A stretch of 35,841 bases of DNA from the NCBI GenBank assembly GCA_020348445.1, contig CP070751.1:1039309-1075149 (forward strand), written 5' to 3'. Under the pieces are notes generated by a model. That model made no database searches. It was not told where the DNA came from and saw nothing but the letters and a program-made list of their open reading frames with translations. A program made the position numbers and the translations under genes. Source of the DNA: Thermoplasmata archaeon. Its GTDB lineage: Archaea; Thermoplasmatota; Thermoplasmata; GCA-020350865. How positions within the stretch are numbered: the stretch's first letter is position 1; every line of letters starts with the position of its first letter. This document shows, one piece after another, positions 1 through 35,841 of this stretch.

Positions 1-3000
1 TGGGAAGGATATGGAGGTTATGTGGCAAGTGGTGTTAGTACCTGGGTCTCGGGTGATGGTGTTATCACAATTCAAGGCATACCACAAGATGCCACCGTTG
101 AACAGGCATTCCTATACTGGATGTGCGAGTTTTATAATCCCTACATTAACTTTGAATATGATGTTGTCATGGGAACTCAAATCGGTGTTGACGGAACATG
201 GTATTCTTTTCGCGGGGATGTTACTAGCATCGTCGAAAGAAACGGCGATTATCACATTATTAATATGACTGGATTCGGTGCAAGTATAGTCGCCGTTTAT
301 TCGCATCCTTCTTCAAGATATACAGCTGTATTGATAAACGATGGACAAGACACAAATTTTGGGGATTCCCCTCCACAATGGCTAACTGAGACTTCTTTCT
401 ATGGATTTTATGCATCCATTGATCCTTTAGCAAATGTCACCTACATACTGGGGGACGGGCAGACATATTATGAAGGTGAATGGCGCCATGACATGTACTC
501 CTTCAACGGTGTTGTTATCGCAACTGACGAAGCAGATGGCTCAGACGGCAACGGCGATACCCATGGATGGGACACAGACACATACAATGTATCGGAATAC
601 GTAAAACCAGGGGATTTCAGGGCCGTGGCAAATATTTACGAGGACAACGATGATTTGGGCTGGGTGGCGTCGGTTTTTTCTGTCACCATGGGGGCCACGT
701 ATGTACCACCGAAGGCAGATGCAGGTCCCGATCAAACCGTAAATGAAGGGGATCTTGTGTATTTAGTGGGCAATGACTCAGTCGGTGGTGCGTTTTACGG
801 TATCACTCCACCGAAGAATTTGGTGAGTTGGTGGCCGGGGGAAGAAGATGCCGAGGATATCGCAGACTCGAACCACGGAACATTGATTGATGGAACAACA
901 TTTGACGTTGGAAAGGTAGGACAGGCTTTCAGTTTTGATGGTTCAAACGATAGGGTTGGTGTTGCCGATTCTGACAATCTCAAGATAACTGGTTCCATGA
1001 CAATCGATGCCTGGATTTTTATCAAGTCTTTTCCAAATCCATCACCAGGACTTGGACACATTCTATTTCGGGGCGACAGCCGAAGCGGTCATGATCCTTA
1101 CTATTTATGCATACTTTACAACGGAAATATCAGATTTCACGTAGAGAACCTTACCGAATGGGTGAATCTCGAGGTTCCAATCCCAGAAAATCGATGGGTA
1201 CTTGTTGTTGCGACCCTTGACAACGCAACAGGCTTGATGAGAATCTACATTGACGGTACCCTGGCTGTCGAGATTGTTACCGCTATTAGGCCGTACAGAG
1301 ATTTGGATCCTTTATGGAGCCCCGGCATAGGTATTGGTAACCATGCCCCTTCTGGGATATACAACCATCCATTCCATGGGTTAATAGATGAGTTGGAAAT
1401 CTTCTCCCGTGCCCTTAATGATTCAGAGATCCAAGCTTTATTTACAGCAGATATTGCAGGTAAATTTAGAAATACTAGTTCCGAAGTCCCAATAGTCTCA
1501 TATGAATGGGACTTTGAAAGTGACGGTATCTTTGATTATCTGGAAACCATAAGTGATGCTCCTGATGGAGCTTTCGACGGAAACACAGCACATGTTTATG
1601 GCGATAATGGAGTATATACAGTCACCTTAAGGGTAACAGATGATAGTGGTGCTGATGATACAGATACCTGTGTTGTTATAGTAAACAATGTCGCACCCAC
1701 AATCCAGCCCTTTGGACCTTTCATTATAGAGGAAGGCTCTACATTAAGCATAGACGGGATTGCCTCAGATCCAGGCAGTGATGATCTTAACTTTATCTGG
1801 AGTTGGGGGGATGGAACACCATTTAATACCTCTGTTTATTACAACGATGGTGCAAATCCTGATCCATACCCAAGCCCGAACGGTATCTTTCCATTCTCCA
1901 AAATCAATTCCACTAACCACACATACGTAAATTGTGGGATTTATAAATTAAATCTCACGGTGGTGGATGATGATGACGGGATTACCGTTTATTTAACAAA
2001 TGTTACTGTAATCAGTATCTCTCCTCCCGTCCTTTATATCAACACGAGCGACGATAAAGAAGACGTGATACTCTATTGGGAACACCATTTTCCTTTGGGT
2101 GTTGATCATTACCTAATTTACCGCTCAACATCTCAGATCGCCTTCGATTTTAACACAGTATGGGTGGACACATCTTGTGATAATGAAACAGGCGAGTTAA
2201 GCCCAATAGCAAAGAGAACCATGTGGAATGATACCTTCGCAGCACTTCCTGAGCATGATAACTATGAAGAGCAGTATTATTATGTGATAAGGATGGTGAA
2301 TATCCTCGGTAATATCAGCAGAACAAGCAGAACAGTGGGGAAGTGGACAAAGCAATTTCCAAGTGGAGAATCGACCTTCTCTTTACCTCTTTTACCAATG
2401 GAACCTTTCTACACAGAATATTATACAACAGGAATGTGTGCCAACTACATCAGATATATGGACCCAGTGACTCACAGGTGGCGGGAGCACAATTTCGGAG
2501 CAGGCATCGGAAACAATGTGGAAATGAAATTGGGTGAAGGTTATGAGGTGAGATTCTCAAGCCCGACAAACTATACATTTACAGGAATGCCCGGTGCCAT
2601 GATAAGTTACCTTGATGCGTCATTTGGTTTTGATGCCACACCAGAAATTGGAGACGCCCAGAACCTCTCAGTTAATGTAGATATAAGCGGTAATGTGATC
2701 ATATCCTGGGTAATCCCAGAAAAAACGAGTCTCGGTGTCTCTTATTGGGTATATCGTTCTGAGAAAAGGGATGGATTTTGGGGAACTGCAGGTATTGATT
2801 ACGAGAAAATCTATAGAGCTGATGGGATTGGCAATCCTGGCGAAACTGTGATGGTCTGCGATCCCTTTGTTGTTTTACCTGGAACAGAACGTTATTACAT
2901 GATCGTCCCATATAATAATTTAACAGGTAAAAAGGGCGTGAGTACTTACAGCATCGGAATTTGGGCCGAGGAATACTCATGTGGATACGACTCCGTTGGT

Positions 3001-3216
3001 ATCCCGCTAAAATTGAAAGATAATCATACTGCAGATTGGTATTGCGACAGGATAACAGATACCGAGGGAATCAACTATTTCAACAGCTCAAAGGAGCGTT
3101 GGTACTGGCACTCGACCATAATGCCTGTTGGAGCATTTGATACAAATTTGGTGATGACAGAAGGGTACCAAATATCGACCAGGAATGTCACGGGATTTGC
3201 TTTTATAGGGGTTTAA
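1..3216 (+). CDS. Large secreted/surface protein, 5'-truncated: DUF3344-like N-terminal domain, PKD with inserted LamG (concanavalin-like) domain, second PKD, two FN3-like + GWNL-type half-module units
   Basis: Frame is open from base 1 (WEGYGGYVASG...), so the true start lies upstream of the window. Motifs: GIPQDATVEQAFLYW; ADAGPDQTVNEGD...VSYEWDF...HVYGDNGVYTVTLRVTDD (PKD); LVSWWPGE...GKVGQAFSFDG...FHGLIDELEIFSRAL (LamG). No C-terminal TM segment. Confidence 0.85.
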   Translation, partial: WEGYGGYVASGVSTWVSGDGVITIQGIPQDATVEQAFLYWMCEFYNPYINFEYDVVMGTQIGVDGTWYSFRGDVTSIVERNGDYHIINMTGFGASIVAVYSHPSSRYTAVLINDGQDTNFGDSPPQWLTETSFYGFYASIDPLANVTYILGDGQTYYEGEWRHDMYSFNGVVIATDEADGSDGNGDTHGWDTDTYNVSEYVKPGDFRAVANIYEDNDDLGWVASVFSVTMGATYVPPKADAGPDQTVNEGDLVYLVGNDSVGGAFYGITPPKNLVSWWPGEEDAEDIADSNHGTLIDGTTFDVGKVGQAFSFDGSNDRVGVADSDNLKITGSMTIDAWIFIKSFPNPSPGLGHILFRGDSRSGHDPYYLCILYNGNIRFHVENLTEWVNLEVPIPENRWVLVVATLDNATGLMRIYIDGTLAVEIVTAIRPYRDLDPLWSPGIGIGNHAPSGIYNHPFHGLIDELEIFSRALNDSEIQALFTADIAGKFRNTSSEVPIVSYEWDFESDGIFDYLETISDAPDGAFDGNTAHVYGDNGVYTVTLRVTDDSGADDTDTCVVIVNNVAPTIQPFGPFIIEEGSTLSIDGIASDPGSDDLNFIWSWGDGTPFNTSVYYNDGANPDPYPSPNGIFPFSKINSTNHTYVNCGIYKLNLTVVDDDDGITVYLTNVTVISISPPVLYINTSDDKEDVILYWEHHFPLGVDHYLIYRSTSQIAFDFNTVWVDTSCDNETGELSPIAKRTMWNDTFAALPEHDNYEEQYYYVIRMVNILGNISRTSRTVGKWTKQFPSGESTFSLPLLPMEPFYTEYYTTGMCANYIRYMDPVTHRWREHNFGAGIGNNVEMKLGEGYEVRFSSPTNYTFTGMPGAMISYLDASFGFDATPEIGDAQNLSVNVDISGNVIISWVIPEKTSLGVSYWVYRSEKRDGFWGTAGIDYEKIYRADGIGNPGETVMVCDPFVVLPGTERYYMIVPYNNLTGKKGVSTYSIGIWAEEYSCGYDSVGIPLKLKDNHTADWYCDRITDTEGINYFNSSKERWYWHSTIMPVGAFDTNLVMTEGYQISTRNVTGFAFIGV

Positions 3217-3352
3217 AACAAAGGCTCTCCTTCGAAAGATGTTTTATGTATTAATGAGATTAAATAATCATACCAAGTAAAAAAGGAATGTGAATACCCG
3301 CGGTAATTCTTGATATAAATAGCCAGAATATCCAAGAGAAAAATAAAGTCAG

Positions 3353-4549
3353 TTACTCCTTTATTTTTTTGAACTCTTCCACTAAAAGGGGTACGACCTC
3401 GTGCAGATCACCCACGATCCCGTAATGGCAGATCTTGAATATAGTGGCATCTGGGTCCTTGTTTATTGCTACTATGATGTCGCTGTTCTGCATTCCGGCT
3501 CTGTGCTGAATCGATCCTGATATTCCGCATGCTATGTACAAACTGGGCCGAACTGTTTTACCGGTCTGGCCAACCTGGTGATCCTGTTCGATCCATCCCT
3601 TTTCCACTGCAACACGAGAGCCTCCAACCTCCCCCTCAAGGACCGTGGCAAGCTCCTGTATTACCTTAAATCCATCCTTGCTTCCCACACCCCTTCCACC
3701 TGAGACTATGATATTGGCCTCCTCGAGATTGACACGCTTTTTGGCCTCTTTCACAATCTCAAGAATCTTTGTCTTTATTTCATCATCGCTCAGTTTCACT
3801 GTGAAGTCGATTACATCCCCCTTCCGAGAGGAGTCAGGATCCAGTTCCTTCATGATACCTGGTCTTACTGTGGCCATCTGTGGCCTGTGGTTCGGTGTTA
3901 TGATGGTAGCCATGATGTTGCCACCAAAGGCAGGTCTGGTCTGAAGCAGTATCTTCTCATCAGGTTCGATGGTAAGCTCAGTGCAATCCGCTGTCAAGCC
4001 CAAATCCATGCGCTGCGCAATTCTTGGAGCCAGGTCCCTTCCGATATGGGTTGCACCGTATATCACGATGTTCGGTTTGTGTTCCTTTATCATACCGCAT
4101 ATGACAGCTGCGTAGGCGTCGGTCTGGTAGTTCTTCAATTTTGGATCGTCTGCTGCATAGACCTTGTCTGCACCATGGGCGATGAGCTCCTTTGCCAACT
4201 CTTTGACATTTTCACCAAGTAGCATGGCACCCAGCTTTTGACCAAGTGCATCTGCAAGTGCTCTACCCCCTCCCAGAAGTTGATATGCCACACGTTTCAA
4301 TTCCCCGCCTCTCTGCTCTGCAAAAACCCAGACATCTGTAAACTGTGAAAAGTCGATTGCCTCTGCCTCTGCCTCCTTTTCTATCTCCTCTATTGCCTCC
4401 TCGGGACAAGCCTCGATACAAGCGTTGCAGCTGTTGCAGTTGTCCTTGATTATTGCGATCCCGTCCTTCATCTCGATTGCCTCGATGGGACAAGAATCGA
4501 TGCATGACTCGCAGCCAGTGCATTCTTCCTCGTTGACTTTTACTACCAT
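3353..4549 (-). CDS. etfA: Electron transfer flavoprotein alpha subunit with N-terminal 2x[4Fe-4S] ferredoxin domain
   Basis: CTGCESCIDSCP and CNSCNACIEACP motifs, then ETF-alpha motifs GLTADCT, TRPAFGG, IVSGGRG, QVGQTGK, YIACGISGSIQHRAGM. RBS GGTGAGGT overlaps the etfB stop. Confidence 0.95.
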   Translation of the reverse strand: MVVKVNEEECTGCESCIDSCPIEAIEMKDGIAIIKDNCNSCNACIEACPEEAIEEIEKEAEAEAIDFSQFTDVWVFAEQRGGELKRVAYQLLGGGRALADALGQKLGAMLLGENVKELAKELIAHGADKVYAADDPKLKNYQTDAYAAVICGMIKEHKPNIVIYGATHIGRDLAPRIAQRMDLGLTADCTELTIEPDEKILLQTRPAFGGNIMATIITPNHRPQMATVRPGIMKELDPDSSRKGDVIDFTVKLSDDEIKTKILEIVKEAKKRVNLEEANIIVSGGRGVGSKDGFKVIQELATVLEGEVGGSRVAVEKGWIEQDHQVGQTGKTVRPSLYIACGISGSIQHRAGMQNSDIIVAINKDPDATIFKICHYGIVGDLHEVVPLLVEEFKKIKE

Positions 4550-4550
4550 G

Positions 4551-5339
4551 TTACCTCACCACGTTATCGTCTTTTAATTTGGAAACAAGATCCTTTGCCA
4601 TATCCTCTACTGCACCTTCCAGTATTATACCCTCACCGTGAGGCTCGGGTGCAAAGGACCTTTTAACCTGTGTGGGTGACCCATCCAGCCCGATCTTCTT
4701 TGGGTCTGCTTCTATATCCTTTGCTGTCCAGACAGGGTACTCGGCCTCTCTGCATGCTTCTACAATGCCGGAAACAGAGGGATACCTGGGTTTGTTAAGC
4801 TCCTTAATTACAGTAATAAGAACAGGAAGGGTTGCTTCTATTCTTTCAAAGCCATCCTCCAAAGCTCTTTCCGCTGTCACGGTTTTTCCTTCAATCTCCA
4901 ATTTACGCACATATGTTATCTGAGGAAGGCCCAGACATTCTGCAACCTGCGGTCCAACCTGGGCTGTATCCCCATCAATTGCCTGCCTACCACATATTAT
5001 CAAATCATAATCCCCGACCTTTGAAATGGCTGTGGCCAATGTGTACGATGTGGCCCATGTATCGGCCCCGGCAAAAGCTCTGTCGCTTAATAGAATGTTA
5101 TCATCCACTCCCATGGCCTTGGATTCTCTTAGCGCATCCAACGCCTGAGGTGGGCCCATGGAAAGCACAGTAACCTTTCCGCCGTATTTCTCTTTCAGGC
5201 GCAGTGCTTCCTCGATTGCATGCTTGTCATCAGGGTTGATGATGCTAGGAACACCCTCTCTGATCAGCGTACCAGTCTTTGGATCAATCCTTACATCTGT
5301 TGTGTCCGGAACCTGTTTTATCAATACAACAATATTCAT
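4551..5339 (-). CDS. etfB: Electron transfer flavoprotein beta subunit
   Basis: MNIVVLIKQVPDT, INPDDKHAIEEAL, DRAFAGADTWATS, GRQAIDGDTAQVGP. RBS GGAGGG. Confidence 0.95.
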   Translation of the reverse strand: MNIVVLIKQVPDTTDVRIDPKTGTLIREGVPSIINPDDKHAIEEALRLKEKYGGKVTVLSMGPPQALDALRESKAMGVDDNILLSDRAFAGADTWATSYTLATAISKVGDYDLIICGRQAIDGDTAQVGPQVAECLGLPQITYVRKLEIEGKTVTAERALEDGFERIEATLPVLITVIKELNKPRYPSVSGIVEACREAEYPVWTAKDIEADPKKIGLDGSPTQVKRSFAPEPHGEGIILEGAVEDMAKDLVSKLKDDNVVR

Positions 5340-5353
5340 TGCTTCCCCTCCAA

Positions 5354-6493
5354 TTACTTCAATTTATCCCCTGCTATTACCATCCTCTGCACCTCTGAGG
5401 TGCCCTCGTAAATCTCTGTGATTTTTGCATCTCTGTAAAGTCTTTCTAGGGGATAATCTTTAATAAATCCATAACCTCCGTGAATTTGAATTGCATTTCT
5501 TGTGGCTTTCACAGCCGTGTCTGAGGCGTACAGCTTCGCCATTGCGGCCTCTGCCGAGTACCTTTTGCCTGAATCCTTGGTGAAGGCGGCTTTGTAGACA
5601 AGGAATCTTGCAGCCTGTATCTCTGTTGCCATGTCTGCTACCATCCACTGGATGGCCTGGAATTTTCCAATTGGCCTTCCGAACTGCTCCCTTTCTTTTG
5701 CGTATTTCAGGCTTTCATCCAAAGCGGCCTGGGCAATGCCCAGAGCCTGGGAGGCTATGCCGATTCTCCCTCCGTCCAAAGTTGACATGGCGATCTTAAA
5801 TCCTTTGCCTTCCTGGCCAAGGAGGTTCTCCTTTGGAAGATGCATATCCTCGAAAACCAGTTCTGCCTGAACCGAACCTCTGATTCCCATCTTGTCCTCT
5901 ACCGTGCCTATGGAAAATCCTGGGGTGTTTTTGTCCAGGATGAAGGCTGAGATTCCACGGGTCCCTTTGCTTTTATCCGTCATTCCAAAGAAGACTATGG
6001 TATCTGCCACAGCACCATTGGTTATGAAAATCTTGCTTCCGTTAACGATGTACTCGTCGCCTTCGAGCTTTGCAGTTGTCTGCTGTGACGCAGCATCTGT
6101 TCCGGCAGAAGGCTCGGTAAGGCCAAAGGCTCCCAGCTTTTCTCCATTTGCAAGGGGTGTGAGGAACTTCTTCTTCTGATCCTCTGTGCCATATGTTTCT
6201 ATTGGATAGCAAGCCAGGGAGTTATTTACAGACATGATCACGCCGTGGGAAGCGCAGACCCTTGATACCTCCTCGACACCAATTGCATAGCTTATTGTGT
6301 CCAGGCCTCCACCGCCGTATTCCTTTGGGACCGTCATGCCCATGAGGCCGAGTTTCCCCATTTTTTTGACTGTTTCTTTTGGATACTCGCAAGTCTTGTC
6401 TATCTCTGCCGCGATGGGGCGAAGTTCGGTTTCTGCAAACTCCCTTACCATCTTTCGGACCATCTCTTGCTCCTTGGTCAAAGCAAAGTCCAT
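5354..6493 (-). CDS. bcd: Short-chain acyl-CoA (butyryl-CoA-type) dehydrogenase
   Basis: AFGLTEPSAGTDA, NGSKIFITNG, DKMGIRGS, LDGGRIGIA, REQFGRPI, IQIHGGYG, YRDAKITEIYEGTSEVQRMVIA. First gene of the bcd-etfB-etfA operon. Confidence 0.93.
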   Translation of the reverse strand: MDFALTKEQEMVRKMVREFAETELRPIAAEIDKTCEYPKETVKKMGKLGLMGMTVPKEYGGGGLDTISYAIGVEEVSRVCASHGVIMSVNNSLACYPIETYGTEDQKKKFLTPLANGEKLGAFGLTEPSAGTDAASQQTTAKLEGDEYIVNGSKIFITNGAVADTIVFFGMTDKSKGTRGISAFILDKNTPGFSIGTVEDKMGIRGSVQAELVFEDMHLPKENLLGQEGKGFKIAMSTLDGGRIGIASQALGIAQAALDESLKYAKEREQFGRPIGKFQAIQWMVADMATEIQAARFLVYKAAFTKDSGKRYSAEAAMAKLYASDTAVKATRNAIQIHGGYGFIKDYPLERLYRDAKITEIYEGTSEVQRMVIAGDKLK

Positions 6494-6627
6494 AGTCTTC
6501 TCCCCTAGGGAATGTGGCGTATGAGTTTTTCAATTAATAAGGTTTCGGTTTTTTAAGGGTTGGATTGGTGTTTTTTTTCAAGGCAACTGATAACAAGATA
6601 TTTATTTTGTCAAAACAATAACTAATA

Positions 6628-8664
6628 GTGATGAATAAGAAGATAGCCGGAATTTGGCTGAGTTTAACGATGTTGTTGGGACTCATAGTAATAATCATTG
6701 AGATTCCAAATATTGTAGAAGGTCCAAAGATAATCTATGTGGACGATGAACCTGGAGAAGGACCTGGAAATCCAAAAGAGAACTTCACGAGCATTCAGGA
6801 GGCCATCGATAATGCCAGCGAAGGGGATACAATCTATGTTTACAATGGAACATATTATGAGAATGTGGTTGTGAACAAGTCCATCGACCTGGTAGGAGAA
6901 AACAAGAGTCGAACAATAATCGATGGACAGAAAAATGCAGCAACACTGCTTATCAGGGATACCATTGATGTATCTGTTAACAACTTCTCAATACACAATG
7001 GAAGCAGACCTGAAGGTTCGTTAAAGGTTGATAATGCTTCTGCAGACATTTCTTACTGCAATATCAATGGAAGTCGTGGTAATGATGAACCTCTTTTTGG
7101 TGAATCTGGGTCACCTGGGATATCATCTATTGACTCCGTAATTACTTTGATCAATTCCTCAGTATATGGAGGCAGAGGTGGTGATTACATAGTAAACGAT
7201 CCTTTGTCGATGGCGGGGGATGGCGGAGAAGGGATGACTCTCACTAATACGAATGCAATGATAATTGGAACCTATATTAAAGGGGGACATGGTGGGAAAT
7301 GGAGAGATCAAGACTTCGAGTTTGATGGCCATCTAGGGGAAAATGGGGATGGTAACGACGCTATAGTTATGGAAGATTCGGATCTCACAATCTCTTTTTG
7401 CGAGTTACGATGTGGATACGGTAAGGTAGCTGGAATTGGCTTTATGGCACAACAAGCAGGGAATTGTCTCTACGGTACAAATTCAAATTTAACTGCTATC
7501 AATAATAATATTAGGGCTAGTACATACGAAAATAGCTATGCGATATTTATTAACGATTATTGGGGCGTTTTTGATTACGAGGTACAAATCCACTATAACC
7601 AAATTACATGGGGTGATGTAGGAATATATTTAATTGGAGTGGCAAATTCTACAATTGAGGGAAACTCGATACAAAATTGTTTTACCGCGATAAAAGTCGA
7701 TTATTGCTCGCCATTGGTTGTGAATACAACGATTTCCATGATGTCTCCTTTTAGTTACATTGCATTTGATGTTATGTGGGATTCTTACCCCACCGCCTTG
7801 AACACCACTTTCGTTGGCGGTGACATTCAAATCATCTCAGGATCTAATCTTACAATTGCCTGGTTCGTAAATGTCGAGGTGAAAAACCTGGCAGATGACC
7901 CAGTTGAGGATGCGATGGTTTATATAAACGATACCTTTGGTTCAAATGAAGCCACGAGAATGACTGATAACCAAGGATGTGTAAAATGGATTCCTATTAA
8001 AGAGAGGGTAATCACTTCTAGTTCAATTATAAATTACACACCTCATTACTTATCGGCAATCAAGAACACGATGTTCGGAGACATATTTCCCAATCAAACC
8101 ATCGATAGAAACAGAGATTTTATTATTGTATTGAATTTTACATCCTTTTACCAAGATGTACAACATGGATGGAATTTAGTATGCATCCCGCTATTTATTT
8201 TAAATACATCGTTCCCAGGAATATTTAACAGAATAAATGGACAATACAACGCAGTGCAGTGGTACAACTCCACAGATTCAATGGATCACTGGAAGCATTA
8301 TCAAATTTCCAAACCGTCCCATTTAAATGATTTGGATGCAATAAACCACACAATTGGTTTTTGGATATATATCACCGAGCAAGGAGGCACCAACCTGGTA
8401 GTTTTGGGAGATAAGCTTAATTTAAACCAGACCATCAAACTACACCCTGGTTGGAACATGGTAGGCTATCCTTCTTTAAGCAATAAAAACATAACTGTAG
8501 GGCTGAACAATCTTAACTTTACCGAGGATATCGACGCGATTATATCGTACGATGCCTTTTCAAAGAAATGGGAGAAAATGGGCGAGGAGGATTACTTCCA
8601 AATCGGGCGCGGGTACTACATCCATGCCAAAAACGAATGTGTTTGGGATGTTCCGCTTCAATGA
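6628..8664 (+). CDS. Secreted parallel beta-helix (NosD/pectin-lyase-like) protein with duplicated GWN(L/M)xxxP C-terminal module
   Basis: N-terminal hydrophobic signal; FTSIQEAIDNASEGDTIYVYNGTYYENVVVNKSIDLVGE cap; beta-helix coils; HGWNLVCIP...HPGWNMVGYPS...GRGYYIH. Start GTG 6628 or ATG 6631. Confidence 0.88.
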   Translation: MMNKKIAGIWLSLTMLLGLIVIIIEIPNIVEGPKIIYVDDEPGEGPGNPKENFTSIQEAIDNASEGDTIYVYNGTYYENVVVNKSIDLVGENKSRTIIDGQKNAATLLIRDTIDVSVNNFSIHNGSRPEGSLKVDNASADISYCNINGSRGNDEPLFGESGSPGISSIDSVITLINSSVYGGRGGDYIVNDPLSMAGDGGEGMTLTNTNAMIIGTYIKGGHGGKWRDQDFEFDGHLGENGDGNDAIVMEDSDLTISFCELRCGYGKVAGIGFMAQQAGNCLYGTNSNLTAINNNIRASTYENSYAIFINDYWGVFDYEVQIHYNQITWGDVGIYLIGVANSTIEGNSIQNCFTAIKVDYCSPLVVNTTISMMSPFSYIAFDVMWDSYPTALNTTFVGGDIQIISGSNLTIAWFVNVEVKNLADDPVEDAMVYINDTFGSNEATRMTDNQGCVKWIPIKERVITSSSIINYTPHYLSAIKNTMFGDIFPNQTIDRNRDFIIVLNFTSFYQDVQHGWNLVCIPLFILNTSFPGIFNRINGQYNAVQWYNSTDSMDHWKHYQISKPSHLNDLDAINHTIGFWIYITEQGGTNLVVLGDKLNLNQTIKLHPGWNMVGYPSLSNKNITVGLNNLNFTEDIDAIISYDAFSKKWEKMGEEDYFQIGRGYYIHAKNECVWDVPLQ

Positions 8665-8705
8665 CCAACCGTAAGTATTTTATCTGGCTTAAAGTATAAA
8701 GAACA

Positions 8706-10574
8706 TTGATGAACAAAAGGATAGCCACAATTTGGCTGAGTTTGGCGATGTTATTGGGGCTCATTGTAATAATAATTGAGATTCCTATTATTGTAGAAGG
8801 TCCTGAGATAATCTATGTCGATGACGAGCCTGGGGAAGGTCCTCGCAATCCAAAGGAGAACTACACTACCATCCAGGAGGCCATCAATAACGCAAATCCT
8901 GGTGATACTGTTTTTGTTTACAGTGGAACTTATTATGAGAATGTAATTGTCAATAAAAGAGTAAATCTCATGGGAGAAAACCGTGATAACACCACCATCG
9001 ATGGTATGGGTAATGATGATGTGGTCTACATAAACGTTGACAAGGTGAATGTCACAGGATTTACCATCAGAAACAGTAGCAATAATATTAACAAGGCCGC
9101 AGTTAAACTTTACAGCACCCATTACAGTATCATCGCCAACAACAATATTTCATCTTACCATTACCACGGAATCTGCGACACCATGAATTCAAACCGTAAC
9201 ATCATAAAAAACAATAATATCTTTTCAAATCCCCAGCGAGGAATCATCCTTGATACCTCTTTCAATGATATAATTGAAAATAATATCACATTTAACGGTG
9301 GAAGGGGTGTAAGTCTCAATGGCCCATCAAATAAATTATTATATAACAATATCTCAAGAAACGGCTGGGACGGGGTCTGCATCGGAGGTACCTCAGGTAA
9401 TCTGGTAAAAGGCAACACAATCTTCTCAAACCCCCTATATGGCATCCGGTTTTCAGGATTGGGGGATAATAATGACATAATAGATAACACAATATTCTTA
9501 AATGGTGATGGCGTCATGCTGTGGTCATCGTCAAACAACGACATCCTGAGCAACAATATATACTCAAATACCGGATCAGGCATTTACCTTGGCTCATACT
9601 CGGAATTAAATACAATTGCGGGTAACAATATTTCAAATAACGTCAATGGAGTCATGATAGAGCATCCATTTGGAAATGACAACACTATCACAGACAACAA
9701 AATTTGGGAAAATAATATAGGAATAAAGCTGTGGGGAAGCACATTCAACGAATTCATAAACAACAATATCTGGGCCAACAAATATGGAATATACATAGGA
9801 GAATATGCTAATAACCTCACATTACACCATAATTACATTATAAACAACGTCAACCAGGTATATCTGGACAAAGCCACATGTTCTGATATTGTTTGGGATG
9901 ACGGAGGCGGTGAAGGCAACTATTGGAGTGACTATTTTGGATTGGATGACGGCAGCGGCGGTAGAACTGCAGGAGATGGAGTGGGTGATACCGAGATTCC
10001 CCACCCTATTATAGATTATGGAAACGGATATTACCAGCTGGATAATTTTCCCCTCATAAAAAATCTTATGTTATTGTATCATGGATGGAATTTGATTTCC
10101 ATCCCCCTTATCCAGGAGGAACAGGAACTTACAACTGTCCTTGCCCCAATTGAGGGTCTCTATGATATTGTCCAGTGGTTCAATGCCACAGATGCAAAGG
10201 ATCCCTGGAAACATCATAAAGTGGGCAAACCTCAAGGAAATGATCTATTTGAGCTGAACGAGACCATGGGTTTTTGGATCTATATCGCTCCCCCAGGGGG
10301 AACGATATTTTTCTACAACGGCACCAAACCAACTGATAACCAAACAATATCCATCCATCCAGGCTGGAACATGTTGGGCTATCCCTCTTTAGGCGATAAA
10401 AACAGAACTGAAGGACTGAACAATCTCAACTTCTCCAAGGATATCGACGCGATTCTATCATATGATGCACATGCACAAAAATGGGAAAAAATGGGCGAAA
10501 TGGATCACTTCCAAATTGGCCGCGGGTACTACATCCACTCCAAAGGAAAGAAAACCTGGGAAGTACCGTTATAA
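8706..10574 (+). CDS. Tandem paralog: secreted NosD-type beta-helix protein with the same C-terminal module
   Basis: Near-identical signal and cap to 6628; NNxIxxN coils; GNYWSDY...DGVGD cap; HGWNLISIP...HPGWNMLGYPS...GRGYYIH. Start TTG 8706 or ATG 8709. Confidence 0.9.
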   Translation: MMNKRIATIWLSLAMLLGLIVIIIEIPIIVEGPEIIYVDDEPGEGPRNPKENYTTIQEAINNANPGDTVFVYSGTYYENVIVNKRVNLMGENRDNTTIDGMGNDDVVYINVDKVNVTGFTIRNSSNNINKAAVKLYSTHYSIIANNNISSYHYHGICDTMNSNRNIIKNNNIFSNPQRGIILDTSFNDIIENNITFNGGRGVSLNGPSNKLLYNNISRNGWDGVCIGGTSGNLVKGNTIFSNPLYGIRFSGLGDNNDIIDNTIFLNGDGVMLWSSSNNDILSNNIYSNTGSGIYLGSYSELNTIAGNNISNNVNGVMIEHPFGNDNTITDNKIWENNIGIKLWGSTFNEFINNNIWANKYGIYIGEYANNLTLHHNYIINNVNQVYLDKATCSDIVWDDGGGEGNYWSDYFGLDDGSGGRTAGDGVGDTEIPHPIIDYGNGYYQLDNFPLIKNLMLLYHGWNLISIPLIQEEQELTTVLAPIEGLYDIVQWFNATDAKDPWKHHKVGKPQGNDLFELNETMGFWIYIAPPGGTIFFYNGTKPTDNQTISIHPGWNMLGYPSLGDKNRTEGLNNLNFSKDIDAILSYDAHAQKWEKMGEMDHFQIGRGYYIHSKGKKTWEVPL

Positions 10575-10698
10575 TCACTGGCTATGCCCCACATAGTGGA
10601 TTTTAGGCTCAAAATTTCCGAAAACATTATTTAGTATGTATATATTTGTACAGCGAGCGAACTAGAATATTTGCCAACTTAAATCGTGGAGAGGAGTC

Positions 10699-11568
10699 AT
10701 GACTGAGTTACTCGAGGATTTGGAAGAACAAAGAAGCAAACTCAACAAAAAAGCCGAACAGTACAGACGACGTCGAGACAGGCTCAACAATACTGCAAGA
10801 AGGTGGGCTGACAAAAGGGACGAATTGAACGCCAAGTCCAGGGACAATATCGATAAGGCCAATACCCACCGAAAAAAGCGGGACAAGTTAAACGAGGAGG
10901 TTAAAAAGGCCAAAGTGGAAAGGGAGAAGCTCAACAAACAGGTATCAGAGGCGCAGCAAAAACTAGGATCTCTTAAGAAAAAACACCTTCCAAAGGATGG
11001 AGTGACCCTCGAAAAATTGAGAAGGGAAGTGAGAAATCTAGAGTTCAAGCAGATGACATCGGTTTTATCTGTAGAAAAGGAGAGGGAACTTTTAGAGCTG
11101 CTCTCCGGCATACAAGAACAGATAAGAGAAAGAGAAAAACTGCTGGAGGGAAATGAGGAAATTCAGAATATCGTAAAAGAGAGAGACGATTCAAAACAAA
11201 AAGCCGAAGAGGCCCATAAAAAAGTGAGTGAATATGCCGATACTGCTCAGAAAGAGCATGATGCCATGTCAAAATTTTACGATGAAGGGGATGGCCTAAG
11301 AAGAGAGGCGGACCACGCACAACAGGAATTTATCAAGGCCAAGACATTTGCTGACGAGGCTCACAAAAATCATGTTGAGATGGTGAGACAGGTTCATGAT
11401 TTCGATAAGATCATCGCAGGTTTGAGGCAAAAGAAGGCCAAAGCAAAGAGAGAGATTGCCGAGACAACTGTGAAGAAAGAAGCAGAAGATATCTACGAAA
11501 GATTCAAAGCAGGAGAGAAGTTAAGCACAGAGGATTTAATGTTCCTGCAAAAAGCTGGTTATTTATAA
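10699..11568 (+). CDS. Conserved archaeal coiled-coil protein (COG1340-like, often mis-annotated phosphoserine phosphatase)
   Basis: All-helical and K/E/R-rich; LEFKQMTSVLSVEKERELLE; C-terminal IYERFKAGEKLSTEDLMFLQK. RBS GAGGAG. Confidence 0.85.
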   Translation: MTELLEDLEEQRSKLNKKAEQYRRRRDRLNNTARRWADKRDELNAKSRDNIDKANTHRKKRDKLNEEVKKAKVEREKLNKQVSEAQQKLGSLKKKHLPKDGVTLEKLRREVRNLEFKQMTSVLSVEKERELLELLSGIQEQIREREKLLEGNEEIQNIVKERDDSKQKAEEAHKKVSEYADTAQKEHDAMSKFYDEGDGLRREADHAQQEFIKAKTFADEAHKNHVEMVRQVHDFDKIIAGLRQKKAKAKREIAETTVKKEAEDIYERFKAGEKLSTEDLMFLQKAGYL

Positions 11569-11632
11569 TGTTTAGAGTTTTAATATTTAAAAATTTCGGC
11601 AAATATATAAGTATCAGGAATCTAATTTAAGT

Positions 11633-11715
11633 AGGGGATTTTGGGCTAGTTGTTAGAGTGCATCCCATCCCTTCTGACAAGGCTAGCCCCCCCTTCCTAT
11701 TTTATTTTCCTTTTG
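11633..11715 (+). ncRNA. Putative small RNA / strong hairpin followed by T-rich terminator
   Basis: GGGCTAG(11643-49)/CTAGCCC(11683-89) plus TTGTTAGA(11650-57)/TCTGACAA(11673-80). TATA-like AATATATAA about 25-30 nt upstream; long T-rich run from 11699. Confidence 0.45.
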
Positions 11716-11978
11716 TTTTACGGTTTTATACCCATTTTTAACGGCTTTTTCCTCGATTTAAAGATAGTAAAACGCTCGTAAAACTCTGGTTAAACCCAAC
11801 AAACCAAAAATCGATGAATACAAGGATTTTTTTTCCATAAAGTGATATATATTTATAATTTTTTATACAGAAGTGTAAAAAAAATATAGATATTCTCTGT
11901 TAATTATAATAATAAATTTTCAGATTTTTACGAAATATAAACGCAACTTTTAAAAACAAGTTCTTTCATATCATGTAC

Positions 11979-12041
11979 TGTCCCCACCTCCTTCCTTCCT
12001 CGCATCTTTGCGATGAAATACCACCTAAGGAGTTGGGGACA
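11979..12041. other. GC-rich branched hairpin in AT-rich intergenic DNA (possible sRNA, strand uncertain)
   Basis: TGTCCCCA/TGGGGACA, CTCCTT/AAGGAG, inner TCGCA/TGCGA. Confidence 0.4.
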
Positions 12042-12139
12042 CTTATTATCACCTAAATAATTGTATACTATATCCATACTGTGTTCTCTTATAATACTTC
12101 AAACCCATTAGCCTTAAATCCTATGAACTCATTTTACGC

Positions 12140-13342
12140 GTGATGCATCCTTCAAAAGAGCTTTGCTGCACAAAAAGCCGAAAACTTGCGAAAAAGAGGA
12201 TCGTTTTAGGAGTGACAGGCAGCATCGCCGCTGTGGAGACAGTCAAACTTTCACGGGAATTGATAAGACACGGTGCAGAAATAATCCCTGTATTGAGCCA
12301 GGCAGCCCAGAAGATCATACATCCAAATACCCTGGAATTTGCCACAGGAAATCCCCCAGTAACAGAAATCGACGGAAAGGTACAACATGTTGCTGAGTGC
12401 GGGGAGGTTTCAGATAAGGCTGATCTACTTTTAATAGCCCCTTGCACAGCCAACACAATATCTAAGATCGCCTATGGAATAGACGATACAACAGTTACAA
12501 CCTTTGCAACCACGGCAATCGGCTCAAAGATTCCTGTAATTATCGTCCCGGCCATGCACATCTCCATGTACAACCACCCCATCGTTTTGGAAAACATAGA
12601 AAAATTGAAAAGCATAGGTATCAACTTCATTGAACCAAAGCTCGAAGAGCACAAGGCCAAGATGCCGGATATAATGGAGATAGTCTCTTTTGTCATAAGG
12701 ACCATTGGTAAACGAGATTTAGAGGGGAAAAAAACCCTTGTAATTGCAGGGGCAACATCTGAGGAAATCGATGACATTCGATTCATCACAAATAAAAGCA
12801 CTGGAAGAACAGGCGTGGAACTTGCCCAGAGCGCGTACGAAAGAGGGGCAGAAGTGGAACTGTGGATGGGCAGATGTCAGGTTCAGCTGCCGAAATACAT
12901 ACCTGCTAAGCGTTTTGAATCCACACAAAAATTACTTAAAATGACAGATGAGATAGATCACGATATCGTCCTAATCCCTGCCGCTATATCTGATTATACT
13001 TTAGAGAAGAAATCGGGCAAGATCCCTTCAGAAAGGGATGAACTCACATTAAAATTGCATCCAAATCCCAAGATAATCCAAAAGATACGGAAAAAATCAG
13101 ATTGTATTCTGGTGGGTTTCAAGGCCGAATTCGACATCTCTGAAGACGAGCTGATAAATAGGGCATCCAGTAGGATGAAAGAAACAAAACTGGATCTCGT
13201 GGTGGCAAACGATGTCTCAAAGACAACATTAGAAGAGAACCAGGTTTATATCATAGGCAAGGACCAAAAAAACGATTCTGTATATGCAAAAAAAAGCGAG
13301 ATTGCCGAAAGAATTTTAGACAGGGTTGTGGACCTTTGCTAA
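12140..13342 (+). CDS. coaBC: Bifunctional phosphopantothenoylcysteine decarboxylase/synthetase
   Basis: IVLGVTGSIAAVE, LLIAPCTANTISKIAYGIDD, PAMHISMY, EEIDDIRFITNKSTGRTG, AAISDY, LVGFKAE, LVVANDV. Start probably ATG 12143. Confidence 0.95.
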   Translation: MMHPSKELCCTKSRKLAKKRIVLGVTGSIAAVETVKLSRELIRHGAEIIPVLSQAAQKIIHPNTLEFATGNPPVTEIDGKVQHVAECGEVSDKADLLLIAPCTANTISKIAYGIDDTTVTTFATTAIGSKIPVIIVPAMHISMYNHPIVLENIEKLKSIGINFIEPKLEEHKAKMPDIMEIVSFVIRTIGKRDLEGKKTLVIAGATSEEIDDIRFITNKSTGRTGVELAQSAYERGAEVELWMGRCQVQLPKYIPAKRFESTQKLLKMTDEIDHDIVLIPAAISDYTLEKKSGKIPSERDELTLKLHPNPKIIQKIRKKSDCILVGFKAEFDISEDELINRASSRMKETKLDLVVANDVSKTTLEENQVYIIGKDQKNDSVYAKKSEIAERILDRVVDLC

Positions 13343-14217
13343 AAGCATCAGCCTTTGCTCCGGCTCATGTAACAGGATTTTTTGAGATTCATGATGAGGC
13401 AGAGGACCTTAGAAAACGAGGCTCAAGAGGAGTGGGTATTTGTTTGACACGAGGGATTCATACCAATGTGGAGGTCTCAGAATCAGAGAAGCAGGATATC
13501 GAGGTTTTCATAAACAACAAAAAGATGATGTCTCCTGTAACAGAATTCGTGGTGCAGAGATTAATGAGTGATGATTGCTATAAAATAAAAGTTAAAAGTG
13601 AATTGGATCTACCCTTGGGCCAGGGCTTTGGGATGAGCGGTGCAAATGCGTTGAGCACATCCTTTGCCTTGGCAAAGGCCCTGAATCTTGAACTTTCAAA
13701 AGATGACATAGTTTGTGTGGCACACCAGGCAGAAATCGCGTGCAGAACGGGTTTAGGGGATGTTACGCCTCAATCAATTGGTGGGATGGTGATAAGAAAA
13801 AAAGAAGGATGTCCGCCCTTTGGAGTTGTGGAGAAAATAGAGTGCGAGGATGTGGAAATCGTGCTCTGTGTCGTTGGAAAAGAGCTTTCAACTAGGGATA
13901 TTATCACTGACCCTGAGCATCGAAGAAACATCAATAAATATGGCGAAGAAAGTCTGAAGCAGTTGGTTAAAATGCCCAAATTGTGGGAAGCCATATGGCT
14001 TTCTTTGGCATTTTCCAAGGGAACAGGCCTTATGTCACAAGATATGGAGAAAGCTGTTATGGCGGCAAGAAACTTCGGCCTTGTAAGCATGGCAATGCTC
14101 GGGAATTCAGTTTTCGCCATCGGTGATACTAAAAACCTGGTAAATGCCTTGCAAGATTTTGGAGAGGTGTACACCTGCCGTATAGACAGAAATGGGGCAA
14201 GAATAGTTGCGGATTGA
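13336..14217 (+). CDS. pok: Archaeal pantoate kinase (GHMP kinase family)
   Basis: AFAPAHVTGFF, GSRGVGI, LPLGQGFGMSGA, AHQAEI...TGLGDV, AMLGNSVFA. TTG start overlaps the coaBC stop. Confidence 0.9.
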   Translation: MLKASAFAPAHVTGFFEIHDEAEDLRKRGSRGVGICLTRGIHTNVEVSESEKQDIEVFINNKKMMSPVTEFVVQRLMSDDCYKIKVKSELDLPLGQGFGMSGANALSTSFALAKALNLELSKDDIVCVAHQAEIACRTGLGDVTPQSIGGMVIRKKEGCPPFGVVEKIECEDVEIVLCVVGKELSTRDIITDPEHRRNINKYGEESLKQLVKMPKLWEAIWLSLAFSKGTGLMSQDMEKAVMAARNFGLVSMAMLGNSVFAIGDTKNLVNALQDFGEVYTCRIDRNGARIVAD

Positions 14218-14221
14218 TAAT

Positions 14222-14896
14222 ATGACGAAGATCAAACCATGGAAATTTACAGGGCTCTATACAGACTCAGAAAATCTACTTACAAAGAATCTTGTGCCAT
14301 CATATCAGGTGTATGGTGAGGAACTGGCTCAGTGGGAGGGAGAGGAATACAGGATATGGATTCCCAAAAGAAGTAAAGCTTCTGCCATGCTAAAAAAAGG
14401 CTGTAAGTTCTTCCCAGTAAATCAGGATTCTCGAATTCTGTATCTTGGGGCCGCAAACGGAACCACTGCAAGCCATCTTTCAGATATCGCATACTCTGGT
14501 ATTCTGTACTGTGTCGAGTTTTCCAAAAGAGCTTTTTACGATCTAACAGCCGTATGTGAGATAAGAAAGAACATGGTTCCGATTTTCGCTGATGCCAACA
14601 AGCCAAACATGTACAAGGGTATAGTAGGAAAGGTGGACCTTGTTTATCAGGATGTGTCTCAAAGGGATCAAATTGGTATATTTCTTAAGAATATCGAAAC
14701 TTTTCTTGCGCCTAAGGGATTTGGAATACTGATGATAAAGGCAAGATCAATTGATGTGACAGCCAAACCAAAGGACATATTCAAGGATACGGCAAGGCAA
14801 TTGAAGGAACATGAACTGAAGGTCTTAGAAAGCATCATTTTAAAACCCTACGAAAAGGATCATGCCGCTTTTGTGGTAAAAAAGATAACACAGTGA
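14222..14896 (+). CDS. flpA: Fibrillarin-like rRNA/tRNA 2'-O-methyltransferase
   Basis: VYGEEL...EYRIWIPKRSK, LYLGAANGTTASHLSDI, VEFS, YQDVSQRDQ, IKARSIDVT, PYEKDHA. Start placed at ATG 14222 (ORF track extends to TTG 14207). Confidence 0.93.
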   Translation: MTKIKPWKFTGLYTDSENLLTKNLVPSYQVYGEELAQWEGEEYRIWIPKRSKASAMLKKGCKFFPVNQDSRILYLGAANGTTASHLSDIAYSGILYCVEFSKRAFYDLTAVCEIRKNMVPIFADANKPNMYKGIVGKVDLVYQDVSQRDQIGIFLKNIETFLAPKGFGILMIKARSIDVTAKPKDIFKDTARQLKEHELKVLESIILKPYEKDHAAFVVKKITQ

Positions 14897-15576
14897 AAAA
14901 TGTTAATATACTAAATGTTATTCCATCATCCATGAACTTGGGTTTACGGGCGGGTATGAAAGCAAGATCGTCGTTTTTACCTGTTCTTTTTTTGGTGATT
15001 CTTCTATTTGTTGTCCTAATTCCCCAGAATGTACAGGCAGAAAACACAGATCCTACCCTGACCAATGGTACCGTAACCCCGAGAAAGAGCTATCCCAACA
15101 TCGACTATACCTTCACTGTCACATACACTGATTCTAATAACGATATACCATCCAGTGTCAAGGTTATAATCGATGATGAAGAATACGAGATGGGTGAAAT
15201 CGATTCTTCAGATGACAATTACACTGACGGCAAAGAATATTCTTTTAAGAAGGTGATGGGGGAGGGGTCCTACACGATCTATTACAGTGCTAACGATGGT
15301 AACGGCAGTGTTGTCAATTCTGATCCGTTCACGTTGAGTGTTACATGGGATGTGGGACATTACGACATCATACATTTTTTGGAGGAGGATGTATTCCCGG
15401 GACTTCTTTTACTGCTTGCGATTATTTTTATTTTGATGCTTATTTTCTGCATAATCTCGATTTACATGGTAATGCAGCTGAGGAAGATTGCGAAGGGATT
15501 GGAGGGGAAGGTGGATAAGGAGGAAGAGCGGGAGGAGAGAGATTCTGGAGGGGAAGGGGAGGAAAAAGACAAATAA
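14893..15576 (+). CDS. Single-pass membrane protein: signal peptide, one Ig-like beta domain, C-terminal TM, charged tail
   Basis: VLFLVILLFVVLIP...AE signal; PTLTNGTVTP...YTFTVTYTDSNND; TM LLLLLAIIFILMLIFCIISIYMV. GTGA overlap with flpA; the true start may be a downstream ATG. Confidence 0.75.
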   Translation: MKNVNILNVIPSSMNLGLRAGMKARSSFLPVLFLVILLFVVLIPQNVQAENTDPTLTNGTVTPRKSYPNIDYTFTVTYTDSNNDIPSSVKVIIDDEEYEMGEIDSSDDNYTDGKEYSFKKVMGEGSYTIYYSANDGNGSVVNSDPFTLSVTWDVGHYDIIHFLEEDVFPGLLLLLAIIFILMLIFCIISIYMVMQLRKIAKGLEGKVDKEEEREERDSGGEGEEKDK

Positions 15577-15683
15577 ATATTGATGTAGAATCAATAACCA
15601 AGGATGTATTTTTGCTATAGAAGGCTTATATAATTGAACTTTCATAATTCCCTATTTGAAGTTGAAAAAAAGGCGGGGGTTTT

Positions 15684-18600
15684 ATGACGGAGGGCAATAT
15701 AGCCGTGGGTCACCAGGAAATGAAAATTAGAAACAAACAAATAATGAACAATTTTTCTTTGGAGAGCAAACAGTGTCATATCTATAAAAATAGAATAGAT
15801 ATGGATGAGGATTTACACAAAAAGGACAGTGTCTTGAAATGTAAACCTAAGTTCTTTTCCCAAAAAAATATCAAAAGAACAATTTGGGCAATTTCTTCGG
15901 TGATTCTAATGTTTTCTCCCCTATTATTTCCTTTATTAGGTCCAAACCATTACATCAGCCCATCAAATGAGGACATGAACACCGAAAAACCTGATATAAC
16001 AGTCGTTCCGGATAATATGCTCATTTTTACTGCGGAGGAATCAATAAAAAACAGGGAATCACCCCAAATCAGGGGAACAAGAGGGTATAAGGGAACCTCT
16101 CCCCCTGTTGGTGATTGGACTATAACCGGGGAAGCCACGGTATGGAACGAAACTATAACTCTCAACGGTGATTTGACTGTCACAGAGACAGGGAATTTGA
16201 CTTTGATTAACGTCACCTTAAAACTAAACTGCAGCTATAATGGACAGTATCACATCGAGGTCCTTGGAGGTGGCGGGCTTTACATATATGATTATGATTG
16301 GAATCGATTTACCGAGGATGATGCATCGAACATTACTGTTAAGGATACTTCTTATAAATTCCTCTTCTTGGTAAGAGAAGGATCCTTATTTGAGATGAGA
16401 AACAGTGAATTGAGTTATTGTGGATATGAGTGGGGGAATAATTATGACCATTCTGGATTGTGGATTAATACCGATTATACCATCATCGAGGGGAACTTAA
16501 TTTCTAATTCATGGAATGGGTTAGTTTTCTACGGGAGTGACAGCAATATAATTGATAACAATACCATATTCCATAACTCGGTATATGGGATATTATTTAG
16601 GTCATCCCACTATAATGATATCACCAACTGTAAGATTTATTCCAATATATACAACGGGATTTATCTTTATTCCCCTTCCAATAAGAATAATATAACAAAT
16701 ACTGATATATATGACAATTTGTACCATGGTATTGCATTGAGGGGAGCTTCATCTAATAATCTGTCTAACAATCACATCTATAACAATTCCAAAAGGGGTA
16801 TAATTCTAATCTCTTCCTCGAATAACATCATCCACAATAATAAAGTTTATAATAATTTAGATCATGGTATTTACTTAGATTCCTCCTCAAATAATGTGAT
16901 AAGTGATAGTTACCTTGCATATAATAGAATTGAGAATATACATGTTACCACATCATCTCACAACAATCTTATTGTCAATTCCATCTTAAATTGCCTTCAG
17001 GATTATGATATTGGTATTTCATCAGACTCCCATCTTATTTCCCTCAATACAACATTCAATAAAACAAAAGCTCGTGTTTTATACTCAGGGTCTACTCTCA
17101 AAGTGCAATGGTATGTAGAAATTAAGGTAATAAATCATGAAGGCATACCAATAAAGAATGTCACCGTCTATGTAAGAGACAACATCAATGGAAATTTCAA
17201 TAAGAATTTTACTACAGATGTTGATGGTGTTGTAAAAAGGATTGTCCTGACCGAGTACGTTCAAGAAAAATCTAAGATTACATACTTCACTCCACATAAT
17301 ATTTCTGCGGTATTTTATAGGCATTTTAAGGAGTATATCGCATACTCAGTCCCAGAACCTTGGATTGGTAGTAGTAAAACCATTACATTTAGGTTTAAAA
17401 TCTCTGGGAATAATACCTGGCCATATCAAATTTTATACCCAGGATGGAACCTAATCTCACTTCCTTATATTCAATCAAATTCCTCAATAATAAAGGTTCT
17501 TAAGCCATTGCAAGGATATTATGATGCTGTTCAATTGTTCAATTCATCCGATACTTTAGACCAATGGAAACATTACCATATTTCAAAGCCATCCCATTTA
17601 AATGATTTAGAACATCTGAACCATAAGTTGGGATTTTGGATTCATATAACACACCCTAATGAAATACATTTTCATTTAAATGGTACCATTCCTTCAACAG
17701 ATCAAATGATAGAACTTAATCCGGGTTGGAATATAGTTGGCTATCCGTCAATTGTGAATAGAGTTAGAGATGATGCCCTAAATAATTTAGAACTTGGGGA
17801 AGATATCAAAATAATCTACTATTTTGATGCAAAAACAAAATCCTGGGAATCCCTAGAGGCTGATGAGTTCATGAAGGGAGGTTTAGGATATTATATCTAC
17901 TCAAACAACAAGCGAATATGGATTGTTAATAGCACTATTCCCCCAGTATATAATATAGATAAAGATCTTTTTTATAATACAATTCAAGAAGGGATTGATG
18001 ATGCAGATGAATTGGATATTTTAGAAATAGCTGGTGGTATATTCCATGAGAATGTAAAAATAAACAAGTCAGTAATCTTAATCGGGGAAGACGCGAATCG
18101 TACAATTGTGATTGGAGGATTCAATGTTACTTCAAATAAGGTTTACCTTTTGGATATCGGTATTCACAACTCCTCAAACGCCATTATCTCCAATAACGCG
18201 AATGAAATATGTTTATCTGAAATCGAAATCCACGATTGTACCTATGGCCTTTGGCTTAATAATTCTACTGATATCGTTGCTGATAATTTTATCGTTCAAG
18301 ATTCTACATATGGTATCTATACAGATTTTTGTAGTGGAATCACAATCTCGAATTTTAAAGTATCAAACGGTGCCTATGGAATCTATTTAAACGATTCTTC
18401 TACAACGCTATCGAATCTCAAGATTTCAAATTCTATTTATGGCGTCTATTTGGATTCATCTGAGGGTTCTTCAATTTTAAGCAGTATAATTCTTAATTGC
18501 ACCTATGGGACTTACATCAACAGTTCTTCTACAACAATGTCGGATCTCAATATTTCAAAATCTATTTATGGTATTAATTTGGTTTCATCTGATGAATCAT

Positions 18601-19793
18601 CGATTTCAAGTTGTACAATCCTTAATAGCATCTATGGAGCCTACATTAACAATTCTTCTACATCAATATTGAATTTAAATATTCAGAATACTAATTATGG
18701 GATTCAATTGGACTCATGTAATTTTGATATATTATCAAATATAATTGTCACAAATAGCACCAATGCAATCTATTTTGATAACTCTTCTTTAAATACAATA
18801 TCGAACCTCAACATTCAAAATTCTACTAGTGGAATTCATATAGAGACTAGTAATATTGATACAATATCAAAAATAATAGTCACAAACAGCACCAATGGGA
18901 TCTATATTGATAACTCTTCTTTAACAACAATATCGAACCTAAACATTCAAAATTCTTCTCGTGGGATTTATATAGATTCTAGTAATATTAATACAATCTC
19001 AAAAGTAATGGTCACAAACGGCACTAACGGGGCCTATATTAATAACTCTTCAATAAATACAATATCGGGTCTCGACATTCATAATTCTAATTATGGTATC
19101 TATTTGAATTCTTGCGATGGAATTTATGTTTCGAGTATAAAGATATCAAAAACGACTTATGGAATTTATTTTAATAATTCCAACTCTACTATTGATGGTT
19201 GTACGGTAGAAAATAGCGATTACGGTATTTATAGTAACAATTCTTCCTATGTAAACATCGTCGATGGTACATTCCAAAATGATTTCCTTGATCTATTGAT
19301 GGCCAACTCATATTTTATAACTTTAAATACATACTTCAATGTAACTAGGATTAAGTTTCTTGATCCCTCTTCCTCTTTAACCATAAAATGGTATCTCCAT
19401 GTTCTAGTTGAAGATGTTAATAAATGGCAAATTGAGGGCGCAAATGTCTGGATAAAGGATAATGAAAACGGAACCTTTGACCAGAACTTCACGACGGGTT
19501 CAGATGGCTATGTTTGGTATATTATTCTTACAGAAAGAATACAAAATTTAACCGGAAATGTATCATTTAATCCATACTGGATCAATGTGTCATATTACGA
19601 TCCTATGGAAGGATGGCTCACCTTTACATATAACCCTCGAAATGTTTCAGTAAATGGATCATTATTTGAGATAAGAACAGAAATTTTCCAATCCCTCGAA
19701 GCTATTCCCGAATTCTCCCACATCCTCCTCCCAATAATGGCCATAACAGCCTCTTTTGTGTTCTTCAGAAAGAAACGAAGGAAAATCCAATAA
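15684..19793 (+). CDS. Large surface glycoprotein: two beta-helix blocks, internal GWNL module, C-terminal PEF-CTERM sorting signal
   Basis: NosD-like coils; YPGWNLISLP...NPGWNIVGYPS...GLGYYIY internal; terminal AIPEFSHILLPIMAITASFVFFRKKRRKIQ. Many NxS/T sequons. Start uncertain (15684 or a later ATG). Confidence 0.87.
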   Translation: MTEGNIAVGHQEMKIRNKQIMNNFSLESKQCHIYKNRIDMDEDLHKKDSVLKCKPKFFSQKNIKRTIWAISSVILMFSPLLFPLLGPNHYISPSNEDMNTEKPDITVVPDNMLIFTAEESIKNRESPQIRGTRGYKGTSPPVGDWTITGEATVWNETITLNGDLTVTETGNLTLINVTLKLNCSYNGQYHIEVLGGGGLYIYDYDWNRFTEDDASNITVKDTSYKFLFLVREGSLFEMRNSELSYCGYEWGNNYDHSGLWINTDYTIIEGNLISNSWNGLVFYGSDSNIIDNNTIFHNSVYGILFRSSHYNDITNCKIYSNIYNGIYLYSPSNKNNITNTDIYDNLYHGIALRGASSNNLSNNHIYNNSKRGIILISSSNNIIHNNKVYNNLDHGIYLDSSSNNVISDSYLAYNRIENIHVTTSSHNNLIVNSILNCLQDYDIGISSDSHLISLNTTFNKTKARVLYSGSTLKVQWYVEIKVINHEGIPIKNVTVYVRDNINGNFNKNFTTDVDGVVKRIVLTEYVQEKSKITYFTPHNISAVFYRHFKEYIAYSVPEPWIGSSKTITFRFKISGNNTWPYQILYPGWNLISLPYIQSNSSIIKVLKPLQGYYDAVQLFNSSDTLDQWKHYHISKPSHLNDLEHLNHKLGFWIHITHPNEIHFHLNGTIPSTDQMIELNPGWNIVGYPSIVNRVRDDALNNLELGEDIKIIYYFDAKTKSWESLEADEFMKGGLGYYIYSNNKRIWIVNSTIPPVYNIDKDLFYNTIQEGIDDADELDILEIAGGIFHENVKINKSVILIGEDANRTIVIGGFNVTSNKVYLLDIGIHNSSNAIISNNANEICLSEIEIHDCTYGLWLNNSTDIVADNFIVQDSTYGIYTDFCSGITISNFKVSNGAYGIYLNDSSTTLSNLKISNSIYGVYLDSSEGSSILSSIILNCTYGTYINSSSTTMSDLNISKSIYGINLVSSDESSISSCTILNSIYGAYINNSSTSILNLNIQNTNYGIQLDSCNFDILSNIIVTNSTNAIYFDNSSLNTISNLNIQNSTSGIHIETSNIDTISKIIVTNSTNGIYIDNSSLTTISNLNIQNSSRGIYIDSSNINTISKVMVTNGTNGAYINNSSINTISGLDIHNSNYGIYLNSCDGIYVSSIKISKTTYGIYFNNSNSTIDGCTVENSDYGIYSNNSSYVNIVDGTFQNDFLDLLMANSYFITLNTYFNVTRIKFLDPSSSLTIKWYLHVLVEDVNKWQIEGANVWIKDNENGTFDQNFTTGSDGYVWYIILTERIQNLTGNVSFNPYWINVSYYDPMEGWLTFTYNPRNVSVNGSLFEIRTEIFQSLEAIPEFSHILLPIMAITASFVFFRKKRRKIQ
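18390..19130 (+). repeat. Intragenic tandem repeats, 129-bp then 132-bp period (43-44 aa double coils)
   Basis: TTCTACAAC at 18398 and 18527 (129 bp apart); TCGAACCT at 18801 and 18933 (132 bp apart). Protein ISNLNIQNS..GI.I..SNI.TISK..VTN.TNG.YI.NSS repeated. Confidence 0.8.
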
Positions 19794-19869
19794 TCCCAAA
19801 TCCCTCCCAAACTCAGTAATTATTTAATAGTTACAATCATTTTCACCACCGATTTAGGAGATTGGGGTA

Positions 19870-20676
19870 TTGCCAAAAAAAAAATCAATTCTTGACAGAG
19901 AAACAGTCGAGGGAAAAGATGAATTGAAAATAGACGAGCCAGAAGACATACTGGAAACCGAGCCAGCAAAAAAGAGCAAGGGAGTGATCCTGGCCCAGTT
20001 CTTTGTCCCCTGGGGAATAGCTCTTTTAGTCATCGCCTGCCTCTTTGTTTTCCTTTCAACTGACAAGTTCGCCACCCTGGGATTCTGGATGCTGGTCTAT
20101 TTCTTTCCACCCTTTGGCAAGGAATCTGTAATTCCCCTTGCCATTGCAGGGGACAGGCTCGAAGGTGCGGTTCCCTTCGAATACCCTGAAGGGTTCGTTG
20201 CAATCGAACCCTGGCTTATCGCACTGGCAGTTGCGTTTTTGGACATCATCGTGGGTCTGTTCTTGATCTGGAACTTCGATTTTGTAGAGAAGATACCCCT
20301 TATGGGCAAATACATAGCCAAATTGGAGAAAAAGGGCAGCACAATTCTAAAAGAGAACAAATTCATCAGGGCATTATCATTTGTTGGCGTGGTGCTGTTC
20401 GTCATGTTCCCGTTCCAGGGAAGTGGAGGGGTGGGAGCCTCAATTGTAGGCAGGGCCATTGGTATGAATCCCTACAAGGTGTGGGGGGCCATCATAATCG
20501 GTGCATTATCAGGCTGCTTCCTCATAGCCTATGCTGCCGATTCCTTCTTTGCAGTATTCTTACAAAATCCTATTATAGGCATCCTTATATTGGTTGTGAT
20601 AGTTGTTGTGGCAGCATTTATGATCCTAAGAAAGCGAAAGAAAAAAGAGAATAATGAAGATACTAATGAAGATTAA
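19870..20676 (+). CDS. Small multidrug export family membrane protein (COG2426/PF06695-like)
   Basis: Multiple TMs; FFPPFGKESVIPLAI, LFVMFPFQGSGGVGASIVGRAIGM. TTG start with GGAG RBS. Confidence 0.8.
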   Translation: MPKKKSILDRETVEGKDELKIDEPEDILETEPAKKSKGVILAQFFVPWGIALLVIACLFVFLSTDKFATLGFWMLVYFFPPFGKESVIPLAIAGDRLEGAVPFEYPEGFVAIEPWLIALAVAFLDIIVGLFLIWNFDFVEKIPLMGKYIAKLEKKGSTILKENKFIRALSFVGVVLFVMFPFQGSGGVGASIVGRAIGMNPYKVWGAIIIGALSGCFLIAYAADSFFAVFLQNPIIGILILVVIVVVAAFMILRKRKKKENNEDTNED

Positions 20677-20689
20677 GGGAGAGATAAAG

Positions 20690-21646
20690 ATGAAACTCGA
20701 GAACAAGAAGATATTGATTACAGGCGGTGCAGGCTTCATCGGAAGCCATCTTGTAGACAAACTCGTTGGCATGGGAAACGAAATCGTGGTTGTGGATAAC
20801 CTTGCAGCTGGAAAGATCGAATTTCTAAGCAATTGCAGAGATAAAATCCAAATTGAGAACGTGGATCTTGGGGAGCCGGAGGCCCTATCACCTGTTTTAG
20901 AGGGAAGCGACGTTGTTGTTCACCTTGCTGCCAATCCCATGGTCAATATAGGGGATGACGAAACAAGACTGCATATCGACTCAAATATAATGCTCACGTT
21001 CAATTTACTGGAATGCATGCGTAAAAATGATGTTTCGACGCTGGCCTTTGCCTCGACATCCACTGTATACGGTGAACCCACAGAAGTTCCCACACCCGAA
21101 ACCTACGGACCTCTAATACCCCTTTCTCTTTATGCGGCTTCAAAACTCTCATGCGAGGCCATGATCTCTGCTTACTGCTACATCTACGGCATGCGCACCG
21201 TGATGTACCGCTTCGCCAATGTCATAGGGCCCAGAAGCACACACGGTGTGATATTCGACTTTGTGAATAAGCTCAAGGCAAATCCAAATGCCCTGGAGAT
21301 CTTGGGAAGGGAACCAGGCACAAGAAAATCCTACATCCACATCGCAGACTGCGTAGGAGGCATTGTCCATGCTTTCGAGAACTCGCAGGAGAGGGTGGGG
21401 ATATTCAATGTGGGCTCAGAAGATTCCATTGATGTCAGGACCATCGCAGATATTGTGTGCAAAGAGCTGAACCTAAAGGACGTCAATTACAAGTGGACAG
21501 GGGGAGTGGACGACGGAAGGGGTTGGAAGGGTGATGTCAAGACCATGCTTTTGGACATCGATAAATTAAAAGGACTGGGATGGAGGCCGTTACACAATAG
21601 TTCCGAGGCAGTGGGACTAACGGCGAAAGAACTGGCCAAAGGTTAA
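20690..21646 (+). CDS. NAD-dependent NDP-sugar epimerase/dehydratase (extended SDR, UDP-glucose 4-epimerase-like)
   Basis: ITGGAGFIGSHLVD, FASTSTVYGE, YAASK, RFANVIGPR, GWKGDV. Start moved to ATG 20690 after GGAGAG. Confidence 0.92.
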   Translation: MKLENKKILITGGAGFIGSHLVDKLVGMGNEIVVVDNLAAGKIEFLSNCRDKIQIENVDLGEPEALSPVLEGSDVVVHLAANPMVNIGDDETRLHIDSNIMLTFNLLECMRKNDVSTLAFASTSTVYGEPTEVPTPETYGPLIPLSLYAASKLSCEAMISAYCYIYGMRTVMYRFANVIGPRSTHGVIFDFVNKLKANPNALEILGREPGTRKSYIHIADCVGGIVHAFENSQERVGIFNVGSEDSIDVRTIADIVCKELNLKDVNYKWTGGVDDGRGWKGDVKTMLLDIDKLKGLGWRPLHNSSEAVGLTAKELAKG

Positions 21647-21712
21647 ATATACGTAGTTGCCATAATACGAGCCAATCCGCCCAAAATCACCTAATAGAAA
21701 GGGAGGCAACTT

Positions 21713-24700
21713 ATGGCCGGACGGCCAAAACAGATATCAAAAAAATTTCTTGATAAGAAAATCAGCCCAATGCTCATTCTCTTAGGGATTGTGCTGATGA
21801 TACTTTTGGGCGGCATGCAGATCTTAAACACAGTGCCCCCTTCTATCCAAGGTGATGAGGATGTCCATTTTAATGAAGAGCAAACTGAACCACCAATCCC
21901 ACAATCCGAAAGAACAAGAAGATCCACACGCTCAGATCCTGAGTATTACGATTTGATCAACTATGACGATGTGCTAGTGATAAGGAACCTCAACTCTCCC
22001 ATGTCCATGCAGATCGCAGATTATTTTCAGGCAAAAAGAAATATCTCGAACGTGAACATATGCAACATCACAGCCCCCACAACCGAGACTATAAACCGTG
22101 ATACGTTCAACAACACAATAAAAAATCCTGTAGAAGATTATATGGTAGATAACATGCTTGTAAACAAAATAAACTACATAGTCACAACAAAGGGCGTGCC
22201 CCTAAGGATATCCCAAAACACCCACACCTGGGATCGGGCATGTGTGGATTCTGATTTGGCTCTTATCCTAGGGGTAAACCAAGGTTTCATTGGTCAACCG
22301 TACTGGTATAACAATCCTTACTTTGACCCTGATCCTTATGAGGAATTCTCGGCTGTAAAATACCAATTTTTTCTCGTAACAAGACTCACAGGATATAATT
22401 TTGACGATATAAAAGCCCTGATAGACAAGCCTGAGCTTGCAATTGGGAGGCAAGGCACATTTGTTTTTGATGTGGACCCTGGAAAGGATGATGGAGGGGG
22501 GTACCAGGTAGGAAACGACTGGATGCGGGAGGCCAATGCCACACTCACAGCAAATGGTTTCGATGTGTTCCTTGATGAGACCAACACATTCCTAACAAAC
22601 CAAGTTAACGTCTCAGGGTACACGAGTTGGGGCTCAAACGACGGTCACTATCCAACGAACTCGCTTCTCAATTCAGGTCTTGAGAATGATGCAAATGTTG
22701 ATGATGTACCTGATAACTGGTACTTTGTTAATGAAACAGGTATAGGGACCTGTGAAAGAAACGATACCGAGGTAAGAAACGGGGACTGGTCGGTTAGAAT
22801 TGCTAGGAACGCGACTTCTGGAGGCTCCACATATTTTTACCAGAATTACACTGTCAAGCCCGAGACGAGGTACTACTTGGCAGGTTACGCCAATCTGTCG
22901 AATGTTTCCTCAGGTTTGGGAGCGCATCTGCAGATCAGAGTCTATGATTCAGAAGGAAAAATCGTGCAATACTACAATGGAAGCGCACGCACTGGAACCA
23001 CAACCTCGTGGGTCTCCCTTGGCCAGGTGCATTATGAACCTTTAGACGGTATAACCAATATATCTGTCTGTGTGGTTCTCTCGAAATCCAATGGCACGGC
23101 CTTCTTCGACGATATAAGGCTGTATGAGATTAAGCCGCATAATGATTGGATCCCAGGTGCACTGGCAGAAACCTACGTCTCCACAGGTGGAAGAAGCTTC
23201 AATTATCCAACAGCATATGGTCAATCCCTTGTTGCCGATCTAATACGAGATGGTGTCACAGGTGTCAAAGGCTATGTGTACGAGCCTTTCCTTTCTGCCT
23301 GCGCTCATCCGAACATCCTGTTCGATGCCTACACGCAGGGATTTGGCCTGGCAGAAAGCTATTACATGGCCTCGGAGTTCCTTTCATGGATGGACGTCGT
23401 GGTGGGGGATCCAAAGCTAGCGCCCTACGACCTTGACATCGTGCCTGACCTATCTATAGTTCCCTTGAACATCACATTTTCAGACGACATGCCTCAAACA
23501 GGGGAGGAAATCGATATCATGGTAGTAATTGAAAATCTAGGTCCAACTTCTTGCTCGAATGTGGAGATTAGGTTCTATGTTGGAGATCCTGAAAGTGGTG
23601 GAGTGTACATTGACAGCAGGTTCATGGATATACAAAGCTTGGGCTACAATGTTACCACGGTTTCATGGAACACAACAGGTTACATCGGCGACCACAACAT
23701 CACTATAGTCATCGATCCTGAGAATGTGTACTATGAGGCCACAGAGAGCAACAACATCGCGAACCGTACAATAACTGTTCACACTGGATACCCCATCGCA
23801 GATGCAGGCTCAGATGATTCGGCAATCGAGGATTCACCATATATATTCGATGGCTCGGGCTCCCAGGACAACAGCAGTATCGCAAACTACACCTGGGACT
23901 TTGGAGATGGATTTCTCGGCTATGGTGCGAGTCCCAGTCACAGCTTCACGACATCAGGTGTGCATGTGGTGGTGCTGAATGTAACCAACGTCTTTGGACT
24001 GTGGGACTTGGATATTGTTAATATAACGGTCAGTAACATCCCACCCATAGCCGATGCAGGTGAAGATTTATCTGGCTTCGAAGGAATCGATATCGAATTC
24101 AACGGTTCTGCCTCCACAGACACGCCTTCTGACATTGGTTCCCTCAATTACACGTGGTACTTTGGAGATGGTGAGATCGGATACGGAATAATCGCAACGC
24201 ACGCCTATGATGACAACGGAACCTATGTTGTAACATTAGAGGTTAGGGATGACGATTGGGCAGTAAATTCTGACACAATGAACGTCACCCCGGAAAATTC
24301 CCCTCCTATAATTGAGCCGCAACCTCCTCATGTTCTTATGGAAGATTTGCTTTTCACCCTTGATATCAGTGCATCAGATGTCAGCGGCGATACCATCACG
24401 TTCTTTGACAACTCTAGCATGTTCGTAATCGATCCTGGGACAGGAATTATATCTTTTACTCCCGAAAATGAGGATGTGGGTGTTCATGTGATAAACATAA
24501 CAGCCATGGACGAGGATGGTGGCTTAAGCTTCATAGTGCTCGATTTAACTGTGGAAAATACAAACGATCCTCCCTATATCGTCTCATCTCCAATAACAGA
24601 GGCCACTGAAGAGATCCTTTATCAGTATGATGTCATCGTCGAGGACGATGATTTCTTGGTTTCATCAGAGGAGATATTCTATTCCCTAGATCTTGCGCCA

Positions 24701-26485
24701 TCAGGGATGGAAATAAACTCCACAGGATCCATTACCTGGGTGCCGTCAGATCTTCAGGCTTCCCTTTCCTTTGATGTGATCGTGAATGTGTCTGATGGTG
24801 AGGTATATGACCTGCAAGCATTTACAGTTGATGTGACCAACATAAACGATGGCCCCATTATTATTTCCACACCCGCAACTTCAGCTGAGGAAGATAAATA
24901 CTACACCTATGATGTAAATGCAAGTGATATAGATTTGGGGGATGTTCTGAGCTTTTCCCTCGATATGGCACCACAAGGAATGGATATAGATGAGGCCTCA
25001 GGTGTTATATCGTGGACTCCCACAAATCAGCATGTCGGCAATAATCAAGTAATAGTGAATGTCACAGATATTGCAGGAGCATTCGATACCCAGGAGTTCA
25101 CAGTATCGGTGAGTAATATCAACGATCCACCCCTTCTTGTGCCCATAAACGACCAGGAGGCCACAGAGGACGAGCCTTATTACTATCAAGTAGGAGCGTC
25201 TGATATTGATTTAAATGACGAGTTGAGTTTCTTTGATGATTCAGATTTGTTTTCAATAGATAGGGACACGGGAGAGATATCCTTTACACCAACAAATGAT
25301 GATGTGGGAACGCATATCGTAAACATAACAGTAAAGGACAAGGCAGGGGCCATGGCAAGCCAATTCGTGACATTTGAGATACTCAACACAAACGATCCTC
25401 CTGTACTTGATTTCGTTTCCGACTGGCAGGCAATCGAGGATTCAAAATTCACATTGACTGTAACGGCCTCGGATATGGATATAGGTTATTCTTTAACGTT
25501 CTTTGACAATACCACCTTATTCAATATCGATGCGCAAACTGGTGAGATCTCTTTTACACCCATAAACGATGATGTGGGTGTGTACGTGGTGAACATCTCA
25601 GTTGCGGACGAGTTGGGAGGCATCGACTATCAGACTGTGATATTTTATGTCAGGAACATAAACGATCCTCCAATTTTGAACTTCATAGATGACTGCCAGG
25701 CAACCCAGGAGGTGGAATTCACTAAAACTGTAACTGCATCTGATGTGGACTATGGGGATACTCTTACTTTCAAGGACGATACAACATTATTTGATATAGA
25801 CCCAAATACAGGCGTGATTTCATTCACACCCACAAATTCCGATGTAGGTGTACATACCATAACCATATCTGTTGAGGATGAGGACGGGGATTCAGATGAA
25901 CAGACCATCACATTCACCATCGAAAATGTCAACGATCCTCCAGAAATAGAAATTGACGATAATCTATCCGAGGGATTTAATCTGACCGTAGATAAGGCCT
26001 TCCAATATACGATCATCGCGACCGATGTTGATTACGACGATACTCTGACATTCAGTGATGATACTCCATTGTTCGACATAGATACTATAACAGGCGAAAT
26101 ATCCTTCACTCCAAAAAAGGAGGATATCGGGACGTATAAGGTTACCATCACTGTCACCGATAGCACCGGGGTAGAGGATAAATTGTTGGTGGAATTTAAG
26201 GTAGTTGGTGAAGGGGAGGATGGAGAGGATGGAGGGGATGGAGGAGACGGGGATGTTGGGGGGGAAGAGGACAAAGAGCTTTTAGAATTTCCATGGATCC
26301 TGCTGCTTTTAGTGTTGGTCATTGTAGTTATCCTCTTCTTATTTTTGATGTTGAGGAAAAAAGGCGCCAAACCAGCTCAGCAGATGGCTGTTACCGAGGA
26401 GTATCAGAGACCTTATCCAGAAGCCACTGAAATCCCAGAACCAGTTGTCTATCCGCCTCCGCCCTCGCCTCCTTCTGGTTCCTGA
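21713..26485 (+). CDS. Giant membrane-anchored surface protein: TIGR03790-like domain with inserted carbohydrate-binding module, CARDB, 2 PKD, 7 cadherin-like/He_PIG repeats, TM, Pro-rich tail
   Basis: DVLVIRNLNSPMSMQIADYFQAKRNI, YIVTTKGVPLRI, FLVTRLTG, YTSWGSND, PGALAETYVSTGGRSF, GQSLVADLIRDGVTGVKGYVYEPFL, SWMDVVVGDPKLAPY; NDPP repeats; TM ILLLLVLVIVVILFLFLML then RKK. Confidence 0.88.
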   Translation: MAGRPKQISKKFLDKKISPMLILLGIVLMILLGGMQILNTVPPSIQGDEDVHFNEEQTEPPIPQSERTRRSTRSDPEYYDLINYDDVLVIRNLNSPMSMQIADYFQAKRNISNVNICNITAPTTETINRDTFNNTIKNPVEDYMVDNMLVNKINYIVTTKGVPLRISQNTHTWDRACVDSDLALILGVNQGFIGQPYWYNNPYFDPDPYEEFSAVKYQFFLVTRLTGYNFDDIKALIDKPELAIGRQGTFVFDVDPGKDDGGGYQVGNDWMREANATLTANGFDVFLDETNTFLTNQVNVSGYTSWGSNDGHYPTNSLLNSGLENDANVDDVPDNWYFVNETGIGTCERNDTEVRNGDWSVRIARNATSGGSTYFYQNYTVKPETRYYLAGYANLSNVSSGLGAHLQIRVYDSEGKIVQYYNGSARTGTTTSWVSLGQVHYEPLDGITNISVCVVLSKSNGTAFFDDIRLYEIKPHNDWIPGALAETYVSTGGRSFNYPTAYGQSLVADLIRDGVTGVKGYVYEPFLSACAHPNILFDAYTQGFGLAESYYMASEFLSWMDVVVGDPKLAPYDLDIVPDLSIVPLNITFSDDMPQTGEEIDIMVVIENLGPTSCSNVEIRFYVGDPESGGVYIDSRFMDIQSLGYNVTTVSWNTTGYIGDHNITIVIDPENVYYEATESNNIANRTITVHTGYPIADAGSDDSAIEDSPYIFDGSGSQDNSSIANYTWDFGDGFLGYGASPSHSFTTSGVHVVVLNVTNVFGLWDLDIVNITVSNIPPIADAGEDLSGFEGIDIEFNGSASTDTPSDIGSLNYTWYFGDGEIGYGIIATHAYDDNGTYVVTLEVRDDDWAVNSDTMNVTPENSPPIIEPQPPHVLMEDLLFTLDISASDVSGDTITFFDNSSMFVIDPGTGIISFTPENEDVGVHVINITAMDEDGGLSFIVLDLTVENTNDPPYIVSSPITEATEEILYQYDVIVEDDDFLVSSEEIFYSLDLAPSGMEINSTGSITWVPSDLQASLSFDVIVNVSDGEVYDLQAFTVDVTNINDGPIIISTPATSAEEDKYYTYDVNASDIDLGDVLSFSLDMAPQGMDIDEASGVISWTPTNQHVGNNQVIVNVTDIAGAFDTQEFTVSVSNINDPPLLVPINDQEATEDEPYYYQVGASDIDLNDELSFFDDSDLFSIDRDTGEISFTPTNDDVGTHIVNITVKDKAGAMASQFVTFEILNTNDPPVLDFVSDWQAIEDSKFTLTVTASDMDIGYSLTFFDNTTLFNIDAQTGEISFTPINDDVGVYVVNISVADELGGIDYQTVIFYVRNINDPPILNFIDDCQATQEVEFTKTVTASDVDYGDTLTFKDDTTLFDIDPNTGVISFTPTNSDVGVHTITISVEDEDGDSDEQTITFTIENVNDPPEIEIDDNLSEGFNLTVDKAFQYTIIATDVDYDDTLTFSDDTPLFDIDTITGEISFTPKKEDIGTYKVTITVTDSTGVEDKLLVEFKVVGEGEDGEDGGDGGDGDVGGEEDKELLEFPWILLLLVLVIVVILFLFLMLRKKGAKPAQQMAVTEEYQRPYPEATEIPEPVVYPPPPSPPSGS
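24290..26205 (+). repeat. Seven ~90-aa cadherin-like Ig repeats
   Basis: Recurrent (N)NDPP...ED...ASDxD.GD.L.F.D...LF.ID..TG.ISFTP...DVG.H...I.V.D; five of this type and two APxGMxI...WxP type. Confidence 0.85.
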
Positions 26486-26504
26486 TTGTAAATGTTTTTC
26501 GCGA

Positions 26505-27680
26505 TCATCCCACTATATCGATTATATGGATTTCTGTAGTATCTTCGAAATTGAAACCAAAGTGCAGGGGATCCTCTGATATCAACGCAGGTTCCGCATC
26601 AGCAGGCAGGCCTCCCATGTACAGGCTTCCGGCAGGGTCAGCGGCGAGCCAATGATCATTTTCCTCCTCAAAAACCACGAATTTCGGATCTGTTCCGTAG
26701 AAAAGTCTGATCGCGTCTAGGATTTCATTTTTTGTGGATTCGTCCCCGATGTAAAGCGCAGGGAAGGCATGGGTCTCTGTGAGATAAGCTCTGGTGGTTC
26801 CCCCAATGGCCCCAACCATGGACGAAAATAAAATGGAGAAGTCCTCGCAGTCACCCCCACCCCTATTAAGTGTATCGCTGCAGAACGCCCAGTAATCCCT
26901 TCCCGCAGGATCAGAGATGTACGTGAGATCGTCTCTTATAAAATCAAAAATCGCCAGGACCTGATAAATATTATAGTCACCGGGGTAGGGCGCAATCAAT
27001 TTGGATACCTGTGCTTGAACCTCAGCATTTTCAAAATCTACCCTTTTTTTGAGTTTATCATAGTAGCTCTTGGTGTTGTGGATAATTTCAATATCCTCGG
27101 CATCCTCCAAGGATTCAACATGCAGGATGTTCTCCTTACCGTGGGTTGTTCGGTTATCGTACCAGCTTTCTATGCCATGCTTTTCAAGCAGCTCGTTGTC
27201 CTTTACCAATAGCGATATTATGATATTGTAGCTGTAATCCCCAGCAACATCAGGCGCTTCAACATAAACCAAACCCAACTCCTTCTCCTCATCTTTAGGA
27301 ATCAACACATTTTTTTCCTCGTAAATCCACTCCGAAGGAAAGGACCAGTTGATCTCTATCCCATATCTATAGACGAATATATCATTCTCACCTGTGTTCT
27401 CACAGCTTATTCTGATGAATCCGCCCCATCGTGCATATACATCTCCTAGGGCCCAGTTCAAATTGTAGCTGAAGCCCGGGGGAAGCTGAGATTCATTTAC
27501 ATCGGGCATATCGATTTCTTGATGCGGTGAATAGGAGGGGACCTTGGGTGCAGAAAGGTCGGTTTCGTCGAAACCTTTTCCATATTTCTCCTCTTCATCA
27601 TCGGAAAACCATGTACATCCCGATAGAATCTGAGTTATGAACAATCCCACAAACAGCACAACAAAAATCCTTTGACTCAT
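26505..27680 (-). CDS. Lipoprotein with C-terminal transglutaminase-like (Cys-His-Asp) domain
   Basis: Lipobox ILSG-C; GGGDCEDFSILFSSMVGAIGG, THAFPALYIG, WLAADPA. Confidence 0.85.
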   Translation of the reverse strand: MSQRIFVVLFVGLFITQILSGCTWFSDDEEEKYGKGFDETDLSAPKVPSYSPHQEIDMPDVNESQLPPGFSYNLNWALGDVYARWGGFIRISCENTGENDIFVYRYGIEINWSFPSEWIYEEKNVLIPKDEEKELGLVYVEAPDVAGDYSYNIIISLLVKDNELLEKHGIESWYDNRTTHGKENILHVESLEDAEDIEIIHNTKSYYDKLKKRVDFENAEVQAQVSKLIAPYPGDYNIYQVLAIFDFIRDDLTYISDPAGRDYWAFCSDTLNRGGGDCEDFSILFSSMVGAIGGTTRAYLTETHAFPALYIGDESTKNEILDAIRLFYGTDPKFVVFEEENDHWLAADPAGSLYMGGLPADAEPALISEDPLHFGFNFEDTTEIHIIDIVG

Positions 27681-27812
27681 ACGATCTTCAACAAGATTAT
27701 ATACTGGTCTTAATAAATAAAAGTTTTTATACGGATATCATGGGATATATGGAGCAAGAATAAATTTTTTGCATTCACCAAGAAATAATTATTATTTTTG
27801 GGTATTGGAGCA

Positions 27813-27826
27813 AAAAATATTTAATA
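27813..27826 (+). promoter_or_regulatory. Putative BRE/TATA for the downstream structured RNA
   Basis: A-run followed by TATTTAATA about 25-30 nt upstream of G27849. Confidence 0.4.
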
Positions 27827-27848
27827 CTGTAGTGTCATACTTTTTTTT

Positions 27849-27991
27849 GAGAGGAGTAGCGTAGTAAGACCATTCGGAATCTGGCACGCAATCTCAGGAA
27901 AGCTGTGCTCCGAAATTACAAATCTTAGATGGCAGCGCGACAGGAAGTGCAACCTGTGTCCGTTGACACCGGTGAATTGCCTGCTCCTCTC
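27849..27991 (+). ncRNA. Unassigned structured non-coding RNA, about 143 nt
   Basis: 11-bp closing helix GAGAGGAGTAG/CTGCTCCTCTC; GCAATcTCA/TGAATTGC; CAGCG/CGTTG with ACAGG/CCTGT hairpin. G-U pairs favour the + strand. GC-rich island in AT-rich DNA; T6 run at 28006. Confidence 0.6.
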
Positions 27992-28095
27992 GTCTTCCTT
28001 TCACGTTTTTTAGTTACTTCTATAAGAGTCTAGTTCCTTAGCTTAAGTAAGAATTAAATAGGAAAAAATTCGATTAACTTGTTGTGAATTCGAGC

Positions 28096-28641
28096 CTACT
28101 CTCTTAGCATCTCAATAGTTATTTTTTTAAAGGCTTCATTCACGTTCTCGCTTGTTTTGGCGCTTGAGGAATAGGCAAGTGACCTCTCGTAATTTGATGC
28201 GAAATCATTAACCTCGTCGATTCCGAATTGCGCTTGATCTTGCAAATCGGATTTGTTGGCGAGAAAAACCATGGGAATCTTCCCTGTCACATTGAAGGCG
28301 GAATTTATCCACCCCTCAAGCTCTTCAAGAGTGTCTTTATTCGTGATATCGCATACTGCAAGCAAACCCTGGGCACCATAGAAATACGCTTCCTGAAGCA
28401 GTTCCCTGAATCCCTTCTGGCCCATAATGTCCCATATCAAGAGGGTCACATTCACATCCTTTTCCTTTTTTGGATGTCGTATCGACAATTCCTTCTTTGT
28501 AACCTTTGTCCCCAAAGTTGTTATATAATCCCCTTCGAAAGCATCATATACAAATCGTTTTATTAGACTGGTTTTTCCCACGGCACCTTCACCGATAAGA
28601 CAAATCTTTAACTTATGTTCACTGGTGTTTGGCATTTTCAT
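28096..28641 (-). CDS. Rab-like small GTPase (Ras superfamily)
   Basis: G1 GEGAVGKT, G2 YITTLG, G3 WDIMGQ, G4 NKSD, G5 SSAK. No C-terminal Cys prenylation motif. RBS GAGGG. Confidence 0.93.
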   Translation of the reverse strand: MKMPNTSEHKLKICLIGEGAVGKTSLIKRFVYDAFEGDYITTLGTKVTKKELSIRHPKKEKDVNVTLLIWDIMGQKGFRELLQEAYFYGAQGLLAVCDITNKDTLEELEGWINSAFNVTGKIPMVFLANKSDLQDQAQFGIDEVNDFASNYERSLAYSSSAKTSENVNEAFKKITIEMLRE

Positions 28642-28853
28642 CCCTCAAATAGGCTATTGGTTCCCAGTTTTTATTAAAATATGTAATGTTCTCATCATTA
28701 ATAAAACCTTCCGACAGATAATTCAAATGGATAACTAATATACTTGGTATTTTGGGGGTTGGCTTTGATTCTGGCATTCAAATAACCAAACCATAATCTA
28801 TTTAATTGAGGGACACCTTTTTGGTTTAGAAAATCGCCTACCAAATTGATGTT

Positions 28854-30089
28854 ATGTTTGGAGAAGATATGATGCCTGAGGAAGAGAGGGTAACTCAAGG
28901 GGATGTCCAACACACCCCAGAGGGCAAAATCAAGGCGTATGTCGAGGAATATATCGACTCGTATATGAACCACGTTGAGGAGATGAACATCGACGAGGCA
29001 GATTTTCCTCTATTTTACACCTACTATCCCTTCCAGGTTACAGGATACATCTTACCCGACAGATCAACTTGTATCCTTTATAAAGGACTTGCCAGTGCCA
29101 CGCAAATCGATGTGAAGAATGCTGATTTTGATGTTGTTGACGAGGAGATTGCCAAAAGGAAATTCGATCACATCTGCTGCTATCCCCCCTCCCATTCTTT
29201 TACCAAGAGCGAGGCAAAAAAACGGGCAAAAGCCGATGTTAAAAGGGATGTTAAGAGCGTACAGCAGGTTCGCAGCCTAGATGCCGAAAGATCAGCAAAG
29301 GAGCACACAATAAAAACCCTCAGGATGCTTGCAGTTGTAGCGCCATGGACAGCCAGAAGAAGAACAGAAAAGCCAGGCCAAAAGGAGCCTGCTAAAATCA
29401 CCTCAAGTTCTCTGAAAATAAAAGAAGGAGAGGATTTTACAACCTACTCTGATCGATTAAATGACCTTGAGACCTCGGTTTTTGAGAAGGAAACTCCCTC
29501 TAAACCCCCTGAGATTCCACCGCCCGCGCCATCTGATACCCCACCCCCTCCACCTCCTGTTAAGGTGGAGGCTCCACCCCAAACCGATGTTACTGCATCT
29601 CAAGCAGGGCCTCAGCCAACCAATATCTCCATTGAGATAAAGCAGCCGGAAGTTGCAAAGACCGAGGGATTTGACGAGAAGAAGGACCTGGAATTACTCC
29701 GTATGAAGAAAACCCTGTACATTCAAGCAACTGACATCGAGAATATGAGGCGTAGGGAACTCGAACTGGCCAATAAGGTCCAGAACATCGAGCAGATGAG
29801 GCAGACCGTGTTTCGGATGAACAGGAAGGTGTACGATACAGACACAAAAGTCACCAAGCTGGAGGCAAGCAACAGGGAGCTTGTCAACAAAATCGACGAA
29901 ATGCGTCTTGAGCAGCAGGAAGAGAACAAGAAGATGAGACGCTTTATTACAGAGAAGGCAAAGAAGGCAAGGAATCAGGCCCTGATAGTGGCTGTCATTG
30001 CCATTGCGATATCCCTATTTTCGCTTCCCTTCCTTTTGATGCTCGTAGTAAAGTATTGGAGTGAGATAAAAAGCATGATCGGGCTTTGA
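28854..30089 (+). CDS. Hypothetical tail-anchored protein: unknown N-domain, Pro-rich linker, long coiled coil, C-terminal TM
   Basis: PPEIPPPAPSDTPPPPPP linker; heptads from about DLELLRMKK to RRFITEK; basic KAKKARN then ALIVAVIAIAISLFSLPFLLMLVV and a ~10-aa tail. No N-terminal signal peptide. Start may be ATG 28869 or 28872. Confidence 0.8.
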   Translation: MFGEDMMPEEERVTQGDVQHTPEGKIKAYVEEYIDSYMNHVEEMNIDEADFPLFYTYYPFQVTGYILPDRSTCILYKGLASATQIDVKNADFDVVDEEIAKRKFDHICCYPPSHSFTKSEAKKRAKADVKRDVKSVQQVRSLDAERSAKEHTIKTLRMLAVVAPWTARRRTEKPGQKEPAKITSSSLKIKEGEDFTTYSDRLNDLETSVFEKETPSKPPEIPPPAPSDTPPPPPPVKVEAPPQTDVTASQAGPQPTNISIEIKQPEVAKTEGFDEKKDLELLRMKKTLYIQATDIENMRRRELELANKVQNIEQMRQTVFRMNRKVYDTDTKVTKLEASNRELVNKIDEMRLEQQEENKKMRRFITEKAKKARNQALIVAVIAIAISLFSLPFLLMLVVKYWSEIKSMIGL

Positions 30090-30329
30090 TTATTTTTTGT
30101 GCCATTCCAGTGCGACACCGCAGCCCGAGCAGTAATTGGCACCCATCTTGAGTAATTCGTTGCACTTGGGGCATTTGTAGATTATGCTTTTACCCTCTTT
30201 TTTGAGTTCTGTTAGCTCAGTTTCCCCCAGTATCTCATCCAAAAGGTATCTTCCTACTGCAACGCCTCCTATGAAACCTACCACTGCGGCACCTGCGACT
30301 TCTGGATCTACTTCCTTTTTCTTTTCCAT
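30090..30329 (-). CDS. Small zinc-ribbon protein with Gly-rich hydrophobic helix
   Basis: GAAVVGFIGGVAVG; CPKC...CSGCG. RBS GGGTG before ATG 30329. Confidence 0.7.
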   Translation of the reverse strand: MEKKKEVDPEVAGAAVVGFIGGVAVGRYLLDEILGETELTELKKEGKSIIYKCPKCNELLKMGANYCSGCGVALEWHKK

Positions 30330-30443
30330 TTTCGCACCCAAGGTTGTTCTTTTGAATGGTTTCCCTAATATAAATTGTTGTTGGTTTTCAGAAGGTTTTA
30401 TATGGTTTTAGCAACATTTATTCTTCAATGGTGGGGGGTAAAT

Positions 30444-32120
30444 ATGAGAACTAAGGTAATTCGTATTGTGCTATGTGTCTTGATGCTAACGGCAGTTTTC
30501 GGTTATGAGATACCACATAATACAAATGCAGATGTTATTGTAAATGAGGAATGGGTAGCGAGATACAATGGCTTTACAAACGGGTGGGATGTAGGAAGTG
30601 CTATTGCAGTGGATTCATCTGGGAATGTCTATTCAACGGGAAGAAGTTATGGAAACGGGACCTATTATGACTATACTACTGTGAAGTATGATAACTCTGG
30701 CAACGAATTATGGGTAGCTAGATATAATGGACCTGGAAATGATCGGGATGAACCAGCAGATATTGTATTAGACACATTAGGGAATGCCTATGTGACTGGG
30801 CTCAGTATTGGAAACGCGACAAGTTGGGACTATGCTACAATAAAATATGACTCATTAGGAAATGAATTATGGGTGGTAAGGTACGATGGTCCAGAATATA
30901 GTGTTGATTCCGCCGAGGCAATTGCCATTGGTGAATCAGGAAATATATATGTTACTGGGGGTAGTAAAGGAGAATGTACAACAATTGCTTATGATTCCAA
31001 TGGTAACGAGCTATGGATAGCAAGATACTCTAGCCCTGAAGGTTCAGGCGGTAGGGGACTTGACATAGCCCTAGACCAATCTGGAAATATATATGTAACA
31101 GGAGGCGAGAGCGGTAATGGAACAGATACTGACTCTGTCACCATAAAATACGATTCAGATGGCAATGAACTTTGGGTTGCAAGATACAATGGACCAGGAA
31201 ATGGTCGCGATCGCTCATATGGTATAGAACTAGATTCATTGGGAAATGTCTACATTGCAGGTGATAGCTACGGAAACGGAACAGATTCAGATTATTTCAC
31301 AATAAAATATGATCCAAATGGTACCGAGCTCTGGGTGGTTAGATATGATGGTCCAGGAAATGACGAGGATATTGTCCATGATATGGATATCGACTCGTTA
31401 GGAAATGTCTTTGTAACGGGACATAGTTATGGAACTATAACACACTCTGACGCTACAACTGTTGCCTATGATTCTTCAGGTAATGAACTTTGGGTAGCTA
31501 GATTTAATGGTCCAGTGAATTACTTTGAATGTAGTCATAGTATAGCTGTTGACAGCTTATTAAAAAAAGTGTATGTAACTGGAGATAGTTATAGCAATGT
31601 TAAATATTATGATATAGTCACTATTACATATGACTATAACGGAAATGAACTTTGGGTTGCAAGATACGATGGCCCAGGAAATCGCAATGATGGGGCTTAT
31701 GGTATAGCTACTGATTCTTCACAAAATGTCTATGTTACAGGGTATAGTTGGGGTAATGGTTCGTTTTATGATTTTGTTACAATAAAATATTCCCAAAAAG
31801 TATCAATTCTCCAGGCAATTATTGACATCGATCCCGATACTCTAAATCTTAAATCCAAAGGCCGCTGGATAACCTGCTACATTGACCTCCCTGGCTACGA
31901 TGTCAATGACATCGACATCGGCACTATATTATTGGAGGACACAATCTCAGCAGAATGGGGAGATGTCCAAAACGACACCCTCATGGTCAAGTTCGACAGA
32001 AGCGAAGTGGAGGACTTACTTTCACCCGGGAATTACAATCTAAAGGTTACTGGAGAATTAACAGATGGAATCGAATTTAAGGGATTTAGCGATGAGATAA
32101 GGGTGATCGAGCCGCCCTAA
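30444..32120 (+). CDS. Secreted SBBP-repeat beta-propeller protein with C-terminal IDIDPDTLNLKSKG-type domain
   Basis: Signal peptide; eight W(V/I)(A/V)R(Y/F)..G...D....GN.YVTG repeats; C-terminal DIDPDTLNLKSKGRWITCYI...LMVKFDR...VTGEL. Start placed at ATG 30444 after GGTGGGGG. Confidence 0.88.
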   Translation: MRTKVIRIVLCVLMLTAVFGYEIPHNTNADVIVNEEWVARYNGFTNGWDVGSAIAVDSSGNVYSTGRSYGNGTYYDYTTVKYDNSGNELWVARYNGPGNDRDEPADIVLDTLGNAYVTGLSIGNATSWDYATIKYDSLGNELWVVRYDGPEYSVDSAEAIAIGESGNIYVTGGSKGECTTIAYDSNGNELWIARYSSPEGSGGRGLDIALDQSGNIYVTGGESGNGTDTDSVTIKYDSDGNELWVARYNGPGNGRDRSYGIELDSLGNVYIAGDSYGNGTDSDYFTIKYDPNGTELWVVRYDGPGNDEDIVHDMDIDSLGNVFVTGHSYGTITHSDATTVAYDSSGNELWVARFNGPVNYFECSHSIAVDSLLKKVYVTGDSYSNVKYYDIVTITYDYNGNELWVARYDGPGNRNDGAYGIATDSSQNVYVTGYSWGNGSFYDFVTIKYSQKVSILQAIIDIDPDTLNLKSKGRWITCYIDLPGYDVNDIDIGTILLEDTISAEWGDVQNDTLMVKFDRSEVEDLLSPGNYNLKVTGELTDGIEFKGFSDEIRVIEPP

Positions 32121-32254
32121 AACCACTCCCTCTTCTTCTTATTGTTTTTACCCTTTTTTTACCACTAACTCCTCCAAATCCCTCGAAAAAACCAAAAGAG
32201 AAAGCTTATATGCTATAACTTAAATATAACGCATTCCCAAAGGAGGGATACGAA

Positions 32255-33448
32255 TTGAAGGCCGTAATCCTTGCTGCTGGAGAAGGCACGAGACTAAGAC
32301 CCTTTACCGTGTCCAAGCCCAAGGTGATGATACCAATTGCCAACCGCCCTATAATAGAATACTGCGTGGAGGCACTTTCTCAAAACGGAATCAAGGACAT
32401 CGTCATCGTGGTGGGCTACAAAAAGGAGAGCATAATGAGCCATTTCGAGGACGGAAAGAAATTTGGAGTGGATATCAAATATGCCCTCCAGCCAAAACCA
32501 CTTGGCACGGCACACGCACTTCTTCAGGCAGAATCGGAGATAGATTGTGATTTTCTAGTGCTTCCTGGTGATAATCTCATCGATCCAAAGGAGGTTTCCA
32601 ATCTCATAGAGAGCGAAAGCCCAAACTCGCTTTTAATAGCAGAAAGCGAAATACCCTCCAAATACGGGGTAATTTTCCTGGAAAAGGAGACAGTGGCCAA
32701 GATAGTGGAAAAACCCACAGAAATGCTCAGCAACCTCATTTCCACAGGTATCTACCGCTTCACACCTGCGATTTTCGATGCAATAAAGGCTGTGGGCGAG
32801 AAGGGAGATCAGGATCTCACTGCCGTGGTCCAGCACATGATCGAAAAAGGAGATACGATATCAGGAATCAGGGGCATAGGTAAATGGATGGACGCAGTTT
32901 ATCCGTGGGATATACTTCATGTCAATGGCATGGCAGTAACAGATGCGAAGATGGGTATAGCCGGTAATATCGAGGAAGGTGCGCAGCTCAAGGGCCAGGT
33001 GTTCATAGGAGAGGAGAGTACAGTGAGGTCTGGAGCTTACATAGTAGGGCCTGTTGTGATAGGTAAAGGATGCGATATCGGGCCGAACGTGTGCATTTAT
33101 CCTTCCACAAGCATCGGAGATAACGTCTTTATTCAGCCCTTTTCCCTTATAAGACACAGCGTCCTCATGAACGATGTGCAGGTTGGGAGCTCCTCGATGA
33201 TATCAAATTCTGTTATCGGGGACGGGGTGCATATAGGTTCACATTTTTCCACTAACAATGATGAGGCGCTGATAAAACTGGAATCAGGTTATCATGGTGT
33301 AAAGGACATAGGCGCCATCATAGGGGAAGATTCAGATATCGGAGATCAAGTGGTTACCAGTGCAGGTGCCGTTGTAGGTGCCAAATGTAAAATCTCATCT
33401 GCAAAGAAGCTCGAAGGCTTCCTACCAAATAGAAGCATAGTGATGTAA
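32255..33448 (+). CDS. Archaeal GlmU-family sugar-1-phosphate nucleotidylyltransferase with left-handed beta-helix
   Basis: KAVILAAGEGTRLRPFT..KPKVMIPIANRP; IVEKP; hexapeptide repeats. TTG start after AGGAGG; adjacent to glmS. Confidence 0.9.
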   Translation: MKAVILAAGEGTRLRPFTVSKPKVMIPIANRPIIEYCVEALSQNGIKDIVIVVGYKKESIMSHFEDGKKFGVDIKYALQPKPLGTAHALLQAESEIDCDFLVLPGDNLIDPKEVSNLIESESPNSLLIAESEIPSKYGVIFLEKETVAKIVEKPTEMLSNLISTGIYRFTPAIFDAIKAVGEKGDQDLTAVVQHMIEKGDTISGIRGIGKWMDAVYPWDILHVNGMAVTDAKMGIAGNIEEGAQLKGQVFIGEESTVRSGAYIVGPVVIGKGCDIGPNVCIYPSTSIGDNVFIQPFSLIRHSVLMNDVQVGSSSMISNSVIGDGVHIGSHFSTNNDEALIKLESGYHGVKDIGAIIGEDSDIGDQVVTSAGAVVGAKCKISSAKKLEGFLPNRSIVM

Positions 33449-33483
33449 TGATCCAAAATTTACATGTAATGGATGTGTAACTG

Positions 33484-35274
33484 ATGTGTGGAATCGTAGG
33501 GTACATAGGAGAAAACGAGGCAGCACCCATACTTCTTCGGGCTTTAAAACGATTGGAATACAGAGGATACGATTCTGCAGGTTTGGTCGTGGTGGACAAC
33601 GACTTGGCATGTTACAAAGATAAGGGTATGATAGATGCCCTTGAACAAAACCTACCAAAGATATCTGGTAAAATCGGTTTGGGCCATACGAGATGGGCGA
33701 CACACGGAAAACCCTCCAAAGAGAATGCACATCCATTCCTTGATTGTAAGGGGAAAATAGGGATTATACACAACGGAATAATAGAGAACCATCTTGAGCT
33801 AAGGAGCCAGCTCATAAAGGAGGGCCACAAGTTCACCTCTGAAACAGATACAGAAGCATTGGTACATCTTATAGAAAAGCACTACAATGGAAACCTCGAA
33901 AAGGCCGTAAAAGAAAGCCTAAAACAGGTTCATGGCTCCTATGCAATAGCTGTTATCCATAAGGACGAGAATGATAATATAGTGGCCGCAAGATGTGAAA
34001 GTCCGTTAGTGATAGGCATTGGGAGCAAGGAGAATTTTATTGCCTCAGATATCGCGGCTTTGTTGGATTACACAAATAAAGTTGCTTATGTCATGGACAA
34101 CGAGGTAGTGAAACTGACAAGAAATGGTTTTGAGATATCAACTGTTCAAGGAGAACCTGTTTCTAGGAATGTGGAGACAATAAGTTGGAGCATGGAGGAC
34201 GCAGAAAAGGGGGGATACGAGCATTACATGCTCAAGGAGATCTTCGAGCAGCCCATGGCCATTCATAATTCACTTTTAGGCAGGATACCTGATCTCACCA
34301 TAAACGAATTCATGAACGGCAAATTCACAACCATAAGGATAATCGCCTGCGGTACTTCCTATCACGCCGGCCTGATAGGTAAATACATATTTGAAAATTT
34401 TTCAAAGGTCCCTGTTGTTGTTGAAATGGGCTCAGAGTACAGATATTCGGAGCCTATTCATGAGAACACGCTTGTGGTTTTAATCACCCAAAGCGGCGAG
34501 ACCGCTGATACTCTAGCCGCTGCAAGAGAGGCAAAGCGGCGGGGTAATATGACCATTGCCATAACCAATGTGGTGGGAAGCAGCATAACTAGGGAGGTGG
34601 ACTACACCTTTTATACGAGGGCAGGACCTGAAATCGGTGTGGCCGCAACAAAGACCTTCATAACCCAGTTGGTTGCCTTGTACATCCTTGGCATCACCTT
34701 TGGTCTCATAAAGCGTACTCTTGAATACGATAAGATAAGGGAACATACGTCAACCCTAAGAAAGTTACCAAGGTACGCGCAGAGCGTGCTGGACGAAGCA
34801 GAACACATAAAGAAATGCGCCCTTACCATGGTTGATGCCACTGATGTGTTCTACATTGGAAGGAATATCAACTATCCCACGGCACTGGAAGGGGCCCTTA
34901 AATTCAAAGAGATCTCTTACATCCATGCCGAAGGTTATCCTGCAGGTGAGCTGAAACACGGCCCCCTTGCCCTTCTGACCCCCCAAACACCAGTTGTGGC
35001 CATTGCACCAAAGGATCATACCTATGATAAGCTCCTGGGTAATATCAGCGAGGTCAGTGCAAGAGGCTCTCCCGTGATAGCAATAGGTTATCAGGATGAC
35101 ACTGAGCTTTCTAAACTTGCTGATAATGTGATATATGTTCCTGAGGTTCCTCCTCTGTTCTCTCCGGTACCAATTTCGGTGGTGGTGCAGCTCCTTGCAT
35201 ATTATGTCGCCCGGGAAAGAAAATGCTCAATTGATAAGCCGCGGCATCTTGCAAAGAGTGTCACAGTGGAATGA
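33484..35274 (+). CDS. glmS: Glutamine--fructose-6-phosphate transaminase (isomerizing)
   Basis: MCGIVG, LEYRGYDSAG, GHTRWATHG, HNGIIEN, SETDTE, TQSGETADT, EGYPAGELKHGP, LAKSVTVE. Confidence 0.97.
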   Translation: MCGIVGYIGENEAAPILLRALKRLEYRGYDSAGLVVVDNDLACYKDKGMIDALEQNLPKISGKIGLGHTRWATHGKPSKENAHPFLDCKGKIGIIHNGIIENHLELRSQLIKEGHKFTSETDTEALVHLIEKHYNGNLEKAVKESLKQVHGSYAIAVIHKDENDNIVAARCESPLVIGIGSKENFIASDIAALLDYTNKVAYVMDNEVVKLTRNGFEISTVQGEPVSRNVETISWSMEDAEKGGYEHYMLKEIFEQPMAIHNSLLGRIPDLTINEFMNGKFTTIRIIACGTSYHAGLIGKYIFENFSKVPVVVEMGSEYRYSEPIHENTLVVLITQSGETADTLAAAREAKRRGNMTIAITNVVGSSITREVDYTFYTRAGPEIGVAATKTFITQLVALYILGITFGLIKRTLEYDKIREHTSTLRKLPRYAQSVLDEAEHIKKCALTMVDATDVFYIGRNINYPTALEGALKFKEISYIHAEGYPAGELKHGPLALLTPQTPVVAIAPKDHTYDKLLGNISEVSARGSPVIAIGYQDDTELSKLADNVIYVPEVPPLFSPVPISVVVQLLAYYVARERKCSIDKPRHLAKSVTVE

Positions 35275-35374
35275 TTTTTAATGCCCAAATCCAGCGAAAC
35301 GTTTAAGAGGCATTAAAATCGTGTTCCAAATATTATTTATAATGACTTTTATATTGATAACTTGGTGACGAATT

Positions 35375-35841
35375 ATGTCTCAGGGAGCAAAAGTGGGCTT
35401 TAAATCCGATTTTTTAAGGATATCGTGGGCAAGTATTATGGTTTATTGTCTCTTGGTATCGATAATATTTGCATTTTTGATACCAGTTTCTGCGAATAAT
35501 CCACCCGGTATCGCAATTACAGAACCTGATAACGGGGCAACTGTTAACGGCACCATCACGATATGGATGGTGGCATGGGATCCGGATGGAAACGACCAGA
35601 TTGAGGAGGTATGGGTGAAAATCGACGGAGGGGATCTCAGAAACGCCACCTATAACCACACCGATGCTGAAGGACAGTGGTGGTACTACGAATGGGACAC
35701 TACAGAAGTGGAGGACGGATGGCATGACATAACTGCCATTACCTACGACGGAACCGACGATGCGAGTGACGTCATCGAGGTTTTTGTGGACAATGTTCCT
35801 GAAAACAATCCACCGGGCATTGCCATTGTTGAGCCCGATGG
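35375..35841 (+). CDS. Secreted protein with tandem Big-type Ig-like domains, 3'-truncated (absent from the ORF track because it has no stop in the window)
   Basis: ATG 35375 after GGTGA. My translation: MSQGAKVGF...LLVSIIFAFLIPVSA-NNPPGIAITEPDNGATVNGTITI...WDTTEVEDGWHDITAITYDG...VDNVPENNPPGIAIVEPD; open to the window end. Confidence 0.85.
   Translation, partial: MSQGAKVGFKSDFLRISWASIMVYCLLVSIIFAFLIPVSANNPPGIAITEPDNGATVNGTITIWMVAWDPDGNDQIEEVWVKIDGGDLRNATYNHTDAEGQWWYYEWDTTEVEDGWHDITAITYDGTDDASDVIEVFVDNVPENNPPGIAIVEPD

What the first reader, a model, noticed from the sequence alone, without database searches (positions are those of the whole stretch)
27849..27991. Unassigned ~143-nt multi-helix RNA gene between the lipoprotein and the Rab-like GTPase
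The ends pair over 11 bp. GCAAUcUCA/UGAAUUGC stacks directly on that helix. A side hairpin lies at 27860-27887, and a long hairpin (CAGCG/CGUUG, ACAGG-AAGUGCAA-CCUGU) lies at 27933-27965. G-U pairs, an upstream TATA and a downstream T-run indicate an independent + strand transcript, antisense to both flanking genes. A second UGCUCC (27906-11) can pair with the 5' GGAGUA, so an alternative fold is possible. The 5' end (N7-UAGCGUAG) looks tRNA-like, but no cloverleaf completes. It does not fit 5S, SRP, RNase P or the riboswitches I know, so it may be a new archaeal RNA class.
Basis: partly seen in the sequence, partly recalled or inferred. Interest (0 to 1): 0.72.

Follow-up and report, generated by a model that had tools for sequence, protein, structure and literature searches.

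The report
Undescribed conserved archaeal structured RNA gene
A small stand-alone RNA gene with its own promoter folds into a three-armed structure that is kept, one copy per genome, in many uncultured Thermoplasmatota archaea and matches no known RNA family, so it is probably a new class of archaeal RNA whose job is still unknown.

Summary
The feature is real. Window 27849-27991 (+) is a GC-rich island (52% against 25-31% in the flanks). An archaeal BRE/TATA box sits 25-34 nt before its first base, and a pyrimidine/T run follows it. It matches no Rfam 15 family, and ARAGORN calls no tRNA or tmRNA. The genome carries its own 5S, SRP and RNase P RNAs elsewhere.

Covariance models found one copy per genome in 37 of 151 genomes sampled from the class and 23 of 151 from the phylum. 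All named hits are uncultured Thermoplasmata or Thermoplasmatota MAGs. Across 83 distinct sequences, compensatory changes support a three-way junction:
- P1: 8 bp formed by the two ends.
- P2-UAAG loop-P3: a long arm carrying the P5 hairpin and a conserved YCC-RAAA strand.
- P6: a short invariant CAGG/CCUG hairpin.

His other helices are not conserved.

Neighbouring genes differ between lineages and the downstream gene's strand is random, so this is a trans-acting RNA, not a leader. Function is unknown. My best guess is a protein-bound, partly tRNA-like structural RNA.

Expression could not be tested.

The parts
27812..27826 (+). Archaeal promoter: A-rich BRE (27812-27817) and TATA box TATTTAATA (27818-27826)
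   Evidence: In 81 homologous loci, AA is conserved at -34/-33 and TTTA(A/T) at -30 to -26. There is an A/T-rich element near -10, and a pyrimidine at -1 precedes G+1. The SRP and RNase P RNA genes of the same genome have the same geometry.
27849..27856 (+). P1 5' strand (GAGAGGAG); G27849 is the inferred transcription start
   Evidence: It pairs with 27984-27991. Seven of 8 pairs show compensatory changes and 99.7% of cells are paired.
27857..27858 (+). Junction strand J1/2, UA (nearly invariant)
   Evidence: U in 82 of 83 and A in 81 of 83 sequences.
27859..27862 (+). P2 5' strand (GCGU)
   Evidence: It pairs with 27935-27938. The register is fixed by covariation: CG 31, AU 24, GC 24 at the third pair. 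The innermost pair is usually a U-U mismatch.
27863..27869 (+). Asymmetric internal loop (AGUAA) with the nearly invariant UAAG (27865-27868, G27868 opening P3) and the bulged A27869
   Evidence: Conserved in the alignment of 83 sequences.
27868..27875 (+). P3 5' strand (G.CCAUUC)
   Evidence: It pairs with 27927-27933. Four of 7 pairs are compensatory. The base pairs G-C, C-G, C-G never vary.
27884..27908 (+). P5 hairpin: GCACG (27884-27888) pairs with UGUGC (27904-27908), with a variable distal part
   Evidence: All 5 pairs show compensatory changes once other classes are included, for example GCACG/CGUGC against GUACC/GGUAC.
27909..27915 (+). Conserved single strand UCC-GAAA (family consensus YCC-RAAA)
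   Evidence: Conserved in alignment A6 and not assigned to any helix.
27927..27938 (+). P3 3' strand (27927-27933), A27934, and P2 3' strand (27935-27938)
27939..27940 (+). Junction strand J2/6 (G, then A here and U or C in most relatives)
   Evidence: The G is nearly invariant in alignment A6 (G in all but four sequences).
27941..27983 (+). P6 arm: CAGG (27941-27944) pairs with CCUG (27980-27983). It encloses a variable loop that in this genus holds an extra hairpin, 27953-27972.
   Evidence: CAGG and CCUG are identical in all 83 sequences, so there is no covariation either way. The loop is an expansion site: 4 nt in one family, 7-10 nt in most, and a hairpin in genus g1, family f15 and a few other lineages. 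The extra hairpin covaries within the genus: U.C, G-C and U-A at one pair, G-C and A-U at another (read). The model with P6 is more stable than the 11-bp model in 76 of 83 sequences.
27984..27991 (+). P1 3' strand (CUCCUCUC)
27992..28011 (+). 3' tail and terminator-like pyrimidine tract ending in T6 (28006-28011)
   Evidence: In 83 loci the tail reads N, then C (66 of 83), then C (61 of 83), then C/T-rich sequence. The tRNA genes of this genome have a similar C/T-rich flank. The true 3' end was not determined.

Best explanation
This is a stand-alone gene for a small, stable, highly structured non-coding RNA, about 143 nt here and 100-143 nt in relatives. It belongs to a previously undescribed family inherited vertically, one copy per genome, in many uncultured Thermoplasmatota. 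Transcription starts at G27849 from its own BRE/TATA promoter and ends in the pyrimidine/T tract after 27991.

The RNA folds into a three-way junction:
- An 8-bp helix formed by the two ends.
- A long bent arm (P2, UAAG loop, P3) whose tip carries the P5 hairpin and a conserved YCC-RAAA strand.
- A short hairpin (P6) stacked against the 3' strand of P1.

The structure, the conservation and the independence from neighbouring genes are shown by the data. The mechanism is inferred. It acts in trans as a folded scaffold that is read by protein(s) through its invariant junction and the invariant P6 stem and strongly conserved P5 stem. It probably exploits a partial tRNA-like shape: a terminal stem with an N-C-C tail, a UA linker, a D-stem-like P2 followed by G, and 12-13 bp of coaxial P1+P6. 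I do not think it works by long antisense pairing or by controlling a downstream gene. I put about 0.9 on 'a real conserved RNA gene of a new family' and about 0.35 on the protein-scaffold/tRNA-like mechanism.
For: - **No known family.** No Rfam family matches and ARAGORN finds nothing.
- **Composition and fold.** The RNA is a GC island, 52% against 25-31% in the flanks. The fold is strand-specific.
- **Distribution.** Single copy in its own genome. Found in 37 of 151 class genomes and 23 of 151 phylum genomes, always one per genome. All 51 named contigs come from uncultured Thermoplasmata or Thermoplasmatota MAGs.
- **Covariation.** 95.4% of cells are paired, 19 of 28 pairs have compensatory changes, and 0 of 500 shuffles reach the observed values; slid controls give 38-51% paired. 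The top mutual-information pairs are all pairs of the model.
- **Promoter.** The promoter logo places the start on G1, as in the SRP and RNase P RNA genes of this genome.
- **Independence from neighbours.** The downstream gene is on the same strand in 15 lineages and on the opposite strand in 13. No neighbour family is shared across classes.
- **Sequence-specific reading.** About 40% of positions are at least 90% identical across classes, including the whole P6 helix and most of P5. That pattern fits sequence-specific recognition rather than structure alone.
Against:
- No partner protein is identified, and no gene co-occurs nearby.
- P6 and the junction never vary, so their pairing rests on energy and on the loop being an expansion site, not on covariation.
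- The family was not found at E<=1 in five complete genomes of other families of the class, so it is not essential housekeeping.
- The tRNA-like traits are partial. The N-C-C tail could simply belong to a C/T-rich terminator like those after this genome's tRNA genes.
Confidence: 0.6

Rival explanations
1. A true tRNA mimic that enters tRNA pathways. The terminal stem plus N-C-C tail is completed to CCA. The RNA is then bound or charged by tRNA enzymes or translation factors, in the manner of the tRNA-like domain of tmRNA or of bacterial YrlA Y RNAs.
For: The family conserves an 8-bp terminal stem, a UA linker, a 4-bp helix starting G-C, and a following G, as at positions 7-13 and 22-26 of tRNA. 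P1+P6 give 12-13 stacked bp. The tail is N-C-C in 61-66 of 83 loci. In one family the gene lies between aIF2-gamma and Pelota.
Against: There is no T-loop or D-loop consensus. The P6 loop can be a simple tetraloop. There is no G3-U70, no tag reading frame and no anticodon hairpin. The Rfam tRNA and tmRNA models and ARAGORN are all silent. TROVE/Ro60 is absent from the genome. The 5' end is set by transcription initiation, so RNase P is not needed. This genome's tRNA genes have similar C/T-rich flanks.
Confidence: 0.1
2. A ligand-binding or catalytic RNA. The invariant three-way junction would form a pocket for a metabolite or ion, or an active site, and the RNA would act in trans.
For: The junction nucleotides are invariant across classes (UAG, UAAG, CC/GGC, CG, CAGG, GCCUG), a level of conservation typical of aptamers and ribozymes. 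Several mutually exclusive pairings among the invariant segments are possible: UAG/CUG against P2+P6, and GGC/GCC.
Against: No riboswitch or ribozyme family matches, even at E<=10. The RNA is not placed before any consistent gene. No cleavage or ligand data exist.
Confidence: 0.12
3. A base-pairing regulatory sRNA that uses the conserved single strand (YCC-RAAA) or a loop as a seed against mRNAs or rRNA.
For: It is a stand-alone gene with a conserved unpaired 7-nt segment.
Against: Conservation is spread over helices and the junction rather than one seed. The candidate seed is only 3-7 nt. Genome-wide complements of three conserved segments occur at chance frequency and not in rRNA. The 7-nt complementarity to RNase P RNA is not kept in other lineages.
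Confidence: 0.08
4. A very divergent member or offshoot of a known RNA family, for example a 5S rRNA paralog or a tRNA-derived RNA.
For: It has the same size range and three-way topology as 5S. It shares short words with the genome's 5S, such as UAGCG, UAAGUCC and UCCGAA. It has tRNA-like 5' and 3' segments.
Against: The shared words are not collinear. The 5S and tRNA models score nothing at E<=10. There is no loop E or helix IV-V. Bona fide 5S genes exist in six of six genomes tested that carry this RNA.
Confidence: 0.07
5. Chance inverted repeats, a MITE scar, or a protein-coding or antisense artefact.
For: A 43-codon ORF overlaps the region on the minus strand.
Against: The element is single copy and conserved across classes with compensatory changes and indels that are not multiples of three. 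The promoter is conserved.
Confidence: 0.01

Closest known systems
tRNA (Rfam RF00005)
   Same: A terminal stem is formed by the two ends and followed by N-C-C. A UA linker follows the stem. Next comes a 4-bp helix beginning G-C whose last pair is often a mismatch, followed by G, as with tRNA U8-A9, the D stem and G26. A short hairpin abuts the 3' strand, giving 12-13 stacked bp like the acceptor plus T arm.
   Different: It has three arms, not four. There is no anticodon hairpin, no T-loop and no D-loop consensus. The 'D loop' is replaced by a domain of 50-70 nt. ARAGORN and Rfam are negative. The 5' end is made by transcription initiation rather than by RNase P.
5S rRNA (Rfam RF00001)
   Same: It is a stand-alone gene of 100-143 nt. 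It forms a three-way junction closed by a helix of both ends, with very short junction strands and a UAGC word after helix I.
   Different: There is no loop E or helix IV-V arm, no loop C pattern and no model score. Each genome tested has a normal 5S gene elsewhere.
tRNA-like domains of tmRNA and of bacterial YrlA Y RNAs (comparison from established knowledge, not tested by alignment)
   Same: These RNAs have tRNA-like ends, or a tRNA-like module, joined to a non-tRNA domain that branches off where the D and anticodon arms would be.
   Different: This RNA has no T-loop, no tag reading frame and no G3-U70. No Ro60/TROVE gene is present in the genome. It is archaeal and much shorter than tmRNA.
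DUF3800-X RNA (Rfam RF02984; Weinberg et al. 2017, PMC5737381)
   Same: There is a local likeness: a hairpin with a 5'-side GUAAG loop followed by a UCC...GGA helix, aligned over P2, the loop and P3.
   Different: The match scores 14.5 bits against a cut-off of 38.2 (E 1.8). It covers only one arm. The genome has no DUF3800 gene and no DUF3800-X match.
B12 box of cobalamin riboswitches (resemblance recalled from memory; a lead only)
   Same: The words GUCAGGA and CCUGCC occur close together near the 3' end.
   Different: No cobalamin model matches at E<=10. The CC after CCUG belongs to covarying P1. The RNA is not upstream of any consistent gene.

Membership tests
tRNA | Four-arm cloverleaf detectable by tRNA finders and the covariance model | tested here: not met
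   ARAGORN gives 0 genes in the window. Rfam shows no tRNA match at E<=10 for the window or for a relative.
tRNA | T arm with a 7-nt T loop (UUCRANY type) and a D loop with GG | tested here: not met
   The P6 loop varies from 4 to 35 nt with no T-loop consensus. The D-loop position holds a 50-70 nt domain.
tRNA | Acceptor-type terminal stem, U8-A9 linker, 4-bp D stem starting G-C, purine 26 | tested here: met
   Terminal stem of 8 bp, then UA, then GC.., with a following G, conserved in nearly all of 83 sequences, with covariation in both helices.
5S rRNA | Match to the 5S covariance model, including the loop C, loop E and helix IV-V arm | tested here: not met
   No RF00001 match at E<=10. The third arm is only a 4-5 bp hairpin.
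5S rRNA | Being the genome's 5S gene | tested here: not met
   Canonical 5S genes lie elsewhere: 99.8 bits in G000, and 75-101 bits in 5 other genomes that also carry this RNA.
SRP RNA / RNase P RNA | Model match or sequence similarity | tested here: not met
   The genome's own SRP RNA (183 bits) and RNase P RNA (185 bits) lie elsewhere. There is no similarity beyond 7-mers.
tmRNA | tRNA-like domain with T loop, tag reading frame, G3-U70 | tested here: not met
   ARAGORN's tmRNA search is negative. Pair 3 is an invariant G-C. There is no conserved frame.
Y RNA / YrlA | Ro60 (TROVE) partner encoded in the genome | tested here: not met
   PF05731 was not found in G000; the controls rang. The assembly scores only 82% complete by marker genes.
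DUF3800-X RNA | Gathering score reached and a DUF3800 gene present | tested here: not met
   14.5 bits against a cut-off of 38.2. No PF12686 and no RF02984 match in G000.
Riboswitch / cis-regulatory leader | Sits 5' of, and on the same strand as, a consistent set of genes | tested here: not met
   The downstream gene is co-directional in 15 of 28 lineages. Functions are unrelated: GTPase, Pelota, response regulator, FtsZ, M29 peptidase and others.
C/D or H/ACA guide RNA | C/D boxes with a K-turn, or a pocket hairpin followed by ACA | tested here: not met
   The consensus has no RUGAUGA/CUGA boxes. No GA precedes P5, as a K-turn would need. The 3' tail is N-C-C, not ANA (read). The only H/ACA hit scored 13.9 bits at E 7.4.

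The most novel reading that the evidence does not exclude
The RNA is an archaeal tRNA-like molecule whose acceptor-like end (8-bp stem plus N-C-C tail) is completed to CCA and handled by tRNA enzymes or translation factors. It would then be a functional analogue of tmRNA's tRNA-like domain or of tRNA-like Y RNAs, a kind of RNA not known in archaea.
Probability: 0.08. Interest if true: 0.9.

Novelty: categorically new. Interest (0 to 1): 0.72.

Why it matters
Few structured RNA classes are known in archaea beyond rRNA, tRNA, RNase P RNA, SRP RNA and guide RNAs. This one is conserved to a degree that usually signals a demanding biochemical role: about 40% of positions are near-invariant across classes, and four of its five helices covary. 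It has a stable-RNA promoter and occurs as a single copy, yet it is confined to uncultured sediment and soil Thermoplasmatota. It gives a defined target that can be synthesised for probing, pull-downs and structure work, and a covariance model to annotate in MAGs. If its tRNA-like end is functional, that would reveal a new link between small RNAs and the translation or tRNA machinery in archaea.

Tried and rejected
- **tRNA with introns, split tRNA or permuted tRNA.** I threaded it by hand and ran ARAGORN with introns on the whole genome. Too little sequence lies 3' of the D-stem-like helix for anticodon and T arms, there is no BHB motif, and the genome already encodes tRNAs for all 20 amino acids.
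- **Reduced RNase P RNA.** A GGAAAG..GCUCC word looked like CR-I, but the genome has a normal RNase P RNA and the word is not conserved.
- **5S paralog or SRP Alu-like RNA.** No collinear similarity.
- **DUF3800-X RNA.** Weak local hit only.
- **Y RNA.** No TROVE gene.
- **K-turn at P5/UCC-GA.** The opposite strand lacks GA.
Paired in 58% of cells, with uncompensated changes inside the genus.
- **Pairing of UCC with GGA of P6, or with the 5' GGG.** No compensating change.
- **Conserved neighbours as a clue to function.** None shared across classes.
- **Viral carriage.** A core-motif scan of viral contigs gave 47 hits. Only one scored with the model (21.9 bits), and it is a GC-rich chance match.
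- **Antisense targets.** Complements of the conserved segments occur at chance level.
- **Literature.** Four searches found no description of this RNA.
- **Beyond the phylum.** I could not search outside it with the model.

Full report
**What is in the window.** Positions 27849-27991 lie in a 415-bp gap. On one side is the start of a minus-strand lipoprotein gene (26505-27680). On the other is the stop of a minus-strand small-GTPase gene (28096-28641). The 143 nt are 52% G+C, while the rest of the gap is 25-31%. The + strand folds to -51.4 kcal/mol, z -3.27 against dinucleotide shuffles. The minus strand gives z -1.51. ARAGORN finds no tRNA or tmRNA in the window. Rfam 15 gives nothing at gathering thresholds and only chance-level hits at E<=10.

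**It is not one of the usual small RNAs.** The genome is 5.16 Mb in one contig. It has its own RNase P RNA (185 bits), SRP RNA (183 bits) and 5S rRNA (99.8 bits) elsewhere. Neither the RNase P RNA nor the SRP RNA shares more than 7-mers with this RNA; the 5S shares only a few short, non-collinear words. The sequence occurs once in the genome, so it is not a repeat or MITE.

**Homologs.**
- BLAST found the sequence in all four other genomes of the genus (84-87% identity) and, over its 5' two thirds, in two other families.
- A covariance model built from six sequences (R1) found exactly one copy in 37 of 151 genomes sampled from the class. Hits were concentrated in some families (15/16, 4/4, 2/2) and missing from others.
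- A pattern scan of the species-level genome collection returned 51 contigs. All are titled as uncultured Thermoplasmata, Thermoplasmatota or 'Euryarchaeota' MAGs.
- A second model (R2) found single copies in 23 of 151 genomes sampled across the phylum, including families outside the class.
- It found nothing at E<=0.1 in five complete genomes of four other families of the class; the single match, in one of them, scored E 0.63 and 16 bits.
- None of 20 diverse homologous loci hits any Rfam family.

**Structure.** I use RNA numbering in which position 1 is window 27849. On 83 distinct sequences (alignment A6) the following model is supported.
- **P1** pairs 1-8 with 136-143. Seven of 8 pairs show compensatory changes.
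- **J1/2** is U9 A10, nearly invariant.
- **P2** pairs 11-14 with 87-90. The third pair is C-G in 31 sequences, A-U in 24, G-C in 24, and unpaired in only 2. The last pair is usually U-U.
- **An asymmetric loop** follows, containing a nearly invariant UAAG.
- **P3** pairs 20 and 22-27 with 79-85. Four of 7 pairs are compensatory.
- **P5** pairs 36-40 with 56-60. All five pairs are compensatory once other classes are included.
- **A conserved single strand** YCC-RAAA occupies 61-67.
- **J2/6** is G91 followed by one variable nucleotide.
- **P6** pairs 93-96 (CAGG) with 132-135 (CCUG). Both strands are identical in all 83 sequences.

Overall 95.4% of cells are paired, against 38-51% when partners are slid. 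No shuffle out of 500 reaches the observed values. All of the top nine mutual-information pairs, and 11 of the top 26, are pairs of this model; the others look like lineage signal.

P6 cannot be tested by covariation, but two things favour it. Its loop is the family's expansion site: a tetraloop in one family, 7-10 nt in most, and an added hairpin in this genus, one other family and a few further lineages. Folding with P2 and P6 enforced is also more stable than the 11-bp alternative in 76 of 83 sequences.

His 11-bp terminal pairing exists in the sequence. Its inner three pairs (U9-G135, A10-U134, G11-C133) are invariant, and they compete with G11-C90 and with P6. His register for the next helix leaves 43 of 61 sequences unpaired at one position. 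His GCAAUcUCA/UGAAUUGC helix is paired in 58% of cells, with uncompensated changes even inside the genus. His long hairpin falls in sequence that most relatives lack. What is real in that region is a genus-specific hairpin, 27953-27972, which does covary.

**It is an independent gene.** The upstream logo from 81 loci shows four features: AA at -34/-33, TTTA(A/T) at -30 to -26, an A/T-rich element near -10, and a pyrimidine at -1 before G+1. This is the standard archaeal BRE/TATA/initiator layout, and it puts the start on the first base of P1. The SRP and RNase P RNA genes of the same genome have the same geometry. Downstream, the sequence reads N-C-C and then a C/T-rich tract. In the window a T6 run lies at 28006-28011. 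Gene neighbourhoods agree only among close relatives. The nearest downstream gene is co-directional in 15 lineages and convergent in 13. The neighbours include a GTPase, proteasome beta, FttA, a response regulator, aIF2-gamma, Pelota, PdxS, FtsZ, KaiC and surface proteins. This rules out a leader or riboswitch role.

**What it resembles.**
- **tRNA.** The 5' 14 nt and the segment after P2 read like a tRNA: stem, UA, G-C-N-N, then N-N-G-C-G. P1+P6 give 12-13 stacked base pairs next to an N-C-C tail. The P2+P3 arm is about as long as a D stem plus an anticodon stem. But there are three arms, no T-loop or D-loop signature and no anticodon hairpin.
- **5S rRNA.** The size and three-way topology recall 5S, but the loop E arm is missing, and every genome tested that carries this RNA has a true 5S gene.
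- **DUF3800-X.** One arm weakly resembles this motif (14.5 bits), but the genome has neither that motif nor a DUF3800 gene.
- **Y RNA.** No Ro60 gene is present.
- **Viral contigs.** They do not carry it.
- **Literature.** I found no paper describing it.

**Most likely function.** It is shown that this is a conserved, single-copy, promoter-bearing, compactly folded RNA acting in trans. I infer the following. The invariant helices (P6, most of P5) and junction nucleotides are read sequence-specifically, most simply by a protein partner. The partial tRNA-like geometry may let it use or mimic tRNA-binding surfaces. I give about 0.35 to this scaffold/tRNA-like reading, 0.1 to genuine entry into tRNA pathways (CCA addition or charging), 0.12 to a ligand-binding or catalytic role, 0.08 to antisense regulation and 0.07 to a divergent offshoot of a known family. 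The rest is unassigned.

Noticed in passing
G000:C1:4640570-4643566 (same genome, outside the window): ARAGORN lists roughly 20 tRNA genes packed head to tail within about 3 kb, many with atypical acceptor sequences. This could be a tRNA island or a viral or mobile tRNA array.
   Followed up: no
L024:191-3141 (and L020, L027, L034, L039): In one family the RNA gene sits between the aIF2-gamma and Pelota genes on the same strand, followed by an Endo-dU nuclease gene. This is a translation-related neighbourhood, but it is not shared with other lineages.
   Followed up: partly
window 27750-27771 and 27806-27826: Two copies of a TGGAGCAAnAAnA motif occur, each followed by an A/T-rich TATA-like stretch. 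The second copy is the RNA's promoter. The first may be a second promoter or a regulator site in the same gap.
   Followed up: no
L005:25-133 and L008:1501-1544 (genome G002): In one genus member the assembly breaks inside the RNA gene, with two contig ends each holding part of it. This hints at strain variation or an assembly problem at this locus.
   Followed up: no
L104-L114 (a family outside the class), P3 region: In this family P3 carries facing U-U mismatches (CCCUUUGG/CUCUUGGG) next to an A-rich strand (CCCAAAAGU...). That arrangement could form U-A-U triples. It is not seen in the window's class.
   Followed up: no
window 27906-27912 against G000 RNase P RNA (L009): UGCUCCG of this RNA is complementary to CGGAGCA in the specificity-domain region of the genome's RNase P RNA. 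It is at chance level (E 4.2) and is not kept in other lineages.
   Followed up: partly
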